Both the position numbers and the translations under genes were made by a program. Below are positions 1-64,000 of a DNA stretch of 64,000 nucleotides, piece after piece. The first letter of the stretch is position 1; the number at the start of each line of letters is the position of its first letter. The DNA is taken from positions 22,096-86,095 of the forward strand of contig JAKSRE010000008.1 of NCBI GenBank assembly GCA_024403775.1, written 5' to 3'. Source of the DNA: Clostridia bacterium (GTDB taxonomy: Bacteria > Bacillota > Clostridia > Saccharofermentanales > Saccharofermentanaceae). The notes beneath the pieces were generated by a model that did not search any database, had not been told where the DNA came from, and saw only the letters and a list, made by a program, of their open reading frames with translations.

Positions 1-30
1 ACGGGCTCAATTTTTCATTTTGGAGTATAT

Positions 31-933
31 ATGAAAGTATCATCTTTTTTAAGTTTTAGTGCTTTTGGAATCAGCACTATTTTGTTTAAACGTAAAAAAC
101 CAATTCTTGGAACAATAATTCTGACTGATAAGTGTAATCTTAAATGTAAGCACTGTTCAGTAAATAACATTACAGCGGTTGTTCATCCATATGAGCAGAT
201 AAAAAAAGAGATGCAGCAGCTTTACGATATGGGTATTCGCATATTGTTTTTCTGTGGTGGAGAGACATTCCTCTGGAAAAGTGGCGATAAGGATATTAGA
301 GATATTGTAAGAGAAGCCAAAGAAATGGGATTTTTAATCGTTAATGTGGTAACAAACGGAACATTTCCAATTGATTTACCAGAAGCAGATTTAATCCTTT
401 TAAGTCTTGATGGCGATAAAACGCACCATAATATGGTACGTGGTGATACCTACGATACCATTATGGAAAATATAAAAAATGCTACATCTGATAACATCTG
501 CTTTTATATGGCAATAAACCAGATTAATAAAGATGTTGTAAAAGATGTCTGCCGCCTCGCCAGAGATACCAAAAATGTAAGAGCGGTATCTTTTAATTTC
601 CATACCCCTTATCCAGATACAAGAGAATTAGCTTTATCCAAAGAAGAAAAAGCCAAGTGTTGTGAGGATATTAAAGAAATGATGAAGGAAGGCTGCCCTG
701 TATTTAATCTTAAGAGTGCTTTCCCATATTTAATAAATAATAACTTTCCAACACCTTGCCATCAGTGCGTGGTGATGGAGAATGGTAAGCTTTCTACCTG
801 TGGACGCTGTATTGAAGTTCCTGGCCTGTGTGATGAATGTGGTTATTTCTTTGTAGCAGAATATACTCTTTTATTCAGAGGTAATCCAAAGATTATTTTT
901 GAGATGCTTAAAACTTATCTAAAATACGTCTGA
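31..933 (+). CDS. radical SAM protein with C-terminal Cys-rich (SPASM/twitch-like) region
   Basis: ORF of 300 aa. CNLKCKHC is a CxxxCxxC cluster motif near the N-terminus. GGETFLW is a glycine-rich SAM motif. C-terminal cysteines occur as CHQC..CGRC..CDEC. A ggag sits upstream of the ATG. Confidence 0.8.
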   Translation: MKVSSFLSFSAFGISTILFKRKKPILGTIILTDKCNLKCKHCSVNNITAVVHPYEQIKKEMQQLYDMGIRILFFCGGETFLWKSGDKDIRDIVREAKEMGFLIVNVVTNGTFPIDLPEADLILLSLDGDKTHHNMVRGDTYDTIMENIKNATSDNICFYMAINQINKDVVKDVCRLARDTKNVRAVSFNFHTPYPDTRELALSKEEKAKCCEDIKEMMKEGCPVFNLKSAFPYLINNNFPTPCHQCVVMENGKLSTCGRCIEVPGLCDECGYFFVAEYTLLFRGNPKIIFEMLKTYLKYV

Positions 934-948
934 AAAGCGAGTATATGT

Positions 949-2208
949 ATGAGCGTAATTACTGATTTAACAAGAATGTGGCTCACACGTTCTTTTAAGC
1001 CATTTACATTTAAAAATGAATACGATAAAGTCCTTCCTTTTGAGGATTGCGATAAGCTTGGTCTTTATATTCATATACCTTTTTGTAAAAACATTTGTAG
1101 TTTCTGTCCTTACTGTAAAGTTGTTTATAATGAGGATCTTTGCAATCGATATATCGATGCATTAATTGAAGAGATAAACATAGTCGGACAAAGTTATAAA
1201 GGTGAGGGCAAAAAGACTGTCACAAGTTTATATTTTGGTGGTGGTACACCTGCATTAGCAAAAGAACGAATAAAAGAGATAATTGATGAAGTAGAAAAGT
1301 ATTTTGTTATTACAGAAGGAATAGGTCTTGAACTTCATCCTGATAATGTTGTTCCAGAGACTTTAAAAGTTCTTAAGGATGCTGGCGTTACCAAATTAAG
1401 TATTGGCATACAGTCTTTTAGTGAGAAGTTTAGAAAGATATTAGGAAGAAGTACTGTTGATATAAAATCAATGACTTTGGCTCTTAAGGAAGTTCCTTTT
1501 GAGACTGTATCAATGGATCTGATTTTTGCGCTTCCAACGCAGACTTATGAAGACTTGAAAAGTGATATAGATACTGCAATTAGTGCTGGTGCTAATCATG
1601 TTGCAATCTATCCGTTTATCGATTTTACTTTTACTTCAAGCAAGGTTCCTGTAATGAATAAAAAAGAGAAGCGTAAGCTTCTTGATGCCATCACAAATTA
1701 TTGTGACAGCAAGGGCTATGAGCGTAATTCTATCTGGACATTTGCCAGCGAAAGGGAAGCAAAATATTCTTCCATGACAAGAGAGAATTTTCTTGGATTT
1801 GGATGTTCTGCAACCACACTTCTTCGTGATCAGTTTAAGATTAATACTTTCGCGCCAGAAGAATACATTAAGAGAATAAAAGAAAGAACTCTTCCGACAT
1901 CTCTTACAATCAGATTTACCAAGCGCCAGAGGATGGTTTACTGGCTGTTTTGGACTGCCTATAGTACAAGTGTTGATGAGAGAGACTTTGAGGCTTTCTT
2001 TGGAGAGAAATTAAATAAAATGTATGGAATGGAACTTAAAATCGGAAGACTTCTTAAGTTCGTTACTTATAAAGACGGCGTTTATAAGATGACCTTAAAG
2101 GGCGCATTTTACTACCACTACTATGAGAATTTTTACACACTCTCATATATAGATAAGATGTGGGGAATTATGCGTAAGGAAGCGTTCCCAGAGGAAATAA
2201 AATTATAA
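949..2208 (+). CDS. HemN/HemW-family radical SAM protein (coproporphyrinogen-III oxidase-like)
   Basis: 419 aa. HIPFCKNICSFCPYC is a CxxxCxxC motif in the HemN-family position. YFGGGTPA motif present. Length and layout are typical of the HemN/HemW family. Confidence 0.8.
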   Translation: MSVITDLTRMWLTRSFKPFTFKNEYDKVLPFEDCDKLGLYIHIPFCKNICSFCPYCKVVYNEDLCNRYIDALIEEINIVGQSYKGEGKKTVTSLYFGGGTPALAKERIKEIIDEVEKYFVITEGIGLELHPDNVVPETLKVLKDAGVTKLSIGIQSFSEKFRKILGRSTVDIKSMTLALKEVPFETVSMDLIFALPTQTYEDLKSDIDTAISAGANHVAIYPFIDFTFTSSKVPVMNKKEKRKLLDAITNYCDSKGYERNSIWTFASEREAKYSSMTRENFLGFGCSATTLLRDQFKINTFAPEEYIKRIKERTLPTSLTIRFTKRQRMVYWLFWTAYSTSVDERDFEAFFGEKLNKMYGMELKIGRLLKFVTYKDGVYKMTLKGAFYYHYYENFYTLSYIDKMWGIMRKEAFPEEIKL

Positions 2209-3186
2209 GACTGTCTTAAATAATTCCAAAAGCATATTTTCAGATTCTGCCTGATTAGGAGACTGAGTGTAGATTGTAAATATTAGATTTGGCTCGTCAT
2301 CAGGCCACAAAGTTCTGTAGCCAAGAGAAGATATTACCTCTGGGTCGTCGATTCTTAAGCCGATAAGAATCTTCTCAGAGGAATAATGTTCATTAGTATT
2401 ATCCTCTTCTACAACGCCGCCCTTGGCGATATCGTAAGCAGTAAGAAGCTCCTGATATTCTTCTTCAGAACAGTATACAGGAGTAAGCTTCTCATACATC
2501 TCGAAAGGGAGTTCATCAGCCAGACGATTATAGAAATTTTTAAGATCTACGCAGTTTGCAAAATAATATCTGACTGTCATCTCGTCCGATATAACAATAT
2601 GTGGATTATTAAGCCACATTGTTGTTGCAGAAATCTCAGAATAAGCTTCGCTTGACTGGTTTTGGTCATTAGGAACTACAACATTAGTGTATCCTGTATA
2701 TGGCATTTTGTAGCCTAAGCCTTTAAGAAAGTTATCGTAATATTCATTCTCAACATAAAAGTGGCCGAGAGATACAATTGCTACGTCTGTTCTAGGTGCG
2801 AAGAACATCTGGTAAAAAAGATTACCACAGGTGATAATGATGATTATTGCAATGAGATATTTATACCAGGTGTACTGAATATAGTTAATCCATTCATCGG
2901 AGGTTTTGCCAAGGTATTTTTTTGCCTTTTCACGCTTCTCAGAAGCTTCAACTCGCTCGTCTCTTTTGCCTGTTGCAATATCATAGATGGTGGATAATTC
3001 CTCAACTTTTTTCTTGCCCTCTTCAGAAGTATCCATTCTGTATCTTTTGGTTAATTGCCAGAATTTATCATCAATAACATATGTAGTTGCATCTTCATCA
3101 AGTCCGAGGTACTTTAATGCCTCGGCTTTTGTCATCTTATCATAGTCTATGTTCTCAATATTCTTTATATCTTCGTTGGGATTCAT
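2203..3186 (-). CDS. hypothetical single-pass membrane protein (J-domain-like N-terminus, one TM, extracytoplasmic domain)
   Basis: Long ORF of 327 aa, convergent with the preceding gene. One hydrophobic segment (YLIAIIIIITCGNLFYQMFF). No recognisable catalytic motif. Confidence 0.55.
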   Translation of the reverse strand: MNPNEDIKNIENIDYDKMTKAEALKYLGLDEDATTYVIDDKFWQLTKRYRMDTSEEGKKKVEELSTIYDIATGKRDERVEASEKREKAKKYLGKTSDEWINYIQYTWYKYLIAIIIIITCGNLFYQMFFAPRTDVAIVSLGHFYVENEYYDNFLKGLGYKMPYTGYTNVVVPNDQNQSSEAYSEISATTMWLNNPHIVISDEMTVRYYFANCVDLKNFYNRLADELPFEMYEKLTPVYCSEEEYQELLTAYDIAKGGVVEEDNTNEHYSSEKILIGLRIDDPEVISSLGYRTLWPDDEPNLIFTIYTQSPNQAESENMLLELFKTVL

Positions 3187-3254
3187 ACTGCCTCACAAAT
3201 TAATATCTTTATCACTATGTAATCTATTATATCAAATTGTAGCCGCTATGTAAT

Positions 3255-3283
3255 TTGACTGTAGGGAGAATGAATAGTAAAAT
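3255..3283 (+). promoter_or_regulatory. candidate sigma-A promoter of glmM (TTGACT-17-TAAAAT)
   Basis: ttgact at 3255-3260, a 17-nt spacer, and taaaat at 3278-3283, about 50 nt upstream of the glmM ATG. Confidence 0.45.
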
Positions 3284-3335
3284 TTATTAAGTTTACCTAG
3301 CAAAAAGCTTTTTGCAATTTTGGGGAGGTAGTTTA

Positions 3336-4730
3336 ATGTCTAAGTATTTTGGAACTGATGGATTTCGTGGTGAGGCAAACGTTAATCTTACAGTAGATCA
3401 TGCTTATAAGATTGGTAAGTTCATTGGCTGGTATTATGGCCAGAATAAGAAAAATGGTGAGCGTGCAAGAATTGTAATTGGTAAGGATACACGTCGTTCA
3501 AGTTATATGTTTGAAGATGTACTTGCTGGTGCAATTGCTTCAACAGGTGCTGAAGCCTGTCTTCTTCATGTAACAACAACTCCAAGTGTTGCTTATGTTG
3601 CAAGAACAGAAGATTTTGACTGTGGTGTCATGATTACAGCGAGCCATAATCCATTTAAAGATAACGGTATTAAATTGATTAACTGTAACGGTGAGAAGAT
3701 GGATGACAAGACCATTGAGGCCGTAGAACAGTATATTGATGGAATCTATAGACCAGAAGGCATATCACAGGATACTCCTTGGGATATTCCACTTGCTACA
3801 GGTGGTGACATTGGTGTAGTAGTTGACTATGTATGTGGACGTAACCGCTATGTAGGCTACCTTGTATCACTTGCCAGATTCTCTTTCAGAGGCATGAAGG
3901 TTGGTCTTGACTGTGCCAATGGCTCAGCATGGCAGATTGCAAAATCAGTATTTGATACTCTCGGCGCAGATACTTATGTAATAAATAATAAGCCAGACGG
4001 AGTAAATGTAAATTTAAATGCTGGTTCTACTCATATGGAAGGATTGCAGAAATTAGTAGTCGACAATAAACTTGATATCGGTTTTGCGTTTGACGGCGAT
4101 GCTGACAGATGCCTTGCAGTAGATGAGAACGGTAAAATTGTAAATGGTGATGAGATTATGTATATCTACGCTAAATACATGCATTCCAAGGGATCTTTTG
4201 AAGGAACTAAGCTTGTAACGACAGTAATGAGTAACTTCGGTCTTTATAAGGCATTAGATGAACTTGGTATCGGCTATGAGAAGACAAAAGTAGGCGATAA
4301 ATATGTATATGAGAATATGGTTGCTAATAATCATATCTTAGGTGGTGAGCAGTCAGGTCACATTATTTTCCGTAAATATGCTACAACAGGCGATGGCATG
4401 ATTACTGCTCTTAAGGTAATGCAGTGTATGCTTGAGCAGAAGAGTAAACTCTCTGAACTTGTTAGTGGCGTTACAATGTACCCACAGGTACTTAAGAATG
4501 TAGTTGTTACTGATAAGGAAACGGTTTTTGATAGCGACATCGTAAAAAATGCAGTGAAGAAGTGTGAAGATGAACTTGGTGATACAGGACGTATCCTTCT
4601 TCGTCCAAGTGGTACAGAGCCACTCGTTAGAGTTATGGCAGAAGCCAAGACTTTGGAGTCCTGCGAAGAGAAAGTTGACTATATCATTAACAGCATAAAA
4701 GAAGCAGGTATGCTCATTAAGATTAAATAA
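3336..4730 (+). CDS. glmM: phosphoglucosamine mutase
   Basis: MSKYFGTDGFRG N-terminus, TASHNP phosphoserine loop, FDGDADR metal loop and GEQSGH sugar loop. I moved the start to ATG 3336, which lies behind a ggggagg RBS; the ORF track starts at 3312. Confidence 0.93.
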   Translation: MSKYFGTDGFRGEANVNLTVDHAYKIGKFIGWYYGQNKKNGERARIVIGKDTRRSSYMFEDVLAGAIASTGAEACLLHVTTTPSVAYVARTEDFDCGVMITASHNPFKDNGIKLINCNGEKMDDKTIEAVEQYIDGIYRPEGISQDTPWDIPLATGGDIGVVVDYVCGRNRYVGYLVSLARFSFRGMKVGLDCANGSAWQIAKSVFDTLGADTYVINNKPDGVNVNLNAGSTHMEGLQKLVVDNKLDIGFAFDGDADRCLAVDENGKIVNGDEIMYIYAKYMHSKGSFEGTKLVTTVMSNFGLYKALDELGIGYEKTKVGDKYVYENMVANNHILGGEQSGHIIFRKYATTGDGMITALKVMQCMLEQKSKLSELVSGVTMYPQVLKNVVVTDKETVFDSDIVKNAVKKCEDELGDTGRILLRPSGTEPLVRVMAEAKTLESCEEKVDYIINSIKEAGMLIKIK

Positions 4731-4742
4731 TGGAGATTAAAA

Positions 4743-5414
4743 ATGGCTAAAAACATTATTAAAGTAAATGAGTTATATGATCTTACAAAGACAATTGCGC
4801 TAGACCTTTTATCAAGCAAAGAATATCCTTGGGAAGCTCTGGCTGAGATAAAAGATTTTATCTTAAAGCTAGGACCTACATTAGATACTGAAGAGTTTGA
4901 TAATCCTTCAGAAGGTGTCTGGATAGCTAAGGATGCAAAAGTTTTTCCATCAGCTTATATCGGAAGTCCATGCATTATAGATCATGGCGCTGAAGTTAGA
5001 CATTGTGCATTTATCAGAGGCTCAGCTATCGTTGGTAAGAATTCAGTAGTTGGTAATTCAACAGAACTTAAGAATGTAATCCTCTTTGATAACGTTCAGG
5101 TTCCTCATTATAACTATGTAGGCGACAGCGTTCTTGGATATAAGTCACATATGGGTGCTGGTTCTATAACAAGTAATGTTAAGAGCGACAAGACTCTCGT
5201 TGTAGTTAAGTCAAGCGAGGAAGAGATTCCAACAGGGCTTAAGAAGTTTGGTGCGATGCTTGGTGACTTTGTTGAGGTCGGCTGTAACAGCGTATTAAAT
5301 CCAGGCACTGTAATCGGCCCACATTCAAATGTTTATCCTACTTCCTGTGTTCGCGGAGTTATCCCTGAGAACAGTATTTTTAAGGATAAGAACAATATAG
5401 TTGAGAAGATTTGA
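4743..5414 (+). CDS. left-handed beta-helix (hexapeptide) acyltransferase resembling the C-terminal acetyltransferase domain of GlmU
   Basis: 223 aa. Hexapeptide repeats are visible (VGDSVLGYKSHMGAGSITSN, GDFVEVGCNSVLNPGTVIG). There is no nucleotidyltransferase N-domain. The gene lies directly downstream of glmM. Confidence 0.7.
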   Translation: MAKNIIKVNELYDLTKTIALDLLSSKEYPWEALAEIKDFILKLGPTLDTEEFDNPSEGVWIAKDAKVFPSAYIGSPCIIDHGAEVRHCAFIRGSAIVGKNSVVGNSTELKNVILFDNVQVPHYNYVGDSVLGYKSHMGAGSITSNVKSDKTLVVVKSSEEEIPTGLKKFGAMLGDFVEVGCNSVLNPGTVIGPHSNVYPTSCVRGVIPENSIFKDKNNIVEKI

Positions 5415-5422
5415 CAGTTTGT

Positions 5423-5452
5423 AACCTCTCGTGTGTTCGGGAGGTTATTTTA
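5423..5452 (+). terminator. intrinsic terminator
   Basis: Hairpin aacctctcg-tgtgtt-cgggaggtt followed by attttat. Confidence 0.6.
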
Positions 5453-5512
5453 TAATTTACTTTTTCGAAAATAAAACTTCATACTAAAAAATTGCTTTTA
5501 TTAACAAATAGT

Positions 5513-5541
5513 TTGACTATCAAAATAATTAGTGATAAATT
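5513..5541 (+). promoter_or_regulatory. candidate sigma-A promoter (TTGACT-17-TAAATT)
   Basis: ttgact at 5513-5518, a 17-nt spacer, and taaatt at 5536-5541, upstream of the acyl-CoA synthetase gene. Confidence 0.4.
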
Positions 5542-5595
5542 ATACTCATATTAAGTTTAGGCAATTTAGGGAAATGTTATTTGGAGGAAATTATA

Positions 5596-7326
5596 ATGGA
5601 TGCAAAAGACGTAAAAACTTACAATAGCGTTAAAGAAGTTATTAATGCTACTGTAGCTCAATATAAGAACGACGTTGCTTTCAGAGTAAAGGTTAAGGCA
5701 GGAAAGGAGCCTGAGTATAAAGATTATACTTTCGGTGAGTTTCTTGATAATGTAAATGCAGTTGGTTCAGCTTTTTATAAGGCTGGCCTTAAGGGCAAGA
5801 GAATCGCAATTGTTGGTCGTAATCAGTATTACTGGGTTGTACCACACATCGCATGTCTTATCGGTGGCATAGTATCAGTACCTATTGACAAGGAACTTCC
5901 ATTAGGAGAGCTTGAGGATTCTCTTGTAAGAGCAGAAGTAGACGCAATTGTATTCGATTCAAAGTACAAAGAGAATATCGATATCATCCGTTTAAATGGT
6001 AAGACAACAATTAAAGAATATTTCTGCATGAATGAGAAACTTGATGGCATGGCTTCTATAGAGGAATTGATTAAAGAAGGTGAGGCAGTAATTGCTTCTG
6101 GCGATTATTCATTTATCGAGTGTCAGCCAGATCCATCAAGAATGGCAATTCTTCTTTTTACTTCAGGTACAACATCAAAGTCAAAGGCAGTTATGCTCTC
6201 TGACCATGGTATCGCAGTAAATGTTTCTGATCTTCTCGCTACAGAGATTTTTAGAGAGCACTGTACAAATATCGCATTCCTTCCATACCACCATATTCTT
6301 GGTTCTACAGGAATGTTGTTCTGTATCGCTGATGGCATGAGAACTGTGTTCTCAGATGGTATCCGTTATATTCAGCAGAATTTCTCTGAGTATGGCGTTG
6401 ACTTCTTCCTTGGTGTTCCAGCCCTTGTTGATAAGATGTATGAATCAGTCGAAAAGGGTATCGCTAAGCAGGGTAAGACCAAGGCCGTAGCCTTTGCCAA
6501 GAAGTTATCAAGATTCCTTCTTTTCTTCCACATCGATGTTAGACGCAAGCTCTTTGGTTCTATCATTCAGCAGCTTGGTGGTAACTTAAATTACATCATC
6601 TCTGGTGGTGCCCCATTAAGTGCGAGAGTAGCTGAAGGTTTCCATGATTTTGGTATAGATATTTATCAGGGATACGGTCTTACTGAGACATCTCCTGTTC
6701 TTGTAGCAGAGAACTATCAGTATCACAGATTTGGTTCAATTGGTAAGGCACTTCCACATGTTACAGCAGAGATGAAAGACAAGGGCGAAGACGGTATGGG
6801 TGAGCTTTGTGTTAAGGCTCCAAACGTAATGCTCGGATACTATAAGAATGAGGAACTTACTAATGAAGTTATCGACAAGGATGGCTGGTTCCACACAGGC
6901 GACCTCGGATATATTGACAAGGATGGATATATTTTCCTTACAGGTCGTAAGAAGGATATGATTGTTCTTAAAAATGGTAAGAAGGCATTCCCAGAAGAGA
7001 TTGAGATGCTTATTAACCGCCTTCCAGGCATACTTGATTCATTCGTTTATGGCGAGCCAATCGATGGTGATTATACAGATTTAAGAATCTGCTGCGAGGT
7101 TCAGTTCGACAAGAAAGCTTGTAAGGAGTTATATGGCGAAGATGAGAGTGCTATAAGAGATGGCATCTGGAACAGCATTAAGGAACTTAATCAGACTATC
7201 CCTCACTATAAGAGAGTAACTGATTTGTACCTCACAGAGGAGAATTTTATTAAGACAACTTCGCTTAAGATTAAGCGTAAGGAGGAACTCCAGAAAGTCT
7301 TGAAGGCGAAGGGTCTTATTAAGTAA
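5596..7326 (+). CDS. AMP-dependent synthetase/ligase (long-chain fatty-acid--CoA ligase-like)
   Basis: AMP-binding motif LFTSGTTSKSKAV, plus GYGLTET and TGDLGYIDKDGY motifs. The start is placed at ATG 5596, behind ggagg. Confidence 0.88.
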   Translation: MDAKDVKTYNSVKEVINATVAQYKNDVAFRVKVKAGKEPEYKDYTFGEFLDNVNAVGSAFYKAGLKGKRIAIVGRNQYYWVVPHIACLIGGIVSVPIDKELPLGELEDSLVRAEVDAIVFDSKYKENIDIIRLNGKTTIKEYFCMNEKLDGMASIEELIKEGEAVIASGDYSFIECQPDPSRMAILLFTSGTTSKSKAVMLSDHGIAVNVSDLLATEIFREHCTNIAFLPYHHILGSTGMLFCIADGMRTVFSDGIRYIQQNFSEYGVDFFLGVPALVDKMYESVEKGIAKQGKTKAVAFAKKLSRFLLFFHIDVRRKLFGSIIQQLGGNLNYIISGGAPLSARVAEGFHDFGIDIYQGYGLTETSPVLVAENYQYHRFGSIGKALPHVTAEMKDKGEDGMGELCVKAPNVMLGYYKNEELTNEVIDKDGWFHTGDLGYIDKDGYIFLTGRKKDMIVLKNGKKAFPEEIEMLINRLPGILDSFVYGEPIDGDYTDLRICCEVQFDKKACKELYGEDESAIRDGIWNSIKELNQTIPHYKRVTDLYLTEENFIKTTSLKIKRKEELQKVLKAKGLIK

Positions 7327-7380
7327 GAATCTCCTTCTCGAAAGTAGTTTCCACAAAATATCAAAATATTAGCGTCGGAG

Positions 7381-7420
7381 GGTTATAAGTCCCCCCCCGG
7401 CGCTTTTGTTATGGTTATGT
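7381..7420 (+). terminator. intrinsic terminator
   Basis: GC-rich hairpin agcgtcggaggg-ttataagt-ccccccccggcgct followed by ttttgtt. Confidence 0.6.
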
Positions 7421-7466
7421 GGAGGGTGCGGGTGAGGAGATTGTGGATTTTAAAGTCTTGGGATTA

Positions 7467-8036
7467 AAAGTCTATGTATGTGGTCTAGGTAGCCTAGACC
7501 AGTGACCTGGAATTTAAGGGTTAAAACGCCCAAAGTCTATGTATATGGTCTAGGTAGCCTAGACCAGTAACCTGGAATTTAAGGGTTAAAACGCCCAAAG
7601 TCTATGTACATGGTCTAGGTAACCTAGACCAGTGACCTGGAATTTAAGGTCTAAAACGTCAAAAGTCTATGTACATGGTCTAGGTAGCCTAGACCAGTAA
7701 CCTGGAATTTAAGGGTTAAAACGCCCAAAGTCTATGTACATGGTCTAGGTAACCTAGACCAGTGACCTGGAATTTAAGGTCTAAAACGTCAAAAGTCTAT
7801 GTACATGGTCTAGGTAGCCTAGACCAGTGACCTAGAATTTAAGGGTTAAAACGCCAAAAGTCTATGTACGTGGTCTAGGTAGCCTAGACCAGTGACCTAG
7901 AATTTAAGGTCTAAAACGCCAAAAGTCTATGTATGTGGTCTAGGTAGCCTAGACCAGTGACCTAGAATTTAAGGTCTAAAACGTCAAAAGTCTATGTACA
8001 TGGTCTAGGTAGCCTAGACCAGTAACCTGGAATTTA
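7467..8036. repeat. tandem array of 9 type-A units (65-bp period) each with the hairpin ggtctagg-tag-cctagacc
   Basis: Unit starts (aaagtctatgta) were indexed by hand at 7467, 7532, 7597, 7662, 7727, 7792, 7857, 7922 and 7987. Confidence 0.97.
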
Positions 8037-8041
8037 TGACT

Positions 8042-8183
8042 TTCACGGTGAGATGTCGCGGTAGCCGGTACACTCTACCGCGGATTTGAGGTCAAAACAG
8101 CGATTTTTCACGGTAAGATGTCGCGGTAGCCGGTACACTCTACCGCGAATTAACGGTACAACGTTACGGTAACCGTCACATGC
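8042..8183. repeat. two type-B units (65-bp period, hairpin cgcggtag-N10-ctaccgcg) plus one diverged B-like (C') unit
   Basis: The ttcacggt units start at 8042 and 8107. They are followed by aacggtacaacgttacggtaaccgtcac. The same modules recur at 41.1 kb and 62.7 kb. Confidence 0.9.
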
Positions 8184-8362
8184 ACGCCCCGATTCCTCCG
8201 CCACTACTACCACTTACAAGGCTGCTACCATAAACTTAGACGCCACTGTCAACCTGTCCCACCACCGCCTGGTCCGCTGTCACTATCATAATCGAATCAA
8301 ACTAATTATCCATTAGAACTTATTGGTTTATAATAATTAATAAAAAAACAAAGAGGCATAAA

Positions 8363-8896
8363 ATGGTCTATTTTAGTAATGAAGAAATATTAATTCGTGA
8401 TATGGTTTCAAGTGATGCGCAGATAATAACAGATTTGGAGATTAAGCAGGGTTGGAATCAGACTATAGATAAATATAATAAGCGACTTAAGGATCAGGAA
8501 GACGGAAAATCTTATGCGATTGTGGCTGAGTATAAAGGATGCATCGCTGGATATATAAATGTTTATTTGAATTCTGATGAGGGACCTTATAAAAATCTTG
8601 GGATACCTGAGATAGTGGATTTGGGTGTTCTTAAAGAATACCGTAATAAAGGTATCGGAAATAAACTACTGGATATTGCCGAAGATATATCTTCTAAGCA
8701 TTCTGATCAAGTTTTCTTAGCGGTTGGACTTCATAATGGATATGGAGCAGCTCAGCGTATGTATGTAAAGCGTGGATATATTCCTGATGGATCTGGCGTG
8801 TGGTATGAAGGTCAGGTTTTACCACAATATGAGAAATGCGTTAATGATGATAGTTTGGTATTATTTTTTGCGAAAAGCTTGGCTAAAGAGAATTAA
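8363..8896 (+). CDS. GNAT family N-acetyltransferase
   Basis: 177 aa. Acetyl-CoA binding motif EYRNKGIGNKLL (R/Q-x-x-G-x-G/A). Confidence 0.8.
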   Translation: MVYFSNEEILIRDMVSSDAQIITDLEIKQGWNQTIDKYNKRLKDQEDGKSYAIVAEYKGCIAGYINVYLNSDEGPYKNLGIPEIVDLGVLKEYRNKGIGNKLLDIAEDISSKHSDQVFLAVGLHNGYGAAQRMYVKRGYIPDGSGVWYEGQVLPQYEKCVNDDSLVLFFAKSLAKEN

Positions 8897-9056
8897 TTAA
8901 ATCATCGTGGTAATCTAACGTAACAAATAATCTGACCAGAATCACCAAATAACGTACTGTAACATTGTTACAAATACTATATATGTAATTGAAGTGAATA
9001 AATCGCTTGTGATAAAATTTATATAGTTTAAGTTTAAACTTTAGAGGTAAAAGTAT

Positions 9057-9464
9057 ATGGCAACAACAGATATGAAGTGCCCTAACTGTATGGGCGAGAT
9101 GATTAATAAAGAGGCAGAAGGATTTTATGAGTGTCCTTTCTGTGGTTCAAAGCAGATGATTGTTGAATCTGAAGCAGTTAAGAAGAAGCGTCTTGAGAAT
9201 GAAGCCCAGAAGGAGAGACTTGAGGCTGAGGATATTCGCCATAAGCGTGAGCAGGAATACAGCCTTAAGAAAGAAGAACTTAACACAACAGTTAAGAGCA
9301 TAAGAGAGACGGCTGGCGCTATTAACAGCGGAATGGATCTTATTAATCAGGGCAATCAGATGATTAATAAAGCAGAAATGTTTATTAAGAAGGTCATTAT
9401 GGCTATTGTTCTGGGTATAGCTGCGATTGTATTCTTGATCGTGGCATGTAATATTCTTACATGA
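9057..9464 (+). CDS. hypothetical zinc-ribbon / coiled-coil protein with C-terminal membrane anchor
   Basis: A CPNC..CPFC zinc ribbon, a charged coiled-coil region, and a C-terminal TM (IMAIVLGIAAIVFLIVACNIL). RBS agaggt upstream. Confidence 0.6.
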   Translation: MATTDMKCPNCMGEMINKEAEGFYECPFCGSKQMIVESEAVKKKRLENEAQKERLEAEDIRHKREQEYSLKKEELNTTVKSIRETAGAINSGMDLINQGNQMINKAEMFIKKVIMAIVLGIAAIVFLIVACNILT

Positions 9465-9553
9465 GAATCATGTAATCTAATCTCCTTACATAATAATTAG
9501 ATATAGAAAATTATTCTTTTCGAACAAAGTGAAATTAAATAAAAATAAATGAA

Positions 9554-9592
9554 AACAAGTGAATTGACAAATGTCGGTTCACTTGTTATTAT
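9554..9592 (+). promoter_or_regulatory. candidate promoter (TTGACA-17-TATTAT) embedded in a perfect 10-bp inverted repeat, a likely DeoR operator
   Basis: aacaagtgaa (9554-9563) and ttcacttgtt (9578-9587) are exact reverse complements and flank ttgaca at 9564-9569. tattat lies at 9587-9592. A third half-site-like aacaaagtgaa lies at 9523-9533. Confidence 0.5.
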
Positions 9593-9600
9593 TTCACGGT

Positions 9601-10374
9601 ATGATTAATTTGGAACGACGCAAAAGAATTCTTGATATTCTGGCTGAGGAAGGAAATATTAAGACTCTCGACTTGTCAGACCGCCTTGGTGTAACAGGCG
9701 CGACAATTAGAACAGATTTGAGAGACCTTGCCAGAGAAGGCGCCATCGTGAGATATCACGGCGGTGTTAGTCTCCCTAATTCAAAATTTAATGATGTTGG
9801 TGAGAACTATATGGTTCGTTCCATTCAGCATGTAGAACTTAAAAATATTATTGGTAGAGAGGCTGCAAAGCTTGTTGGCACAGGAGATACTATCTTTATG
9901 GATGCCAGCTCTACTACTTCACACATGATTCCATATCTACGTTCAACAGAGAATGTAACTGTTATTACTAACGGTATTCATACAGCTATGGAACTTCAGC
10001 ATCACAGTTATTTTAAGTCAATTATCCTTTTAGGCGGAATGCTAAGACCTCATTCTGGTGCCATCGAGGGCGTTATGAGCCGTGAGCAGATTACCAGACT
10101 TTCAGGAGATTATTACTTTGTATCAGGTAATGGATTCTCAGTAGAGGGCGGACTTACTGGTAATAACTTCTTTGAACTTGAGCTTAAGAGAATGTGCGCT
10201 GAGAGATCAAAGCACATCGTTGCTCTGGTGGATTCAACCAAAATTGGTATAGATTCTGCTTCAAGATTTATTCCTACAGAGAGAATCGATTATCTGATTA
10301 CCGACAGTGGTATCGATGAGGAGACTGTAAAGGCTGTTAAGAGCAAGGGAATCAATGTAATTATTGCCGAGTGA
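9601..10374 (+). CDS. DeoR/GlpR family transcriptional regulator
   Basis: N-terminal DeoR HTH (RKRILDILAEEGNIKTLDLSDRLGVTGATIRTDLRDL) plus a DeoR C-terminal sensor domain. The track start 9571 overlaps the operator/promoter, so ATG 9601 is preferred. Confidence 0.85.
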   Translation: MINLERRKRILDILAEEGNIKTLDLSDRLGVTGATIRTDLRDLAREGAIVRYHGGVSLPNSKFNDVGENYMVRSIQHVELKNIIGREAAKLVGTGDTIFMDASSTTSHMIPYLRSTENVTVITNGIHTAMELQHHSYFKSIILLGGMLRPHSGAIEGVMSREQITRLSGDYYFVSGNGFSVEGGLTGNNFFELELKRMCAERSKHIVALVDSTKIGIDSASRFIPTERIDYLITDSGIDEETVKAVKSKGINVIIAE

Positions 10375-10514
10375 TAAAGGCTACCTTTTTTATCTCAATA
10401 TAAAGCAATTTGTACTTGTTTGTTGTATAATTATAGTGAATTAGTGCGTTTATACCCTTTTACAGAAAACGATACTATTTCACCCAAATTTTAGACATAA
10501 ACAAGGAAAATAAT

Positions 10515-12818
10515 ATGCTTAGAAATTCAATTATTTTGCCAGACTGGCTTGATAACAAAACAATATTTCAGCAGGGTATCCCTTTTGTAATTGAAGGTAC
10601 AGCGCCAAGCAGCGCGACGGTTACTTTGGAGATTATCAAAGATCCAACAGATGGTAAGAGCGTATCCAAGCTCGATACAGACTACGGAGTTATCTTAAGT
10701 CTCGAGACTACAACTTCCCAGAAGGGTAAGTTCAAATTCACAGTACCTGCATACAAGGCATCTCTTGATGCATATACATTTGTTTTCACTTGTTTATCAG
10801 ATACCAAGAAGATTACAGATCTTCGATGCGGCGACGTCTGGGTTTTCCTTGGCTCAGATTTCCTGTCTATTCCTATGAATAAATCTCAGGCTCCACAGAT
10901 TCCTTTCAAGCGTAAGGTAATGGAGTTGATTAGATTCTTTAAGCCAAACCGTAATGGCCTTGAAGCAGGAGAGAAGAATATTTCTTTCGAGCCAAAGGAG
11001 CATTTCAAAGATTCAAAGTGGCTTAAAATAACTGATACTACTGAATTAGCAGAAGTATCTTCTTCTGTATTTGCTTTTGCATATTCTCTTGCAGATCAGA
11101 TTCATTATCCTGTGGGAATTGTGGACCTTGCTTATGAGAATTCTTCGATCATCAACTGGATTTCCAGAGATTCTATTAATGGAATTACTGCTCTTAGCGA
11201 TTACCTTGAAAGTCTCGGCTTAAATCTTGATGAAGAGAAATATAAAAAGCAGCTAACCCTTGAATTGAATAAGGAGAAGGCAGAGAAGCTTCGAAAGGAG
11301 ATTAAAGAGAGTAATAGTCATTTTGATTTCGATCTCTCCAAAGATCTCGAGTTATCAAAACTTACAGGTAAATCGACTTCAGATAATAGCGGCTTAAGCC
11401 TTGATTTTCCAACTTCTGATGCTTCAACTCTTGCTAATCCAGGAACTAAAACAGAAACGACTGAAGATAGTAAAGAGAATGCTGAGAATAAAGATAAAGA
11501 GGCTTCATCAAATTCTAATGTTCAGTCAATGACTAGACAGCTTGATTTTACATTTGATGTGCCTTCAAGCTTCAAGGAAGAAGACGCAAAGGGTGATTTA
11601 ATTCCACTAATTAAGCGTAACAGCATAATGTATAACAGTAAGCTTAGTCCGCTTAAGGGTATGACCATCAGAGGAATGTGTTTCTCCCCTAATAAGACTG
11701 AACTTATCTATGACAGATATGACCTTCTTCTCATGGGACTTCTCGATACTTTGATGAGTGTTTTCGAGCCTCATGAAGTTGAGGATATGGATTCTATGCC
11801 ATCACTTTTATTCCTGGCTATGCATCCGAATAATGTTCCTTTCGATAACCCATACAGAGTTCTTGAATTTAACGAAGAATTGCTCATATTTACACATAAA
11901 CTTATGATGCCTACATCAATAGTTTCATGTCATGATTTGCTTCTTCCTGATAAGACAAAGAGCTTTGTTATTGGAACAAGATTATCAGTTGTAGCTTTGG
12001 GTATTCACTTTACAGAGAAACTTCCAAAGGCTTCTCCAACCTGTGCTGGCGTGGAGAGAGCAGGTAATAAATTAATAGTAACTTTTGACAACATTGGAGA
12101 CGGATTAAAGCTTGATGAGGGTGAACAGGTATTAAGAGGATTCTCTATCTGTGGCGAAGACCGAATCTTCCACCCAGCTAATGCGATAATTCTTCACGGT
12201 GTACGTGTAATGGTATGGAGAGATGACATACTTGAGCCAGTTGGAGTAACTTATGGCTTCTCACCAATACCACATGAAGCAAGATTTAAGAACCTAAGTG
12301 GCCTTCCTGTATTGCCATTTAGAATGGATCGTAATCCATCCTTCTATGCTTCAGACCTTAACTTTGCTTCCTGCGATAAACTGACTTTTATCGGTAAGAA
12401 GAATAAGGATTCTGAGTTTGAAGAACTTAAGGTATTCAGAAGCTTTAAAGGTAATGGTGTTATTGCAACAGATATGCTTCATAAAACTGAAGGTGAGGCT
12501 TCAATTAAGATTCAGTATGAGACAGAGAATTCTCTTTACGGATTTGAGCCTTGTCTTGAATATGCATCACTCTTTGCGCCTCTCGAGGTACAGGGTAAAC
12601 GCTATATCTTAATGGATGTCTTTAATCCAGAAGAGAAGACAAAGAGAATCAGTGTTAAGGGCTTTATTGGTGTAGCAGAACTTGCACCAAGACTAGACTG
12701 GCAGATGGTTAAACTTGAGTTTAATGGTAATGTTATTAAGCTTGATGAACTTAAGATTACTATTGAGGACAAGAGTCGAACAGGTGAGATTTATATCGAT
12801 AATATTCGATTTGTATAA
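10515..12818 (+). CDS. sialate O-acetylesterase-like (SASA/DUF303-type) protein lacking the GQSNM nucleophile motif and carrying a low-complexity insert
   Basis: 767 aa. The N-terminal layout (LPDWL..IFQQGIPFVIEGTA..GDVWVFLGSDF) and the C-terminal block (RGFSICGEDRIFHPANA..GLPVLPFRMD) parallel sialate O-acetylesterases as I recall them. GSDFL occupies the place of GQSNM. Confidence 0.55.
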   Translation: MLRNSIILPDWLDNKTIFQQGIPFVIEGTAPSSATVTLEIIKDPTDGKSVSKLDTDYGVILSLETTTSQKGKFKFTVPAYKASLDAYTFVFTCLSDTKKITDLRCGDVWVFLGSDFLSIPMNKSQAPQIPFKRKVMELIRFFKPNRNGLEAGEKNISFEPKEHFKDSKWLKITDTTELAEVSSSVFAFAYSLADQIHYPVGIVDLAYENSSIINWISRDSINGITALSDYLESLGLNLDEEKYKKQLTLELNKEKAEKLRKEIKESNSHFDFDLSKDLELSKLTGKSTSDNSGLSLDFPTSDASTLANPGTKTETTEDSKENAENKDKEASSNSNVQSMTRQLDFTFDVPSSFKEEDAKGDLIPLIKRNSIMYNSKLSPLKGMTIRGMCFSPNKTELIYDRYDLLLMGLLDTLMSVFEPHEVEDMDSMPSLLFLAMHPNNVPFDNPYRVLEFNEELLIFTHKLMMPTSIVSCHDLLLPDKTKSFVIGTRLSVVALGIHFTEKLPKASPTCAGVERAGNKLIVTFDNIGDGLKLDEGEQVLRGFSICGEDRIFHPANAIILHGVRVMVWRDDILEPVGVTYGFSPIPHEARFKNLSGLPVLPFRMDRNPSFYASDLNFASCDKLTFIGKKNKDSEFEELKVFRSFKGNGVIATDMLHKTEGEASIKIQYETENSLYGFEPCLEYASLFAPLEVQGKRYILMDVFNPEEKTKRISVKGFIGVAELAPRLDWQMVKLEFNGNVIKLDELKITIEDKSRTGEIYIDNIRFV

Positions 12819-12860
12819 ATATTGATAGATATCTATATAAAATATAAAGGAGTTAATAAT

Positions 12861-13868
12861 ATGCTGGACGATTTAGTTAAGGTTTTAGAAAATGGCGTCT
12901 TATCAGCAACAGGTGTAGTACCTGTAGTGTTTGAAGGCATCGAGCATACTATTGAGAAGAAGACACCAGTAGCAAAAGCAAGTAAACATACTTCTCACGA
13001 ACTCCTATATCTACGTAACGGAAACTGCGAATTTACTATTGATGGCAAGACTTTTATGCTTGAGAAGGGTTCTACTCTTATCATCAGACCAAACGCAGTT
13101 CATACAGTAAGAGTTCCTGGTGATGTTGCTGATATGTTTGTTTTGTATTTTGGTTTTTCCAAGGATATCGATAGTATAAATCGTAAGGATAACCCAACAG
13201 ATAAAGTTGTTCAGGATAAGACTAAACCACATAGTGGCCCAAGTGTAAGAGTTCCAGCTCTTCTTGCACAGACTTCTCTTGAGAGCTTTATGAACTTCGT
13301 TACTGGTGATGGCGAAGATGAGGAAGAGGAAGTAAGTTCATACATTATTATCTCTGGTAAGCATCAGGATACGATAAGAAATATTGTTGAGAAGATAGTT
13401 GTAGAAAATACCGAGAATCAGTATTCCAAGGATTTAATGATGCAGATTCTTACTATTGAACTTATGGTTACACTCTCACGTGCAATCAGACAGGAGTGGG
13501 AGGAGAGCCTTAGAGTTAAAAACGGTAAGGCAAGAGAACTCGTCTTTATTGCAAAAGAATATATTGATCAGAATTTTGAGCGTGGAATATCTGTTAATGA
13601 AGCGGCAGCTTATGTATTTTTGAGCCAGGGATATTTTACACGTGCCTTTCGAGATGAACTGGGTATAAGCCCGATGAAGTATCTCATGCAGAAGAGAATT
13701 ACATATGCCTGTGAGCTTTTGAAAGAAAATGAGATTAAAGTATCTGGAATAGCTTCTAAGGCTGGTTTTTCTAGTCCACAGCGATTTAATGTAGCTTTTC
13801 GTAAGCATATGGGCATGACTCCTATGGAATACAGATATGCCCACTTAAATGATAAGGAGAATAAGTAA
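12861..13868 (+). CDS. AraC family transcriptional regulator (cupin sensor + AraC HTH)
   Basis: C-terminal double HTH ([42 protein letters not shown]). The start is moved to ATG 12861, behind aaggag. Confidence 0.88.
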
Positions 13869-13873
13869 GTAAT

Positions 13874-14491
13874 ATGTACGATTATGACAGTGATTTTAAG
13901 ATACCTGAAGAGAGCCGTAAGGGAATGGACCTTCAAAAGATTGAGCAGGCTGTACGAATGATTCTGGAAGGAATAGGTGAGGATCCAGACAGAGAAGGTC
14001 TTAAGGATACGCCTCAGAGAGTTACCAGAATGTATGCCGAGGTTTTTGCAGGCCTTCATAGAGACATTACTCAGGATATTAAGGTGTTTACCGAGAAGGG
14101 TAACGATGAGATGATTCTTATCGGAGATATTCCATTTTATTCAATGTGCGAGCATCACCTTCTTCCTTTCCACGGTAAGGCTCATGTTGTATATATTCCT
14201 AAGGACGGTAAGATTCTTGGTCTTTCGAAGGTAGCGAGAATTGTAGATACTTTATCTAAAAAGCCACAGCTTCAGGAGAGACTTACTTCTGAGATTGCAG
14301 ATAAGATTATCGAAGCAGTCGATGCTAATTCCTGCTGCGTTGTAATTGAGGCAGAGCATCTTTGTATGACTATGAGAGGTATCAAAAAGCCTGGTTCAAG
14401 AACTGTAACTTCGGCTATGCGTGGTGGCTGTCGTACTGATGCAAGAACACGTAATGAGGCACTCGCCTTAATTAACAGACCACGTAATTAA
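13874..14491 (+). CDS. folE: GTP cyclohydrolase I
   Basis: 205 aa. CEHHLLPF and GLSK..QERLT motifs. Sits in an operon with folP and folBK. Confidence 0.93.
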
Positions 14492-14503
14492 GGAGCAGTA
14501 TAG

Positions 14504-15331
14504 ATGAATCATTATAGTGGCGTAATTAAATGTCGTGACAAAAGTCTTGTTTTTGATGGAAAGCACACAAAGATAATGGGTATCCTTAATGTGACCCCAG
14601 ACTCTTTTTCGGATGGCGGACTTAATAATTCAGTTGATTCAGCTGTAAGAGCTGCCGTAAAGATGTTTGAGGCAGGTGCCGAGATTATTGACATCGGTGG
14701 AGAATCAACAAGACCTGGATATGAACCAGTATCTGCTGAAGAAGAACAGGAGAGAGTCTGTTCTGTTTTGGGTAAGATTATATCTGAGACAGATGCGATT
14801 ATTTCTATCGATACAACAAAGCCTTCTGTAGCAAGAGCTGCACTTAATGAGGGAGCTCATATTATAAATGACGTTAATGGCTTTAATCTTGATGAGATGA
14901 TTCAGGTGGTAAAGGAATATGACTGCTGCTCAATCGCGATGTTTAATAACCGCTTTTATGAGAATCCTGTTACCCCGATAACAAAAAGATATGAGGATTT
15001 TGTAAAAGACAGAGTAGCAAAAATTAAGTCTAATCTTATCTTGGATCCAGGTATCGGATTTGGAACAGTTCCAGAAGAAGATATCGCTTTAATAAGACAT
15101 ACAAATAAAATCCATGAGATCTCTTCAATGCCAGTTCTTCTTGCGCTCTCCCGTAAAAGAATGATTGGCGCGTATATGGAGAGAACCTCAACTCCTCTTG
15201 AACGTGATAAAGGAACAATTGGCGCTAACCTTGCAGGAATTGTTCATGGCGCAGATATCATTCGCGTTCATGATGTAGAAGGTGCTTCTGACAGCATAAG
15301 ACTTTGGAACAAAATAATGTTGGAGGAATAA
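14504..15331 (+). CDS. folP: dihydropteroate synthase
   Basis: GILNVTPDSFSDGG and DIGGESTRPG motifs. Confidence 0.93.
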   Translation: MNHYSGVIKCRDKSLVFDGKHTKIMGILNVTPDSFSDGGLNNSVDSAVRAAVKMFEAGAEIIDIGGESTRPGYEPVSAEEEQERVCSVLGKIISETDAIISIDTTKPSVARAALNEGAHIINDVNGFNLDEMIQVVKEYDCCSIAMFNNRFYENPVTPITKRYEDFVKDRVAKIKSNLILDPGIGFGTVPEEDIALIRHTNKIHEISSMPVLLALSRKRMIGAYMERTSTPLERDKGTIGANLAGIVHGADIIRVHDVEGASDSIRLWNKIMLEE

Positions 15332-15334
15332 GTT

Positions 15335-16144
15335 TTGGATTATATTTTGTTATCGAAAATGAAGTTTTACGGCCACACAGGTTGCTTCGAAGAGGAAAAA
15401 CAAAATGGCCAGACTTTTTATGTAACTGTAAGACTTGGAATAGATTCAATCTTAGGATCTTATACCGACGAATTAGAGGACACAGTAAACTACGCTGAAG
15501 TTTATGAGATTTGTAAGTCTATAGTTACTACATATAGTAATAACCTCATAGAATATCTCGCTGGTAAAATCGCAGATAAAATTCTCGAATTTGATTCAAG
15601 AATAGATGAAGCGGAGGTAACCGTATCTAAGCCTGAGGCTCCTGTAAATGGTGAGTTTGAGACCATGGCGGTAACTATAACAAGACATAAAAAACAGGAA
15701 GTATATCTGTCTTTGGGAAGTAATATCGGAGATAAGATGGAAAATCTTAGAACGGCCCTAGAGATAATCAAGAATAATCCCAGAATCTCAGATGTCAGAG
15801 TGTCAAACGTATATGAGACAGAGCCTTGGGGATATAAAAACCAGGATAAATTTTATAATATCTGTGTGGGATTAAAGACTGATATTGAACCTTCAAAACT
15901 TATTTTATTTACTCAGTCTATTGAGAAAAATATGCACAGGGTAAAAACGATAGTAAATGGCCCGCGTAATATCGATGTTGATATATTAACTTATGGCGAT
16001 TTATCTGTTAATTTACCTAATCTTCAGATTCCTCATCCACGAATGAATGAGCGTGCATTCGTACTTGTTCCACTTAAGGAATTGACCGAAGTTAATATTC
16101 CGATTCCTGATGAAGAAACAGTAAATAGAATTGGTGAACTATAG
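15335..16144 (+). CDS. folK: bifunctional dihydroneopterin aldolase / 6-hydroxymethyl-7,8-dihydropterin pyrophosphokinase (FolB-FolK fusion)
   Basis: N-terminal FolB-like segment (KFYGHTGCFEEEKQNGQTF) and C-terminal HPPK motifs (YLSLGSNIGD, ETEPWG, HPRMNERAFVLVPL). TTG start. Confidence 0.88.
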   Translation: MDYILLSKMKFYGHTGCFEEEKQNGQTFYVTVRLGIDSILGSYTDELEDTVNYAEVYEICKSIVTTYSNNLIEYLAGKIADKILEFDSRIDEAEVTVSKPEAPVNGEFETMAVTITRHKKQEVYLSLGSNIGDKMENLRTALEIIKNNPRISDVRVSNVYETEPWGYKNQDKFYNICVGLKTDIEPSKLILFTQSIEKNMHRVKTIVNGPRNIDVDILTYGDLSVNLPNLQIPHPRMNERAFVLVPLKELTEVNIPIPDEETVNRIGEL

Positions 16145-16240
16145 AATTGGAGTTTAAAGCGGATTTATTATATAATTAAATTTAGTGTCAAATTGACTAG
16201 GTAGTTTATTTCCAGTCAATTGAAAGGAAGAATAGTATCT

Positions 16241-16786
16241 ATGGAAGAAAACACAAATAAGAATGCAGCAGCAAATAATGCTACTACAAACAACAATGGC
16301 GGCAACAACCAGCCACGTAATAACAATAATCGCAATAGAAACCGCAATCACTATCGCAATAATAACCACCGTAATAACAACAATAATGGTGGCGCTTCTT
16401 CTAATAATCAGCAGGGCGAGCATAAGAATGCACAAAATAATGGTGATAGAAGCGAGAATAAGAAGAATCAGAACAATAACAACAATAATAACAACAATAG
16501 TAACAAGGAACGCAATAATAATCAGGGACAGAATTCCTCTAACAATAATCGTTCCAATTCTTCAAACGGCGAGGCAAATGCTAATAATAACCAGAACCAT
16601 AAGAAGAATAATAACTATCGTAACAACAAGAATCATTATAACGAGAACAGACCTCGTAATAATAAAAATTACAATAAGCCAGCTAAGTCTGAAGAGACAA
16701 CAGAGGATATCAAGCTTGACTGCGACAGAATCGAGAAGGAAATCTGGCTTGAGATTGCTCGTATGCGCTCAGTAAAACTCGACTAA
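16241..16786 (+). CDS. hypothetical, extremely Asn-rich low-complexity protein with a short ordered C-terminal segment
   Basis: About 181 aa dominated by N plus R/K/Q/G/S (for example NNNNNNNNSNKERNNNQGQNSSNNNRSN), ending in DIKLDCDRIEKEIWLEIARMRSVKLD. ATG 16241 follows gaaaggaag. It sits between folBK and tmk with normal spacing. Confidence 0.6.
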   Translation: MEENTNKNAAANNATTNNNGGNNQPRNNNNRNRNRNHYRNNNHRNNNNNGGASSNNQQGEHKNAQNNGDRSENKKNQNNNNNNNNNSNKERNNNQGQNSSNNNRSNSSNGEANANNNQNHKKNNNYRNNKNHYNENRPRNNKNYNKPAKSEETTEDIKLDCDRIEKEIWLEIARMRSVKLD

Positions 16787-16798
16787 GGAGTTATAAAA

Positions 16799-17422
16799 AT
16801 GGCGACAGGTCTTTTAATCACTTTTGAAGGTATAGATGGCTGTGGTAAGAGTACCCAGCTTAACAAACTTGCTGACTGGTTCAAAAGTATGAATCGTGAG
16901 GTGCTCCTGATCAGAGAACCAGGAGGAACCACAATCGGAGAGAAAATCCGTACTATTCTTCTAGATAAGAAAAATGATGAGATGTGTTCAATAACTGAGC
17001 TTCTTTTATATGAGGCAGCGAGAGCACAGATTGTAAGTCAGGTAATAAGACCAGCTTTAAGTGAAGGCAAGATTATTATTTGTGACAGATTCTTTGATTC
17101 CACTTTCGCTTATCAGGGCTTTGCAAGAGGCCTCGGAAGTGACATGGTAGAGGGATTAAATAAAATAGCTACAGAAGGTCTTAATCCAGATATTACCTTT
17201 CTTTTGGATATAACAGCTGAGGAAGCTCTGAAGCGCCGCATGGGCAGAGGAGAAGCTGAGGACAGACTTGAAGCAATGGGAATAAAATTTCAGCAGGATG
17301 TTCGCGAAGGATATCTTAAGATTGCTTCCAAGGATTCAAGAATTAAGACTATTGATGCCTCGAAGGGTATAGATGAGATTTTTGATGACATACTCTCTGA
17401 GATTAAGAAGGAGATAAAGTAA
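16799..17422 (+). CDS. tmk: thymidylate kinase
   Basis: P-loop FEGIDGCGKSTQ and the DRFFDSTFAYQG motif. Confidence 0.94.
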   Translation: MATGLLITFEGIDGCGKSTQLNKLADWFKSMNREVLLIREPGGTTIGEKIRTILLDKKNDEMCSITELLLYEAARAQIVSQVIRPALSEGKIIICDRFFDSTFAYQGFARGLGSDMVEGLNKIATEGLNPDITFLLDITAEEALKRRMGRGEAEDRLEAMGIKFQQDVREGYLKIASKDSRIKTIDASKGIDEIFDDILSEIKKEIK

Positions 17423-17423
17423 A

Positions 17424-18461
17424 GTGGCATTATCCAAGCTTGTTGGACAGAATAAACTTAAGACGAGACTCGGAAGTGTTATTACCAATTCCATGGGCCA
17501 TGCATTTATGTTCACGGGCCCAAAGAATATTGGTAAAGAGACTTTTGCTAGGGAACTGGCCAAAGGTATTTTATGCAGTAATCCAACTTCCGATGGAGGC
17601 TGTGACGACTGCGACAGCTGCAGATATTTTAATGCAGGAACTCATCCTGATTTTAGTATGCTTGGCTTTAAAGAAGGTTCCAAGAATATCAAAGTAGATG
17701 AGATTAGATCTTCAATTATTGAAGATGAGATTATAGCTCCTCATGCATCCAAGCACAAAGTTTATCTTATTAATGCAGATTTACTTAATAACGAGGGCCA
17801 GAATGCCCTTCTAAAGTCAATTGAAGAGCCACCTAAGAATGTTGTGTTTATTTTTACTGTGGCAGATAAGATAAAGCTTTTACCAACGGTTATATCAAGA
17901 TGCGAAGAGCTTAAGATTGAACTTTATTCTGAACTCGAGATAGAGAAAGCTCTTACTAATAAAATAGAAGAGAATAAAAACGAAGAGAATTCTGAATATT
18001 CGGGTATTGGGGAAGACAGGATCCGATTTTTCTCGATATTCGCCGCTGGAATTATCGGAAATGCCTTTGATCTTCTTACAGATAAAGAGTTTGAGGAATT
18101 ACGATTTAATGTAATGAGGATGATGTTTGCTCTGCCTTCAGCAACCTATACCAAGCTTTTGTATGAAGACTATAAATATATAGAAGAGAATAAGGACAGA
18201 ATGGATGAGATTTTACTTCTCATGCTGTGGTTTTTGGGAGATTGTGGTATCTTAATTAAGAATCCGGAAGCTAACATTAAGAATATGGATTCAAAGGACA
18301 GAATTCTCTCTTTCCTCAATAGTTACCCACAGTTCACGTTAGGTAAAGTCGGTAACTGTGCTGATGCTATAAATGAATATAGGAAGAATGCTCAAGTAAA
18401 TGCTAATTTTGAATGTTCCGTTGGCAATCTTCTTATAAGAATGAATAAGGAATTTAAATAA
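17424..18461 (+). CDS. holB: DNA polymerase III subunit delta'
   Basis: GHAFMFTGPKNIGKETFA, the zinc module CDDCDSC and NALLKSIEEPP. GTG start directly after the tmk stop. Confidence 0.88.
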   Translation: MALSKLVGQNKLKTRLGSVITNSMGHAFMFTGPKNIGKETFARELAKGILCSNPTSDGGCDDCDSCRYFNAGTHPDFSMLGFKEGSKNIKVDEIRSSIIEDEIIAPHASKHKVYLINADLLNNEGQNALLKSIEEPPKNVVFIFTVADKIKLLPTVISRCEELKIELYSELEIEKALTNKIEENKNEENSEYSGIGEDRIRFFSIFAAGIIGNAFDLLTDKEFEELRFNVMRMMFALPSATYTKLLYEDYKYIEENKDRMDEILLLMLWFLGDCGILIKNPEANIKNMDSKDRILSFLNSYPQFTLGKVGNCADAINEYRKNAQVNANFECSVGNLLIRMNKEFK

Positions 18462-18474
18462 TTAGGAGAATAAG

Positions 18475-19401
18475 ATGGGTAAAATTGTTAATGTGCGTTT
18501 CCATGACGCAGGTAAACTATATAAGTTCAGATGCGACAATCTCTCCCTCAAAATCGGAGATGCAGTTATGGTCGAGACCTCTCTCGGCCCTGATCTTGCT
18601 CATGTTGCAGAGGAACCTTATGAGCTCGAAGACAGTAAAATCAGCTCTGATGTAGTTAGTATACAAAGACTTGCTGATAACTCAGAGATAGAGCGCTATG
18701 AGGTGAAGAAGCAGAAGGAGAACGAAGCTTATTCTATTTGTCTCTCCCTCATTGAAAAGCATAAATTAGACATGAACCTGATTGAAGCGGTATTTGCTTT
18801 TGATGGTAAGAAGATCATGTTCTATTTTACTTCTGATAATCGTGTCGATTTCCGTGAACTGGTTAAAGACTTAGCTGCAACCTTTAAGGTAAGAATTGAG
18901 CTTCGTCAGATCGGTTCAAGAGATCAGGCTAAGCTTGTAGGTGGTATTGGTATTTGTGGAAGAGAGCTTTGCTGCTGTACTTTCCTTAATCACTTTGCAC
19001 CAGTAACACTTCGTATGGCAAGAGATCAGGGTTTGTCTTTAAATCCAACCAAATTAAATGGTGCCTGCGGAAGACTTATGTGCTGTCTTCAGTTTGAGAA
19101 AGAAGTCTATGATGATGCACACAGAAGACTTCCTAAGGCTGGTACACATATCAGAACACCACATGGTACAGGTGTTGTAAATGATGTAAGTTATCTCGAA
19201 GAGATTGTTACAGTTAAGTTCGTTAAGGATGATCTTACTGAAGTAGAGAAGTTTGAATGGGCTCAGCTTGAGCCACTTAATCCACAGCTCGTTCAAAATC
19301 AGGAGAAGGATAAAGAGAAGAACTCTGAAGGAGATAGCGGCTGCGGACATAACTGTTCAGGATGTCCTAATAACAGTGGATGTGAAGCAGCAAAGAGTTA
19401 A
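18475..19401 (+). CDS. ricT: PSP1 domain protein (YaaT/RicT-like)
   Basis: PSP1 C-terminal domain with conserved cysteines (ICGRELCCCTF, GACGRLMCCLQFE). Its position after holB matches B. subtilis yaaT. Confidence 0.85.
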   Translation: MGKIVNVRFHDAGKLYKFRCDNLSLKIGDAVMVETSLGPDLAHVAEEPYELEDSKISSDVVSIQRLADNSEIERYEVKKQKENEAYSICLSLIEKHKLDMNLIEAVFAFDGKKIMFYFTSDNRVDFRELVKDLAATFKVRIELRQIGSRDQAKLVGGIGICGRELCCCTFLNHFAPVTLRMARDQGLSLNPTKLNGACGRLMCCLQFEKEVYDDAHRRLPKAGTHIRTPHGTGVVNDVSYLEEIVTVKFVKDDLTEVEKFEWAQLEPLNPQLVQNQEKDKEKNSEGDSGCGHNCSGCPNNSGCEAAKS

Positions 19402-19509
19402 GGCCTTGACTGAGGTTTGACGCAGTATTTTTTCAACATTGATTCTTATTTGATTGTTGTTTTATGTAATTTAGTGTATAATTACAAAAAAATAAAGGAG
19501 GACGAAGAC

Positions 19510-19680
19510 ATGGCTTATGTAATTTCTGACGCTTGCCTTTCATGTGGTAGTTGCGCTGATTCATGTCCTGTTTCAGCTATTTCACAGGGCGATACTCAGT
19601 ATGTTATCGACGCTGATACATGTATTGAGTGTGGTTCATGTGCAGGAACATGTCCTGTATCTGCAATCGCAGCTGAGTAA
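19510..19680 (+). CDS. 2x[4Fe-4S] ferredoxin
   Basis: 56 aa with two CxxCxxCxxxCP motifs. ATG 19510 follows aaaggagg. The longer track ORF from 19417 is an upstream extension. Confidence 0.9.
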   Translation: MAYVISDACLSCGSCADSCPVSAISQGDTQYVIDADTCIECGSCAGTCPVSAIAAE

Positions 19681-19698
19681 TTAAAAGGTATTTTTAAG

Positions 19699-19732
19699 AG
19701 GCTGCAGCCCTATTAGCTGCAGCCTTTTTTAT
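19699..19732 (+). terminator. intrinsic terminator
   Basis: aggctgcagc-cctatta-gctgcagcct followed by tttttt. Confidence 0.85.
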
Positions 19733-19752
19733 TTCTTAAAAGTTGGTGGCAG

Positions 19753-20628
19753 ATGGATTTAAATAATCTCCCGGATAATATTACATTAGAGAGCCTTGAC
19801 CGTAATGGCTTCAGACTTCTACAACTTAAAGACGGATTCAGATACGGAACAGACATGACTCTTCTTGCCTGGTTTACTGCTTCGCTTATTAAAAAAAGCA
19901 GAATTAAGTCAGGTAACAGACTTAAGGTTCTTGAACTTGGCAGTAATACTGGGGCAGGTTCCATGCTCCTTTGTGCCAGATTTATTGATCTGTTAAATAG
20001 TATAAATGTATTAAATCCGCTTCAAAACTTATCAGAATATCTAATTTTGGATGATGTAGAGATAAATGAGCCTTCATATAAGGTTTTATGCGAGAATGTC
20101 GATATTAACGGGCTTTGTAACACTGTTACACCAGTAAATTCTGACCTTAGAGAGCTTCCTGACCCCCTAAAATCAAGACAGTATGACCTGATATTTTTTA
20201 ATCCACCATTTTTTAATAATAGTAAAGGGCCTTCTGCCAAAATGAATTCAGATAATCAGGATGCCAGATTAAGCGGACGATTTGAAGAACACGGTTCACT
20301 TGATGATTTTATTTCTGTAGCATCAAAGAGAGCCGTTCCCGATAGTGGCTATATTGCCCTTATCATGCAGGCTGGAAGATTAAGCGATGTATTAACATCT
20401 TTTAAAAATAACGGAATTAAACCAACACTATTACTTAATATTCATCCGTTTTCTGATAAGAATGCGACGATGTTTATGGTAGCGGGTAAGAAGACAACAA
20501 AAATGACAGATTTTAAGATTCTTCCACCGCTCATATTAAATGAGAAAGATAATCTGACTGGCGATATAAAGCCGTCAAAGGAAATAGATAGTATTTATAA
20601 CGAGGTACATAAAACGTGCTTTATTTAG
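19753..20628 (+). CDS. SAM-dependent N6-adenine methyltransferase (YabB / tRNA1(Val) m6A37 methyltransferase-like)
   Basis: Motif I LELGSNTGAGS and motif IV FFNPPFF (NPPF). Its position upstream of rsmI matches B. subtilis yabB-yabC. Confidence 0.75.
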   Translation: MDLNNLPDNITLESLDRNGFRLLQLKDGFRYGTDMTLLAWFTASLIKKSRIKSGNRLKVLELGSNTGAGSMLLCARFIDLLNSINVLNPLQNLSEYLILDDVEINEPSYKVLCENVDINGLCNTVTPVNSDLRELPDPLKSRQYDLIFFNPPFFNNSKGPSAKMNSDNQDARLSGRFEEHGSLDDFISVASKRAVPDSGYIALIMQAGRLSDVLTSFKNNGIKPTLLLNIHPFSDKNATMFMVAGKKTTKMTDFKILPPLILNEKDNLTGDIKPSKEIDSIYNEVHKTCFI

Positions 20629-21440
20629 TAGGAACACCAATAGGTAATCTTGGAGATATGTCTCCAAGAGCAAAAGAAATCCTTTCTTCTGCTGACATAA
20701 TCGCTTGCGAGGATACCAGAAGAACAGGCCTTTTATTGTCTGAGTTCGGAATAACGGGGCATCTTGTCTCATATCATGAGCACAACAAAGCTTCCAAGGG
20801 AAATGTGCTCCTTAATGAGCTTATCTCTGGAAAAACAGTCGCACAGGTATCAGATGCGGGTATGCCTTCTGTAAGTGATCCTGGAGAGGACCTTGTTAAA
20901 TTATGTATCGAAAATGGTATCGAAGTATCTGTAATACCAGGTCCTGTAGCAGGAATAACCGCACTTGTCATGAGTGGACTTGATACCAGATATTACCATT
21001 TTGAAGGTTTTTTACCTTCAGAGTCAAAGCCTCGCAAGGAGAGACTTAATATTTTGAAGTCATACAGAGAGACAATTATTCTTTATGAGGCACCTCACAG
21101 ACTAAATAAATTAATCGATGAATTAATCGATTCTGGCTTTGGTGACTGCAAAGCTGCTTTTTGCCGTGAGATGACAAAAAAGTATGAAGAAGTAATAAGA
21201 CTTACTATAAATGAAGCAAAGACATACTTTGAAGAGAATAATCCAAGAGGAGAATTCGTAGTCTGCCTTGAGAATCAGATAGAAACTGTTGAGGAACTTT
21301 CAGAAGAATCTGTAGACAGCCTGATATTTAAGTTAAATGAAGAGGGAAAGAGTAAAAAGGACATATCAAGAATAATTGCAGATAAGACAGGTAAGAACAA
21401 AAAAGAGATATACGATTACATTGTAAATCTGTTAAAATAA
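20616..21440 (+). CDS. rsmI: 16S rRNA (cytidine1402-2'-O)-methyltransferase
   Basis: LYLVGTPIGNLGDMSPRA and SDAGMPSVSDPG motifs. GTG start overlaps the previous gene by 13 nt. Confidence 0.9.
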   Translation: MLYLVGTPIGNLGDMSPRAKEILSSADIIACEDTRRTGLLLSEFGITGHLVSYHEHNKASKGNVLLNELISGKTVAQVSDAGMPSVSDPGEDLVKLCIENGIEVSVIPGPVAGITALVMSGLDTRYYHFEGFLPSESKPRKERLNILKSYRETIILYEAPHRLNKLIDELIDSGFGDCKAAFCREMTKKYEEVIRLTINEAKTYFEENNPRGEFVVCLENQIETVEELSEESVDSLIFKLNEEGKSKKDISRIIADKTGKNKKEIYDYIVNLLK

Positions 21441-21481
21441 CAATAGAGTAATGTCGATTTTTATTGTTTAAGGCGGTGTTT

Positions 21482-23977
21482 ATGGATAGCTTTGATTTAA
21501 TGGGTTCGGAACCGACTTTTTATAGTCACAAAGACATGATGAGTCTTGTTGATTCATTTACATTCTCAGAATGTGCATCAATAGCAGACGAGGCCATGCT
21601 TTGCCGCTTTGTTATGATTCCACGCGAACAAAGAATGTTTTTTACTGATGGTATGAGAAATATCCTTGGCCCTATGGCTCAGCAGGATGTTCTTTTATCT
21701 ACTTTTCTTCAGTTTGTACCAGATGCTGAACGTGAATATGTAACTAATCAGTATGATTCTGCGCTTCGTGAGCTCGTAGTTAACGGTAATGGAGTAAGAA
21801 CAATAAATCATTCACTTTGTAAATCTGCTTATGAGATTTATGAGGTTAAATCATATATGCAGATTGTTCAGGTCGATAAGATAAATTATATTGTCGGCTT
21901 CATGATTGACTGCACAAAGAGCGCATTAGAGAAGTCTATTTTCCAGTTCTTTGGTGAAGGAATTAACGATTATCTTTTTGTTTATGATACTTATAACGAT
22001 ATCTGTTATTTAAGTAATAGATTTGTTTTAGATTTTGATATTCCATCTGAGATTCTTCCAAATGCATCCAAAGAATATCAGCGATTCGTTCATCCTGATG
22101 ATGTTGATTTAATTAGTGATGCAATCAAAAATTTTGTAAATGGAACTTCCAAGGATTTTAATTTTACCTGTAGATTCTTATCAAGTATGACGGGCGAGAT
22201 ACACCTTAGAGCAAACGGTATATCCGATGCGGGAAGAGATGGTGTTCTCGGAGGAGATATGCAGTATCTCTCAGGATGCTTTACAGATGTAACTGAGTAT
22301 GTAAAGGATGCTTCTATCCGTAATAACCTTATCGATGGTTCAGCAGCTATTACTTTTTATGCTGATTTGAAGACTAATCAGCTCGTACTTTCGGAGAATA
22401 TTAGAGAGATATTCCCAGATGTGGAATTGTCTGTTAATGGCGATATCCTCGAAAAGGTTGCTAATGTAGTAATCGGTGAAGATAGAAAGCGTTTCCGTGA
22501 TGTAATGAATCAGGTTATTGACGGAAATCAAAAGAAATTCTCTATGGAGTTCAGAGCTGCTATTAAAGAGGATAAGTATGTATGGATTGCTATTCGAGGC
22601 AAGTCTTTTTATGATGCTTCCAAGCAGGGACTTATGGTAGTAGGTTCAATCTTTGACTTAACTCAGATGAATGAGTTCAGAGAAGATGTTGAGCGTAACG
22701 CTTCCTGCCACGAACTTACTGGTCTTCCAACAAGAGAGAAACTCTTAATTGATGCTGAGACTCTTATCCACGATAAGAATCTTTTGTCAGCAGCTTTGGT
22801 TCTGGTTGATGTTAATGGCTTCCATTCATTTAACGACCGTTACGGAAGAACCGCTGGCAATGAGATCTTGATTGCTATCTCAAGTATGCTTCAAAAGCAC
22901 CTACCTAACCAGGCTTCCATATATCAGATTGGTATTGATACCTTCTGTATTCTCTGGCCACATGCATCAAGACTTAAAGTTACTGAATATATGACTTATC
23001 TTCAGGAAGAGAGTATTCAGCCACTTGATACAGGACGAGGAACATTCTTTGTTACATATGGCTTATCTGCTTCAATTTATCCTTCATGTGGATCATCTGT
23101 AGATGAGCTTCTTGTTAATGCCGAGATTGCACTTCATAAGGTAAAGCAGGATAAGAAACTTAAATTCGCAATCTATTCTCCAGTAGATAAGCGTGAGCTT
23201 AAGGAGCGACTTGATTTTGAGCTTCAGATCACACAGTCCATCCGTAATGGAATGGAGAACTTCCAGCTTTACTATCAGCCTCTTATGGATGCTGAGACAG
23301 GTAATCTTGCTGGTGCTGAGGCACTCTTAAGATGGATTGCTCCAAATGGAGAACTCATTAACCCAGAAAGAGTTGTAAACGCTCTTGAGACTACTGACCA
23401 GATGGAGATGGTAGGCTCATGGATTTTGAATAAAGCAATCTCTCAGTGTTCAGCATGGATCAAGAATGGTGCTAATCCTAATTTCTATGTTCATATAAAT
23501 GTTACTGCAGACGACATCGTAAGAAGAGATTTCTCAAGTGATGTACTAGCAGCTCTTGCAAGATATAATCTTAATCCAAAGAATATTCTTCTTGAGATTA
23601 CTGAGACATCCCTCATGAAGAACATCGCGATGTGTCGTGCGAATCTGATAAGACTTAGAAGTGAGGGTATAAGAATTGCTCTTGATGATTTTGGAACAGG
23701 ATATTCTTCCTTTAACTATCTTAAGGAACTTCCTGTTGATGAGATAAAGATTGATAAGGCTTTCGTTGACGATATGGAGACAGAGGCATTCAATCGTTCA
23801 TTTATCTGCGCTATCATAATCCTAGCACATTCAATCAATAAGAAGGTATGTGTTGAGGGTGTTGAGAGTGAGAAACAGTATCAGTTTATCAGAGGCCTCG
23901 GAGGAGATATCATCCAGGGATATTATTTTAATAAGCCGCTTACTGTGTTTAATTTTGAAAATAAATATTTTAAGTGA
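21482..23977 (+). CDS. PAS-domain signalling protein with a degenerate GGDEF domain and an intact EAL domain (c-di-GMP phosphodiesterase-like)
   Basis: EAL motifs are present: QPLMDAETGNLAGAEALLRW, LEITE, DDFGTGYSS, KIDKAFV, EGVE, QGYYF. At the GGDEF position the sequence reads GIDTF. Confidence 0.85.
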   Translation: MDSFDLMGSEPTFYSHKDMMSLVDSFTFSECASIADEAMLCRFVMIPREQRMFFTDGMRNILGPMAQQDVLLSTFLQFVPDAEREYVTNQYDSALRELVVNGNGVRTINHSLCKSAYEIYEVKSYMQIVQVDKINYIVGFMIDCTKSALEKSIFQFFGEGINDYLFVYDTYNDICYLSNRFVLDFDIPSEILPNASKEYQRFVHPDDVDLISDAIKNFVNGTSKDFNFTCRFLSSMTGEIHLRANGISDAGRDGVLGGDMQYLSGCFTDVTEYVKDASIRNNLIDGSAAITFYADLKTNQLVLSENIREIFPDVELSVNGDILEKVANVVIGEDRKRFRDVMNQVIDGNQKKFSMEFRAAIKEDKYVWIAIRGKSFYDASKQGLMVVGSIFDLTQMNEFREDVERNASCHELTGLPTREKLLIDAETLIHDKNLLSAALVLVDVNGFHSFNDRYGRTAGNEILIAISSMLQKHLPNQASIYQIGIDTFCILWPHASRLKVTEYMTYLQEESIQPLDTGRGTFFVTYGLSASIYPSCGSSVDELLVNAEIALHKVKQDKKLKFAIYSPVDKRELKERLDFELQITQSIRNGMENFQLYYQPLMDAETGNLAGAEALLRWIAPNGELINPERVVNALETTDQMEMVGSWILNKAISQCSAWIKNGANPNFYVHINVTADDIVRRDFSSDVLAALARYNLNPKNILLEITETSLMKNIAMCRANLIRLRSEGIRIALDDFGTGYSSFNYLKELPVDEIKIDKAFVDDMETEAFNRSFICAIIILAHSINKKVCVEGVESEKQYQFIRGLGGDIIQGYYFNKPLTVFNFENKYFK

Positions 23978-24018
23978 TAAACTATAGTGTCACATAAGTT
24001 TTTAGGGAGGTCACGTAT

Positions 24019-24807
24019 ATGAAGTGTTCAAAATGTGGATTTGAAGACAACTCTAATTCAAAGTTCTGTAGTAATTGTGGAACACCATTAGTAGTTAGTG
24101 AACCAGTAGTTGAGACTGTGAAAGAAGAAGTTAAGCCAGCTGAGGAAGTAAAGGCTGAAGAGCCAAAAAAGGAAGCTCCTGCTCCAGTAGCTGCACCAGT
24201 TGTTACACCAGTAGCACCAGCACCTGCTCCTGCTGCTCCAGCACAGCCAGAGGCTCCAGTAGCACCTGTTGCTCCAGCACCAGCTGTAAATAGATTTGCT
24301 CCAAATGCAGGCGCAGTTGATATGGGTAAAAGTTCAGTTATTCCAGAAGCACCAAAGGCTCCTGTTGCACCAGTTGTTCCAGTTGTAGCTGAAGAGAAGG
24401 CTATTCCAGTTGATAAGAAGGCAGCAAAGAAAGCTGAGAAGGAGGCAAAGAAGAACGCAAAAATTGACGAGAAGAATACTGCTAAGTCTTCTAAGGCAGT
24501 AGCAAAGGCTGAAGCTGAACAGGCAAAGATTGATGCTTGTCCTAAGTGCTATAAGCCAGTATCTGCTACAAAATTCTTCTGGCTTATGTTAATTAACGCA
24601 ATCCCAGTAGTAGGATTGGTATTCTCATTCTTCGCATCACTTATCTCGCCTAATCGTAACATTAAGAGATTTGAGAAGGCAGCTTGCATCTGGTCTTTTA
24701 TCCTTACACTTATCGTTGCAGGATTGATCTGTGTTGGCGTATTCTATTTTGGTGATGATAATATCTTTGATATCCTCTATGATCTCGGTGAGGCATTGGG
24801 ATTCTGA
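24019..24807 (+). CDS. hypothetical zinc-ribbon protein with Pro/Ala-rich linker and C-terminal membrane segments
   Basis: CSKCG..CSNCG zinc ribbon, a PAPVAAPVVTPVAPAPAPAAPAQPEAP linker, and two hydrophobic segments at the C-terminus. Confidence 0.65.
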   Translation: MKCSKCGFEDNSNSKFCSNCGTPLVVSEPVVETVKEEVKPAEEVKAEEPKKEAPAPVAAPVVTPVAPAPAPAAPAQPEAPVAPVAPAPAVNRFAPNAGAVDMGKSSVIPEAPKAPVAPVVPVVAEEKAIPVDKKAAKKAEKEAKKNAKIDEKNTAKSSKAVAKAEAEQAKIDACPKCYKPVSATKFFWLMLINAIPVVGLVFSFFASLISPNRNIKRFEKAACIWSFILTLIVAGLICVGVFYFGDDNIFDILYDLGEALGF

Positions 24808-24848
24808 TTTATCTTATCCGACTAATTAGGTTGAATTAAAGTTTTTAT

Positions 24849-24880
24849 AAGCACTCAGTGTAATAGCTGAGTGCTTTTTT
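24849..24880 (+). terminator. intrinsic terminator
   Basis: aagcactcag-tgtaatag-ctgagtgctt followed by tttt. Confidence 0.85.
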
Positions 24881-25084
24881 ACGCTGATGTCACGTTTGTT
24901 CGGATGTGTCTCCTAATAATAGAATAATATAGAGCACAAATTAAATAGATTACAAAGAGAATATACTACAAGTGTAATATAGACATATAGCTTCTATTAT
25001 GTTTTCTGTCTATAGTGATTGAACATTCGTAATGATTCCATTATCTAATATTCTGGTTCTTTTAAAGAATGTTGAATAATTAAT

Positions 25085-25118
25085 AAGGTCACCCTGGAAG
25101 AATTGCCAGGGTGACCTT
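25085..25118. other. isolated perfect 13-bp-stem hairpin in an ORF-free AT-rich gap
   Basis: aaggtcaccctgg-aagaattg-ccagggtgacctt. There is no T-run on the + strand and an A/T-rich run on the - strand side. Confidence 0.7.
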
Positions 25119-25344
25119 ACTCTTACGAGTAACACTATGAAAACACTATATCCTGGGTAGGATGAGATTATTATACTTAAATAGTGTACTAATATTGGTA
25201 CAGATTGTTCTGTGGCATAAAAAGTATTGGTGATATTACCAAAGTTCTTTTTATTGGTTAATATCTGAAGTAAGAACTTGAGAATTTATTGTTTTGATAG
25301 TAGGATAGTTTTGAAGTTTATTATTTTTGGAAAGGTAGAGTAGT

Positions 25345-26478
25345 ATGCATTTTTTTATTAAGCATAAAGATTTGAACATATTGAAGTTTGAATTAATACA
25401 TAACTTTGCCGATCCAGAAGTACAAATTGAATGGATTAATGAGGACTTTAGAGAATTTCTTCCACTAGATTTAGAACTTACGAACGAGGGTGTTGCTAAG
25501 TGGCTTAAGCATAGAACAATACCTAAGAACAGAGCGTACGTAAATAACTTTCTTTCAAAATGTGGCCTTAGTATAAATAGACCTATGGATATTATATCTG
25601 TGTCTAAGGGGCTTAGTCTAAATGATGTTTACTGGGTTGTAGAAGAAGGCTTTGATGGGTGTTTTGACAGGTATAATCTATACGAGAATAATTTTAGTCA
25701 GATTTTAGCGTTGATTGCTTTTACTGGTTACGGTAGTTCTATTAGAAGTTCTCTTGCATCATGCCCTGAGTTTACAACAAATGGTAATTTGCCTAAATGT
25801 TGGAGAAGAGAATCAGGAAAGGTATACCTTTATAAGGGTGGAACTTCTGGGGCTTCAAATACTGGTAATGAACCTTATTCCGAATACTATGCATCTCAGA
25901 TTGCAAAGGCTATGGGTATAAATGCAATTGACTATAGCATTAAAAAATGGAATGGTGAGTTGTGCTCAGTCTGTGAGATATTCTCTGGTTTAGATTATTC
26001 ATTTGTTCCAGTTGGAAGGCTAGTAACAAAGGGAGGAATGGAAGCGGTAAGAGCCTTCTATGAAGGTTTAGGTCCTGAATTTGTAGATGCTCTTAATGAA
26101 ATGCTTGTATTTGATGCCGTTATCTGTAACACTGATAGACATTTTGGTAATTTTGGAGTTTTGGTTGATAACAAAACCAATAAGATAGTTTGTCCTGCTC
26201 CTTTATTTGATCATGGTAATTCTCTTTTCAATTTCGCTGGAGGATTGGACTTAGAATCTAGTGAAGCTTTTCAGGAATATGTTGATACTCTTTTACCAGC
26301 TACATATGACGATTTTATTTCTACTGCAAAAATGTTCATGACTGACAAAAATCGAGAGCAAGTTAGACACTTGTTGGATTATAAACTGAAAAAGAATGTA
26401 AGATATAACGTTTCAAATGAACGATATAAACTTATAAATTCTCAAATAATTAAGCGTGCCAAACTGTTGCTTGAATGA
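25345..26478 (+). CDS. HipA-like serine/threonine kinase domain protein (solitary, no adjacent HipB)
   Basis: 377 aa. Catalytic-loop-like CNTDRHFGNFG (DRHxxN) and the downstream FDHGNSLF. The gene is visibly more AT-rich than its neighbours. Confidence 0.7.
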   Translation: MHFFIKHKDLNILKFELIHNFADPEVQIEWINEDFREFLPLDLELTNEGVAKWLKHRTIPKNRAYVNNFLSKCGLSINRPMDIISVSKGLSLNDVYWVVEEGFDGCFDRYNLYENNFSQILALIAFTGYGSSIRSSLASCPEFTTNGNLPKCWRRESGKVYLYKGGTSGASNTGNEPYSEYYASQIAKAMGINAIDYSIKKWNGELCSVCEIFSGLDYSFVPVGRLVTKGGMEAVRAFYEGLGPEFVDALNEMLVFDAVICNTDRHFGNFGVLVDNKTNKIVCPAPLFDHGNSLFNFAGGLDLESSEAFQEYVDTLLPATYDDFISTAKMFMTDKNREQVRHLLDYKLKKNVRYNVSNERYKLINSQIIKRAKLLLE

Positions 26479-26612
26479 TTTATGTGTATGAGAAATATAG
26501 GCATGAATAGCACCTGCTATTTGTGTCTATATTTTTATATATTTGACTTCTGACTGTAATATTTTTCTTTTAGAATGGTGAAAGAGAAACTATACATCGG
26601 AGGTTATTCGTA

Positions 26613-27242
26613 ATGTCTGAAGAAGAATTGATTTCAAAGCAGCAGTTATTAAGAGCTGCAAAAATCTCATACGGAACTTTATACCGCTGGAAGAGAATGA
26701 ATCTCATTCCTGAAAGCTGGTTTATTCATAGAGCTACAAAAACTGGACAGGAGACATTCTTCCCAAGAACCAAGATTCTCACAAGAATTCAGAGAATCCA
26801 GGAACTTAAGGGTGAGCTTACTGTTGAGCAGATGCAGGAGTTGTTCTCCGCAAATGTTAAGAGCTTCGTAATTCCACGCAAGGATTTTGAGGAATTGGAG
26901 CTTGTATCTGCAACATCACTTAAGGCATTCAACTGCGTATTCCCAGAGAAAACACAGTTCGACTTTAATGATGTTTTCGTTATGTATGTTGTAGAGCATC
27001 TTTTGAGACTTTCTGGTCTTTATATCGAGGATGCAAAGCAGGTAGTAAGAATGCTTTGTAAGTATTTGCCATGCGAGACAAGTAAGGATTATCAGCTTTT
27101 GCTTCTTAGAAAGCTTGGTGTTCCAATGACACTTCTTGTAAGAGGTGACGAGGACATCCTTCTTGAGGATCAGACAGAGATCATTGCCTGCGCAAATCTT
27201 ATTGAGTTTGAAGAGGCACTTAAGGAACAGCTCATTGCTTAA
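26613..27242 (+). CDS. MerR-like helix-turn-helix protein (DUF4004-type)
   Basis: N-terminal HTH ISKQQLLRAAKISYGTLYRWKRMNLIPESW. The remainder is uncharacterised. Confidence 0.6.
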   Translation: MSEEELISKQQLLRAAKISYGTLYRWKRMNLIPESWFIHRATKTGQETFFPRTKILTRIQRIQELKGELTVEQMQELFSANVKSFVIPRKDFEELELVSATSLKAFNCVFPEKTQFDFNDVFVMYVVEHLLRLSGLYIEDAKQVVRMLCKYLPCETSKDYQLLLLRKLGVPMTLLVRGDEDILLEDQTEIIACANLIEFEEALKEQLIA

Positions 27243-27261
27243 TTGGTAGGGGGAACGGACA

Positions 27262-27777
27262 TTGACGATTCAGGAAAAAGAAGAATTGATTTTAGTATTG
27301 TCTGCTCTTAGTGAGCCTGTGCGTATCCGCATTGTTCAGCTCATTGCCGAAAATGGTGAATTATGCGCCAAGGATATTCAGGCTAATTTCAGTATTACGC
27401 AGCCAACCATGTCTCATCATATGAATATTCTTACTGAAAGAGGAATTATCGACAGTCGTAAAGAAGGTCGTAGTATTTTCTATTCAGTAAATAAAGAGAA
27501 TATTAACCTGCTTCGTGATATGCTTTATGAACTCACTATTCCACCAATTATCATTACTAATGAAGAAGTAAAGCGCAATATCATTAAGCGTAATAGCAAA
27601 CCTTCTGAGATTAAGATTAATGGTGCTCAGCTTAAGAAGAGTTCATCTGTTCCAAAGCCAAAGAATGCAATTGAGATTCCAGATGTTGCAGAGATGAAGA
27701 AGGCTAAGAAAAAGAAGAGCGACAAGAAGAAAAAATCTAAAGATAAAGAAAAAGATTCAAAGAAGAAAAAGAAGTAA
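27262..27777 (+). CDS. ArsR/SmtB family transcriptional regulator with poly-lysine C-terminal tail
   Basis: Winged HTH LSEPVRIRIVQLIAENGELCAKDIQANFSITQPTMSHHMNILTERGII. The tail is KKAKKKKSDKKKKSKDKEKDSKKKKK. TTG start. Confidence 0.8.
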   Translation: MTIQEKEELILVLSALSEPVRIRIVQLIAENGELCAKDIQANFSITQPTMSHHMNILTERGIIDSRKEGRSIFYSVNKENINLLRDMLYELTIPPIIITNEEVKRNIIKRNSKPSEIKINGAQLKKSSSVPKPKNAIEIPDVAEMKKAKKKKSDKKKKSKDKEKDSKKKKK

Positions 27778-27794
27778 ATTGAATACATTAACAT

Positions 27795-27837
27795 GAACCC
27801 CTAAAGCTGTTTTTGCTTTAGGGGTTCGTGTTTTTTG
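27795..27837 (+). terminator. intrinsic terminator
   Basis: gaacccctaaagc-tgttttt-gctttaggggttc followed by gtgtttttt. Confidence 0.85.
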
Positions 27838-27884
27838 TTCTGAATCAGTCGTTCCTTCAAATCTTTACTCCATGCTGCCTTCGC

Positions 27885-27947
27885 CGTCACAAAGAACTTG
27901 AATATACGTCACAATTTTTGTGACGTATAGGGCAAAGATTTGTGACG
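27885..27947. promoter_or_regulatory. symmetric four-site module: CGTCACAA x2 (22-bp spacing), 3 nt, TTGTGACG x2 (22-bp spacing)
   Basis: 8-mers at 27885, 27907 (forward) and 27918, 27940 (reverse complement). The module is symmetric about 27916 and lies between two convergent terminators. Confidence 0.6.
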
Positions 27948-28002
27948 CAGCCGCCTCGTCCACCTCTTCAGTAGCTACAACCAAGCTAACATTATTTTTA
28001 TT

Positions 28003-28043
28003 CCAAAATAAAACTGTCTCAAAACCCATAGGCTTTGAGACAG
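28003..28043 (-). terminator. intrinsic terminator of mscL
   Basis: On the - strand: ctgtctcaaagcc-tatg-ggttttgagacag followed by ttttatttt. Confidence 0.85.
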
Positions 28044-28069
28044 TCACAAAAACATCTAAAAATTTCAAA

Positions 28070-28495
28070 TTACTTCTTAGCGAGTAAATCTCTGATCTCT
28101 GTAAGAAGCTTCTCCTCGTTAGAAGGCTCAGCTGGTGCAGCAGCAGCTTCTTCTTCCTTCTTCTTACCAATTGTTGAGAGCTTGTTCATACCCTTGATGA
28201 GGCAGAAAAGAACAACTGCGAGGATGAGGAAGTTAATAATAGCTGTGATGAAATCACCATAGTTAAGACTCAAAGCTGTTCTAGCCTCGAGATCAAGACC
28301 TGTATAATCAACCCATGGAAGCTTAATAAGACCAGCAACCTCAGCGCCACCAAATGAAGCAATGAGTGGATTGATGAAATCTGTTGTCAAAGCAGTAACA
28401 ATACCACTGAAAGCACCACCGATAAGAACACCGATAGCCATATCCATTACATTACCCTTAAGTGCGAACTCTTTAAATTCCTTTAATAAACCCAT
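28070..28495 (-). CDS. mscL: large-conductance mechanosensitive channel
   Basis: MGLLKEFKEFALKGNVMDMAIGVLIGGAF N-terminus and a second TM (FLILAVVLFCLIK). The start is moved to ATG 28495, behind ggagaag. Confidence 0.92.
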   Translation of the reverse strand: MGLLKEFKEFALKGNVMDMAIGVLIGGAFSGIVTALTTDFINPLIASFGGAEVAGLIKLPWVDYTGLDLEARTALSLNYGDFITAIINFLILAVVLFCLIKGMNKLSTIGKKKEEEAAAAPAEPSNEEKLLTEIRDLLAKK

Positions 28496-28513
28496 AAACA
28501 CTTCTCCTTGACA

Positions 28514-28550
28514 TAAAAATATGCGCAACGTCATTTACATTGCGCATATA
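28514..28550 (-). terminator. hairpin plus T-run between the P-loop gene and mscL (terminator or attenuator)
   Basis: On the - strand: atatgcgcaa-tgtaaatgac-gttgcgcatat followed by tttttat. Confidence 0.55.
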
Positions 28551-28572
28551 GAATACCATAAACTTTAATTAA

Positions 28573-28980
28573 TTAACAGAAAGACTTAACAGATTCTGGC
28601 AAATCATCTGTAGCGCCGCTCAAGATAACTGTAATAGTGATAGAAGAAGCTGCTGCGAGCTTATCAAGTGCGGCGATAAAGTCAGCAAGCTTAGCAGAAT
28701 CATCACACTTAGCAACCTTTGAGATGCTGTCGATATAGATGTGTGTCAAATCATAATCTTTAGAACAAATTCCACAAATAAAAGCGAGAAGCTGATCGTA
28801 ACCAGTACAAGGATACTCTTCGATGTTAATTAATCTAACCTTGCACTTTAACAACTGGTCCAAACGATTGCCTCTCTCGATGCATACAACATTACTGTCT
28901 TCAATAGCAACCTGGTTAATATCATCAACCAACTTTGCTGTTTTTCCTGTACCTTTCTGACCTGCAATAATCTTAATCAT
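28573..28980 (-). CDS. hypothetical small P-loop NTPase
   Basis: 135 aa with Walker A GQKGTGKT and the hydrophobic strand IYIDSI (Walker-B-like). RBS aaggagac upstream. Confidence 0.6.
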   Translation of the reverse strand: MIKIIAGQKGTGKTAKLVDDINQVAIEDSNVVCIERGNRLDQLLKCKVRLINIEEYPCTGYDQLLAFICGICSKDYDLTHIYIDSISKVAKCDDSAKLADFIAALDKLAAASSITITVILSGATDDLPESVKSFC

Positions 28981-29104
28981 AGTTGAAGTCTCCTTTAAGT
29001 GTTATTTGATTGGTTTTATTTTACTAGAATTGTTGTCTATTTTGAATAGTTAAATGTGTAAATTTTTAATTTATTTTGTGAAATTTAACAGAAAAGTAGA
29101 AAAT

Positions 29105-29133
29105 TTGCTAATAATAATAATGTGTGGTACAAT
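29105..29133 (+). promoter_or_regulatory. candidate sigma-A promoter of the rimP-nusA-infB operon (TTGCTA-17-TACAAT with TG extension)
   Basis: ttgcta at 29105-29110, a 17-nt spacer ending in tgtgg, and tacaat at 29128-29133. Confidence 0.5.
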
Positions 29134-29162
29134 AGTTGAGTTTTAAGAGAAGTTTCTTTTTG

Positions 29163-29201
29163 AACGGACTGTTTTGCGGTCCGTTTTTTGTTTATTTTTT
29201 T
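29163..29201 (+). terminator. leader terminator/attenuator upstream of rimP
   Basis: aacggac-tgttttgcg-gtccgtt followed by ttttgtttattttttt. It lies between the candidate promoter and the rimP ATG. Confidence 0.6.
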
Positions 29202-29221
29202 AAGATTTTTAAGAGGTATTA

Positions 29222-29725
29222 ATGGCAAAACGATCAAAGATTGCACAGCAGGCTTATGACCTGGCAAAACCTTATGCTGAGGAATTAGGACTGGAACTTA
29301 TCGATGCAGAATACAAAAAGGAAGGGCAGGATATGTACCTTCGCCTTATCGTTGATAAGGAAGGCGGAATGTCATCAGATGACTGTGAGAGACTTAGTAA
29401 GATTGTGGATCCGATTTTCGATGAGAAGCTTAATAGCGATGCCGATTATTTTGAGGTATCATCACCAGGACTTACAAGACCACTTACAGAGGCAGATGAC
29501 TTCAGACGTTATCATGAGGAATTGATTGAGGTAAACCTTTTTAAGGCTGTTGACGGACATAAGAGCTTTTTGGCAAAGATTAAAGAGGTTAAGGACGATT
29601 CAGTAATTTTCGAAGTTATTGAGAATAAGAGTATTAATAAAGCAGTAACCAAGTATGTAACGGTAGCAGAGCTTGATATCAAGTATGACATGCTCTCAAA
29701 AGCTGTAAGACATATAGAGTTCTAA
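29222..29725 (+). CDS. rimP: ribosome maturation factor RimP
   Basis: 167 aa. Conserved position before nusA, and a typical N-terminus (..ELGLELIDAEYKKEGQDMYLRLIVDKEGG). Confidence 0.88.
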   Translation: MAKRSKIAQQAYDLAKPYAEELGLELIDAEYKKEGQDMYLRLIVDKEGGMSSDDCERLSKIVDPIFDEKLNSDADYFEVSSPGLTRPLTEADDFRRYHEELIEVNLFKAVDGHKSFLAKIKEVKDDSVIFEVIENKSINKAVTKYVTVAELDIKYDMLSKAVRHIEF

Positions 29726-29746
29726 TAAATTTTTTGGAGGTTTAAC

Positions 29747-30934
29747 ATGGCAAAGGATGATGAGAACAAGATCAACGTTTTAGAGGCTATCAAGGCTCTT
29801 GCTGAGGAGCGAGGAATTGATGAAGAGAAGCTTATTAGCGCTGTTGAGGAAGGTATCGTAACAGCTTTTAGAAGAGAATTCTCAGCTTCAAAGACAAACG
29901 AGAATGTATATGCAGAAATTGACAGAGAAGATGGAAACATCTCTCTTTATAAGGTAATTGAAGTAGTAGCAGAAGTTGAAGATCCAGATAAGGAGATTTC
30001 TCTTGAGGAAGCTAAGAGAATGGATCCAGAGTTTGAGATTGGTGACGAGTTCGAGATGAGCCTTGATGTTGAGAATCTTGGTAGACTCGCAGCTACAGCA
30101 GCTAAGAGTGCAATCTCACAGAAGATTCGTGAGGCTGAGTTCGAGAGAATTAAGTCTGAGTACGAGGGCCGTATTGGTGAGATGACTTCAGGTAAGATCC
30201 TTCGCCGTGACAACAGATGTGTATATGTTGATATTGAAAAGCGTAATAATAAGAACTTTGACGTAGATACAATTACATCAAGAACAGAGGCTACACTCTC
30301 ACAGGATGAGAAGGTTAAGACAGAGAACTATAGAGAGAATGCTGTTATGTACTTCATTATTAATGGCGTTCAGGAGCAGAAGGGTCGTCCTTCAGTAAAC
30401 CTTTCACGTAAGTCACCTGTTCTTGTAACAAGACTTTTCGAGCTCAATGTTCCAGAGATTTTAAGAGGCGAGGTTATCGTATATAACGTAGCTCGTGAGG
30501 CTGGTTCAAGATCTAAGGTTGCTGTTTACTCAAGAAGCGAAGGCGTTGATGCTAAGGGTTCTTGTGTAGGACAGAGAGGTCAGAGAGTACAGGCTGTTAT
30601 GGATGCACTCCAGGGTGAGAAGATTGATATCGTTGAGTGGAACGAGGATCCAGCAATCTTCATTAAGGAAGCTCTCCAGCCAGCTAAGGCTTCAAGCGTA
30701 GAGACAGAGATTACTGTTCGTGAGGATGGAACAGAGGAGAAGACAGCTCTCGTAGTTGTACCAGATTCACAGTTCTCACTTGCTATCGGTAAGAGTGGTC
30801 AGAATGTTCGTCTTGCAGCTAAGCTTACAGGCTTCAAGATTGACATTAAGAAGGAATCTGATTGTTCTTCTGTAAATGTAGATGATATTCTTAACGATTT
30901 TGTTCCAGAGGAGCAGGCAGAAGAGAATAACTAA
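29747..30934 (+). CDS. nusA: transcription termination/antitermination factor NusA
   Basis: N-terminal domain, S1 domain and two KH domains (LAIGKSGQNVRLAAKLTGFKIDI). Confidence 0.95.
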   Translation: MAKDDENKINVLEAIKALAEERGIDEEKLISAVEEGIVTAFRREFSASKTNENVYAEIDREDGNISLYKVIEVVAEVEDPDKEISLEEAKRMDPEFEIGDEFEMSLDVENLGRLAATAAKSAISQKIREAEFERIKSEYEGRIGEMTSGKILRRDNRCVYVDIEKRNNKNFDVDTITSRTEATLSQDEKVKTENYRENAVMYFIINGVQEQKGRPSVNLSRKSPVLVTRLFELNVPEILRGEVIVYNVAREAGSRSKVAVYSRSEGVDAKGSCVGQRGQRVQAVMDALQGEKIDIVEWNEDPAIFIKEALQPAKASSVETEITVREDGTEEKTALVVVPDSQFSLAIGKSGQNVRLAAKLTGFKIDIKKESDCSSVNVDDILNDFVPEEQAEENN

Positions 30935-30984
30935 TAGTTATTTATTTACTGAGATTGATTAAGTCAGGAAGGAGGAAAGCTTAT

Positions 30985-31275
30985 ATGATGACCAAGAAGA
31001 AACCACAGCGTATGTGTGTATCTTGTAGAACGAAGAGAGACAAGAAGGATTTACTTCGAGTTGTGCTTCAGGAAGACGGATCTGTTGTATATGATCCAAC
31101 TGGCAAGAAGTCAGGCAGAGGTTCTTATCTTTGTCGAGACGCAAATTGCATAAAGGCCGAACTTAAAGCTCACCGCCTTGCCAAGGGACTAAGGCACATG
31201 GTATCAGAAGAGGAACTTAACAAGGTTGCCTCAAGTGTATTAGAGGAAATTAATAACAGTAATGAAGATGGATGA
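30985..31275 (+). CDS. rnpM: YlxR/RnpM family RNA-binding protein (DUF448)
   Basis: PQRMCVSCRTKRDKKDLLRV and GRGSYLC motifs. ATG 30985 follows ggaaggagg. Confidence 0.85.
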   Translation: MMTKKKPQRMCVSCRTKRDKKDLLRVVLQEDGSVVYDPTGKKSGRGSYLCRDANCIKAELKAHRLAKGLRHMVSEEELNKVASSVLEEINNSNEDG

Positions 31276-31606
31276 TGAAGAAAAAATTCTAAGGTTTCTC
31301 GGACTTGCATCAAGAGCAGGCGCAGTTGAATCTGGTTTTGATGCAGTAGCAGGAGCCATAGTAAAGAAGAAGGTAGAGTTATTGATTATTTCGAGAGATA
31401 TTTCTCGAAATACTTTAAATAAACTTCTCGACTTATCTAATAAGAATGAGATGCCTTCCAGGGCCTATAGCTTCTCTACAATGGAGGACTTAGGATTTGC
31501 AATCGGAAAACCTGCAAGAACTCTGGTAGCAGTAACTGATCAGGGTTTTGCAAACAAGTTAGCAAGTATGTTAGATGCGTTTGAATACAAGGAGGAGGAA
31601 AATTAA
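31262..31606 (+). CDS. L7Ae-family ribosomal-protein-like protein (YlxQ)
   Basis: 114 aa. [13 protein letters not shown] motif. Located between ylxR and infB as in Bacillus. Confidence 0.8.
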
Positions 31607-34473
31607 TGAGCGAAGATGCTAATAAACAACCTCAGTTAATTATGGGTGGTGTATCCGGAAACAAAGAGTTCCGTGTTAGACGCGTACATAAGAAAAATAG
31701 TGATGGAGCTAAGCCAGAGACAGAGGCAACTCCAAAGCAGGAAGTTAAGATAGAGGCGCCAAAGGCTGAAAAGGAAGTTAAGGCCCCAGAGGTTAAGGAG
31801 GCTCCAAAGACTGAAGCTAAGGCTGAGGTTAAGGAGACAAAGGAAGTTAAGGAAACTAAGCCTAAGAAGACTTCACCTAAGCCAGTAGAGAAGACTGAAG
31901 AGACTAATAAGCAGCCTGTTAAAGAGACTGTTAAGGAAGCTTTAGAAGCAAAAGCTCCTGAAGCTAAGCCAGTTGAGGCAAAACCAGTTGAAGCTAAGCC
32001 AGTAGAGACTAAGCCAGAGGTTAAGGCTGAGGCTCCTGTTCAGGAGACAAAGAAGCCAGAAACCAAGCCTAGATTATCTTCAGCAGTTATTGCTATGCCA
32101 GATTCTCAGCCACAGACTCAGACAAAGAAGAGTTCTTTTGTAAATCGTGATAACAGAGATGGTAACCGTAATACATACCGTTCAAGTTATAACAGAGATA
32201 ATAATCGTGGCGAAGGCAGAGATTATCGTAATTCTGAAGGCCGTGGTGAAGGCAGAGACGGACGCGGTGGTTTCCAGCGTAATAACGAGGGACGTAACAA
32301 CGGACCAAGAGATAATAACCGTTTTGGCGGCAATAATAACCAGCAGAGAGGCGGCGGCTTCGGCGGCGGTAACTTTGGTTCAAAGGATAAGGATGATGAA
32401 GGAAGTTCACGTCCACTCTCACGTCCACGTAATGCTAAGTCATCAAATAAGTCAGATGCTCCAATCGAAGAAGTAAAGAAGAGCAGAGCTGATTTTGCAA
32501 GCCGTAATGCTAAGGACAAGAAGCGTTATGATAACGAGAATAATAAGCATGAGGGTAACGGCTTTGATAATGATAAGCGTTCACGTAATAAGAATAATGT
32601 AGGTAACTTCAATGGAAGAAGCATGGATTATTCTGATGACGGATACGATTCATACTATGGTGGTAAGAAGCGTAAGAAGTCTAAGAATAACGAAGAGCCA
32701 GCTAATGTTCTTATTGAGAAGATTACAGAGGTTCAGATTCCTGCATTTATCACAGTTAAGGACTTCGCAGAAGGTATCAAGAAGAAGAGTACAGAAGTTA
32801 TTACTGCTCTTATGAAGCTTGGTGTAATGGCTACTATTAACCAGGAGCTTGATTTTGATACAGCTTGTCTCTTGGCTGATGGTTTTGGAATCACAGCTAC
32901 ACTTCTTACAGAGGTAACAGAAGAGGATATCCTCTTTGATGATAACGAGGAAGAGATCGAGGAGAACTTGAAGCCACGTCCACCAGTAGTTGTTGTTATG
33001 GGTCACGTTGACCATGGTAAGACATCACTTCTCGACCATATCAGATCAGCATCAGTTGTATCTGGTGAGGCAGGTGGTATCACACAGGCTATCGGTGCTT
33101 ATACAGTTAAGCTTAAGGGCCGTCAGATCACATTCCTTGATACTCCAGGTCACGAAGCATTTACAACAATGCGTGCAAGAGGTGCTCAGGTAACTGATAT
33201 CGCTATTCTCGTAGTTGCTGCAGATGATGGTGTAATGCCACAGACAATCGAGGCTATTAACCACGCTAAGGCTGCTAATACAGAGATTATCGTAGCTATT
33301 AATAAGATGGATAAGCCAGGTGCTAACCCAGATAAGGTTAAGCAGGAACTTGCTAACTATGAACTCATTCCTGAGGAGTGGGGTGGATCAACAATCATGG
33401 TTCCAGTAAGTGCTAAGTTCGGTCAGGGTATTGATGACCTCCTCGAGATGGTTCTCCTTACAGCTGATGTTCTTGAGCTTAAGGCTGATCCTAAGCGTCA
33501 GGCTAAGGGTACAGTTATCGAGGCTAAGCTCGATAAGGCTAGAGGTCCAGTTGCAACAGTTCTCGTTCAGAGAGGTACTTTGAAGCAGGGCGACAGCGTT
33601 GTATGTGGTGCTATGATTGGTAATGTTCGTGCTATGTACGATGACAAGGGTCAGGCTATTAAGAAGGCTGGTCCTTCTATCCCAGTTGAGATTCTTGGTC
33701 TCCCAGATGTTCCATCTGCAGGTGAGGATCTCTATGCAGTAACAGACGATAAGGTTGCTAGACAGCTCGTTGAGAAGCGTAAGATTAAGCTTCGTGAGCA
33801 GCAGCTCCATAAGAGCTCTAAGATGAGCCTTGATACATTGGCAGCTACACTTGCTGCTGGTGATGTTAAGGATTTGAACCTCATCATCAAGGCTGACGTT
33901 CAGGGTTCAGTTGAGGCTGTTATCCAGTCACTCGTTAAGCTCTCTAACGATGAAGTACATGTTAAGGTTGTACATTCAGGCGTTGGTGCTATCAACGAGT
34001 CAGACGTTGTTCTTGCTGACGTATCTGATGCTATTATCATCGGATTTAACGTTCGTCCAAATGCAACAATCGTTGATAAGGCTAAGGAAGCAAATGTTGA
34101 TATTAGACTCTATGACGTAATCTATAAGGCTATCGAGGACGTTGAGGCTGCTATGAAGGGTATGCTCGCTCCTACATATGAGGAAGTTGTTCTTGGTCAT
34201 GTTGAGATCAGAGAGCTCTTCAAGGTTTCTGGTATCGGAACAATCGGTGGTAGCTATGTACTTGATGGTAAGATTGTACGTAATTGTGGCGTAAGAGTTG
34301 TAAGAGATGACATCGTTGTTTATACAGGTAAGCTTGCTTCACTCCAGCGTATGAAGGATGCTGTTAAGGAAGTTAATGCCGGATTCGAGTGTGGTCTCTC
34401 AATTGAGAACTTTAACGACATTAAGATTGGCGATATTGTTGAGTCATTCGAGATGCGTGAGGTAGCACGTTAA
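31606..34473 (+). CDS. infB: translation initiation factor IF-2
   Basis: G-domain motifs [20 protein letters not shown] and NKMD. The long N-terminal low-complexity region is KE/P-rich followed by an R/G/N-rich stretch. Confidence 0.97.
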
Positions 34474-34489
34474 TTAAGTCTTATAACAT

Positions 34490-34533
34490 AGGCGGCCCTG
34501 AATAGTCTTTTGGGCTGCCTTTGTTTCTTTTTT
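34490..34533 (+). terminator. intrinsic terminator after infB
   Basis: aggcggccc-N13-gggctgcct (one G-U pair) followed by ttgtttctttttt. Confidence 0.65.
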
Positions 34534-34583
34534 GAGGGGATAACCAATATTATCCCAATTAACCTGATAGGAGGTTTTATACT

Positions 34584-35018
34584 ATGAGACGTAACAGAGC
34601 AGCAATAGTTGGCGATGAGATGCAGAAAGTTATCTCAAGAATTATCGCTAACGATGTTAAGGATCCTCGTATCCCATTTATGACAACAGTTACTGGTGTT
34701 AAAATGTCTTCTGATCTTACACATGCAACTTGCTCAATCTCAGTTATGGGATCAGCAAAGGAGCAGAAGGACTGTCTTGATGCTATTTTGCACGCAACAA
34801 AATTCATAAGAAGAGAGATGTGTAAGCACATTAATCTTCGTGTTGCACCAGAGCTTCATTTTGAATTAGATACTACTTTGGAGAGAGCTTCACATATGGA
34901 TGAAGTAATTAACAGGGTTCGTGCCAAGGATAAGGCTATTCATGAGAAATATCATTCTGACGAAGCTGTTGAAGCTGATGAGGCTGAGGAAGATTCTTTG
35001 GAGAAGGAAGAGGAATAA
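34584..35018 (+). CDS. rbfA: ribosome-binding factor A
   Basis: 144 aa. The RbfA-like core (EMQKVISRIIANDVKDPRI..VTGVKMSSDLTHA) plus an acidic tail. Confidence 0.9.
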   Translation: MRRNRAAIVGDEMQKVISRIIANDVKDPRIPFMTTVTGVKMSSDLTHATCSISVMGSAKEQKDCLDAILHATKFIRREMCKHINLRVAPELHFELDTTLERASHMDEVINRVRAKDKAIHEKYHSDEAVEADEAEEDSLEKEEE

Positions 35019-35020
35019 TT

Positions 35021-36079
35021 ATGCAACTTGAAGCAAGAATGGAAGCTATTGTACTCGGAGCAAAAATAAACGGTATGCTAAAGGATGCGATAAATCTGCC
35101 ATACCAGATTGTTCCAATATTTGTTCACGCAAGCGTTGATGGTGACTGCGTTGGTTCAGCTGCATCAATTGCCATACTTCTTCGTCATTGTGGAATAAAC
35201 GCAGTGATTGCCATGCCTGAGTTACTTCCAGACAATATGGATTTTCTCGGACTTGAAGAGATCGTTGAATATGATACAGATAAGCTTATTTCTATGGCTA
35301 ATGATAATAAGATTCCACTTGGTATCGCTGTAGATTGTTCAGCTTCTTCGCGTATGGGCAAGATGGGCGAAGTTTATGATGTAATAAGCGACAAGCTGAT
35401 TGTTGATCATCATAAGTCATCTGTACTTGAGGGTGATGGAATCTGGGTAGAGCCAGAGGCATCATCAGCATGTGAGATGGTTTATCTCATGTTAAGAGAA
35501 TATGCATATGAATTCGCGCTTCCAATTGAGAGTGTTATTACTCCTGATATTGCACAGTGCCTTCTTGCTGGTATCGTAACTGATACAGGAAGATTTTCTT
35601 ATACAAATACGAAGCCATCTACACTTACAGCATCTGGAGAACTTATGAATCTTGGTGGAGCAATTACACCAGTCTGCTATAACCTTTTCGACAGGCAGAC
35701 AGCGGGTGTAACCAAGCTTGTAGGTTATGCACTTTCCAAGGCAGATCTTTATGTTAATGGAAAGCTCGCTATCACTACTGTATATAATTCAGATTTGATT
35801 AAGTACAATGCTGATGAGAATTCAATCGGTTCAATTGTAAGTACATTGAGAGATATTGATACAGTTGAGGTTGCATTTGTATTAAGAGAATTAGCTGATG
35901 GCAAGGTTCGAGTAAATATTCGTTCCAAGTCAGTTTTTGACTGCTGCGAATTTGCAGGTAACTACGGCGGCGGCGGTCATGTAAGAGCATCAGGAATTAC
36001 TTTCGCCAAAGATAACGAGGTTGGTGATATCGATGATATTGCAAAGGAAATAATTGAGAAGGCATCAGAGCTTCTCTGA
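35021..36079 (+). CDS. nrnA: DHH/DHHA1 family phosphoesterase (NrnA-like oligoribonuclease / pAp phosphatase)
   Basis: DGDCVGS, the DHH motif (IVDHHKS) and the DHHA1 motif GGGGH. Confidence 0.82.
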   Translation: MQLEARMEAIVLGAKINGMLKDAINLPYQIVPIFVHASVDGDCVGSAASIAILLRHCGINAVIAMPELLPDNMDFLGLEEIVEYDTDKLISMANDNKIPLGIAVDCSASSRMGKMGEVYDVISDKLIVDHHKSSVLEGDGIWVEPEASSACEMVYLMLREYAYEFALPIESVITPDIAQCLLAGIVTDTGRFSYTNTKPSTLTASGELMNLGGAITPVCYNLFDRQTAGVTKLVGYALSKADLYVNGKLAITTVYNSDLIKYNADENSIGSIVSTLRDIDTVEVAFVLRELADGKVRVNIRSKSVFDCCEFAGNYGGGGHVRASGITFAKDNEVGDIDDIAKEIIEKASELL

Positions 36080-36095
36080 TAATATTCGAGGGTAT

Positions 36096-37079
36096 ATGTG
36101 TATAAATAATAGTGGTATTGTGCTGATTGATAAGGAAGCTGGAAGAACATCCTTCTCAGTGGATTCAGCAGTCAAAAAAATCATAAATACGCGTAAGGTT
36201 GGTCATAGCGGAACGTTAGATCCCTTTGCGACAGGACTTCTTCCTGTTTTTGTTAATGATGCCCTTAGATTTGTACGTTATACCGACGATTATGATAAGG
36301 CCTATAGAGCAACTGCAGTACTTGGTTTTAGCACAGATTCCATGGATATCGATGGGGAATTTATCGACGGCTATAAGCTCTCAGATAAGAGAATTCTTGA
36401 GCTTTCCCAGAATGATTATGAAGAGATAAAAAATGCTCTTGATAAGATTAAAACTACCAGATTACAGATGCCGCCAAAGTATTCAGCAAAGAAGATTAAT
36501 GGTAAAAAAGCCTATGATCTTGCCAGAGCAGGTGTTGAATTTGAGTTAAAACCGAATCAAATTGAGATTTATAGTATTGATATTCATTCAATTGTGGTAA
36601 GTTCTACAGTATGGGAAGAAAGAGAATATAAGACCATTGAGGTCGACTTTAGTGTCGAATGTTCCAAGGGAACTTATATCAGAACTATTTGTAATGATCT
36701 GGGTGAACTTCTTGGTACAGGAGCTTTTTGCAAGGTATTAAGAAGAACCAAATGCGGACCTTTTTCTGTTGAGGATGCTGTCTCAATTGATGAGGTAAAG
36801 GAACTTCTTGATAGAGGTGAGAATCCTTTTATTCCAGGCGATGAGGCTCTTCAGAAAATGACAGAACTTAAACTTGATGATGTTCAGTTCTCAATGATTA
36901 AGGTTGGAAAGAAACTTAAGGCCAAGCCTTTCCGCCATATACTGGATACTAAGGATGTGGATAAGAGATATCGCGCTACATACATGGGTAAGACCGCAGC
37001 TGTTCTTTATTATTCAGAAGAGGATGTTGACGGAAAAGTTCTTCCTTTGATGCGTATCGAGAGGATGCTTTGGAAATGA
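36096..37079 (+). CDS. truB: tRNA pseudouridine(55) synthase
   Basis: VGHSGTLDPFATGLLPV catalytic-Asp motif. ATG 36096 is preferred over the track start 36054, which overlaps nrnA. Confidence 0.93.
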   Translation: MCINNSGIVLIDKEAGRTSFSVDSAVKKIINTRKVGHSGTLDPFATGLLPVFVNDALRFVRYTDDYDKAYRATAVLGFSTDSMDIDGEFIDGYKLSDKRILELSQNDYEEIKNALDKIKTTRLQMPPKYSAKKINGKKAYDLARAGVEFELKPNQIEIYSIDIHSIVVSSTVWEEREYKTIEVDFSVECSKGTYIRTICNDLGELLGTGAFCKVLRRTKCGPFSVEDAVSIDEVKELLDRGENPFIPGDEALQKMTELKLDDVQFSMIKVGKKLKAKPFRHILDTKDVDKRYRATYMGKTAAVLYYSEEDVDGKVLPLMRIERMLWK

Positions 37080-38002
37080 TATATAAAACTTTTGATGAAG
37101 TTAATTTAATACCAGAGAACAGATGCGTTGCACTTGGTCTTTTTGACAGCCTTCATTCAGGACATCTTTCTGTTATAAATGAGATGTTAAGGATAAGTAA
37201 GGAAGAGAATCTTGTATCTACTGTTCAGACATTCAGTAAATTTAGACTTAAGGGCAATAGAATGGTTCTAACTCTTGATGAGCGAAAGAGAATCTTTAAT
37301 GAACTTAATGTCGAAGATATCATTGTTCTGGAATTTAATGAGACTATAAGAAATTCTAACCCTAAAGATTTTGTTAATGACCTGATAGTTAATAAGCTCA
37401 ATGCCAAAGTTGTTGTATGTGGAAGCGATTATACTTTCGGGCATGGGGGAAGGGGAGATGTAAATCTTCTGTCGGATCTTCTACAAAAGAATAATGTCAA
37501 GCTTAAGATAGTTGATGAGGTGTTGCAAAGCGATGAGCAGAAGGTATCTACCTCTGCTATAAAGACTCTTCTTGATAATGGCGATGTTAAAACTGTAGCA
37601 AAGTTATGTAATGGCCGCCTGTTTGAATATGAAGGTATAATAGAGACGGGTAACCGCCTTGGACGCACGTTGGGCTTTCCTACAATCAATATTCTTATCC
37701 CTGAAGATAAGTATGTAGTAAGGCGTGGTGTGTATTTAACAAGAACCATTGTTGAGGGCAGGGTATATAATTCAATAAGCAATGTGGGCAAGAAACCTAC
37801 AATTGTCGAAGAAGTAAAAAAGGATATAATAGAGACGCATCTCTATGATTTTGATGATGATATTTATGGTAAAGAGGCAACAGTTCAGCTCATAGATTTT
37901 GTGAGGGATGAGCGCCTTTTTAAGGATATAGATGAACTTAAAAGACAGGTTCTGTCTGATAAAGATTATTGCTACGAAAGGCATATAAACGGGGGTATTT
38001 AA
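37070..38002 (+). CDS. ribF: bifunctional riboflavin kinase / FMN adenylyltransferase
   Basis: GLFDSLHSGH, GSDYTFG and GRTLGFPTIN motifs. Confidence 0.93.
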   Translation: MEMIYKTFDEVNLIPENRCVALGLFDSLHSGHLSVINEMLRISKEENLVSTVQTFSKFRLKGNRMVLTLDERKRIFNELNVEDIIVLEFNETIRNSNPKDFVNDLIVNKLNAKVVVCGSDYTFGHGGRGDVNLLSDLLQKNNVKLKIVDEVLQSDEQKVSTSAIKTLLDNGDVKTVAKLCNGRLFEYEGIIETGNRLGRTLGFPTINILIPEDKYVVRRGVYLTRTIVEGRVYNSISNVGKKPTIVEEVKKDIIETHLYDFDDDIYGKEATVQLIDFVRDERLFKDIDELKRQVLSDKDYCYERHINGGI

Positions 38003-38003
38003 A

Positions 38004-38963
38004 ATGGAAGTAAGTTTTCCTTACTTGAATTGGACTCTGAATATAAAGAGTTATTTTACCGTTTTCGGGTTTGAGATAAGATTTTACAGCATATGTATTT
38101 GCTTTGGTATGTTCCTTTGCGCTGCTCTTGCAATGCTCGAAAGTCGAAAGAATAAGTTTTCTGAAGATACAGTAGCGGATATTATGCTTATCACAATTCC
38201 ATGTTCAGTAATCGGTGCAAGAGCATATTATGTTCTTTGCAACTGGGATTACTATAAGGGCAACTGGTCCGAGATTCTAAACGTACGTAATGGTGGTCTT
38301 GCGGTATATGGCGGCATCATTCTTACAGTTTTCTGCACCTATCTTTTGTGCTATATCCGTAAGATTCCGTTCGATGCATTGACAGACTACGCATTTATAT
38401 ACATTCCAGTAGGTCAGGCAATTGGACGCTGGGGCAACTTCTTTAATCAGGAGGCATTTGGTACTACTACCAAACTTCCATGGGGAATGACTTCTGATGC
38501 AGTAAAAGGCTACCTCAAAGCTTACTGCCCAACATTAGATCCAAATATGCCGGTTCATCCTACGTTCTTATATGAATCCATACTTAACCTTATTTTGTTT
38601 GCGATTCTTCATGAAGTTCGTAAGAGAAGTAAGTTTAGATATGAGACAACGAGTGTATATCTCATAGGTTATGGAATTATAAGATTTTTCCTTGAGGGAA
38701 TGAGAACAGATTCTTTGTATATAGGAAATACAGGAATCAGGACTTCACAGCTTTTATCCGCAATTCTTGTAATTGCAGGTTTGTCAATTATTGCATATTC
38801 ACGTTATGCAGAATTAGAGCGTCGTGAGCTTCCTGCTAAGTGTTTTGTAGATAAAACAGCAGCTCAGGCTGAGAAGACTTATCAGAAATCACTTGAGGAG
38901 AATAACGAGGCTACTGAGGCTGATGAGGATAAAGAGGGTAAAAAGGTTAGTAAGGCTAAGTGA
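38004..38963 (+). CDS. lgt: prolipoprotein diacylglyceryl transferase
   Basis: GARAYYV and GRWGNFFNQEAFG motifs, in a polytopic membrane protein. Confidence 0.92.
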   Translation: MEVSFPYLNWTLNIKSYFTVFGFEIRFYSICICFGMFLCAALAMLESRKNKFSEDTVADIMLITIPCSVIGARAYYVLCNWDYYKGNWSEILNVRNGGLAVYGGIILTVFCTYLLCYIRKIPFDALTDYAFIYIPVGQAIGRWGNFFNQEAFGTTTKLPWGMTSDAVKGYLKAYCPTLDPNMPVHPTFLYESILNLILFAILHEVRKRSKFRYETTSVYLIGYGIIRFFLEGMRTDSLYIGNTGIRTSQLLSAILVIAGLSIIAYSRYAELERRELPAKCFVDKTAAQAEKTYQKSLEENNEATEADEDKEGKKVSKAK

Positions 38964-38969
38964 GACTAA

Positions 38970-39125
38970 TTAAGGTGGTCTGACTGAAGGTTAACTGGAT
39001 TATAGGTTAACTGATGGATTGTAGGTTAACTGACTAAGAAGGTTTGATTGGACTATAAGGTCGGCTGGATTTAGAGGATAGCTAGACTAATAAGTTTAAC
39101 AGGACTAAGAAGGTTAAGTTAAAGA
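38970..39125. repeat. degenerate direct repeats (about 17-18 bp period, core RAGGTTAACTG)
   Basis: Copies begin near 38987, 39003, 39022, 39039, 39057, 39074, 39092 and 39110, between lgt and rodA. Confidence 0.6.
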
Positions 39126-39166
39126 TTTAATGATTTGCCTTCAAATTAGGAGTATTAGTATAGAGA

Positions 39167-40297
39167 ATGAGACAACAGAAACTAGGCATTGAGAGAACAA
39201 CCGAAACAATGTTAGTAAAAAGGATTGATTATTTATTAATCGTTCCTATTTTGCTCATGACTACAATCGGACTTTTTGTGCTTAATAAAGTATTAAGTGA
39301 TGGCTTTGGTGATGCATATCCAGGTAACCTTTACCGTCAGGTAATGGCTGCTGGTGTAGGTGTATTCATAACTCTCGTCATCTGCCTTTTGGATATATCA
39401 TTCATGCGTCCAATGGGCTGGTGCATATATATAGCTTCGATATTTTTGCTGGTTCTGGTTCCGATTGATAATTTCTCGCTTGCGGATACCTGGGGTGCTG
39501 ATGCGTGGCTTAATCTTCCAGTAATTGGTACTTTCCAGCCTTCAGAGCTCGCCAAAATCGGACTTGTTATGGTGGCAGGAGATTTCTTTGGACAGATGGC
39601 TGAACATAAAATCTCATTCGTGAGAGGCTTCGCCTACATCGCTGCTGTTTATTCGGTTCCAGTTTTATTGATTCTTAAGCAGCCAGATTTTGGTAGCTGC
39701 ATGGTTATCATTTTCTCGTTTGTATGTATTCTTTTTGTATGGGGACTTAAGTATAGATATTTCTTCCTTGCACTTTCTGCTGCGGTAGTAGGTGGTCTTC
39801 CAATGGTATGGCTTTTCTATCTTGAAGCTTATCAGAAGAAGAGAATCCTCTCTCTCGTGTTCGAAGGTTCAGATCCTCAGGCTGAGTATAATCTTGTTCG
39901 TTCAAAACTTTGCATCGCGTCAGGTGGTCTTAGTGGAAACAGAACAGGTATCTCAGTTTCAGTTCCTGTTAAGCAGAGTGACTTTATCTATGCGGCAATC
40001 TCGGAACATCTTGGATTTATTGGAACAACTGCTATTATCGTTCTGGCATTTTTCTTTTTGTGTCGTGCGCTTTATGTTGCATCTAACACGAGACGTCTTG
40101 CATATGCTTACATAATTGCAGGACTTACAGGTTCTTTTGCTTTCCATTTTATTGAGAATATGGGTATGTCCGTAGGACTTCTTCCAATAACTGGTATTCC
40201 GCTTCCATTTGTTAGCCAGGGTGGTACGGCAATGATGGTAAATTTTATATCTTTTGGTATAATATTAAATATATCGATGAATCGACGAGCGGAATAA
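39167..40297 (+). CDS. rodA: FtsW/RodA/SpoVE family peptidoglycan glycosyltransferase (RodA-like, outside the dcw cluster)
   Basis: 376 aa SEDS protein with the motifs PSELAKI, DFGS and LPFVSQGGT. An alternative start at Met-15 is possible. Confidence 0.85.
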   Translation: MRQQKLGIERTTETMLVKRIDYLLIVPILLMTTIGLFVLNKVLSDGFGDAYPGNLYRQVMAAGVGVFITLVICLLDISFMRPMGWCIYIASIFLLVLVPIDNFSLADTWGADAWLNLPVIGTFQPSELAKIGLVMVAGDFFGQMAEHKISFVRGFAYIAAVYSVPVLLILKQPDFGSCMVIIFSFVCILFVWGLKYRYFFLALSAAVVGGLPMVWLFYLEAYQKKRILSLVFEGSDPQAEYNLVRSKLCIASGGLSGNRTGISVSVPVKQSDFIYAAISEHLGFIGTTAIIVLAFFFLCRALYVASNTRRLAYAYIIAGLTGSFAFHFIENMGMSVGLLPITGIPLPFVSQGGTAMMVNFISFGIILNISMNRRAE

Positions 40298-40359
40298 TTC
40301 GTTCATAGGAATCGATAATAAGGGATATATTTTAGGGATAGATATGGAGGAAATTTATT

Positions 40360-40725
40360 ATGGATAAGGGTTTTGTTAAGAGCAAGACCGGCGCTCGCGT
40401 GCTCATGATTCTACTTGATATTTTTGTAGGTATCTGGGCTTGGCTGTTGATTCTTGCTTCTGTAGTTGCTTCACTTGTTGTTTTATGCGGCACAGGCTTT
40501 GCATTTTTCAAATTAATTCCTGTTGTGGCAGCGCTTACTCTTTATAAAGCTGCGGCTGTCCTTGGAATGATCGCATTGTTCTTCTTTATTATATTCGTTG
40601 CTGTTGTCTGCATCTTTGTAATACAGTTCTTCTGTAAAGCAACAACTGTATATCACGATTATCACAAGAGTATGTGGAATGAAGGATTTACAGTATATGA
40701 AGGAATAAGGGGGAGAAAGGTATGA
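40360..40725 (+). CDS. hypothetical polytopic membrane protein
   Basis: 121 aa with three hydrophobic segments. RBS ggagg upstream. Confidence 0.6.
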   Translation: MDKGFVKSKTGARVLMILLDIFVGIWAWLLILASVVASLVVLCGTGFAFFKLIPVVAALTLYKAAAVLGMIALFFFIIFVAVVCIFVIQFFCKATTVYHDYHKSMWNEGFTVYEGIRGRKV

Positions 40726-40895
40726 AGAAGTTTAATATAGTTACTTTTTGTATCGGTCTAGTTGCATGGATTATGTGTGCATTTTTCTTATTTTTGGCTT
40801 TGGTAACATTTGTGTTTAGTGCATCAAAGAATGTAGATATAAGTAGTGTTATAACAGATGTAAAAAATAAGATTGAATTAATCTATGATGTTTAA
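40722..40895 (+). CDS. hypothetical small membrane protein (57 aa, below the ORF-track cutoff)
   Basis: My own translation is MKKFNIVTFCIGLVAWIMCAFFLFLALVTFVFSASKNVDISSVITDVKNKIELIYDV. The ATG overlaps the previous stop (ATGA) and follows an ggggagaaagg RBS. Confidence 0.5.
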   Translation: MKKFNIVTFCIGLVAWIMCAFFLFLALVTFVFSASKNVDISSVITDVKNKIELIYDV

Positions 40896-40922
40896 ATAAG
40901 GGCCTAAAATATTATCCTGACA

Positions 40923-40958
40923 TTAAATGATGCCACCTCAAAACCTATGGGTTTTGAG
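40923..40958 (+). terminator. intrinsic terminator
   Basis: Perfect 13-bp stem ccacctcaaaacc-tatg-ggttttgaggtgg followed by tttttg. Confidence 0.9.
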
Positions 40959-41000
40959 GTGGTTTTTGTGTTGTGTGGGATATTGTGGTTATTTATGGAT

Positions 41001-41119
41001 TAGAACATGAAAAGTCTATGTACATGGTCTAGGTAGCCTAGACCGGTGACCTAAAAATTAAGGGTTAAAACGTCAAAAGTCTATGTACATGGTCTAGGTA
41101 ACCTAGACCAGTAACCTGG
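41001..41119. repeat. two type-A 65-bp units
   Basis: aaagtctatgtacatgg starts at 41001 and 41066. Same consensus as at 7.5 kb and 62.8 kb. Confidence 0.95.
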
Positions 41120-41300
41120 AATTTTGATTTTCACGGTAAGATGTCGCGGTAGCCGGTACACCCAACCGCGAATTTGGGGCCAGAATAGCATTTTTTCACG
41201 GTACAATGTCGCGGTAGCCGGTACACCCAACCGCGAATCTGAGGCTAAAAGCACGATTTTTCACGGTAAGATGTCGCGGTAGCCGGTACACCCAACCGCG
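41120..41300. repeat. three type-B 65-bp units
   Basis: ttcacggta starts at 41120, 41185 and 41250. Core sequence gatgtcgcggtagccggtacacccaaccgcg. Confidence 0.95.
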
Positions 41301-41371
41301 AATCTATGAATTAATCAGTGTCAAGGTCCAACTAATTGCGTTATAGACTTTGTACAACCACGATGCCATTC

Positions 41372-41555
41372 ACCTACCGACAAAACTAACAGTACAAGTG
41401 ACGGTTACCGTAACATCCTACCGTCATTTTAGGCTATTTACTGACCAAACTAACAGTACAAGTGACGGTTACCGTAACGTCCTACCATCATTTTAGGCTA
41501 TTTAACGACAAAACTAACTGTATAAGTGACGCCAACCGTAAAGTCTTACCATTAA
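41372..41555. repeat. three type-C units (about 64-bp period), inverted B-like modules
   Basis: aaactaac starts at 41373, 41437 and 41501. The core gtgacggttaccgtaac is the reverse complement of gttacggtaaccgtcac seen at 8.17 kb and 62.73 kb. Confidence 0.9.
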
Positions 41556-41800
41556 TTCACCCCTTTCATCCCCAAATCAGTAAATCTCGCATTCTCTTAC
41601 CCAGAAACTCAAAGTAACTCCAGCACATCTTCCCAATTTCAATCCCAATTCCAATCCCAATCCCATTCCCGCTCCTAATTCCAAAAACAATTCTCAACCT
41701 CGCGCAAGTCTTACACAAAAAACATTCTCACACCAGATCGCGTAAGCCACCACTACTTCCAGGAGTACAAGATCCTACAATCAGCGGCACAAACCACCAT
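41548..41800 (+). other. G-depleted, C-rich non-coding tract (rut-like; C3-tract run at 41622-41660)
   Basis: Hand count for 41561-41680: 44 C and 6 G out of 120 nt. No ORF of 60 aa or more. Confidence 0.7.
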
Positions 41801-41877
41801 TAAATCTGCGAATTAATTCCTTTGTGCAACCTGCAAAAATATAAAAGAAATTTGTTTTGTAATTTCTTTGAAATATT

Positions 41878-41906
41878 GAAAAAAATGTTGCAATTTAACC
41901 GAAACA
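41878..41906 (+). promoter_or_regulatory. candidate sigma-A promoter of the mraZ/dcw operon (TTGCAA-17-TAAAAT)
   Basis: ttgcaa at 41878-41883, a 17-nt spacer, and taaaat at 41901-41906. The inverted repeat aaatgtt/aacattt spans the -35 element and spacer. Confidence 0.55.
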
Positions 41907-41976
41907 TTTGTAAAATCATTGTGTCAGAGGGATAAAAAGTTACAAAAAGTTGTGTTTGAGTGTCGTTTTGTGGTTG

Positions 41977-42053
41977 AATCGGGATGAAACAGTAAACAGT
42001 AAGCGGTAAGCAGTAAGCGGTAAACAGTAAACGCCGAACGTTAAACAGTAACC
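41977..42053 (+). repeat. heptanucleotide tandem repeat (consensus AARCRGT, about 11 units) in the mraZ leader
   Basis: Units in order: aaacagt aaacagt aagcggt aagcagt aagcggt aaacagt aaacgcc gaacgtt aaacagt aacctgt aagcgta. The repeat decays further downstream. Confidence 0.85.
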
Positions 42054-42147
42054 TGTAAGCGTAACCAGCAAATTGCAAAGGTAAACAGCCCTAGCAATTA
42101 GCTAAGTTAGTTTCTTCCAATCAACTTTAGGGCTTAACCAAGAACAA

Positions 42148-42190
42148 CCATCGTTATCTTTTATTGATTAACGATGGCTTTTGCTTTCTT
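42148..42190 (+). terminator. terminator-like hairpin within the mraZ leader (attenuator or 3' end of a leader RNA)
   Basis: ccatcgtta-N12-taacgatgg followed by cttttgctttctt, 57 nt upstream of the mraZ ATG. Confidence 0.55.
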
Positions 42191-42246
42191 AACTTTTTAA
42201 ACACCTGAAAATAAGTTTCTATAGTTCGTCGCGAAGGATTATTGGA

Positions 42247-42744
42247 ATGGCAAGAGATGTAAAGAAAATTGATAACAAGGGAAGATTTTATATTCCTGCC
42301 CGAATCAAAGATGAGTTCTCGGGTGATTTGGTTGTTACTAACAGTTTCGACCGTGGTTATCTTTGCGTCTATAAAAGAGAAGATTATGAGAAGTTAGAGA
42401 AGGACTTTCTTGGAAATGCGAACTACTTTAGTAGAGATGCTCGTATATTCCAGAAGCTCATCATCGCACCTAAGATTGATGTAACTCTTGATTCTCAGAG
42501 TCGACTTACCATTACTGATGAACTTTGGGAGAATATCGGTGCCTTAAGAGGCGATGACATCTGTGTATTTGATGTTGGATCAAGACTTGAGATTTGTACC
42601 GTTGAGACTTACAAGAATGAAGACTGGGATTACGGAGCAATTGAACGCTTGTCAGAGAAGTATACTGCATCAAGCCCATCTTCTTTTGGAAATGTTACGG
42701 TTGATAATTCAAATTCAGATGTAACTAATCCGACTGCTAACTAA
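42247..42744 (+). CDS. mraZ: transcriptional regulator MraZ
   Basis: Two SpoVT/AbrB-like halves with DNKGRFYIP and DSQSRLTI motifs. It is the first gene of the dcw cluster. Its C-terminal tail is longer than usual. Confidence 0.88.
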   Translation: MARDVKKIDNKGRFYIPARIKDEFSGDLVVTNSFDRGYLCVYKREDYEKLEKDFLGNANYFSRDARIFQKLIIAPKIDVTLDSQSRLTITDELWENIGALRGDDICVFDVGSRLEICTVETYKNEDWDYGAIERLSEKYTASSPSSFGNVTVDNSNSDVTNPTAN

Positions 42745-42769
42745 GGTGATCGGAAGAGGGGAAAAGAAG

Positions 42770-43714
42770 ATGAGTGACAGTTTTGTTCATATACCAGTTT
42801 TATTTGAACAGTGTATGGAAGGCCTTAACATTAAGCCTGACGGAATATATGTAGACTGTACAGCTGGTGGCGGTGGCCATAGCTCAGGAATCTTAGACAG
42901 ATTGTCTGATAAGGGAAGACTTATCTCACTGGATAAGGATGACGAAGCTCTTAGCGAGTGTAATGACAAAAAGGAAAAACGTGGAGCTAAGAACTGGGAT
43001 CTGGTTAAGACAGACTACTCAAAGATTGAAGATGCACTTCAGTCACTGAACATTGACAAAGTAGACGGCATATTGGCGGATTTTGGTGTATCTAGTCATC
43101 AGATTGATTTACCAGAGAGAGGCTTCAGTTATGCGACTGAAGGTCCGCTTGATATGAGAATGGATACAACACAATCGCTTGACGCTTATAAGGTTGTAAA
43201 TACTTACAAAGAAGAAGAACTCGCGAGAATCTTTAAGGTATACGGGGAAGAGAGATATTCAGGAAGAATAGCTGCCGGAATCGTGAGAGACCGTAAGGTT
43301 GAGCCTTTTACTTCAACTTTGCAGCTCGCTGATAAGATTGCAAGTTATATGCCTGGCAAAGGCCGTAATGAACAGCAGCATCCTGCAAGAAGATGTTTTC
43401 AGGCAATCAGAATCGAGGTAAATAACGAGCTTCGTTCTGTTGAAGAACTTCTTGAAGCGGCGCCAAGACTTCTTAATAAGGAAGGCCGTATAGCGATTAT
43501 CACATTCCATTCGCTGGAGGATCGACTTGTAAAGGAGAGCTTCAGAAGTCTTGAGAATCCATGTACATGTCCGAGAGAATTTCCGGTATGTATATGTGGA
43601 AAGAAGCCTGTTGGCAAGGTGATAACACACAAGCCGATAGTTGCTGACGAGGAAGAGAATAAGCGTAATTTTAGAGCGCATTCAGCGAAGTTACGCATTT
43701 TCGAGAAGACATAA
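42770..43714 (+). CDS. rsmH: 16S rRNA (cytosine1402-N4)-methyltransferase
   Basis: HIPVL, DCTAGGGGHS, DFGVSSHQ and FHSLEDR motifs. Confidence 0.94.
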   Translation: MSDSFVHIPVLFEQCMEGLNIKPDGIYVDCTAGGGGHSSGILDRLSDKGRLISLDKDDEALSECNDKKEKRGAKNWDLVKTDYSKIEDALQSLNIDKVDGILADFGVSSHQIDLPERGFSYATEGPLDMRMDTTQSLDAYKVVNTYKEEELARIFKVYGEERYSGRIAAGIVRDRKVEPFTSTLQLADKIASYMPGKGRNEQQHPARRCFQAIRIEVNNELRSVEELLEAAPRLLNKEGRIAIITFHSLEDRLVKESFRSLENPCTCPREFPVCICGKKPVGKVITHKPIVADEEENKRNFRAHSAKLRIFEKT

Positions 43715-43742
43715 AAAATAGGATATAGGGGGGAACAAATTA

Positions 43743-44348
43743 ATGCCTGCACTTACGATGGCACAAAAGAATATGAATCGTACTAAGAAGGACGATAGTA
43801 TTTTTGTATCCCCAGATTTGGAAGTAGTAGATAGCGAGCTTGAGAAGAATTACCTCGAATATATTTCTGAGGTAGAGGTTGGCTCACATGCTACAAAGGT
43901 TCTTACAGAGAGCTATCAGTCTCTTGAATTAAGTAAGACTGAGCGAAGAAAGATTCGTGCACAGAAGCTCTCTTATTCAATTATTGGATCGATTATCTGT
44001 TTCATTATTGTGGTTGCAGGCGTTCTAATGATGCTTGTTCTTTATCCACAGGCTCAGCTTTCTGAGTTGTCCAGAAGTAATTCTGAGGCAAAGGACAGAA
44101 TCTCAGCGCTTAAGCAGGAGCTTTCTGATGTGGAGGAGAACAATAATGGTATTACAGATATGGATATCATTAAGTCTCAGGCACTCGCGCTTGGTATGCA
44201 GGAACCAAATGCTAATCAGGTGGTAACTGTGCCAATGCCTAAGGAAGATAAGTTCATTACTATGTCTGGCTATAGTGCAGATGGAGTATCTGAAGAAGCA
44301 TATAATGCTGCAATTCAGAATTTGGCCGAGTATTATCAGGACAGATAA
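43743..44348 (+). CDS. ftsL: cell division protein FtsL-like (bitopic, coiled coil)
   Basis: Single TM (IIGSIICFIIVVAGVLMMLVLY) followed by a coiled coil. It sits between rsmH and the PBP gene. Confidence 0.7.
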   Translation: MPALTMAQKNMNRTKKDDSIFVSPDLEVVDSELEKNYLEYISEVEVGSHATKVLTESYQSLELSKTERRKIRAQKLSYSIIGSIICFIIVVAGVLMMLVLYPQAQLSELSRSNSEAKDRISALKQELSDVEENNNGITDMDIIKSQALALGMQEPNANQVVTVPMPKEDKFITMSGYSADGVSEEAYNAAIQNLAEYYQDR

Positions 44349-44457
44349 TATAAAGCTCGAAAGTGGATTTATCGAACAAAAATATAAAAAGAATATAATT
44401 GCCATAAAGTAATATAATGTTATAGGGATACATCTATTACGTATTGGGAACGGAAAC

Positions 44458-46851
44458 ATGGAAAGAATACATAATCGTAAAGCATCTGTAGTATGCACAA
44501 TAATCTGTCTGATAGCTTTTCTATCTTATTCAGTATTTCTGATGGTTAGGCTTTATAAGGTTGCGGTTGTTGATTATGTTATTCACGCCAAAGATGCGGC
44601 ATCTTCACAGTGGAAACTTATGAATTATGAGGCTGACAGAGGCCTTATTTATGATGCAAACGGAATCACTCTTGCTTCAAATACATATAACTATACTATT
44701 GTTTGTACTCCTAGAGAGATTCATGCAGATAAGCTTAACAGAGACCAGATTATTAATAATTTCGCGATTCTTCTTGATATGACTGTTGAGGATCTGGATA
44801 AGATTTTACCTCCTACAGTATTGGATGAAGATGGTAAAGAAGTATACGATACGACAGATCCAAGATATGCAGTTGATGGTATGGATCTTAAGCGTAATAT
44901 CACATCTGAGCAGAAAGATCAGTTCGAGAAATTCGTACTGGATAATGGAATATCTGGTGTATCTTATGTAGCAATTCCACAGAGATATTATAATTATGGA
45001 AGATTTGCTTCCCAGATTATTGGTTATGCCCGAAATACTGGTGATGGACTTAATGGTCTTTATGGCCTTGAGGCTTACTATAATTCTTTGTTATCAGGTA
45101 CAGATGGCTACAGATATTCTGAAGTAGACCTCTCTACAGGTGGCGCACTTCCATATTCTCAGCCAGTCACAACCAGTGTTAGTAATGGTTATAATCTCGT
45201 ATTGAATGTAGATATGAATATTCAGATGATTGCGGAAGAAGAATGTCGTGCCGCATATGAGACATATTCACCAAGAGGCGGTGTTACCTGCATAGTTATG
45301 AATCCAAATACTGGAGCCGTATATGCAATGGTATCTCTTCCTGACTATGATCTTAATGATCCATATGGTGTTCCTTATGGTATGAATAAGACACTCTGGA
45401 AAACTTATGATGAAGATACACAGGTTCAGTATCTAATGAGTAGCGTATGGCGTAACCGCTGTATCTCAGATACATATGAGCCAGGTTCTACATTTAAGTC
45501 TCTTACTACAGCTATGGCTTTTGAAGAGAATCTAAGTAATGAGAATGAGGAGTTTTCTGATGCTCCTATTCAGGTATCAGAGCTTGATACAATCTCATGC
45601 TGGATGCAGAAGTCCTATCACTATAATCACGGTATTGAATCACTTACTAATGGATTTGAGCAGTCATGTAACCCAATCTTTGTTCAGCTTGCATATCGTA
45701 TTGGTATAAGTAAGTACTATCAGTATGTACATGCTTTGGGTTTCTATGAGACAACAGGTATCGATCTTCCTGCAGAAGGTGTTGGTATCTTCCATTCAAA
45801 TCCATCTCTTATCGATATGGCATGTCTCTCCTTTGGTGAGTCTGCAACGGTTACACCTATTCAGCTTATAAATTCGTATTGTGCACTTATTAATGGCGGA
45901 AGTCTTATGACTCCTCATATCGTTAAATATATTACTGACCAGGATGGCAATATCATTGATGAGATTGAACCTGAGGTAATAAGAACAGTTTTCTCAGAAG
46001 AGACTTGCAGCAGAGTAAGATCTTTGATGGAAAAGGTAGTAGAAGAAGGTACTGGTTCAGCAGGTAAGGTTATTGGTTATTCTGTTGCTGGTAAGACTTC
46101 AACCGCTACAATCGAGAATGGTGAAGAGGCAGGAATGCACGTGCTCTCATTCTCATGTTATGCTCCATCTTATTCACCTGAGATTGCAGTACTTGTTGTA
46201 TTGAACAGACCAGAAGACAGATCAGTAGGTTCTTCAGCTCCTGCATCAGTTGCAGCACGTATCGTAGAGAGAACTCTTACTTATATGAATGTTCCTAGAG
46301 TATTTACTGAAGCTGATTATGAGAAGCTTGTAGATTACAGATATGTATTGAATGTAATTGGATTTAATGCGTCTAAGGCAAGTTCGAATCTCGCTGCAAA
46401 CGGTGTAACAACAATCTATGGCGCAGAGAATATGGATTCTGAGACAATTGTAGGATTTACATACCCTACAAGTACCGATTATCTTTATACTTCTGGTTCT
46501 GCAATTGTAGTTTTATATCCTGAGGGTACAACACAGGATGATATGATTATCACCTCTGTTCCAAGCCTTACTGGAAAGAACGCAGTGGAGTGCTTTAATT
46601 CCCTTTCGAACTGTAATCTTAATATTCGCTATGAGGGCGATATATCTGGCGTATGTATAGCACAGTCTTATAACTATCTTGAGACAATTCCAGCGGGAAG
46701 CATTGTCACAGTAGTGATGGGTGATGCAAAAGATATAACTCCAGTTCCTGAAGATATAAGTGAAGAGGGTGGAGAATTAAATAGCGAAGAATTAACGGGT
46801 GAAGAATTAGATATTGGAGAGACTCTTTCAGAGAGTGAACTTGAAGAATAA
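44458..46851 (+). CDS. class B penicillin-binding protein (FtsI/SpoVD/PBP2B-like transpeptidase with C-terminal PASTA-like region)
   Basis: N-terminal TM and PBP dimerisation region. Transpeptidase motifs STFK (GSTFKS), SCN and KTS(T). Acidic C-terminal tail. Confidence 0.9.
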   Translation: MERIHNRKASVVCTIICLIAFLSYSVFLMVRLYKVAVVDYVIHAKDAASSQWKLMNYEADRGLIYDANGITLASNTYNYTIVCTPREIHADKLNRDQIINNFAILLDMTVEDLDKILPPTVLDEDGKEVYDTTDPRYAVDGMDLKRNITSEQKDQFEKFVLDNGISGVSYVAIPQRYYNYGRFASQIIGYARNTGDGLNGLYGLEAYYNSLLSGTDGYRYSEVDLSTGGALPYSQPVTTSVSNGYNLVLNVDMNIQMIAEEECRAAYETYSPRGGVTCIVMNPNTGAVYAMVSLPDYDLNDPYGVPYGMNKTLWKTYDEDTQVQYLMSSVWRNRCISDTYEPGSTFKSLTTAMAFEENLSNENEEFSDAPIQVSELDTISCWMQKSYHYNHGIESLTNGFEQSCNPIFVQLAYRIGISKYYQYVHALGFYETTGIDLPAEGVGIFHSNPSLIDMACLSFGESATVTPIQLINSYCALINGGSLMTPHIVKYITDQDGNIIDEIEPEVIRTVFSEETCSRVRSLMEKVVEEGTGSAGKVIGYSVAGKTSTATIENGEEAGMHVLSFSCYAPSYSPEIAVLVVLNRPEDRSVGSSAPASVAARIVERTLTYMNVPRVFTEADYEKLVDYRYVLNVIGFNASKASSNLAANGVTTIYGAENMDSETIVGFTYPTSTDYLYTSGSAIVVLYPEGTTQDDMIITSVPSLTGKNAVECFNSLSNCNLNIRYEGDISGVCIAQSYNYLETIPAGSIVTVVMGDAKDITPVPEDISEEGGELNSEELTGEELDIGETLSESELEE

Positions 46852-46854
46852 GAG

Positions 46855-48393
46855 GTGATTTTTGTGAAGCTGTTAGATCTTCTTAAGGGTATTGAATATA
46901 AAGTATTATGTGGCGATATTAATAAAGATATTGAAGTGATTTTGTCTGATAATCGTAAGCTTAAGGACAGTAATAATGCCTGCTTCTTTTGCATTAAAGG
47001 CGAGCGATTTGATGCACACAGCGTTTTGGATAAAATCCTTCAGGATGAACCAGAGGCAGTTGTAATTGATTCATCCCGTAAGATTTATAATGATATCTCA
47101 AATCTTGCAGCTTCTTCTGGTACTACAATTGTCGAAGTAACAGATACCAGATACTGCCATGCAATAGCTGAAGGCAATATGTGTGGTAATCCACAAAGTA
47201 AACTTACTGCTGTTGGTATTACAGGTACCAAAGGTAAGACTACAACAGCATTTATGGTTAGAACTCTTCTTGATACAAAAAGTGACAGCAGCATCATGAT
47301 TGGAACCAATGGAACTTTTATTGGAAGTGAATCAATTGAGACTGCCAGAACTACTCCAGAGGCAGGAGATCTTTTTAAGCTCCTTAAGGAAGGCGTAACT
47401 AAAGGGATGAGTAAGCTTGTAATGGAGGTATCTTCATTAGGCCTTAAGCAGAGCAGAGTAGCAGGGATTAACTATGAATATGCCTGCTTTACTAACCTTT
47501 ACAGAGACCATATAGGTCCTGGTGAGCATCAGGATATGGATGAATATTTTAAGTGTAAACTTCTTTTATTCAATCAGTGCACTAATGCTATTGTGAACTT
47601 AGATATGGACAGAGGACAGGAAGCTTTTGATTATGCCTCAAATATTAAAGGCGTAAATGTATATAGCTATGGTTTTGGAGAGACTGCTACTGTCAGAGCA
47701 GTTAATCTTCACAAGGAATCACGTAATAACATTCTTGGAACCTCCTTTGAGATTAAGAGTCCTTGGTATAATGGTGAAGTTTTCCTTGACCTTCCAGGCG
47801 AATTTAATGTATATAATGCGCTTTGTGCTGCAACAGTTGCAGGAATAGCTGGTATAAGTTTTGATAAGCTTAAGGAAGTTTTCTCTACAATTGAGATTCC
47901 TGGAAGAGTTCAGGTAGTTCCAAATGAACTCGGTATTGATATCAGAGTTGACTATGCTCATAATGGAGCAAGTCTTGAGGCCCTTCTTAAGTCAATGAGA
48001 GATTATTGCGATGGAAACCTTAAGGTTGTATTTGGCTGTGGTGGCGATCGTTCAACAGAACGTCGTAAGCCAATGGGTGAAGCAGCATGTAAGTTTGCGG
48101 ATTACTCTTATGTTACAACTGATAACAGTAGAAGTGAGAATCCTGAAGATATTGTTAAAATGATTATAGAGGGCTTCGATGGTGCAAAGTATGATGTGCC
48201 AGATGAGCGTTTCACTATTATTCTTGACAGACAAAAGGCTATCGAGAAGGCTGTTATGGAAAGTAACAGAGGAGATATGGTTCTTATTGTAGGTAAGGGT
48301 CACGAGAAGGAGCAGGTTGCAGGCGGAGTAGCTGTACCATTTGATGATGTTCAGGTAGCTTCTGATGCAGTAAAGCTCAAATCTAATATCTGA
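46855..48393 (+). CDS. murE: UDP-N-acetylmuramoyl-L-alanyl-D-glutamate--2,6-diaminopimelate ligase
   Basis: GITGTKGKTTT P-loop and GCGGDR. The position of the DNPR specificity motif reads DNSR. Confidence 0.9.
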   Translation: MIFVKLLDLLKGIEYKVLCGDINKDIEVILSDNRKLKDSNNACFFCIKGERFDAHSVLDKILQDEPEAVVIDSSRKIYNDISNLAASSGTTIVEVTDTRYCHAIAEGNMCGNPQSKLTAVGITGTKGKTTTAFMVRTLLDTKSDSSIMIGTNGTFIGSESIETARTTPEAGDLFKLLKEGVTKGMSKLVMEVSSLGLKQSRVAGINYEYACFTNLYRDHIGPGEHQDMDEYFKCKLLLFNQCTNAIVNLDMDRGQEAFDYASNIKGVNVYSYGFGETATVRAVNLHKESRNNILGTSFEIKSPWYNGEVFLDLPGEFNVYNALCAATVAGIAGISFDKLKEVFSTIEIPGRVQVVPNELGIDIRVDYAHNGASLEALLKSMRDYCDGNLKVVFGCGGDRSTERRKPMGEAACKFADYSYVTTDNSRSENPEDIVKMIIEGFDGAKYDVPDERFTIILDRQKAIEKAVMESNRGDMVLIVGKGHEKEQVAGGVAVPFDDVQVASDAVKLKSNI

Positions 48394-48415
48394 TATTTGT
48401 TTAGAAGGAAATGAC

Positions 48416-49867
48416 ATGGATAATACATCAGTTTTTACATTAAATGAGATTATTAAGGCTACGGGCGGAAAGCTTTGTGGTGAAGGATATGATTTGGATA
48501 CCCCAATCGTATCTGGTGCCTGTAATGATACACGTAAGATAAATCCTGATAATCTTTTTGTTGCAATAAAAGATGTTCGTGATGGTCACGATTTTATACC
48601 TAATGCTATTGAAGGCGGTGCAACAGCAGTTCTGATAAGCGACACCAAGTGCCTGCCACTTACTATCCCTGCTATTCTTGTAGAGGATACTGTAAAGGCA
48701 TTAGGTCTTCTTGCTTCATACTATAGAACAAGACAGAATTTTAAGGTTGTAGGAGTAACAGGTTCAGTTGGCAAGACTTCAACCAGAGAGATTATCGCAA
48801 CTGCTTTAAGAAGCGGAGTTAAGGTTCACTCTACTCCTTCAAATCAGAATAATGAGATTGGTATGCCGCTTACAATTTTAAGTGCACCTTCTGATACAGA
48901 TGTACTTGTTCTCGAGATGGGAATGAGACTTCTTGGAGAGATTGATTATCTTACTAATATCGCTAAGCCTGATATTGCGCTTATTACTAATATTGGCTGC
49001 TCCCATATCGGAAGACTTGGAAGCAGAGAAAATATTCTTAAGGCAAAGACTGAGATCCTTAATGGTCTTCAGGATAATGGCCTTTTTCTTGTAAATGGCG
49101 ATGATAATTACCTTGAAGGTTTTATCAAATCTTATGATAACAAAAATATAAGAACTGGTTCTGTATCAGCAGAGGGAAGACATGTAACTGGTACTACTTT
49201 TGAGGCGTGTAACATTGTTATATCCTCAGAAGGCAAGGGCACTTCCTTCGATTTGGGCGTAAATAGTGATGGCGAGATGATTTCTACCTTGGAGGATGTA
49301 AAAATCTCCTGTGTGGGAATCTGTCACGTGAGAAATTGCCTTTTCGCGCTCTATATTGCAAAGGAATTAGGTCTTAATCTTGAGGGTGTTAAGGAGGCTT
49401 TGAAGACATATACTGTTCTTCCTGGAAGAGGTAATGTTGTAAAGACCAAGAGATATACAATAGTTGACGATGCTTATAATGCTTCTTTTGAATCCATGAG
49501 AGCAGCATTTGAAAATATTAATGCAATGAATGCCAAGGGTAAGACTATCCGTAAGATTTTAGCGCTCGGCTGTATCTTAGAGCTTGGAGATTTTGCGAGC
49601 GATATTCATAAGGATGTCGGAACTGAACTTGCTAAATATAACTTTAACAGAATTTACGCAACTGGCGATAATAAGGAAGATATCCTTTCTGGCTATAGCT
49701 TAGTTAAGGGCGATGATGGCAAAGTAATTCTTACTGAGTCTACCGATGAGATGCGCGACAAGCTCATGGAAGAGATAGATGATGGCGATATCATTTTGTT
49801 CAAGGGCTCTAATGCTTTTGGCCTTCAGAAGATGGCAAAAGAATTTACTATGAGGGGTAATGTCTGA
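48416..49867 (+). CDS. murF: UDP-N-acetylmuramoyl-tripeptide--D-alanyl-D-alanine ligase
   Basis: GVTGSVGKTSTRE P-loop and DDAYNAS motif. Confidence 0.92.
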   Translation: MDNTSVFTLNEIIKATGGKLCGEGYDLDTPIVSGACNDTRKINPDNLFVAIKDVRDGHDFIPNAIEGGATAVLISDTKCLPLTIPAILVEDTVKALGLLASYYRTRQNFKVVGVTGSVGKTSTREIIATALRSGVKVHSTPSNQNNEIGMPLTILSAPSDTDVLVLEMGMRLLGEIDYLTNIAKPDIALITNIGCSHIGRLGSRENILKAKTEILNGLQDNGLFLVNGDDNYLEGFIKSYDNKNIRTGSVSAEGRHVTGTTFEACNIVISSEGKGTSFDLGVNSDGEMISTLEDVKISCVGICHVRNCLFALYIAKELGLNLEGVKEALKTYTVLPGRGNVVKTKRYTIVDDAYNASFESMRAAFENINAMNAKGKTIRKILALGCILELGDFASDIHKDVGTELAKYNFNRIYATGDNKEDILSGYSLVKGDDGKVILTESTDEMRDKLMEEIDDGDIILFKGSNAFGLQKMAKEFTMRGNV

Positions 49868-51297
49868 TGAGGTTTATTACCAAGAAAACAGTGGCTGAGA
49901 AAAGTAGCCCACAATACCTCCTTGCAAAAAGAAGAGTAGAGAGTAAATATCTTCTTACAGTTCCTTTGTGGATTATTTTGTTCGCGCTCATTATGTGGGG
50001 CATGGTTATTCTGTATTCTGTATCTGCAGCTACTGCCTATATAGATGCAACAACAAAGGAGATTGTACCTGATGCTGCTTTCTATGTTCGAAAGCAATTG
50101 GGATTTACAGCTGTAGGATTAGTTCTGGCTTTCTTAATCTCAAGATTCCCTATTGATAAACTAAAAAAGCCTTTTATCATGTTCGGTATTCTTGGCGGCG
50201 TAGTTGCACTTCTTCTTGCTACAAGATTTATCGGTGTATCACGTAATGGTGCCAGACGATGGCTTAAACTTGGAGTTGAATTCCAGACCTCTGAGCTTCT
50301 TAAGGTAGGTGCCGTTTTTGCCTATGCGATTTACAGAAGCTGGATTATCTCCCTTCGTAAGAAGAGTCCTGAGATGAATGCCAAACTTACTTTTGGTAAA
50401 TGGCATTTTGCAATAATGGATTTTCTTGTTCCAGTTACCGTTTTAATTGTGTGTGACCTTCTGGTTTTGTTCCAGCCACATACTTCAGGTTTTATCATCA
50501 TTGGTATTATTGTATTTGTCTGCGTTCTCTGTTCAGGCCTGTCGCTTAGAACCTGGTTTATGGGGTTGCTTCCATATCTGGTTTTGGCGGGAGTAGTAGT
50601 AGGCGCAATTATTGTGATGCCAAGCGACAGCCCAATTAAGATTAAGGTTAATGATTATCTCCATTCTCACTTTGGACACGTATTTACCAGACTTGCGCTC
50701 GATTCAGATGATTCTACACTTAGTAAAGACGATACCATGCAGTATGATAATGCCTTTGCTGCGCTTGGATCAGGCGGAATGAACGGAGTTGGAATTGGTA
50801 ATTCACGTTCAAAGTATCACTATGTACCTGAGGCACATACTGACTATATTTATGCAATTTATGTTGAAGAGACAGGAATGCTCGGAGGAAGCATACTTAT
50901 TGGTATGTATATGCTGATGTTTGCGCTGTGCATGCGTGTTGCGATAAGAGCAAAAGATATCTTTTACAGAATCATCGCTGTCGGGTATACGACCATGATT
51001 ATGCTCGAGGCGGTGCTTAATATAAGCGTTAACTTACAGGTAACCCCTCCTACAGGCGTATCTTTGCCTTTTGTAAGTTATGGTGGTACAGCTCAGGTTA
51101 TTTTCCTTTGTGCTTATGGTATGATAATCAGTGTTGCTCGAAATGGTACTTACAGTAAATTCGATTTTACTGAAGAAAGAGATCCAGAATTTACAGATCC
51201 AGAAAAACTGGAATTACCAGAAGAACCTGTTGAAGAGGTTGAGGAAGTAACCAAGAAGAAGGTTGCTCAAAAAAGAAGACGTGAGGTAAGAAGATAA
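49867..51297 (+). CDS. ftsW: FtsW/SpoVE family peptidoglycan glycosyltransferase (dcw-cluster copy)
   Basis: SEDS motifs TSELLKV and LPFVSYGGT. Charged C-terminal extension. Confidence 0.88.
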   Translation: MRFITKKTVAEKSSPQYLLAKRRVESKYLLTVPLWIILFALIMWGMVILYSVSAATAYIDATTKEIVPDAAFYVRKQLGFTAVGLVLAFLISRFPIDKLKKPFIMFGILGGVVALLLATRFIGVSRNGARRWLKLGVEFQTSELLKVGAVFAYAIYRSWIISLRKKSPEMNAKLTFGKWHFAIMDFLVPVTVLIVCDLLVLFQPHTSGFIIIGIIVFVCVLCSGLSLRTWFMGLLPYLVLAGVVVGAIIVMPSDSPIKIKVNDYLHSHFGHVFTRLALDSDDSTLSKDDTMQYDNAFAALGSGGMNGVGIGNSRSKYHYVPEAHTDYIYAIYVEETGMLGGSILIGMYMLMFALCMRVAIRAKDIFYRIIAVGYTTMIMLEAVLNISVNLQVTPPTGVSLPFVSYGGTAQVIFLCAYGMIISVARNGTYSKFDFTEERDPEFTDPEKLELPEEPVEEVEEVTKKKVAQKRRREVRR

Positions 51298-52412
51298 TGT
51301 TATATAAATTCATAGTTGCTGGTGGTGGAACTTCAGGACATATCAATCCTGCTTTGACAATCGCTGGAGCACTTAAGAAATTCTATGAGGAATCTGGAGA
51401 TGAGGTAGCTATCACTTTCGTTGGAAGAGAAAACAGCCTTGAAAGTGAGCTTGTATCCAAGGCCGGATATAGTATGACTTATGTTGAAGCAAAGCCATTC
51501 CCTATGAAGCCTAGTAAGAAGATGATTGATGCAGTAAAGGCTTTGTCTAATGGAACAAAGACAGCATCAAAATTAATAGAAGAATTTAAGCCAAATGCGG
51601 TTATTGGAACTGGTGGATATGTTTGTGCTCCGCTTTTTAGAGCTGCAAAAAAGCATAAAGTGCCAGTAATAATTCATGAGTCAAATGCTTTCCCAGGAAG
51701 ACTTAACAGATTAAGCGGAAGATCTGCTTCGTTAGTTCTTACAGGTTTTCCTAATCTTGAGAAGGTTTTTTCTAAGGCAAAAAAGGTCGTTTATACAGGA
51801 AATCCAGTTAGAGACATCATGTTTAATAACGACTACAAGGAAGCAAGAGCAAAGCTTGGTATCGATGATGATACAAGATTAATATTTGCTATGGGTGGAA
51901 GCCTTGGAGCAAAGACCATAAATGATTTTATGATTGAATGTGCTGCGCGCCCTGAATACAAAGATGTAAAGTTTGTGCTTGGAAGCGGTAAGCAGCAGTC
52001 CAGTAAATTAAATGAAGAGAAAAAGGAAATTCCAGAAAATCTCACAATAATGGAATATATCGATAATCCAAATGTTTACCTTGCCGGAGCAGATATCTCA
52101 ATAACAAGAGCTGGTGCTGTTACCTGCGCTGAGATAGCTGCAATTGGTGCATGTAATGTGTTTATTCCATATCCATTTGCGGCTCAGGACCACCAGACAT
52201 TTAATGCTTCTGCCTTTAGTAACACAGAGGCAGGCGTTCTCGTACCTGATGCTGAAGTAAAAACAGGACTTCTTCTTCCAGTAATTGCTGAACTTCTTGA
52301 AGACGATGAGAGAAGAAAAAACATCAGAATCAATGCTCGTAAGCTTTCTGTAGAAGACTGTGACAGAAGAATTGTAACTGCAATCGATGATTTGATTAAA
52401 GGAAAGAATTAA
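51297..52412 (+). CDS. murG: undecaprenyldiphospho-muramoylpentapeptide beta-N-acetylglucosaminyltransferase
   Basis: GGGTSGHINPAL G-loop and the C-terminal RAGAVTCAEIAA motif. Confidence 0.93.
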   Translation: MLYKFIVAGGGTSGHINPALTIAGALKKFYEESGDEVAITFVGRENSLESELVSKAGYSMTYVEAKPFPMKPSKKMIDAVKALSNGTKTASKLIEEFKPNAVIGTGGYVCAPLFRAAKKHKVPVIIHESNAFPGRLNRLSGRSASLVLTGFPNLEKVFSKAKKVVYTGNPVRDIMFNNDYKEARAKLGIDDDTRLIFAMGGSLGAKTINDFMIECAARPEYKDVKFVLGSGKQQSSKLNEEKKEIPENLTIMEYIDNPNVYLAGADISITRAGAVTCAEIAAIGACNVFIPYPFAAQDHQTFNASAFSNTEAGVLVPDAEVKTGLLLPVIAELLEDDERRKNIRINARKLSVEDCDRRIVTAIDDLIKGKN

Positions 52413-53594
52413 GTGGCCGACGAAGAAAAAGAGAAACTTAATAAAGCTTCTTCAGAAGGTATTAAGAAGGAAACTTCTGATACTGATGTTGCTGCGCCAC
52501 AAAAAGCGTCCCCAGTCGAAAGTAAGACCCAAAACGATACTAAGCCTTCTGAATCTGAAACTGAATCAGTCTCAGAAGAAAAGGTATCTCTGGATGATTT
52601 GTTCGATGAAGAGGATATAAAGAAAGAGGCTTCAGATAAAGGTGAGGTTACTAAGAAGGCAGAACCTAAAAAAGTAAATCCAAAACCTGTTCAGAATAAA
52701 ATTTCAGTAGAACCAGAAGAAGATCCTGTAGATTACTCGGAAGTTTTAGCCTCATTTAAGGAGAAACTCTGGGATACTTTTGAGGCACTTCTTAAGAATC
52801 GTAAACTGGTAATTGCTATAGTAGCAGTAGTTTTACTGATATCAGGATTTCTCTTTTTGTTTTTCTCTCCTAAGTTCAGGGTTAAAACAATCGCCATATC
52901 TGGAAATCATGTTTTATCTTCTGATGAGATTGTAGATATGATTGGTGTTGGTGTAGGAGATCACATATATAAGGGCGTAAACGGCAATATACTCGATATT
53001 ATTCGCCTTGATTATGGTAATAAAGAGAAAGAGATTATTGCCAAGTATCCTTACGTTGAAGATATAAAAATACATGCGGATTTTCCATCTAATATTACTG
53101 TTGAGGTTAAGGAAAGAGCCAAGGTAGCAGTAATTAAGATTAATGATGGCTATGCAACAATAGACAGCGAAGGAATAGTAGTAGAACTAAGTCTGTCTGA
53201 AGATGGAATAGAAAACTATAATCCAGTTATCTGTGGACTTGATATTAGCAAAGTTGTTATTGGAGAGAAGATACAGATTAAAAACGAGAGTGACTACCAG
53301 AAAGCGATAATCATTCTTGGTGCTGTTCTTGCAGCTGATGTTAACTCAACTTTTAAGGATGGTTACAGCTTCTATGAGAGCCTTCAGGAGATTAGAATTA
53401 TTCCTAGCGGCATGATTTATCTGACCTTTACTTTGCCATCAGGCTCAATGCTTCAGGTCAAATTGGAATCAATTGAGAAAATTAATGATGATATGAACTG
53501 GCTTGTTTATAACGTGCGTGAGAATTCCTTTGAGGACCTTCCAGACGGAGCACTTGATATGACAGGCGAAGAATACATATACAGAGAGTATTAA
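52413..53594 (+). CDS. ftsQ: cell division protein FtsQ/DivIB (POTRA domain) with acidic N-terminal extension
   Basis: Single TM followed by a POTRA-like segment (VKTIAISGNHVLSSDEI). Located between murG and ftsZ. GTG start. Confidence 0.8.
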   Translation: MADEEKEKLNKASSEGIKKETSDTDVAAPQKASPVESKTQNDTKPSESETESVSEEKVSLDDLFDEEDIKKEASDKGEVTKKAEPKKVNPKPVQNKISVEPEEDPVDYSEVLASFKEKLWDTFEALLKNRKLVIAIVAVVLLISGFLFLFFSPKFRVKTIAISGNHVLSSDEIVDMIGVGVGDHIYKGVNGNILDIIRLDYGNKEKEIIAKYPYVEDIKIHADFPSNITVEVKERAKVAVIKINDGYATIDSEGIVVELSLSEDGIENYNPVICGLDISKVVIGEKIQIKNESDYQKAIIILGAVLAADVNSTFKDGYSFYESLQEIRIIPSGMIYLTFTLPSGSMLQVKLESIEKINDDMNWLVYNVRENSFEDLPDGALDMTGEEYIYREY

Positions 53595-53787
53595 GATCTT
53601 TTTATTAGTCAAAAACATATTAAACGTAATTTTGTGACATAACAGTAACAAAACTTAACTTACTTGCAAGGTAAGTGGGGTAATTTCATATTGAAGCAAT
53701 ACAATATTTAGGTTACAATTCATATTGATGTACTATATATTGATTTAAATATATGATTTTTAATAAAGTTTTTTGGAGGGACTGATT

Positions 53788-55248
53788 ATGTCAGAACAAT
53801 ACGGATTTGATATGTATGAAGCTAATTCCGCAATAATTAAAGTAATTGGTGTTGGCGGCGGTGGATGTAATGCCGTTGACAGAATGGTAAGTGAATGTGT
53901 AGTAGGAATTGACTTTATTTCCATCAATACTGACAGCCAGGCTCTTGCACGTTCAAAGGAAAAATCAAGAGACAGTATCACAACAATTCAGATTGGTGAG
54001 AAGGCTACTCGTGGCTTAGGCTGCGGTGCTGATCCAAGTGTTGGTGAGAAGTCAGCAGAAGAGTCTAGAGAAGAGATTGCAAAGGCAATCGGAAACTGCG
54101 ATTTGTTATTTATTACTGCCGGCATGGGTGGTGGTACTGGAACAGGTGCTGCACCAGTAGTTGCTCAGATTGCTCAGGAGATGGGAATTCTTACTGTAGC
54201 AGTAGTTACAAGACCATTTGGTTTTGAGGGCGTAAGAAGAGCACAGAATGCTGAGCGTGGTATTAGAGAGCTCGAGAAGTATGTAGATTCACTCGTAGTA
54301 GTAGCTAATGATAAGCTTCTTGAGGCTGTTGAAGATACAACAACAATTGAGGAGTCATTCCTCTTGGCAGATAAGATTTTGAGAAGCGGTGTTGCTGGTA
54401 TTTCTGACCTTATCGCTATCCCAGGTCTCATCAACCTCGACCTCGCTGATGTAAGAAGAATTCTTACAAAGGCTGGTGTATGCCACATGGGTACAGGTAA
54501 GGGTTCTGGTGAGGATCGTGCAGTTCAGGCTGTTAAGAGTGCTATTAACTCACCACTTCTTGATACAACAATTGATGGTGCTAAGGGTGTTATTATCAAC
54601 TTCACAGGTGGTAAGGATATGTCACTTCGTGAGATTGATAAGGCTTCAGAGATTGTACGTGAGGCAGCTTCAGAGGAAGCAGACATCATCGTTGGTGCTG
54701 TAGTAGATGATACGGTTCAGGGTGAGATCTTTATCACAATTATCGCTTCAGGTTTTGAGAATACAATCAATGCTTCTGCTAATCACAGAGCAAATACAAC
54801 ACTTTTGTCACGTAACAGCAGCCCAGTAAATAAGGCTGATGACTCAAGAAATAATGTTCAGCAGCGTAACACATATGCTGCACCTGTTAATACAAATGAG
54901 AATCAGGCTCAGCCAGGTTTTATGTTTGGTGATGAATCAGTTAACAAGCCAAACGCTCCACGTGTTCCTCAGTATCAGAATGCGCAGCAGCGTCCACAGC
55001 AGCCAGTTAACGTTCAGCCACAGTATCAGCAGCCAGTTCAGTCATATGCTGCACAGCAGATTAATCCTCAGGTAGTTCAGCAGCCAGTTGTTACATCTAT
55101 TCCACAGCAGCAGGCAGCTCCACAGAATCAGATGGGTGGCAGACCACAGGTTAATGTAGCACCACAGACTGCACCTGTTGAGAATCAGCATAAGCCAAAG
55201 ACTCCTTGGATGCCTTTCTATCGTTCAAATAATAACGATGCTGAGTAA
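53788..55248 (+). CDS. ftsZ: cell division protein FtsZ
   Basis: Tubulin signature GGGTGTGAAPV and the NTDSQAL motif. Long Q/P-rich linker and conserved C-terminal peptide. ATG 53788 follows ggaggg. Confidence 0.97.
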   Translation: MSEQYGFDMYEANSAIIKVIGVGGGGCNAVDRMVSECVVGIDFISINTDSQALARSKEKSRDSITTIQIGEKATRGLGCGADPSVGEKSAEESREEIAKAIGNCDLLFITAGMGGGTGTGAAPVVAQIAQEMGILTVAVVTRPFGFEGVRRAQNAERGIRELEKYVDSLVVVANDKLLEAVEDTTTIEESFLLADKILRSGVAGISDLIAIPGLINLDLADVRRILTKAGVCHMGTGKGSGEDRAVQAVKSAINSPLLDTTIDGAKGVIINFTGGKDMSLREIDKASEIVREAASEEADIIVGAVVDDTVQGEIFITIIASGFENTINASANHRANTTLLSRNSSPVNKADDSRNNVQQRNTYAAPVNTNENQAQPGFMFGDESVNKPNAPRVPQYQNAQQRPQQPVNVQPQYQQPVQSYAAQQINPQVVQQPVVTSIPQQQAAPQNQMGGRPQVNVAPQTAPVENQHKPKTPWMPFYRSNNNDAE

Positions 55249-55295
55249 TAGCAGAAAAATTTGTGTTATATTATAATTAGTTTAGAGTGTGATTT

Positions 55296-55754
55296 ATGCT
55301 TTGTACGAGATGCGGTTCAACAGAAGATAAAGTAATTGACACCAGAGTCGTTGATAATGGTAAGTCAATCAGAAGAAGACGAGAGTGCCTTGAATGTGGT
55401 AATCGTTTTACTACTGTTGAACGAATTGAAGGACTTCAGATGCGTGTTGTTAAAAAGGACGGCACACATCAGGACTTCAGTCGTGAGAAGTTAATGAATG
55501 GTCTTTTGTCAGCCTGTTCTAAGAGACCGGTTTCAAATGAGACGCTTGAGCAGATAGCTAATGATGTTGAGTCAGCTATTCAGGCTAAGCGTAATTTGGA
55601 ACTTACTACTGATGAAATAGGCGAAATGGTTATGGAACGCTTACGCGAGACAGATAAGGTTGCATATGTAAGATTTGCTTCTGTATACAGAGATTTTACA
55701 GATGTTACCCTGTTTACGAAGGAAGTAGAAAAGATTAATAGTGACGAGGAATGA
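55296..55754 (+). CDS. nrdR: transcriptional repressor NrdR
   Basis: Zinc ribbon CTRCGS..CLECGNRFTT plus an ATP-cone. Confidence 0.94.
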   Translation: MLCTRCGSTEDKVIDTRVVDNGKSIRRRRECLECGNRFTTVERIEGLQMRVVKKDGTHQDFSREKLMNGLLSACSKRPVSNETLEQIANDVESAIQAKRNLELTTDEIGEMVMERLRETDKVAYVRFASVYRDFTDVTLFTKEVEKINSDEE

Positions 55755-55758
55755 GGCA

Positions 55759-56475
55759 ATGAAGAAAGTATTATTGGTTGATGACGATCCAGGAATAGTT
55801 GAGCTTGAGAAGCTCTACTTCGAGAGAGAAGGTTATACAGTATCTGTATGTATGGAAGGTGATAAGGCAGTAGCCACATTTGGTGTCTTTAAGCCTGACT
55901 TGGTTATCCTTGATATTATGCTTCCTGGAATGGACGGTAATGATATTATTAGAGAGATTCGTAAGACTTCAAATGTCCCAGTAATCTTTGTTACAGCCAA
56001 GACTGATACACTTGATAAGGTTGTAGGCCTTGAGCTTGGAGCTGATGACTATGTTCAGAAGCCTTTCGAGCCTAAGGAGCTTCTTGCAAGAGCTAAGGCA
56101 GTTTTGAGAAGAAGTGATTCTGCACCAGTACAGTCAGAACCAGCTCCATCATCAGATAGTTCCAATGATATTGTTGAATATCCTGGTCTTATTGTTGATA
56201 AGAAGAGATATGTTGTTACTGTAGATGGTAACGAGATTTATATGCCACCTAAGGAGTTGGAGCTTTTGTTCTTCTTGGCTTCTAATCCTAACCGTGTATT
56301 TAACAGAGAGCAGCTCCTTGAGAATGTTTGGGGATATGAGAACTTTGTTGAATCAAGAACAGTTGATGTTCATGTAAAGCGAATCAGAGAGAAGATTGAG
56401 ACACCTGAGCATATGAATCACTGGCTCATCAAAACAATCTGGAGCGTAGGCTATAAATTCGAGGCTAAGCAGTAA
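55759..56475 (+). CDS. OmpR-family response regulator
   Basis: Receiver domain (VLLVDDDP, DIMLPGMDG, K at VQKPF) and a winged-helix output domain (VWGY..RTVDVHVKRIREKI). Confidence 0.92.
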   Translation: MKKVLLVDDDPGIVELEKLYFEREGYTVSVCMEGDKAVATFGVFKPDLVILDIMLPGMDGNDIIREIRKTSNVPVIFVTAKTDTLDKVVGLELGADDYVQKPFEPKELLARAKAVLRRSDSAPVQSEPAPSSDSSNDIVEYPGLIVDKKRYVVTVDGNEIYMPPKELELLFFLASNPNRVFNREQLLENVWGYENFVESRTVDVHVKRIREKIETPEHMNHWLIKTIWSVGYKFEAKQ

Positions 56476-56516
56476 TTATATTATATTAGCGTCAGTAAGG
56501 AGTAGGATTTCCTGAT

Positions 56517-58010
56517 ATGTCTAGAGGTAGTCACAGAATATCAACTAGTCTTACAGTAATAGTTAATTTGTTTTTAGTATTAAGCACGGTAGTTGGTTTT
56601 GCCGTGCTTGCTTTTCTGTCTTATGAAAATTTGGTTAGCACATCAATAACACAGGCAACTGATTTGTCGGAGATTTATGCTAATAACGTAGCTTCAGATC
56701 TTGAGTTTCTTGCCAGAAGTACAAATGTTACCTCTGAAGATGGTGAAGAGTATCTTAATACTCTTATGACTATTATGGATTCCAAGAACAGAGCATCAGG
56801 ATGTAATTTGTTTCTCTTTGATGATTCTGGCGTAGTTATCCACCGATCAATATATTCTCCAAATTCCATAGACAGTGATTATGAATTTTTATCCAGTAAT
56901 CTGGTTTATAACGGTAATACTGTATTTTACGGTAATATCGTTGGCAACAGGATAGCAGCCTTTACTGCTAAGCCAATTGTAGATACTCCGTATCATATTG
57001 CTGCAGTTAAGAGTGTCAGCACAGACAGTATGATTGAGGAGTTTAAGAATGTAGTATTTTTCCCTTGGCTCATTGCCATCATTATGTCACTTGTTTTGTG
57101 CCTTACATTTATTCATTTGAGTCTTAAGCCAATAAGAGAGATGTCAGATGTAATAGGTAAAGTTGCTGAAGGTGATTATTCAGTACGTGTACATCGTAAG
57201 TATATAAGTGATAATGAGTTTGCTAATGATTCTTTGTCTTCAGACTTATCTGAGATGGCAAAGACTGTTAACTATATGATTGATGTCCTTGAGAATCAGG
57301 AGCATGATCGTAATATCTTTATATCTAGTGTTGCTCATGACATAAGAACTCCGCTTACTTCAATTAATGGTTTTATCACAGCCATGATTGATGGAATTAT
57401 TCCTGAAGAAATGTATGTTAAATACTTCGATATGATTAAAAATGAGGTTTTAAGAATTAGAACACTTGTTAACTCAATGACTGAGGCTTCTTCGTTATCA
57501 CATGTAGATCCTTCAGCAATGGAAGTATTTAGCTTTAGAGATATGGTTAATGATATTGTGGCAGGATTAGAGCCACAGCTTAATCAGAAGTATATTGTTC
57601 TGGTTAAGGAGTTTGCAGATACAGATTCACTTGATTGTTTTGGAGATGCTCAGCTTCTCTCAAGAGTTCTATATAACATCATAAGTAATGCCATTAAGTT
57701 TACTCCAAGTGGCGGAAAGATTAAGGTTATCGCTTATAGAGATGCCAAAGCAGGAAGATTAAGAATATCTGTTGACGACTCAGGTCCTGGTGTACCTGCC
57801 GATAAGAGAGCAAGAGTATTTGAGAGCTTTTATAAGCTTGATTCTTCACGTAAGCAGGAAGGTTTTGGTCTCGGTCTTTATATTTGTAAGCAGATTATTG
57901 TAGGACACGGCCAGAGTATCTATCTTGATGAGAGTACTTCACTCGGTGGAGCCAGCTTTAAATTCACATTCGCTCTTCCACGCAATGAGATTGAGAATGG
58001 AAATAAATGA
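56517..58010 (+). CDS. sensor histidine kinase (two TM, HAMP, HisKA, HATPase_c)
   Basis: H-box SSVAHDIRTPLTS, N-box NIISNAIKFTP, and G-boxes DDSGPGVP and GFGLGLYICK. Confidence 0.92.
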   Translation: MSRGSHRISTSLTVIVNLFLVLSTVVGFAVLAFLSYENLVSTSITQATDLSEIYANNVASDLEFLARSTNVTSEDGEEYLNTLMTIMDSKNRASGCNLFLFDDSGVVIHRSIYSPNSIDSDYEFLSSNLVYNGNTVFYGNIVGNRIAAFTAKPIVDTPYHIAAVKSVSTDSMIEEFKNVVFFPWLIAIIMSLVLCLTFIHLSLKPIREMSDVIGKVAEGDYSVRVHRKYISDNEFANDSLSSDLSEMAKTVNYMIDVLENQEHDRNIFISSVAHDIRTPLTSINGFITAMIDGIIPEEMYVKYFDMIKNEVLRIRTLVNSMTEASSLSHVDPSAMEVFSFRDMVNDIVAGLEPQLNQKYIVLVKEFADTDSLDCFGDAQLLSRVLYNIISNAIKFTPSGGKIKVIAYRDAKAGRLRISVDDSGPGVPADKRARVFESFYKLDSSRKQEGFGLGLYICKQIIVGHGQSIYLDESTSLGGASFKFTFALPRNEIENGNK

Positions 58011-58639
58011 GAAGTAAACTTAAAGTAAATGCTCAGAAAGTATGGGAAATTCTCGAAAATAATTTTGGAGATGCTCAGTGTAGCCTGATTAAGGATACGC
58101 CATATCGCCTTGCAATAAGAGGTATTTTGTCTGCTCAGTGTACAGATAAAAGAGTTAATGAGGAGACAGGAAAGCTCTTCAGAGATTTTCCAGATCCATC
58201 AGATATTTATAAACTCGATTATGAAGTATTAAGTAAATACATTGCTCCGTGTGGACTTACAAAAGCCAAGACCGAAGCAGTAATAGAATTCACCAGACGT
58301 TTTATAGAAGACTGGAATTGTGAGATTCCAAGAGACACGGACGAACTTATGAAGTGTAAGGGCGTTGGCCGTAAGATTGCAAATCTCATGGTAGGTGAGA
58401 TTTATGGTATCCAAAGAACAGTTGTTGATACTCATCTTAAGCGAGTAGCTTATCGTATTGGCCTGACAGATGAGACAAATCCTATAAAGGTTGAGATGGA
58501 TTTGGATAAGATTTTCGAAGAGAATCAGAGAATAAATCTTGGGCACAGAATGATTGAGCTTGGCAGAAGTTTTTGCCAGGCAAGAAAGCCGGACTGTGAT
58601 TCATGCCCGATGAATGAGATTTGTAAGAAACGTATATAG
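58007..58639 (+). CDS. nth: endonuclease III
   Basis: HhH-GPD motif (CKGVGRKIANLMV..VDTH) and FeS cluster loop CQARKPDCDSCPMNEIC. Confidence 0.92.
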   Translation: MRSKLKVNAQKVWEILENNFGDAQCSLIKDTPYRLAIRGILSAQCTDKRVNEETGKLFRDFPDPSDIYKLDYEVLSKYIAPCGLTKAKTEAVIEFTRRFIEDWNCEIPRDTDELMKCKGVGRKIANLMVGEIYGIQRTVVDTHLKRVAYRIGLTDETNPIKVEMDLDKIFEENQRINLGHRMIELGRSFCQARKPDCDSCPMNEICKKRI

Positions 58640-58733
58640 CAAGTGGCTTTTGTGTCTGTTTTCTATTGTCGACACTATGAAATTGTGATATATTAGCAAA
58701 AGAAAACAATTGTTTGTATTGGCGGTAGAATGA

Positions 58734-60959
58734 ATGGCAACAGTAAAGTTAGATAGTCCAGTAAGTTTACTTTATGGAATTGGACCTGAGGCTGAGCGTA
58801 AGCTTAATGGCCTCGGTATTTTTACTGTGTATGATTTGATTACTTACCTTCCATGGAGATATAACGACTGGTCGCAGATTACCCCGCTTGGCAACTATGA
58901 GAATAATAAAGAGATTTCTTTTGTTGGGATTCTTGCTACAGAGCCAAGACGCGCAGGATATAAAAGAACTTCCCCTGTAACATTCAGACTTACAGATGGC
59001 GGTGGTTCTATTGAGGCCGTGTTTTTTAACAGTCCTTATCTTATTAATCAGTACCATAGAGGTGACAAGTGCTTCTGCCATGGTGTGATTAACTATTTTA
59101 ATGGTAAATTTCAGCTTACTAATCCTGCTATCGAGAAGATTACTGAGACAACAGTTACCAATGTTAGATTAATAAGACCTGTTTATCATCTTACCAATGG
59201 TATTACTTCTAATCAGATTGCAAAGTGGGTTAAGACTGCTTTACAGCTCGTGTCAGACCAGCTTTTAAATGTTATTCCAAAGTCTGTTATAGATTCTGAG
59301 AATCTGCCTGGTGAGGCTGATGCATATAGAATGATTCATTTTCCGGATAATCTTTCCGAGGTCGAGAAGGGACTATTAAGACTTAAGTATGATGAACTAA
59401 TTCTTCTTGGCATAGGTATAAAGAGACTTAATGCAATTCATCGTGAGAATAGCGCCGAGAAGGTAATTGATATAAATAAGTTTGCAAGTGATCCTGAACT
59501 TACATCCAGATGGAATCTTATAAAGAAGAATCTTGGATTTGACTTAACAGGAGATCAGAAGAAAGCAATTAATGATATTCAAAGTGATCTTATGAGATCT
59601 ATTCCTATGAACAGACTGGTTCAGGGAGATGTTGGTTCAGGTAAGACTGCGGTAGCGCTTCTTGTAATGGCTATGACTTCTCTTATGGGTAAGCAGGCTG
59701 TTCTTCTTGCCCCAACTTCGGTACTTGCTTCACAGCATTATGAGAATGCACAAAAGCTTCTTAACGGAAGCGGCATAAATGCAGCACTTCTTCTTGGTAA
59801 GACACCTGCTTCAGCTAAACGTAAGATAAAAGAAGATATAAAAAACGGAACAGTATCTATTGTTATAGGTACGCATGCAGTGTTAACGGATGATGTTGAA
59901 TTTAAAGATTTGGCATTGGTTATTACGGATGAGCAGCACAGATTTGGTGTTCAGCAGCGTGAGAAATTACTTATGAAGGAAGACTCTTCAAACGGTAAGG
60001 CAACACGAAGTGTTCATAGTCTTGTTATGACAGCTACACCTATTCCTAGAACACTTGGGATGTGTGTATATGGTGATATGGATACTTCGATAATTAGAGA
60101 GAAGCCAGCCGGTCGTATGACAATAAAGACTGCTACTATTGATCAGCATGATGAGATGTCTATGATTTACTTTCTCAAAAATCATCTTAAAGATAATGAA
60201 CAGATTTATATCGTCTGTTCAAGAGTTGATAGCGATGATAAAAATGAGAAGGTTAAGTATGACGGCTATTCTGATAGTTCCAAGTATCAGATGGGTGGTT
60301 ACTATGAAGATGGATATCTGTATGAAGAGGAAGGAGATAATCCGTCTGATGAATATATTCCTCTTGGTGTTAAGCAGATGTATGAGAAACTTTCCAGTTA
60401 CGGAATAACCGATGAATATAAGACTGGAGTTCTTTATGGTGCTGTAAAGGAGAGCGAGAAGCTTGATACCATGAATGACTTCATTAATGGAGATACAAAG
60501 ATACTTATCTCGACAACTGTAATCGAGGTTGGTGTTAATAATCCGAATGCTACAGTTATGCTTATTATGGATTCAGACAGATTTGGTCTGTCTACACTTC
60601 ATCAGCTTAGAGGCCGTGTAGGAAGAGGAAATAAGCAATCCTACTGTGTTCTTGCCAATATGGATACAACAGGACAAGCACATGAGAGATTAAGCTTCAT
60701 GTGCCAGACTGATGATGGTTTTGAACTCGCTGAGAAAGATATGCAATTAAGAGGCCCTGGTGACTTCTTTGGAACAAAGCAGCATGGTATCCCAGAACTT
60801 CGTGCAGCAAACCTGTTTACTGATTCTGGCATTGCCCAGTCAGCGTGTGATGCGGTAAATGAACTTATTGATCAGAACACAGAGGAATCGGAGATTTTGT
60901 CACATAACATAAATGTGATGTTTAAATATCGATTCGGTGATAAAATGAATACGCTTTAA
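58734..60959 (+). CDS. recG: ATP-dependent DNA helicase RecG
   Basis: Wedge/OB N-terminus, Walker A GDVGSGKT, DEQHRFG, and motif VI QLRGRVGRG. There is an insertion of about 60 aa between the helicase lobes. Confidence 0.93.
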   Translation: MATVKLDSPVSLLYGIGPEAERKLNGLGIFTVYDLITYLPWRYNDWSQITPLGNYENNKEISFVGILATEPRRAGYKRTSPVTFRLTDGGGSIEAVFFNSPYLINQYHRGDKCFCHGVINYFNGKFQLTNPAIEKITETTVTNVRLIRPVYHLTNGITSNQIAKWVKTALQLVSDQLLNVIPKSVIDSENLPGEADAYRMIHFPDNLSEVEKGLLRLKYDELILLGIGIKRLNAIHRENSAEKVIDINKFASDPELTSRWNLIKKNLGFDLTGDQKKAINDIQSDLMRSIPMNRLVQGDVGSGKTAVALLVMAMTSLMGKQAVLLAPTSVLASQHYENAQKLLNGSGINAALLLGKTPASAKRKIKEDIKNGTVSIVIGTHAVLTDDVEFKDLALVITDEQHRFGVQQREKLLMKEDSSNGKATRSVHSLVMTATPIPRTLGMCVYGDMDTSIIREKPAGRMTIKTATIDQHDEMSMIYFLKNHLKDNEQIYIVCSRVDSDDKNEKVKYDGYSDSSKYQMGGYYEDGYLYEEEGDNPSDEYIPLGVKQMYEKLSSYGITDEYKTGVLYGAVKESEKLDTMNDFINGDTKILISTTVIEVGVNNPNATVMLIMDSDRFGLSTLHQLRGRVGRGNKQSYCVLANMDTTGQAHERLSFMCQTDDGFELAEKDMQLRGPGDFFGTKQHGIPELRAANLFTDSGIAQSACDAVNELIDQNTEESEILSHNINVMFKYRFGDKMNTL

Positions 60960-60979
60960 TACGGATTTTCGGAGGGGAT

Positions 60980-61591
60980 ATGCCTAGAGTAGTAAGCGGA
61001 AGATTTAGAGGAACCATACTTAATGCTCCTAAAGGAGACAAAACGCGTCCTACAACTGACAAGGTTAAGGAAGCTTTGTTCTCCATGATACAAGGAAGAC
61101 TTTACGATATTAGTTTCCTTGATTTGTTTTCTGGCTCTGGCCAGATTGGAATTGAAGCGATAAGTAGAGGCGCTGATAGTGCTGTGCTGGTTGATAAAGC
61201 TTCTGATGCCATAGCAATAATCAAGGGCAATCTCAACAAAGTTCACTATATAGAAGAACATAAAAACAAAGGCGTTTTTGTTCGTGATAATGGTGATGAC
61301 GATACAACGATAAGAGTAATGAAGGATTCAATCTCGCAGGCCTTAACCAAGCTTGGAGAAGAGGGAAAGAAGTTTGACATTATCTTTATGGATCCGCCAT
61401 ATAAAATTGCAGCGAATATGCTAGAGGAAGCAGCGGTGATAATTAATAAGTATGACCTTCTTAATGAGGATGGAATTCTCATTGTTGAACATGCGAATGA
61501 TACAGATTTAAACAAAGATGTAATAAATCTGAAATTTAATCGTTCTTGTAGTTATGGCTTGACAGTGATAACATTTTTTGGAAAGGTTTAA
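60980..61591 (+). CDS. rsmD: 16S rRNA (guanine966-N2)-methyltransferase
   Basis: RPTTDKVKEALF, LDLFSGSG and MDPPY motifs. Confidence 0.9.
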   Translation: MPRVVSGRFRGTILNAPKGDKTRPTTDKVKEALFSMIQGRLYDISFLDLFSGSGQIGIEAISRGADSAVLVDKASDAIAIIKGNLNKVHYIEEHKNKGVFVRDNGDDDTTIRVMKDSISQALTKLGEEGKKFDIIFMDPPYKIAANMLEEAAVIINKYDLLNEDGILIVEHANDTDLNKDVINLKFNRSCSYGLTVITFFGKV

Positions 61592-61603
61592 AAAAGTATA
61601 TTT

Positions 61604-62110
61604 TTGACAGGAGATAAGAAGTTGAGAGTGTTTTTATTTCCGGGAAGTTTTGACCCGTTCACTTCAGGACATCGTGACATAGCAAAACGTGCATCAAAGA
61701 TGTGCGATAAACTAGTTGTTGCGATTATGCATAATAATGCAAAAAAGCAGTTCTATACGGTTCAGGAACGTGTTGATATGGCTCGCAAATCTTTGGCAGG
61801 TTATAAGAATATTGAAGTAATTTCAAGTGATGGCTTGCTTGCTGATTTATACCGCGAACTTGGCTGCTCATCCGTTGTAAGAGGAATTCGTTCTGAGTCA
61901 GATTTCAGATATGAGACTGAGATGTATACAGCAAATAAGTTGCTCGAGAATTCATACGATGTAATATTATTGCCAACCAGAGCAGATCTCTCTGTTACAA
62001 GTTCCAGCATTGTAAAAGAAGTTGGACACTATGGCGGAGACATATCGAAAATGGTGCCAAGTGAGATACATGATTTTGTTGCAGAAACCCTTAAGAAAGG
62101 CAGGAATTAA
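61604..62110 (+). CDS. coaD: phosphopantetheine adenylyltransferase
   Basis: PGSFDPFTSGH (T/HxGH) and ISSSIVKE-like SSSIVKEV motifs. The true start may be TTG 61622 or GTG 61628. Confidence 0.92.
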   Translation: MTGDKKLRVFLFPGSFDPFTSGHRDIAKRASKMCDKLVVAIMHNNAKKQFYTVQERVDMARKSLAGYKNIEVISSDGLLADLYRELGCSSVVRGIRSESDFRYETEMYTANKLLENSYDVILLPTRADLSVTSSSIVKEVGHYGGDISKMVPSEIHDFVAETLKKGRN

Positions 62111-62115
62111 TAAAT

Positions 62116-62589
62116 ATGGACAATCAGAGATATAATCCAATCGCTCACATCGACGAGATTATTCAGCTTATCGAGAATGGTGGTACAATCCCATTTTCGA
62201 CTAAGGTTACAGTTGATCAGGAGGTAATTATTGGAGAACTTAAGTTCCTCCGCGACAGCCTTCCTAAGGAAATCGAAGAGGCAAACAAGATTGTTGCTGA
62301 AGGTACACATCTCATTGATGTAGCTCGTAAGAATGCTGCAAATATGGCTGACAAGGCTGATATCGCATATAAGAATAAGGTTAATGAGCATTCAATTACA
62401 AAGGGTGCTCAGGAAGAAGCAATTAGAATTCAGAATGAGGCTCAGGCTTTCTACGATGAGACCTGCCGTAATGCTGACCGCTATGTTAAGGAAAAGCTCG
62501 AAAAGGTTAATTCCTCAATTGCAAAATGCGCAGCTGAGATCTCTATGAATCTCAAGGAAGTTGAAGCAAGACTTAAGGACGATATGTAA
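62116..62589 (+). CDS. hypothetical coiled-coil protein
   Basis: 157 aa, helical and charged. Good spacing after coaD. No catalytic motif seen. Confidence 0.6.
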   Translation: MDNQRYNPIAHIDEIIQLIENGGTIPFSTKVTVDQEVIIGELKFLRDSLPKEIEEANKIVAEGTHLIDVARKNAANMADKADIAYKNKVNEHSITKGAQEEAIRIQNEAQAFYDETCRNADRYVKEKLEKVNSSIAKCAAEISMNLKEVEARLKDDM

Positions 62590-62620
62590 TTAAGTTATTT
62601 ATTAAGATTGGTTTTAATAA

Positions 62621-62658
62621 CTGTCTCAAGGTTATATGGCTTTGGGACAGTTTTTTTG
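62621..62658 (+). terminator. intrinsic terminator
   Basis: ctgtctcaa-N12-ttgggacag (one G-U pair) followed by ttttttt. Confidence 0.8.
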
Positions 62659-62671
62659 TTGATGGATGTTT

Positions 62672-62750
62672 TTCATGGTAGGATGCCGCGGTAGTTGGTA
62701 CACTCTACCGCGGATTAATGGTAAGACGTTACGGTAACCGTCACTTACAC
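62672..62750. repeat. one type-B unit plus one C' unit
   Basis: ttcatggtaggatgccgcggtagttggtacactctaccgcgg followed by attaatggtaagacgttacggtaaccgtcac. Confidence 0.9.
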
Positions 62751-62773
62751 ACTTATTTAATGAATAAGACGTA

Positions 62774-63148
62774 AAAGTCTATGTACATGGTCTAGGTCGC
62801 CTAGACCGGTAACCTAGAATTTAAGGCCAAAAATGCCAAAAGTCTATGTATGTGGTCTAGGTAGCCTAGACCGGTAACCTAGAATTTAAGGCCAAAAACG
62901 CCAAAAGTCTATGTACATGGTCTAGGTAGCCTAGACCAGTAACCTGGAATTTAAGGCCCAAAACGCCAAAAGTCTATGTATGCGGTCTAGGTAGCCTAGA
63001 CCAGTAACCTAGAATTTAAGGCCAAAAATGCCAAAAGTCTATGTACATGGTCTAGGTAGCCTAGACCAGTAACCTAGAATTCAAGGCCAAAAACGCCAAA
63101 AGTCTATGTACATGGTCTAGGTAGCCTAGACCAGTAACCTGGAATGTA
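62774..63148. repeat. tandem array of 6 type-A units (65-bp period)
   Basis: Unit starts at 62774, 62839, 62904, 62969, 63034 and 63099. Confidence 0.97.
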
Positions 63149-63153
63149 TGACT

Positions 63154-63200
63154 TTCACGCTACGATGTCGCGGTAGCCGCGACATCAAACCGCGGATTTC
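63154..63200. repeat. terminal B-like unit containing a perfect 10-bp-arm palindrome
   Basis: gatgtcgcgg-tag-ccgcgacatc at 63164-63186. The A-to-B junction cctggaatgtatgactttcacg matches the junction at the other loci. Confidence 0.85.
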
Positions 63201-63272
63201 ATATAGCTATGCCACTTTTTTCTATTCAAAAGATGTATAATTAGAATATATGAATTAATGAGAGGTTATTTT

Positions 63273-64000
63273 ATGCTTCTTGGTGCCAGAATTATAAATT
63301 ATGACATATTTGATGATGACATTATGGGTTGTCTCATGGAAGACTATCCTGATGGACTTCGCATGACAAGACTTACAGCTATGATTGGACGTAATCAGAC
63401 TGGTAAGACTTCATTTATTGACAGTTTGAATTTCGTAAAAGATACGGTCAGAAGAAATGTTACTGAGAGTTCAACTAATCATGGAAGACCAGGATTTTCA
63501 AAACTAGTAATTGATAACACAAATGAAGCAGTTTTTAAGCTGTATTTTAAACTTCCTTCAATTGATCCAGCGTATAAATATATTCTTACCCAGTATGAAT
63601 TAAGTGTAAAAGCCAATGCTTTTGGAAGTCCAGAGATTAGTTCTGAGAAGCTTTATATGCTTAGTAAAAATAGCGATGAGACTTATACCAAGACTTCCAT
63701 TATGGAGATAACAAATGGGGAAGGTTTTATCATTGGTAAATCTGGTAAAGAAGAAGTTGAGCTTGAGGATAAGGCAGTTACTGCGCTTGGAACCTTTGGT
63801 AAGATTACCAAATATTCTGTTATCTGCAGCACATACCGTGAGATTATGAGATGGTTTTTCTGCAGATTTTCGGCGGAGAATAAGAGTACATATTTTGCTG
63901 ATGGCAATGCGCCTGGAGCACATAAGCACCTTAACAGCGACGGAACCAATGTAGGTAATGTGCTTTTGTATCTTAAATCTCTTGATGAGAGAAAATATAA
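63273..64000 (+). CDS. AAA_21/ABC-like ATPase, 5' part only (runs off the window)
   Basis: My own translation from ATG 63273 is open to the window end. Walker A is GRNQTGKTS, and a late DGTNVGNVLLYL segment is typical of AAA_15/AAA_21 proteins as I recall them. It is absent from the ORF track because it has no stop. Confidence 0.7.
   Translation, partial: MLLGARIINYDIFDDDIMGCLMEDYPDGLRMTRLTAMIGRNQTGKTSFIDSLNFVKDTVRRNVTESSTNHGRPGFSKLVIDNTNEAVFKLYFKLPSIDPAYKYILTQYELSVKANAFGSPEISSEKLYMLSKNSDETYTKTSIMEITNGEGFIIGKSGKEEVELEDKAVTALGTFGKITKYSVICSTYREIMRWFFCRFSAENKSTYFADGNAPGAHKHLNSDGTNVGNVLLYLKSLDERKY

Follow-up and report, generated by a model that had tools for sequence, protein, structure and literature searches.

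The window that we analysed, a stretch of 64,000 nucleotides from a rumen-type Clostridia bacterium, contains an AMP-binding (acyl-CoA ligase-like) gene at 5581-7326, assigned by Pfam, whose intrinsic terminator lies on the + strand at 7371-7404, a hairpin followed by UUUUGUU (-18.4 kcal/mol, z -3.2). Downstream of this terminator, an array of hairpin repeats (locus 1) sits in a gap without open reading frames. The preliminary description of this DNA had reported no frame of 60 amino acids or more between 7357 and 8362 and an element directly after the terminator; both statements are correct, the element beginning a few bases past the terminator T-run. All its parts are described on the + strand: a G/T-rich, C-poor lead-in (7405-7466; 3% C) that holds a partial start of the first module, A (AAAGTCTTGGG); nine head-to-tail A hairpins, each imperfect and 49 nt long with apex GG-TAG-CC, at a period of 65 bp (7467-8035); two 65-bp units of a second module, B (8036-8163), identified by nhmmer and by folding, with the hairpin CGCGGTAG-N10-CTACCGCG and the heptamer GGTAGCC; one unit of a third module, C (8142-8199; ACGGTACAACGTTACGGTAACCGTCAC), which overlaps the end of the second B unit; and a C-rich, G-poor tail (8200-8320) upstream of the promoter of a GNAT gene that starts at 8363. 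The G-C skew of this tail, -0.54, ranks among the most negative in the window, and its length depends on the strain, an extra CCCACCACCG-type segment being present in strain L236.

The regularity of the A array is exact. Tandem Repeats Finder delimited it at 7466-8036 with a period of 65, 8.8 copies, 92% matches, zero indels and a score of 946, and unit starts fall at 7467 + 65n without deviation, as the claim of nine units exactly 65 bp apart requires. Units 3 and 5, described earlier as identical around unit 4, are so by direct comparison, and units 2 and 4 differ by a single base. A 16-nt linker is present in eight of the nine units; the ninth consists of the hairpin part alone, fused to B. 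The nhmmer matches to the B units cover 8037-8098 and 8103-8163 (E about 5e-21), and the C model matches with E 2e-15. Two earlier impressions gave way here: the supposed diverged B-like unit is instead the third module, C, also present at two further loci (in inverted orientation at 41376-41566), and the lead-in sequence said to be echoed across loci shows no significant similarity, 53 of 500 shuffles scoring as well. A G-rich, C-poor composition, lead-ins included, is the genome background on the + strand, and the echo is an effect of base composition.

The three modules recur in two further blocks, at 40966-41820 (locus 2) and 62667-63206 (locus 3), and nowhere else in the window. Locus 2 opens with a lead-in (40966-41010, + strand) directly 3' of a terminator at 40932-40963, followed on the same strand by two A hairpins (41011-41124; nhmmer) and three B units (41125-41314; Tandem Repeats Finder and nhmmer). 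A spacer at 41315-41375, in which we read an inverted fragment of the A start (ATAGACTTT), is the meeting point of two convergent partial arrays, the second of which comprises three C units on the - strand with a 64-bp period (41376-41566; Tandem Repeats Finder; nhmmer C model E 6e-20 to 6e-17); a C/A-rich, G-poor tail with a CCCAAT microsatellite (41567-41820, + strand) closes the block. Locus 3, wholly on the + strand, begins right after a terminator at 62619-62652 with one B unit (62667-62728) and one C unit (62707-62760), together spanning 62667-62760, and continues with six A hairpins whose linkers have a locus-specific form (GGCCAAAAAYGCC; 62774-63148). It ends in a unit that we call B' (63149-63206; nhmmer and folding), a 57-nt hairpin of -28.7 kcal/mol (z -4.5) with the same GG-TAG-CC apex as A on a different stem (TGTCGCGG/CCGCGACA).

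Module order is thus A-B-C at locus 1, A-B then inverted C at locus 2, and B-C-A-B' at locus 3, in blocks of about 540-855 bp; the A-B and B-C junctions are conserved between loci. Each block occupies non-coding DNA between one gene's terminator and the next gene's promoter, and the flanking genes are housekeeping genes, unrelated from locus to locus: between the acyl-CoA ligase-like and GNAT genes at locus 1, rodA/ftsW and mraZ-mraW at locus 2, and coaD and a HEC-01A-like ATPase gene at locus 3. Profile models counted 17 A (9 + 2 + 6), 7 B and 5 C modules, at these three loci only, in a census that covers 64 kb of the genome. By nhmmer all 17 A and all 7 B copies run head to tail on the + strand, co-oriented with the genes, and C occurs in both orientations.

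The modules, of 65 bp (A and B) and 64 bp (C), have a GGTARCC apex in common. As had been proposed, the 8-bp A stem GGTCTAGG/CCTAGACC is unchanged in 17 of 17 copies and the changes fall in the 3-nt loop (TAG in 13, TAA in three, TCG in one). The hairpin extends further than was first described: beyond the 19-nt core, its 23-nt arms are 74-78% complementary, which brings the imperfect hairpin to 49 nt; the remaining 16 nt of an A unit are a variable linker. The linker itself forms a hairpin in some variants only and without covariation, and we rejected it as a structural element. The expectation that CTAG is avoided in this DNA proved right: outside the arrays it occurs 39 times, where a Markov model predicts 76 and mononucleotide frequencies predict 211. 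Of the 80 in the window, 41 fall in the arrays, which total roughly 2 kb. Identity among units is higher within a locus (92.9%) than between loci (88.7%), most markedly in the linker (88% versus 78%).

Independent metagenome assemblies of the same species (Logan, ENA) contain the arrays in the same flanking context. Because the comparison strains are short-read assemblies, in which repeat collapse can distort unit counts, differences in copy number are to be read with that in mind: at locus 3 an ENA contig, L089, carries a further C unit of 64 bp whose sequence variants are particular to it, and at locus 2 at least three A and two B units are present in L220, against two A and three B in the window. 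Contigs end inside B, C or A units in at least eight samples. Given these breaks and the known proneness of tandem repeats to mis-assembly, an assembly artefact or a chance low-complexity stretch might be suspected, but the same modules and flanks in independent assemblies, the L089 and L220 contigs that read into the arrays, the ordered polymorphisms among units and the Tandem Repeats Finder score make that explanation negligible.

A congener, L227, whose flanking genes are about 81% identical, provides a clean empty site at locus 2. There the terminator T-run is followed at once by the mraZ promoter block, with 97% identity to the window from position 41821 on, and the end of the locus 2 tail coincides exactly with this resumed homology; roughly 855 bp (40966-41820) are therefore present in one lineage only. 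TTTGTG stands on both sides of the block, although it overlaps the terminator T-run and may be there by chance, and the empty site could mean a deletion in L227 instead of an insertion here. More distant relatives (about 70-72% identical) yielded no modules at locus 2 (L217, L218) or locus 3 (L229, L230); in L217 there is a C/A-rich stretch weakly similar to the locus 2 tail. The mraW loci of 80 relatives gave no homologue of the arrays, and for locus 1 a search for an empty site through GNAT homologues gave none, the nearest other species not being syntenic there. From these sequence comparisons the family is apparently species-restricted and lineage-specific.

Database searches agreed with the preliminary view that the family cannot be assigned to a known repeat, MITE or non-coding RNA. 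Rfam gave no match at gathering thresholds over the whole window and nothing credible at E up to 10 on 7300-8400; the best sub-threshold matches were to miRNA-precursor models and one sRNA model (16-25 bits against cut-offs of 67-119). The modules had no match in plasmids and phages, the exact A hairpin none in GTDB representative genomes and a degenerate A pattern none in JGI metagenomes; 120 single matches to a C-core pattern are chance, since they lack extended similarity, and those in viral contigs are single chance palindromes, which leaves a mobile-element or phage origin without a match. No tRNA or tmRNA was found. A CRISPR array was rejected, since the whole 65-bp unit is 92% conserved, the 16-nt linker has few variants, there are no spacers, and no cas domain was seen in the window; a type III toxin-antitoxin RNA of ToxI type was likewise rejected, because the modules precede unrelated GNAT, mraZ and HEC-01A-like ATPase genes and no ToxN/AbiQ-like domain was seen. 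A group II intron remnant, considered because the blocks abut terminators and carry a bulged hairpin, has no Rfam intron match, and attC-type core sites of an integron remnant are absent on reading the sequence. Neither terminal inverted repeats nor conserved modules in lead-ins and tails emerged from local alignments, which scored no better than shuffles. The G/U-rich lead-in and C/A-rich tail do pair in the minimum-energy fold, but this closing helix is compositional, as its duplex energies resemble those of shuffled tails (z -0.85 and -1.2).

With a probability of about 0.6, we read the arrays as a young, lineage-specific interspersed minisatellite built of three related hairpin modules. 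The family is undescribed but of a familiar kind, most like mycobacterial MIRU, pneumococcal BOX and enterobacterial BIME, and is not a new kind of element. Staphylococcus aureus repeats (STAR), short GC-rich direct repeats with variable spacers between them, likewise make up arrays between the genes of a Firmicute, with periods of some tens of base pairs and a strain-variable copy number; here, in contrast, the whole 65-bp unit is conserved and a long hairpin dominates. MIRUs (mycobacterial interspersed repetitive units; Supply et al. 1997, as summarised in PMC3184786) are among the closest: in that account they are dispersed 40-100 bp units in direct tandem with internal inverted repeats, at several intergenic loci, with strain-variable copy number, co-orientation with flanking genes, and empty and filled sites with short direct repeats. 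The counterparts here are the tandem 65-/64-bp units at three loci within 64 kb, the varying counts in L089 and L220, and the empty site of L227. There is, however, no sequence relation, the phylum differs and each block here has three modules; moreover, MIRUs are described as having small ORFs that overlap flanking stop and start codons inside operons, whereas here there are none, the period of 65 is not a multiple of three and the arrays follow terminators.

BOX elements, boxA-boxB(n)-boxC composites of 67-637 bp in which the number of tandem boxB units varies by strain (PMC3049150), are likewise modular, intergenic, found in Firmicutes and predicted to form stable stem-loops if transcribed, and their sizes overlap those of our blocks; similarity in sequence is not expected. 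BOX order is fixed as A-B(n)-C, whereas here any module can be tandem (up to nine A, three B and three C) and order and orientation vary; BOX also has terminal inverted repeats and a target-site duplication (PMC3049150), and here such repeats are lacking, lead-ins aligning with reverse-complemented tails as shuffles do, and the TTTGTG on either side of the locus 2 block is an uncertain candidate for such a duplication. A REP is a palindrome 20-40 bp long that has GTAG (or CGTC) as a tag on one side (PMC3733652), and in BIMEs REPs are regularly spaced in alternating orientation (PMC2817692). REPs also reach more than 100 copies per genome and go with a cognate RAYT (IS200/IS605 Y1) gene. With them the arrays share species-specific hairpins in mosaic extragenic arrays, often just 3' of genes, the presence of GTAG, and proposed roles in mRNA stability, termination and DNA topology. 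The tag at one end and the alternation have no equivalent in a 49-nt hairpin with GTAG in its loop and 17 A and 7 B copies running head to tail. Of the three roles first offered for the element, the REP/BIME-like one fits best because of the mosaic modules, the strain-variable unit numbers and the absence from sister species at the orthologous sites; the other two, an array of structured or processed RNA and a protein-binding array, are less likely.

For such a minisatellite we envisage that a block reaches a locus by some transposition- or recombination-like event, in which the A-B and B-C junctions would move together. Expansion, contraction and homogenisation would then proceed in place through slipped-strand mispairing, unequal exchange and gene conversion, which the hairpins may promote; these processes would explain why the 65-bp register is perfect, why a 130-bp higher-order duplicate exists, why linkers are specific to each locus and why the stem does not vary. 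The blocks have neither terminal inverted repeats nor ends of significant conservation, which makes a defined mobile unit hypothetical. If the arrays affect the cell, they probably do so only secondarily or incidentally, through read-through transcripts, on which stacked hairpins could obstruct 3' exonucleases or make polymerase pause and the C-rich, G-poor tails could favour Rho loading, the two together insulating co-directional operons.

A functional multi-hairpin RNA, transcribed by terminator read-through or from an unrecognised promoter, is the foremost alternative to the minisatellite, and one that we consider unlikely even with its three modes taken together: a 3' stabiliser or transcriptional insulator between co-directional operons, a precursor cut into hairpin RNAs of roughly 65 nt, or a sponge that soaks up an RNA-binding protein specific for the GGUAGCC apex. 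The + strand does fold better than the - strand (-22.2 versus -18.8 kcal/mol; z -3.8 versus -2.3), and among the frequent A-hairpin polymorphisms those in paired columns, two in number, are U-A/U-G when the + strand is folded and would be A-C mismatches on the - strand; the others all affect unpaired positions. Polymorphisms compatible with the + strand are also to be expected under selection on either a + strand RNA or a single-stranded DNA hairpin. The same GGTARCC apex tops unlike stems, TCTAGG/CCTAGA in A and TCGCGG/CCGCGA in B', every A and B copy is co-oriented with the genes, and the tails of loci 1 and 2 resemble stretches on which Rho could load, if our rut reading holds. Related species, too, have hairpin arrays upstream of mraZ, unrelated in sequence and with periods of 52-64 bp.

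Against an RNA function, however, no promoter was found beyond chance in or just before the arrays, which lie after, not before, intrinsic terminators, and Rfam holds no matching family. C units and an A fragment occur in inverted orientation, the downstream genes are mutually unrelated, and the co-orientation comes from three loci only (chance about 0.25). The element is dispensable in close relatives, being absent there at the same loci. The A hairpins contain no compensatory base changes. The invariant stem and variable loop are real, but the pattern, from which selection or gene conversion on structure was originally proposed, is indistinguishable from the outcome of recent amplification and gene conversion.

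It is more doubtful still that the arrays act at the DNA level as protein-binding sites, in which the palindrome GGTCTAGG-N3-CCTAGACC and the CGGTA repeats would be recognised by a DNA-binding protein that acts as a dimer, by a nucleoid protein or gyrase, or by a RAYT-type single-strand transposase specific for hairpins, with chromosome organisation or propagation of the array by that enzyme as the consequence. Each A unit holds the perfect 8+8 palindrome and a further 8-bp palindrome, ATGTACAT; CGGTA motifs stand 13 bp apart in B and C; A and B contain GTAG, a hallmark of REPs (PMC3733652); and BIMEs are known to bind IHF, gyrase and Pol I (PMC3184786). Yet GTAG lies in the apical loop and not at the palindrome foot as in REPs, CGTC occurs in some linkers only, and the units are head to tail instead of alternating as in BIMEs. 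The survey of GTAG-tagged REP families reports them from Proteobacteria, Cyanobacteria, Chloroflexi and PVC and does not mention Firmicutes (PMC3733652). Searches of the window gave no transposase or cas gene, no Y1 transposase among its ORFs and no other candidate binder. The earlier argument that the period presents the element on one face of the DNA holds only approximately: with 10.5 bp per turn, 65 bp makes about 6.2 helical turns, so that successive units are not strictly on one face and binding sites would be unphased.

We give similarly little credence to a broader proposal, that hairpin arrays are a functional device throughout Saccharofermentans-like Clostridia. Such a device would consist of arrays of hairpins of about 50 nt, with a sequence particular to each species, set after a terminator and before the promoter that follows, the region upstream of mraZ being the notable case. 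The arrays would be transcribed and processed to unit hairpin RNAs, or else a hairpin-specific single-strand DNA enzyme would maintain them, with the GGTARCC apex that different stems share as the recognition determinant.

The arrays add a well-delimited interspersed repeat family for the poorly studied, mostly uncultured Clostridia of the rumen and gut, for which neither our database scans nor our literature search turned up a family of this kind. They account for the breaks that short-read assemblies of the species show at these intergenic sites, and they are ready-made variable-number loci for strain typing in metagenomes. Locus 2 can be compared between a genome that carries the block, one with an empty site and one in which other sequence stands there without modules, a set useful for studies of how such arrays originate. 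If the arrays were transcribed or associated with an enzyme, which is not the likeliest outcome, they would offer a tractable Gram-positive counterpart to REP/BIME biology; a single-strand DNA enzyme, if it proved to be the cause, would make them the first REP/RAYT-like system described in Firmicutes.

The 65-bp array of the preliminary description is confirmed. Tandem Repeats Finder returned 7466-8036 as a clean tandem array (period 65, 8.8 copies, 92% matches, no indels, score 946), in which units of the first repeat module, A, start at 7467 + 65n. Every A unit carries GGTCTAGG-NNN-CCTAGACC; this hairpin, as first described, is present but too short, and because inverted-repeat analysis showed that the arms run to 23 nt (74-78% complementary), the A unit comprises an imperfect hairpin of 49 nt and, after it, a linker of 16 nt. 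The apical stem of the hairpin is perfect over 9 bp, and below a 3x3 internal loop comes a lower stem containing two mismatches; folded as RNA, one unit reaches -22.2 kcal/mol (z -3.8) on the + strand versus -18.8 kcal/mol (z -2.3) on the - strand. Other features read by eye also held: unit 3 is identical to unit 5 (a single base separates unit 2 from unit 4), the gap around the array contains no ORF of 60 aa or more, a hairpin at 7371-7404 followed by UUUUGUU makes a credible terminator ahead of the array, and CTAG is scarce in the window outside the arrays, occurring 39 times where trinucleotide frequencies (Markov) predict 76 and base composition 211. The arrays hold half of all CTAG in the 64 kb. 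The ninth A unit is the hairpin part alone, joined via a conserved junction to two 65-bp B units, after which comes a third unit type, C.

Searching both strands of the window with HMMs built from the copies, with no filters applied, confined the A, B and C modules to three loci. All 17 A and all 7 B copies lie on the + strand; C has five copies, two on the + and three on the - strand, the 64-bp repeat at 41375-41566 being its reverse complement. Locus 1, whose array starts at 7467, reads lead-in, nine A, two B, one C and tail; locus 2 (40966-41820) reads lead-in, two A, three B, a spacer that holds an A-start fragment in inverse orientation, three C units likewise inverted, and tail; and locus 3 (62667-63206) reads B, C, six A and one B' unit. 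The order is thus a mosaic that differs among the three loci. The A-to-B and B-to-C junctions are kept between them. Kinship between B and C is weak, the C model scoring E 0.01-0.07 on B units, in their 5' halves.

The neighbours of all three loci are ordinary chromosomal genes: an AMP-binding ligase gene and a GNAT gene at locus 1; rodA/ftsW with small ORFs, and mraZ-mraW, with which the division and cell-wall cluster begins, at locus 2; and coaD plus a 157-aa ORF, and a HEC-01A-like ATPase gene, at locus 3. A Saccharofermentans MAG encodes an MraW that shares 82% identity with the window's, and rumen and gut Clostridia MAGs come next. Loci 2 and 3 begin directly after strong terminators. The ORFs of the window include no transposase, cas or Y1-transposase domains.

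Some neighbouring sequences deserve mention in their own right. The gene after locus 3 (63273-64000, running off the window) matches the candidate defence protein HEC-01A (PADLOC PDLC04182, E 1.8e-30); a sister species has a HEC-01A-like gene followed by its HEC-01B partner (L229 7043-8904), and the site itself varies, contig L093 carrying other sequence beyond the same terminator. Elsewhere, a 540-bp AT-rich gap lies ahead of ORF 25345-26478, whose match to a HipA_C-like kinase is weak and which also hits candidate defence family PDC-M03A (E 2e-18).

The repeat family occurs in nature. Contigs with proteins identical to the window's come from at least eight sequencing runs, and most of them stop inside B, C or A units, as is expected of short-read contigs because the repeat is multi-copy. 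The exact A hairpin had no match in 185,579 GTDB representative genomes, the degenerate A pattern had none in JGI metagenome contigs, and searches of plasmids and phages and of Rfam gave no match. Viral matches were rejected as family members, being isolated palindromes; matches to a C-core 17-mer were single, by chance and without extended similarity.

Strains of the same species differ at every locus. At locus 3, the ENA contig L089 reads through B and C into one additional 64-bp C unit with its own variants, and the A units that follow differ in sequence from the window's first units. At locus 2, strain L220, 96% identical to the window overall, carries A, B and inverted C units in numbers of at least three, two and three, against two, three and three in the window; the microsatellite in the tail also differs. 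The tail of locus 1 is longer in strain L236. Among other species, the congener L227 keeps the gene order at locus 2 (flanking genes ~81% identical) and lacks the ~855-bp block 40966-41820: its terminator T-run is followed at once by the mraZ promoter block, where identity to the window is 97% from 41821 on. TTTGTG flanks the missing block on either side in the window and occurs once in L227. In L217/L218, which are more distant, other sequence of ~230 bp fills this site; it matches the tail weakly and contains none of the A, B and C modules. The locus 3 site holds ~570 bp of unrelated non-coding DNA in the species of L229-L231, and an extra gene (Flg_new) in L228. From these differences at three loci, the arrays appear to be young, dispensable at these sites and fast-changing.

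The non-coding segment 41821-41984, comprising the mraZ promoter and leader start, is itself regulatory DNA conserved to an unusual degree, ahead of the division and cell-wall cluster: its identity to L227 far exceeds that of the flanking genes, and it is 90-94% identical to L217 and L005, where the flanks are ~72%. Inside the mraZ leader, 41987-42060 is a 7-bp-period array of about ten GTAARCR units, of different composition in strains L220 and L222-L226; sister species L227 and L217 lack it. It may represent a second and independent microsatellite, or else sites at which a regulator binds. In L005 (1-1100), the closest GTDB representative (MraW 82% identical), the place of the window's repeat block is occupied by an inserted gene upstream of mraZ which, by direct reading rather than profile search, encodes an IS21-type helper ATPase (IstB-like).

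Tandem arrays also lie just upstream of mraZ in 5 of 80 related mraW loci (L013 1-115, L023 1852-2076, L024 8989-9124, L028 7698-7865 and L050 8954-9101), all in related Clostridia MAGs, with periods of 52-61 bp and no sequence relation to the window family. In a sixth of these loci, L049, an array of 64-bp period (2720-2886) lies ~7 kb ahead of mraW. Folding of the units from L023, L024, L028 and L050 gave, in each case, a single long imperfect hairpin (~40-50 nt) with a short linker, the layout seen in the window family; in L024 a terminator and G/T-rich lead-in precede the array as well. L051 shares part of the L023 unit. These arrays could mark a permissive long spacer colonised by different repeat families, or could be a recurrent functional device.

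Whether the structure is under selection was addressed by comparing 19 different A units, drawn from two further assemblies as well as the window. Across them, pairing at the 18 pairs of the extended hairpin is 98.5%, and no change is compensatory; two pairs switch between U-A and U-G on the + strand, and the remaining frequent polymorphisms sit in the internal loop, apical loop or linker. With only six variable columns, this pattern fits purifying selection on the + strand hairpin and, equally, recent amplification with gene conversion. A units from one locus resemble each other more than units from different loci do, the linker showing this best (88% versus 78%), which points to amplification and homogenisation in place.

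The G/T-rich lead-ins and C-rich, G-poor tails showed no significant similarity between loci, are not inverted copies of one another and pair no more strongly than shuffled sequence. The window strand is generally G-rich and C-poor, with genes almost all on the + strand, GC of 35-44% (average ~38%) and positive GC skew throughout. The tail at 41601-41700, after the locus 2 array, has the window's lowest G-C skew (-0.81), and besides it only the inside of a - strand gene falls below the tail at 8171-8270, after the locus 1 array (-0.54). On its - strand the former has several GGG runs (GGGAATGGGATTGGGATT...), from which a G-quadruplex could form.

We read the family as a new, species-restricted interspersed minisatellite. 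Its anatomy is that of known interspersed extragenic repeats: it sits at scattered intergenic loci, its modules form stable hairpins and are arranged as a mosaic, units are amplified in tandem and vary in number between strains, closely related species have filled and empty sites, and it is restricted to one lineage. It also failed the tests for REP/BIME, MITE, CRISPR and type III antitoxin arrays; together these lead to our reading. Its nearest counterpart as a minisatellite of direct 40-100-bp repeats, with sites both empty and filled, is MIRU; its nearest as a modular Firmicute element with a tandem internal module is BOX. Of the roles first proposed, a REP/BIME-like element is the best supported in kind, but membership of REP/BIME proper is rejected: unlike in REP/BIME, the GTAG tag is not at the palindrome end, and the units do not alternate in orientation. 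A protein-binding array is a minority possibility. A, B and C have in common the hairpin apex heptamer GGTAGCC or GGTAACC, and B' (63149-63206) and one B unit of strain L220 form perfect hairpins, TGTCGCGG-TAG-CCGCGACA, with the A architecture on a different stem; an apex common to different stems hints that a protein may recognise it, and no candidate for such a protein is visible in the 64-kb window. An RNA array is likewise a minority possibility; the + strand folds more stably, and no sigma-70-like promoter lies within the arrays or immediately ahead of them. MITE, CRISPR and type III antitoxin array identities are rejected.

As an interspersed minisatellite, the family probably spreads rarely and probably grows by slippage and unequal exchange. 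Where transcripts read through the arrays, the repeats may affect them by blocking exonucleases, by causing pausing and by letting Rho load on the G-poor tails.

Follow-up and report, generated by a model that had tools for sequence, protein, structure and literature searches.

In the window (the whole 64-kb stretch of DNA that was analysed), a gap of 1351 bp (40896-42246) precedes mraZ and, as the first-pass annotation had reported, holds no ORF of at least 60 aa before 41800. The unit formed by rodA and the genes of a 121-aa and a 57-aa protein ends at an intrinsic terminator on the plus strand (40932..40963), with a 14-bp stem followed by TTTTGTG. Downstream of the gap are mraZ, genes for an rsmH-type methyltransferase, a 201-aa protein (no Pfam hit) and a PBP, followed by murE, murF, ftsW, murG and an ftsQ-like gene. 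The repeat element at this site, here locus 2, starts right after the T-tract of the terminator, which supports its earlier placement behind the terminator and upstream of the dcw operon.

The repeats of locus 2 span 40993-41566 and consist of two A units (65 nt each, starting at 40993 and 41058 and 83% identical to each other), three B units (65 nt each, starting at 41128, 41193 and 41258, at a spacing of exactly 65 nt) and three inverted C units (64 nt each, starting at 41375, 41439 and 41503, at a spacing of 64 nt). A recount of the repeats bore out the unit numbers and spacings first assigned, the earlier unit starts differing from the re-derived ones only by the phase chosen for each unit. 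A TTTGTG hexamer (40965..40970; no strand assigned), a possible target duplication or microhomology, flanks the element on the left and recurs on the right at 41821..41826 (no strand assigned), exactly where homology to the relative L007 resumes (the alignment starts at TTTGTGCAA). Between the left hexamer and the A block is a G/T-rich, C-free lead-in recognised by composition (40971..40998, plus strand; GTG-GGATATTGTGGTTATTTA vs GTGAGGAGATTGTGGAT-TTTA), which, judged by its letters, looks like the 3′ part of a decayed A unit. The A block (40999..41127, plus strand) carries hairpins GGTCTAGG-TAG/TAA-CCTAGACC at 41026-41044 and 41091-41109, and the B block (41128..41305, plus strand, 65-bp period) carries an imperfect apex hairpin, GATGTCGCGG-TAG-CCGGTACACC, with CGCGGT/ACCGCG as an alternative inner stem; this inner stem is indeed shorter than at locus 1, as first described (6 bp vs 8 bp for CGCGGTAG/CTACCGCG). 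In the junction spacer (41306..41374, minus strand), an inverted fragment of the A-unit start, ATAGACTTT, was found at 41343-41351; being a 9-nt match to the A consensus, it is only suggestive. The B-like, inverted C block (41375..41566, minus strand, 64-bp period) reads GTAGGATGTTACGG-TAA-CCGTCAC on the minus strand, and the C-rich, G-poor tail beyond it (41567..41820, minus strand; 35% C and 8% G, with a (CCCAAT)n run at 41631-41670) is taken to be the inverted half's outer flank. GC skew of the right half is −0.2 to −0.8, vs +0.13 to +0.18 genome-wide (plus strand). The arrays are without ORFs in the ORF list and in six frames. A decayed gene was considered for the C-rich tails and dropped, as a six-frame check gave no open frame, coding remnant or recognisable protein remnant.

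The A, B and C modules also occur at 7455-8180 and 62670-63200, giving three loci in 64 kb and supporting the view that these form one modular repeat family. Locus 1 (7405..8300, plus strand) comprises a lead-in, nine A units (7455-8039), two B units, a direct C core (8163-8179) and a C-rich tail, and exhibits a 130-bp higher-order period. Locus 3 (62653..63205, plus strand), in which the module order differs, comprises a lead-in, a B-like unit, a direct C core (62728-62744), six A units (62762-63151) and a B′ unit with a perfect 10-bp apex hairpin (GATGTCGCGG-TAG-CCGCGACATC). All three loci lie between co-directional genes and start about 10-40 nt from a terminator-like hairpin; the array of locus 1 precedes a GNAT gene and that of locus 3 an AAA ATPase gene. 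Identity among A units is 92% within one locus and 82-89% across loci. The A hairpin core, GGTCTAGGTA[G/A]CCTAGACC, is located at 41026 and 41091 in locus 2. The C core reads GTGACGGTTACCGTAAC at 41398 and 41462, exactly the reverse complement of the GTTACGGTAACCGTCAC found at 8163 and 62728; both this complementarity and the inverted orientation of the C units with respect to those at loci 1 and 3 had been claimed before and were borne out. All A and B units run head to tail on the plus strand, co-oriented with the flanking genes, and among the blocks inverted orientation is confined to the C block of locus 2. On the minus strand of locus 2, C is followed by the A fragment, and on the plus strand of locus 3, C is likewise followed by A. 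With nhmmer, profiles of the three modules found no solitary or diverged copies outside the three loci, either in the window or at any of the relatives' loci. The window comes from a 91.6-kb contig that presumably derives from a MAG, and the copy numbers given for the longer arrays can be no more exact than this assembly; Logan short-read contigs of the same strain are broken at the arrays. The strain is also present in samples SRR17543911, SRR25429217 and SRR25429209.

The core patterns gave 34, 7 and 8 matches, vs 0.02-0.04 expected by chance. In an apex-anchored alignment, A, B, B′ and C share one geometry: A, B and C have diverged from a single 64-65-bp unit, the core of which is a REP-like hairpin with a 5′ GTAN tag, a stem of 8-10 bp and a GG-TAR-CC apex. 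Eighteen of the 20 distinct aligned units start with GTA; the tag is GTAG in three of the 20 (two C and one B) and GTAC, GTAA or GTAT in the others, and the apex (GGTAGCC) contains a second GTAG. All units have an apex hairpin of 19-31 nt, and an A unit folds at −18.8 kcal mol−1 (z = −2.4). The stems exhibit compensatory changes (for example, GGTC-TA-GG/CC-TA-GACC in A and TGTC-GC-GG/CC-GC-GACA in B′): both sides are changed in four of ten stem pairs, and 78% of the stem cells are paired, vs 63% in shuffles and 25-47% with the partners slid. A linker, GAATyTrAGG(G)CTAAAA, is common to A and B. Furthermore, the best local alignment of B with the reverse complement of C covers 19 of 23 nt (ACGGTAAGATGTCGCGGTAGCCG vs ACGGTAGGATGTTACGGTAACCG), with a score of 26 vs 11.8 ± 2.0 in shuffles and none of 1000 shuffles reaching it. 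The two are thus related, as had been proposed on the basis of about 70% identity over 30 nt, but the likeness is in fact shorter and more identical than that; we attribute it to homology plus inversion.

The site was compared with its counterparts in relatives, of which L007, L008 and L010 encode RodA proteins that are 96, 85 and 94% identical, respectively, to that of the window. The whole of 40971-41820 (~850 bp) is absent at the same site in L007 and L008, where the rodA-mraZ gap is 405 and 338 bp, respectively, vs 1351 bp here, and where the conserved mraZ promoter follows directly on the terminator. At the empty site of L007, ...TTTTTTTGTG runs directly into CAAGTTGCAAAAAT with nothing between them, and TTTGTG is found once; here it is found on both sides of the insertion, a single case that overlaps the T-tail of the terminator. 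The hexamer could therefore be a coincidental microhomology, and it could also mark a deletion in L007 and not an insertion here. A diverged orthologous terminator of the rodA unit is present in L007 and L010. At the same site, L010 harbours different hairpin units at a spacing of 63-73 nt, and no alignment between L010 and the elements scored 30 or above. The lead-in of locus 2 resembles that of locus 1, as had been observed, in about 18 of 22 aligned columns, yet lead-ins and tails as a whole are barely alignable between loci 1 and 2. A conserved lead-in motif was rejected: GATTGTGGA is at chance level in the window (18 matches vs 16.5 expected), so the likeness of the L010 lead-in to that of locus 1 is not significant. 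At locus 1, the array and the neighbouring GNAT gene are both missing from the relative L012; at locus 3, the relatives L014-L016 have unrelated spacers, with an extra gene directly behind the terminator in L014. The AAA ATPase gene and mraZ are kept in relatives without any array.

The mraZ/dcw promoter (TTGCAA-17-TAAAAT; 41888..41916, plus strand) is located outside the element and is conserved in relatives without it. At 41952-41985, GTGT/GTGG/CGGG boxes may form an MraZ operator. The promoter and operator region, downstream of the insertion, is ~98% identical in L007. As both lie outside the element and are conserved where it is lacking, the element seems to play no part in regulating the cell-division cluster; if neighbours are affected, for instance through additional 3′ hairpins when transcription reads through or through a rut-like, C-rich tract ahead of the mraZ promoter, this would be incidental. 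The first-pass annotation had itself named absence of the element from this intergenic region in close relatives, with no phenotype, as a sign of passive insertion; its absence there in L007 and L008 points that way. A second strain-specific indel is positioned in the mraZ leader (41986..42142, plus strand; 157 bp vs 44 bp in L007) and carries a heptamer array (AAACAGT/AAGCGGT) as well as a 10-mer, CAGTAACCTG, that also occurs in the A units; this indel may be debris related to the repeat family. Short CRGTAA-type motifs recur in this heptamer array (41987-42070) and in the A, B and C units.

Taken together, 40971-41820 is probably a strain-specific, non-coding insertion of ~850 bp and one locus of a lineage-restricted, interspersed mosaic minisatellite family. 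It is most likely selfish or neutral repeat DNA and not a regulator, as close relatives do without it and their cell-division promoter region is ~98% identical. Locus 2 would be two arrays placed tail to tail, the left half (lead-in, two A and three B units) in the usual plus orientation and the right half (A fragment, three C units and G-poor flank) an array of the same kind in inverted orientation, an arrangement that would give rise to the apparent large imperfect inverted repeat. We infer that arrays are seeded directly 3′ of intrinsic terminators, either by an insertion that depends on hairpins or ssDNA, as for REP/RAYT and IS200/IS605-type elements, or by recombination at microhomologies, which would explain the TTTGTG repeats. 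Acquisition of the locus-2 copy by allelic recombination is equally possible. Its source is neither locus 1 nor locus 3, because the arrays differ by 11-18% between loci, vs ~2% from L007 in the adjacent promoter region. As units cluster by locus, amplification would take place in situ, with growth and homogenisation through replication slippage and unequal crossing-over between units, and the arrays would persist because the stretch from a terminator to the next promoter is a permissive site.

Searches for a gene, a known RNA or a wider distribution were largely negative. Rfam gave no match over the whole window at the gathering threshold and, by E-value over 40850-42300, only two sub-threshold microRNA matches at chance level. 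In the public collections searched (GTDB, JGI and IMG/VR), the A, B and C cores were never found as repeat units. The exact A core matched one GTDB genome (Terriglobia) and three JGI metagenomes (one match each) but nothing in IMG/VR, and these are taken as chance since none extends into adjoining unit sequence; the exact C core had one IMG/VR match, limited to the 17-nt core and likewise taken as chance; the exact B core had 72 single matches, restricted to the 16-20 nt of the search pattern, in phage contigs with a mean GC content of 62%. No match was found by blastn of the element against plasmids and phages. As the 64-kb window has no transposase, RAYT or recombinase gene (some ORFs judged by Pfam scans, the remainder by synteny with annotated relatives), a mobilising activity is purely hypothetical. 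Lead and tail of locus 2 are complementary at −38.3 kcal mol−1, vs −31.6 ± 2.8 kcal mol−1 in shuffles (reached by seven of 500), and those of locus 1 not significantly so (reached by 79 of 500); at neither locus did this test reveal clear terminal inverted repeats.

The conserved hairpin with its compensatory changes could reflect a function in RNA or protein binding and not a requirement of mobility. With low probability, the units are recognition hairpins of a hypothetical enzyme or binding protein specific for hairpins (such as an HUH transposase of the RAYT/IS200 type or a protein that binds RNA), or else protein-titrating multi-hairpin RNAs. The former would be a REP-like system in a Clostridia lineage that targets the 3′ side of intrinsic terminators and spreads as head-to-tail 65-bp minisatellites, not as inverted doublets; in the latter, the arrays could be expressed and titrate a protein that recognises the conserved GG-UAR-CC apex.

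A related and comparably unlikely alternative is that the arrays are functional structured RNAs, tandem hairpins transcribed by read-through or from an unrecognised promoter that would act as a protein sponge, a 3′-end stabiliser or a processed multi-copy small RNA like type III antitoxin arrays. It draws on the stable hairpin of every unit, on the conservation of apex and stem with compensatory changes across module types, on the co-orientation of all A and B units with the flanking genes and on the folding of the whole insertion, which is more stable than that of shuffles (z = −4.9). Neither strand is favoured as RNA, however, since the G-U vs A-C asymmetry in the stems is mixed; moreover, no promoter-like site is found inside or upstream of the arrays, Rfam gave no match, and the AAA ATPase gene and mraZ persist in relatives that have no array. 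Like these arrays, those of type III toxin-antitoxin systems (ToxI, CptI and TenpI; Clostridiales included) are spacer-less tandem repeats upstream of a protein gene (PMC3401426), and the arrays before the GNAT and AAA ATPase genes at loci 1 and 3 superficially recall such repeats followed by a toxin. The order of those systems, though, is promoter, repeats, terminator and ToxN/CptN/TenpN toxin gene, and their ToxI unit is 36 nt vs 65 nt here (PMC3401426), whereas the order found here, terminator, repeats, promoter and gene, is the reverse. In addition, none of the genes downstream is related to the known toxins, and in relatives they are found without arrays. A type III or GNAT-toxin system was rejected, the GNAT gene after locus 1 having matches to generic acetyltransferase models only and, in the PDB, a single match to a hypothetical protein.

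It is less likely still that the arrays are double-stranded binding sites for a dimeric protein, as in a sopC-like centromere or in nucleoid or regulatory sites, with the palindrome around GGTARCC or the repeated CGGTA/CAGTA motif as candidate targets. Regular palindromes with arms of 8-10 bp recur every 65 bp, symmetric change of both arms would be expected of a dimer site as well as of a hairpin, and CRGTAA-type motifs are shared by B, C and A units and the mraZ-leader heptamers. Against this, the stems differ completely between A, B and C with only the apex kept, which fits recognition of a hairpin better than that of a duplex half-site; close relatives lack the element, none of the three arrays has a candidate partition or regulator gene next to it, and 65 bp is a non-integral number of helical turns.

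The long imperfect RNA hairpin or DNA cruciform of three B and three C units proposed in the first-pass annotation, taken as a modulator of the dcw operon, is very improbable. Pairing of the B with the C block is indeed predicted in the minimum-free-energy structure of the plus-strand RNA, with about 51 B-C base pairs expected in the ensemble and a long-range gain of 24 kcal mol−1 over the halves folded separately. Yet a control construct with the C block flipped folds better than the actual sequence (−184.8 vs −170.3 kcal mol−1); owing to the shared apex-anchored geometry, any unit can pair with any other in either orientation. The gain falls to 10 kcal mol−1 on the minus strand and to ~7 kcal mol−1 with DNA parameters, complementarity is limited to 19 of 23 nt per unit (83%) between blocks at least 70 nt apart, and the promoter lies downstream of the element and is conserved without it. 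The cruciform was dropped on account of the small DNA gain and these short, separated stretches. A degenerate or orphan CRISPR-like array, suggested by a period of 64-65 bp (close to a 36-nt repeat plus a 30-nt spacer) and a hairpin per unit, is essentially refuted, as the entire 65 nt is conserved between units (92%) and so leaves no variable spacer, one and the same 'spacer' would have to be present at all three loci, Rfam gave no match to a CRISPR repeat family, and no cas domain was found in the Pfam-scanned ORFs or the annotated genes of syntenic relatives.

If the reading as a neutral or selfish mosaic minisatellite family is right, it adds one more lineage-specific bacterial interspersed mosaic family, in an uncultured, rumen-/gut-type Clostridia relative of Saccharofermentans. 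It would also make the terminator-to-promoter stretch a hot spot of strain-level turnover (all three sites examined differ between close relatives) and the arrays good VNTR-type strain markers; and because arrays break short-read assemblies, they affect the contiguity of MAGs. The conserved GG-TAR-CC apex with its compensatory stems is the one feature that hints at specific protein recognition, and a protein partner of this hairpin, if found, would make the family more interesting.

Among known systems, mycobacterial MIRU-type VNTRs are alike in being intergenic tandem repeats of 40-100 bp at many loci with strain-variable copy number, but they lie inside operons, often contain small overlapping ORFs, lack a conserved hairpin and have no sequence relation to the family described here. 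The modules of the streptococcal BOX element are ~45-59 nt, vs 64-65 nt here. The Rfam scans gave no BOX match, which is informative only if a BOX family is in the library. By description, BOX is nevertheless similar, as a Firmicute interspersed, composite and modular repeat of the form boxA-boxB(n)-boxC (PMC3049150): one module forms a variable-number tandem array, the elements are intergenic with predicted stem-loops, and the number of modules varies between strains. In S. suis, BOX has further module types in 'particular permutations' (PMC3049150). Here, several module types (A, B and C) are each amplified. Fixed terminal modules like boxA and boxC bound the variable array in BOX; in the family here, the lead-in and tail of loci 1 and 2 can scarcely be aligned with each other, and locus 3 has another module order. 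The BrickBuilt MITE of Porphyromonas gingivalis likewise consists of a leader, spacer-less tandem repeats and a tail, is always intergenic, and occurs at multiple loci per genome in a limited host range (PMC4596501). Its unit is 23 nt, its ends are small inverted repeats and its promoter activity has been demonstrated (PMC4596501), whereas the arrays here have a 65-nt unit with an internal hairpin, no clear terminal inverted repeats and no promoter-like sites.

With REP/BIME elements, the family shares short imperfect palindromes with a 5′ GTAG-like tag (PMC3733652, PMC2817692), the 19-31 nt apex hairpins corresponding to the imperfect stem-loop palindromes of 20-40 bp that characterise REPs. 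In REPs, a conserved, unpaired GTAG (or CGTC) tetranucleotide stands at one end of the palindrome; here, GTA opens 18 of the 20 distinct units, three of which read GTAG. REP/BIME elements are extragenic and mostly downstream of coding regions, between unidirectional or convergent ORFs, and all three loci here lie between co-directional genes; in both, clusters are mosaics of unit types with variable copy number, families are species-specific, and clusters are tandemly reiterated together with flanking DNA. The units here differ in that they are 64-65 bp and mainly head to tail rather than closely spaced inverted pairs, so that the alternating paired orientation of REPINs and BIMEs is not seen, and in that the most conserved part is the GG-TAR-CC apex and not only the foot tag. 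The host, too, is a low-GC Clostridia lineage, whereas the cited REP survey makes no mention of Firmicutes. REPs have a high copy number and a cognate RAYT (Y1 HUH transposase) gene flanked by the repeats; for the family here no RAYT gene is known, and no transposase-like domain turned up in the 64-kb window. On the best reading, the element is thus nearest in kind to a BIME/BOX/BrickBuilt-type interspersed mosaic repeat in a permissive post-terminator site, of a family that is new and lineage-restricted.

Between the end of a 57-aa ORF (40895) and the start of mraZ (42247), the first gene of the dcw cell-division operon, lies a gap of 1351 bp, in which no ORF of at least 60 aa was found before 41800, as the first-pass annotation had stated. 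Repeat finders located in this gap (locus 2) two A units (40993 and 41058; 65 nt), three B units (41128, 41193 and 41258; 65 nt) and three C units (41375, 41439 and 41503; 64 nt). The same modules recur at locus 1 (7455-8180), as nine A units, two B units and a single C core, and at locus 3 (62670-63200), as a B-like unit, a single C core, six A units and a B' unit. Across the window, the core patterns were matched 34, 7 and 8 times, against a chance expectation of 0.02-0.04. Moreover, the C cores at 41398 and 41462, once reverse-complemented, are identical to those at 8163 and 62728, and B aligned with reverse-complement C at 19 of 23 nt, a level reached by 0 of 1000 shuffles. Thus the modules, spacings, inverted C core and B/C likeness noted at locus 2 on first reading were right in all particulars.

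All units were then aligned at the hairpin apex, giving GTACATGGTCTAGG TAG CCTAGACCAGTAAC for A, GTAAGATGTCGCGG TAG CCGGTACACCCAAC for B, CTACGATGTCGCGG TAG CCGCGACATCAAAC for B' (63169) and GTAGGATGTTACGG TAA CCGTCACTTGTACT for C (minus strand at locus 2). Common to the four are a 5' GTAN tag, a stem of 8-10 bp and a GG-TAR-CC apex (TAR being TAG or TAA), while the inter-hairpin linker GAATyTrAGG(G)CTAAAA is common to A and B. Stem cells were paired in 78% of cases, versus 63% in shuffles and 25-47% with partners slid, and both sides had changed in four of ten stem pairs, with pairing preserved by the double changes; as it rests on three or four independent lineages, this statistic is supportive rather than decisive. 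The conserved apex and the compensatory stem changes make it conceivable, if rather improbable, that a protein binds these units specifically or that they function at the RNA level. B resembles reverse-complement C because the units are homologous quasi-palindromes, a likeness predicted by homology plus inversion, and it should therefore not be read as evidence for a designed long inverted repeat.

The proposal that the B and C blocks form a long imperfect hairpin was borne out insofar as the predicted minimum-free-energy structure of the + strand RNA pairs the two blocks, with 24 kcal/mol gained over the halves folded apart; specificity was not, as a control with C flipped folded better overall (−184.8 versus −170.3 kcal/mol for the actual order). 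The long-range gain was 10 kcal/mol for the minus strand. Since palindromic units pair extensively in any arrangement, the predicted B-C structure is not specific. The cruciform in DNA proposed alongside it is implausible, with a gain of ~7 kcal/mol under DNA parameters and arms of 23 nt that match at 83% and lie at least 70 nt apart.

At the dcw site of L007, a relative whose RodA is 96% identical, the terminator is followed by TTTTTTTGTG, CAAGTTGCAAAAAT and onward, and homology with the window picks up again at 41821 (TTTGTGCAA), at 98% through the mraZ promoter (41888-41916; TTGCAA-17-TAAAAT) as far as 41985. From this order and the resumption of homology, 40971-41820 would be an insertion of ~850 bp with TTTGTG on both flanks. 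On its left, the 57-aa ORF and terminator (40722-40990 versus 7404-7600 in L007) are far more diverged than the 98%-identical promoter region beyond it, placing the insertion where a segment that evolves fast or has recombined borders on a conserved one. A second relative (L008; 85%) likewise lacks the element. As to the dcw-linked role raised on first reading, the orthologous region of both relatives is without the element, and a role in dcw regulation is unlikely: neither the promoter nor the putative MraZ operator boxes are part of the element, and both are conserved in relatives that lack it. In a third relative (L010; 94%), a G/T-rich stretch directly behind the terminator is followed by other hairpin units (GTGTCACC-CAGAT-GGTGACAC; 5025-5221 of L010), spaced 63-73 nt up to a contig break, which suggests more repeat families of like architecture in the clade.

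The boxes (GTGT/GTGT/GTGG/CGGG; 8-10 bp spacing) lie just 3' of the promoter at 41950-41985, are conserved in L007 and L008, and look like a MraZ operator by analogy with known MraZ direct-repeat sites. Directly after them begins a second strain-specific indel in the mraZ 5' leader (41986-42142; 157 bp versus 44 bp in L007), which carries an array of about 6.6 heptamers (AAACAGT/AAGCGGT) and an exact 10-mer, CAGTAACCTG, otherwise found in the window solely within A units; it may be debris of the A/B/C family. The leader continues at 42143-42190 with a hairpin (AACAACCATCGTTA / TAACGATGGCTTTT) and a T-rich run, conserved in L007, which might serve mraZ as an attenuator or as a terminator within its leader. 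Within the insertion, the G-poor tail holds a (CCCAAT)n hexamer run (41631-41670) whose minus strand, GGGAATGGGATTGGGATTGG..., is a potential G-quadruplex motif, unusual for a 38% GC genome. Within 38903-39166, the lgt-rodA gap, 203 bp here versus 14-38 bp in L007 and L008, holds AGGTTAACTG three times in a 19-bp tandem repeat, with a 9-bp repeat in the lgt 3' end, and is a further strain-specific repeat expansion. Elsewhere, within 24807-26478, a 537-bp gap upstream of a HipA_C-like gene (sub-threshold Pfam match) has a perfect inverted repeat of 13 bp (AAGGTCACCCTGG ... CCAGGGTGACCTT; about 25087-25119).

In the relative compared at locus 1, whose AMP-binding protein is 83% identical, the array is missing, and so is the GNAT acetyltransferase gene that lies directly downstream of it in the window (8363-8896); the two may have been gained or lost together. 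At locus 3, the AAA ATPase gene is retained on the contigs of three relatives, in which the 157-aa protein is 90% identical but the spacer, of ~570 bp, is unrelated. One of them, L014 (10474-12300), has an extra 210-aa gene with a weak Flg_new match right behind the terminator, absent from its siblings L015 and L016, which shows the post-terminator hot spot again. From the differences among relatives at the three sites, post-terminator sites are hypervariable in the clade. As nhmmer profiles of A, B and C found no copies in any relative's locus, the family appears restricted to this strain, judged against the loci compared; same-strain contigs from three further samples are identical until they break at the arrays. 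Among the names attached to homologues are Saccharofermentans sp. and Clostridia or Clostridiales bacterium MAGs, and the window protein lies on a contig of 91.6 kb.

A units share 92% identity when they belong to one locus and 82-89% when they belong to different loci, and locus 1 has a higher-order period of 130 bp, a pattern that indicates amplification and homogenisation of the arrays in place. The lead-in of locus 1 can be aligned with that of locus 2, and both resemble decayed partial A units; lead-tail complementarity is weak (at locus 2, 7/500 shuffles reached it; at locus 1, 79/500). Genes in the window lie nearly all on the + strand, which has a GC skew of +0.13 to +0.18. Given the strongly negative skew of its right half, an inverted A-start fragment (41343-41351) and a minus-strand order of flank, three C units and A fragment, matching the plus-strand C-then-A at locus 3, locus 2 is best described as two arrays tail to tail. 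Seeding might have occurred by hairpin-dependent transposition or by microhomology-mediated or allelic recombination; the way units group by locus gives good support to subsequent growth through slippage or unequal crossing-over, whichever the route.

No Rfam family was matched, and neither promoter-like sites inside the arrays nor a coding remnant in the element was found; Pfam scans of part of the ORFs, with synteny to annotated relatives, revealed no transposase or cas genes in the window. The element had no blastn match in plasmids or phages, the A core was absent from IMG/VR, and GTDB and JGI gave isolated matches only, taken as chance. A type III toxin-antitoxin array was rejected, as its layout of promoter, repeats, terminator and toxin (PMC3401426) was not found and the GNAT encoded next to locus 1 is of a generic type. 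Best supported is the reading of the units as a new interspersed mosaic repeat family, restricted to this lineage and made of REP-like hairpins. Nearest to it are BIMEs and GTAG-tagged REP clusters (PMC3733652, PMC2817692), together with BOX elements (PMC3049150) and the BrickBuilt MITE-minisatellite (PMC4596501); because each has one or more defining features that the A/B/C family lacks or shows ambiguously, the family is filed under none of them, while being of the same broad kind.

Follow-up and report, generated by a model that had tools for sequence, protein, structure and literature searches.

The tandem array that lies between the terminator of a gene for a 157-aa protein and the promoter of an ATPase gene (locus 3 below) is probably a copy of a lineage-restricted, non-coding, modular tandem hairpin repeat of the BOX/BIME kind, selfish or neutral in nature. 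The repeat family is known from one uncultured gut Saccharofermentans-like Clostridia species. It was found at three loci in the window (the whole 64-kb stretch of DNA that was analysed), each of which begins directly where a strong intrinsic terminator ends. The arrays are no component of the downstream ATPase system.

The window is a chromosomal segment containing the dcw cluster, from a metagenome-assembled genome of Saccharofermentans-like Clostridia. Its genes include those for FtsW, MraZ, RsmH, Mur ligases, FtsQ, FtsZ, NrdR and a two-component system, as well as Nth, RecG, RsmD and CoaD; homologues at 71-74% identity carry the names Saccharofermentans sp. or Clostridiales bacterium. The GC skew is +0.15, and almost all genes lie on the + strand. 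Among the window ORFs that were scanned, there were neither transposase genes of any kind nor Cas families. The genes that flank the three loci are unrelated from one locus to the next: an acyl-CoA synthetase gene and a GNAT gene at locus 1, FtsW with small ORFs and MraZ at locus 2, and the gene for the 157-aa protein and the ATPase gene at locus 3. The parts of locus 3 and of its immediate surroundings are as follows.

62619-62659, + strand: terminator of the upstream 157-aa gene, with a 15-bp stem and a T-run; the stem-loop occupies 62619-62652, and the T-tract TTTTTTTGT runs up to 62659 and forms the left junction with the block
62660-63215, + strand: inserted block of locus 3, 556 bp, in the order B, C', A (5.7 copies), B'
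62660-62666, + strand: short G/T-rich lead-in TGATGGA, which precedes the first unit
62667-62731, + strand: B unit, stem CGCGGTAG / CTACCGCG with a 10-nt loop
62713-62772, + strand: C' core, near-palindrome GACGTTACGGTAACCGTCAC, and a short AT-rich spacer hairpin
62773-63148, + strand: A array, with five full 65-bp units (starts at 62773, 62838, 62903, 62968 and 63033) and a sixth (start at 63098) that is cut short near its position 50 by the junction with B'
63149-63213, + strand: B' unit, a degenerate B
63216-63223, + strand: right junction, where the T-tract recurs imperfectly as TTTTTTCT
63236-63275, + strand: promoter and start of the ATPase gene (TATAAT at 63236-63241, ribosome-binding site, ATG at 63273)

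The order of modules at locus 3 (B, C', A array, palindromic B') that an earlier note on this DNA had read from the letters was confirmed with TRF, with nhmmer and in the sequence itself. TRF reported a 65-bp array at 62773-63145 (5.7 copies, 93% matches, score 648), in agreement with the claimed period, and the claimed starts of the A units were right to within 1 nt, the difference being one of register. In nhmmer searches the A units of this locus scored 74-78 bits each, the B unit 62.7 bits (62670-62731) and the B' unit 35.7 bits (63153-63199); the C' core (62713-62757) matched the C model with 37 bits on the opposite strand. Several C-to-T differences separate the B unit from those of loci 1 and 2. 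The A unit consists of a hairpin of ~20 bp, interrupted, around GGTCTAGG-TAG-CCTAGACC, followed by the linker AATTTAAGGCCAAAAAYGCC (z-scores of the folds, -2.4 to -2.9). The A-to-B junction is common to loci 1, 2 and 3, as had been noticed previously.

The terminal degenerate B unit does contain, at 63164-63186, the perfect palindrome pointed out before (GATGTCGCGG-TAG-CCGCGACATC; 10+3+10), and it has the fold with an energy of -27.7 kcal/mol and a z-score of -4.4. Relative to B, the 10 nt that follow GGTAGCC in B' are swapped for the complement of the 5' arm, and the old 3' arm, ACCGCGG, persists downstream of the palindrome. The A unit mirrors this design, with a perfect arm, CCTAGACC, followed by a leftover ACCTAGA. 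We infer that the change from B to B' would have come about through intrastrand template switching, 'perfecting' a quasi-palindrome. The palindromes of the other types are 8+3+8 in A and ACGGTWACCGT in C.

The other two loci are composed of the same kinds of modules in other numbers and in another order.

7406-8335, + strand: locus 1 (right end provisional), with a G/T-rich leader, nine A units (7466-8036), two B units (8037-8166), a C' core (8147-8184) and a tail
40971-41819, + strand: locus 2, with a leader, two A units (41010-41124), three B units (41125-41319), a spacer, three C units (41375-41566) and a tail
40963-40970 and 41820-41826: T-tracts flanking locus 2, TTTTTGTG and CTTTGTG, respectively

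At locus 1, which begins at the terminator tail GGCGCTTTTGT (read by eye), TRF delimited 8.8 copies at 7466-8036 of the same unit as in the A array of locus 3. At locus 2, it found 2.8 copies of a 65-bp B unit (41128-41305) and 2.8 copies of a 64-bp C unit (41375-41552). The arrays of loci 1 and 2 extend over 7466-8184 and 41010-41566, those of locus 3 lie within 62660-63215, and the number of units across the three loci ranges from two to nine for A, from one to three for B and from one to three for C. No further copy of any unit was detected by nhmmer profile search in the 64 kb beyond these three loci, and it is to these 64 kb and three loci that the repeat census applies. All A and B units were located on the + strand by nhmmer. 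The co-orientation with the surrounding genes that had been claimed is present in the sequence; however, it concerns no more than three loci, and the window has hardly any genes on the - strand. The leaders of loci 1 and 2 are, like the lead-in of locus 3, G/T-rich and C-poor, and the tails are C/A-rich and G-poor (after the C' core in locus 1; including (TCCCAA)n in locus 2). Local alignments of all leaders and tails, made in either orientation and compared with shuffled controls, revealed no inverted or conserved ends. The possibility that the G/T-rich leaders are B units decayed by C-to-T changes was dropped after a shuffle test (p about 0.1), the leaders having no significant similarity to any unit.

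Comparison with related species provided empty sites for two of the three loci. In a species at about 81% nucleotide identity (contigs L016 and L017) the gene order around locus 3 is conserved and the tail of the terminator meets the ATPase promoter directly, TTTTTTTGT being followed by AAATTAAAAGTTGTATAAT; in the filled site TTTTTTTGT is followed by TGATGG...556 bp...CAC, then by TTTTTTCT and, past the junction, by ATTCAAAAGATGTATAAT. Locus 2 is empty in two relatives (L024, about 81%; L025, about 71%), where the intergenic regions are short. The empty junction of L024 reads TTTTTTTGTG and then CAAGTTGCAAAAAT, whereas the filled site has GGTTTTTGTG, the 849 bp ending in AATTC, CTTTGTG and, past the junction, CAACCTGCAAAAAT; the right flank is 96% identical to that of the relative from 41821 onward. 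These empty sites show the entire block (leader, arrays and, at locus 2, the tail) to be extra DNA, inserted at loci 2 and 3. Both blocks are placed exactly between the upstream T-tract and the next promoter, with both signals intact, and at locus 3 the TATAAT, the ribosome-binding site and the ATG of the ATPase gene are host sequence kept in the empty site, outside the element. In the sister species the block of locus 1 is missing together with the GNAT gene next to it, and the intergenic DNA does not align there.

At loci 2 and 3 the empty sites have a single T-tract, and the filled sites have two that match imperfectly (TTTTTTTGT and TTTTTTCT at locus 3, TTTTTGTG and CTTTGTG at locus 2). 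These sequences are short and of low complexity. The doubled tract may be either a target-site duplication of 6-9 bp or junction microhomology, and the two readings are equally good. With respect to the terminators, the earlier note had held that every locus starts within about 15-50 nt of one. The link stands; the gap does not, given that in the light of the empty sites blocks 2 and 3 abut the T-tract. The TTTTGTTRTGG signature proposed for the boundary turned out to be mostly the tail of the host terminator, TTTTGT being how terminators of this group ordinarily end, including unoccupied ones and those in other species. Similarly, the notion of a modular element with defined boundaries is borne out at the terminators by the empty sites, but conserved terminal modules or inverted repeats are not found.

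No unit was detected in about 106 kb of sequence from related species (71-82% nucleotide identity). Within the species, arrays are present at all three loci in the strains sampled, and two other strong terminators of the window (at 5421 and 27790) are unoccupied in every strain contig covering them. The family is absent from the relatives and there is no presence/absence variation at these sites across the covering strain contigs; thus the insertions predate the sampled strains and postdate the split from the nearest available species. Insertion polymorphism was seen within the species neither at the three loci nor at the two other strong terminators, and recent mobility would seem unsupported among these strain contigs.

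The relationship between unit types was analysed by multiple alignment. A, B, B' and C' are colinear and almost free of gaps in a MAFFT alignment (65 of the 70 columns are ungapped), with GGTA in columns 24-27, ACC in columns 41-43 and the linker GAATTTRAGGYYAAAAC as common features. The 64-nt C units lie outside this alignment and are tied in by the similarity, in profile searches, between their core and C', in opposite orientation. The alignment shows A, B, B' and C' to be versions of one 65-nt unit, the common design being a helix NNNNGGT-(14 nt)-ACCNNNN and then an A-rich linker. RNAalifold predicted one 7-bp helix across the aligned types (columns 20-26 with 41-47), in which 97.6% of the cells are paired, in comparison to 42% at most in controls with slid partners. 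Three of its pairs are altered on both sides (e.g. G-C to U-A, C-G to A-U), 10 cells carry such double-sided changes, and the covariation score was matched by none of 500 shuffles; since the aligned units are paralogues, this covariation reflects few independent events. Even so, it shows that the inverted repeat and not its sequence is kept across unit types. A constrained hairpin of this kind fits a selected function (as an RNA, or in recognition by an enzyme) as well as it fits a mutational bias towards palindromes.

When A units were considered alone, no double-sided covariation was present. On the + strand, the three pairs that are polymorphic in the A hairpin read U-A/U-G or C-G/U-G; on the - strand they would be mismatches, so that 98.6% of the cells are paired on the + strand vs 94.6% on the - strand. 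B units, on the other hand, fold slightly better on the - strand. Since A polymorphisms favour one strand and the folding of B the other, evidence for which strand folds is weak and mixed.

At each of the three loci, the short-read contigs from this species (97.5-100% nucleotide identity) break off within the first units, which is the usual behaviour of multicopy tandem DNA. The sole contig reading into locus 3 (L004) begins B, C', C', A..., with C' present twice at a 65-bp period; unit content therefore varies between strains. The locus-specific A variants described in the earlier note are real: a comparison of units within and between arrays gave an identity of 0.93 within an array vs 0.85-0.89 between arrays. 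These variants sit in the linker and are identical in L004, which argues that each array evolves mostly independently. In locus 1, units separated by 130 bp are 96% alike vs 92-93% for those separated by 65 bp, and units 3 and 5 are identical, which points to duplication of two-unit (130-bp) blocks. It had been proposed that the arrays reflect a modular element 'rather than random slippage'; the 130-bp duplicate of locus 1 and the make-up of the array in L004 do not bear out this opposition and indicate that slippage or unequal exchange probably shapes the arrays.

In Rfam 15, no match reached the gathering score in the whole window, and relaxing the threshold to E <= 5 for loci 2 and 3 yielded only chance miRNA-like or rli51 matches (20-25 bits, for cut-offs of 48-67); no known structured RNA family was recognised in these scans. 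No tRNA or tmRNA was found. No blastn similarity was detected to phage and plasmid records, and scans of IMG/VR with the exact cores of A, B and C returned nothing or chance matches inside high-GC sequence. The scans of representative genomes and JGI metagenomes were carried out with the A core only: in 185,579 representative genomes its 19-mer gave 1 isolated chance match with unrelated flanks, and in the metagenomes 3 isolated matches, also with unrelated flanks. That the units are not fragments of a known mobile element was thus upheld, in that none was matched in the collections searched (phage, plasmid, IMG/VR, genomes, metagenomes).

A scenario can be proposed for how the arrays arose. 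A piece of array would be seeded at each terminator, in a single orientation, through an event that may have been transposition-like or mediated by microhomology with the T-tract; seeding at the T-tract would also set the orientation. Once in place, arrays would expand and shrink through replication slippage or unequal recombination, and their hairpins would be remodelled by intrastrand template switching, as suggested by B' and by the like design of A. The family would most likely be selfish or neutral DNA that persists at a safe site with little transcription. Effects on the host, if any, would be side effects of read-through at most: hairpins could act as roadblocks or protect transcripts from 3' exonucleases, and the C-rich, G-poor tails could load Rho on read-through transcripts.

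Several alternative explanations were weighed against this one. An unlikely one is a REP/RAYT-like or IS200/IS605-like element, in which a HUH (Y1) transposase from elsewhere in the genome would recognise units folded in the single-stranded DNA of the lagging-strand template and insert them next to T-tracts, in one orientation, thereby building arrays. The hairpin conserved through compensatory changes between unit types would be its recognition site, and REP elements carry a conserved GTAG, a motif conserved here within the central GGTAGCC of the A, B and B' units; however, GTAG is in the loop here and not 5' of the stem. The single orientation of all units is as such a process predicts. With a GC skew of +0.15, the + strand would be the lagging-strand template, and it is only on that strand that the three polymorphic A-hairpin pairs stay paired (as G-T in DNA), but the better folding of the B unit on the - strand makes the strand signal mixed. 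REP clusters and REPINs usually consist of inverted pairs, in contrast to the strictly direct arrays seen here; HUH elements insert without a duplication, but the present blocks have a T-tract at both ends; and neither a transposase gene among the scanned window ORFs nor an insertion polymorphism within the species was seen. There is a slim chance that the arrays represent a new, orientation-specific, terminator-targeting mobile element without terminal inverted repeats, or else a source of cleaved, unit-length hairpin RNAs with a role in the cell. In the former case, the 65-nt hairpin would be the recognition module for a putative HUH/RAYT-like or reverse-transcriptase-based enzyme acting on single-stranded DNA or RNA, and insertions would self-amplify into arrays.

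A functional RNA array, transcribed by read-through or from a dedicated promoter and either processed (e.g. by RNase III or RNase Y) into hairpin RNAs of unit length or serving as a sponge or stabiliser, is quite improbable. It is true that A units fold into interrupted hairpins, that their wobble-compatible polymorphisms favour the + (sense) strand, that covariation exists across unit types and that units are co-oriented with genes. However, the arrays start right behind strong terminators with no promoter-like site reading into them, Rfam matches are absent even at E <= 5, and double-sided covariation is lacking among A units. In addition, the number and order of units vary freely, and the absence of the family in the nearest species implies that no function is conserved in the group.

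Very improbable is the possibility that the units are bound, as double-stranded DNA, by a dimeric protein (nucleoid-associated, partition-like or regulatory, for instance) with the palindromes as its operators. At one position the palindrome sequence differs by unit type, which indicates conservation of a hairpin and not of a sequence-specific site; moreover, no neighbouring gene is common to the loci, the sister species is without the family and no candidate binding protein is encoded nearby. In its favour are the presence of a palindrome in each unit, the regular 65-bp spacing and a CGGTA/CAGTA motif that recurs in units of types B and C and, in the leader of mraZ, in the heptamer array.

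A cis-regulatory or guide-like part of a HEC-01-like ATPase system, or a CRISPR-like array, is effectively excluded in spite of a period within the CRISPR range and of the 20 nt that separate the array end from the TATAAT of the ATPase gene: the sister species (L016/L017) possesses the same ATPase, partner and promoter in an array-free arrangement, the same units lie beside a GNAT gene and mraZ, unique spacers are lacking, since copies are 85-100% identical over the entire 65-bp unit, and Cas families were not found in the scanned ORFs. The CRISPR array proper was also ruled out by its neighbours, which are housekeeping or HEC-01-like genes and not cas genes, and by the lack of a match to Rfam CRISPR-DR models, even at E <= 5. 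The HEC-01A-like gene downstream of locus 3, a candidate for a role in defence, encodes an AAA_15/AAA_21 ATPase that matches the PADLOC candidate family HEC-01A; after its counterpart in the sister species comes HEC-01B. The position of the array directly upstream of this gene, which had been singled out in the earlier note, is incidental, since gene pair and promoter are intact in the sister species without any array and since the neighbours at the other loci differ.

We return to the preferred explanation, a tandem hairpin repeat of the BOX/BIME kind, and to how the present family compares with known ones. The BOX elements of S. pneumoniae and S. suis are composites of the form boxA-(boxB)n-boxC with a variable internal tandem module, and additional module types exist in S. 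suis; they are intergenic, mostly downstream of genes and gene-oriented, with predicted stem-loops and a copy number that varies between strains (PMC3049150). The present family is likewise a non-coding, intergenic, gene-oriented composite with distinct modules, a tandem module of variable number and predicted stem-loops. Unlike BOX, it possesses neither conserved terminal modules (boxA/boxC) nor inverted-repeat ends, its modules are without exception paralogues of a single 65-nt unit, at every locus it abuts the T-tract of a terminator, and it is confined to one species-level lineage; no sequence relation to BOX was seen in the A-core scan of the representative genomes. With the REP/BIME (PU) sequences of enterobacteria and pseudomonads it shares mosaics of palindromic units and linkers, a location at 3' ends of transcription units, a conserved hairpin and clusters that reach about a dozen units; in contrast, its units are strictly direct where those of BIMEs and REPINs alternate, the unit is longer (65 bp) and GTAG is in the loop.

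Minisatellites or VNTRs such as the MIRUs of Mycobacterium tuberculosis are similar in that they are intergenic, repeat in tandem with a unit of 40-100 bp, occupy several loci and show variants particular to a locus as well as a unit content that differs between strains. MIRUs lie inside operons and have small reading frames that overlap neighbouring genes, whereas the present repeats follow intrinsic terminators, have a period (65 bp) that is not a multiple of 3 and are built on a strong hairpin. Resemblance to MITEs and SPRITE-like repeats is limited to the short, non-autonomous intergenic insertions near gene 3' ends and to a possible short duplication at the junctions; unlike MITEs, the present elements have no terminal inverted repeats and are organised internally in tandem. 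Units are without a U-tract directly after the stem, and so, unlike SPRITE-like terminator-associated repeats, they are not terminator look-alikes. In the absence of terminal inverted repeats or conserved end modules, no transposase type is nameable for the family.

A survey of 40 genomes described 92 stem-loop repeat families, 67 of which had been undescribed, and species-specific families of this type are common in bacteria (PMC2267715). Given this proportion, a new stem-loop family in an uncultured species is expected and unsurprising. The origin and spread of such families are seldom pinned down, and the present case offers clean empty sites, exact T-tract junctions, three paralogous unit types that keep one helix through compensatory changes and the apparent B-to-B' perfecting event; it is therefore a tidy example of how hairpin minisatellites get seeded and remodelled. 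The arrays suggest no new function for the neighbouring defence-like ATPase. In practice, they interrupt short-read assemblies of this gut species and might be taken for CRISPR arrays by repeat finders.

Tetranucleotide counts were compiled over window positions 1-64000, the arrays being set as 7398-8335, 40964-41835 and 62655-63225 (loci 1, 2 and 3 of the hairpin-unit repeat family; 2.4 kb in all). Outside the arrays CTAG is strongly avoided, with 39 sites observed against 209 expected (ratio 0.19), whereas the 2.4 kb of arrays alone contain 41. The same trend was found for CCGG (ratio 0.22 outside, 8 sites inside), CGCG (0.41 and 17) and GTAC (0.52 and 24). Thus, by the counts in this 64-kb window, the repeat units are composed of tetranucleotide palindromes that the remaining genome shuns.

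The sequences bordering the arrays at loci 1 and 2 include the following features (window positions):

8185-8330: tail after the locus-1 array, C/A-rich and G-poor (G 14%)
8363-8896: GNAT acetyltransferase gene, adjoining locus 1
41567-41819: tail after the locus-2 array, C/A-rich and G-poor (G 9%)
41631-41670: (TCCCAA)n microsatellite within the locus-2 tail
41888-41916: promoter-like TTGCAA-17-TAAAAT in the mraZ leader
~41987-42080: heptamer array (ARCRGTA)n in the mraZ leader, 3' of the promoter-like site
~42136-42185: hairpin with a T-run, after the heptamer array and shortly before mraZ
42247: mraZ

The leaders 5' of the arrays have the opposite composition to the tails, being G/T-rich and C-poor, a strand asymmetry between the two sides. 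Neither these leaders nor the tails showed detectable similarity to the repeat units. In the mraZ leader (region considered, 41888-42185), the heptamer stretch is missing from the sister-species counterpart, which is elsewhere 93-96% identical; it may represent either an array of operators or a microsatellite confined to this species. The B and C units of the arrays share the CGGTA/CAGTA motif with this leader. At locus 1, the sister-species contig L027 has no GNAT gene between the corresponding neighbours (an AMP-binding gene and a 135-aa gene), and the array together with the GNAT gene makes up a difference of ~1.7 kb between the window and L027.

Downstream of locus 3, the gene at 63273-64000 matches HEC-01A, a PADLOC candidate defence family, its product being an AbiL/AriA-like AAA_15/AAA_21 ATPase. 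In a sister species (contig L016, 10597-12465), a HEC-01A-type gene is followed by a gene for a HEC-01B protein, the two forming a candidate two-gene defence system; the pair is flanked by core genes (the CoaD region and HemN/HrcA/GrpE). A different junction is seen upstream of locus 3 in one contig, L008 (SRR29445157), where the terminator is joined, 70 nt beyond the 157-aa gene's stop codon and with no array, straight to sequence containing an ORF. This ORF has an NPNCSTI motif, typical of aspartate-semialdehyde dehydrogenase. The L008 arrangement is either that of another strain or a chimeric assembly.

Elsewhere in the window, positions 25345-27777 hold, in order, genes for a HipA-like kinase, DUF4004 and an ArsR-type regulator, with a convergent MscL gene downstream.
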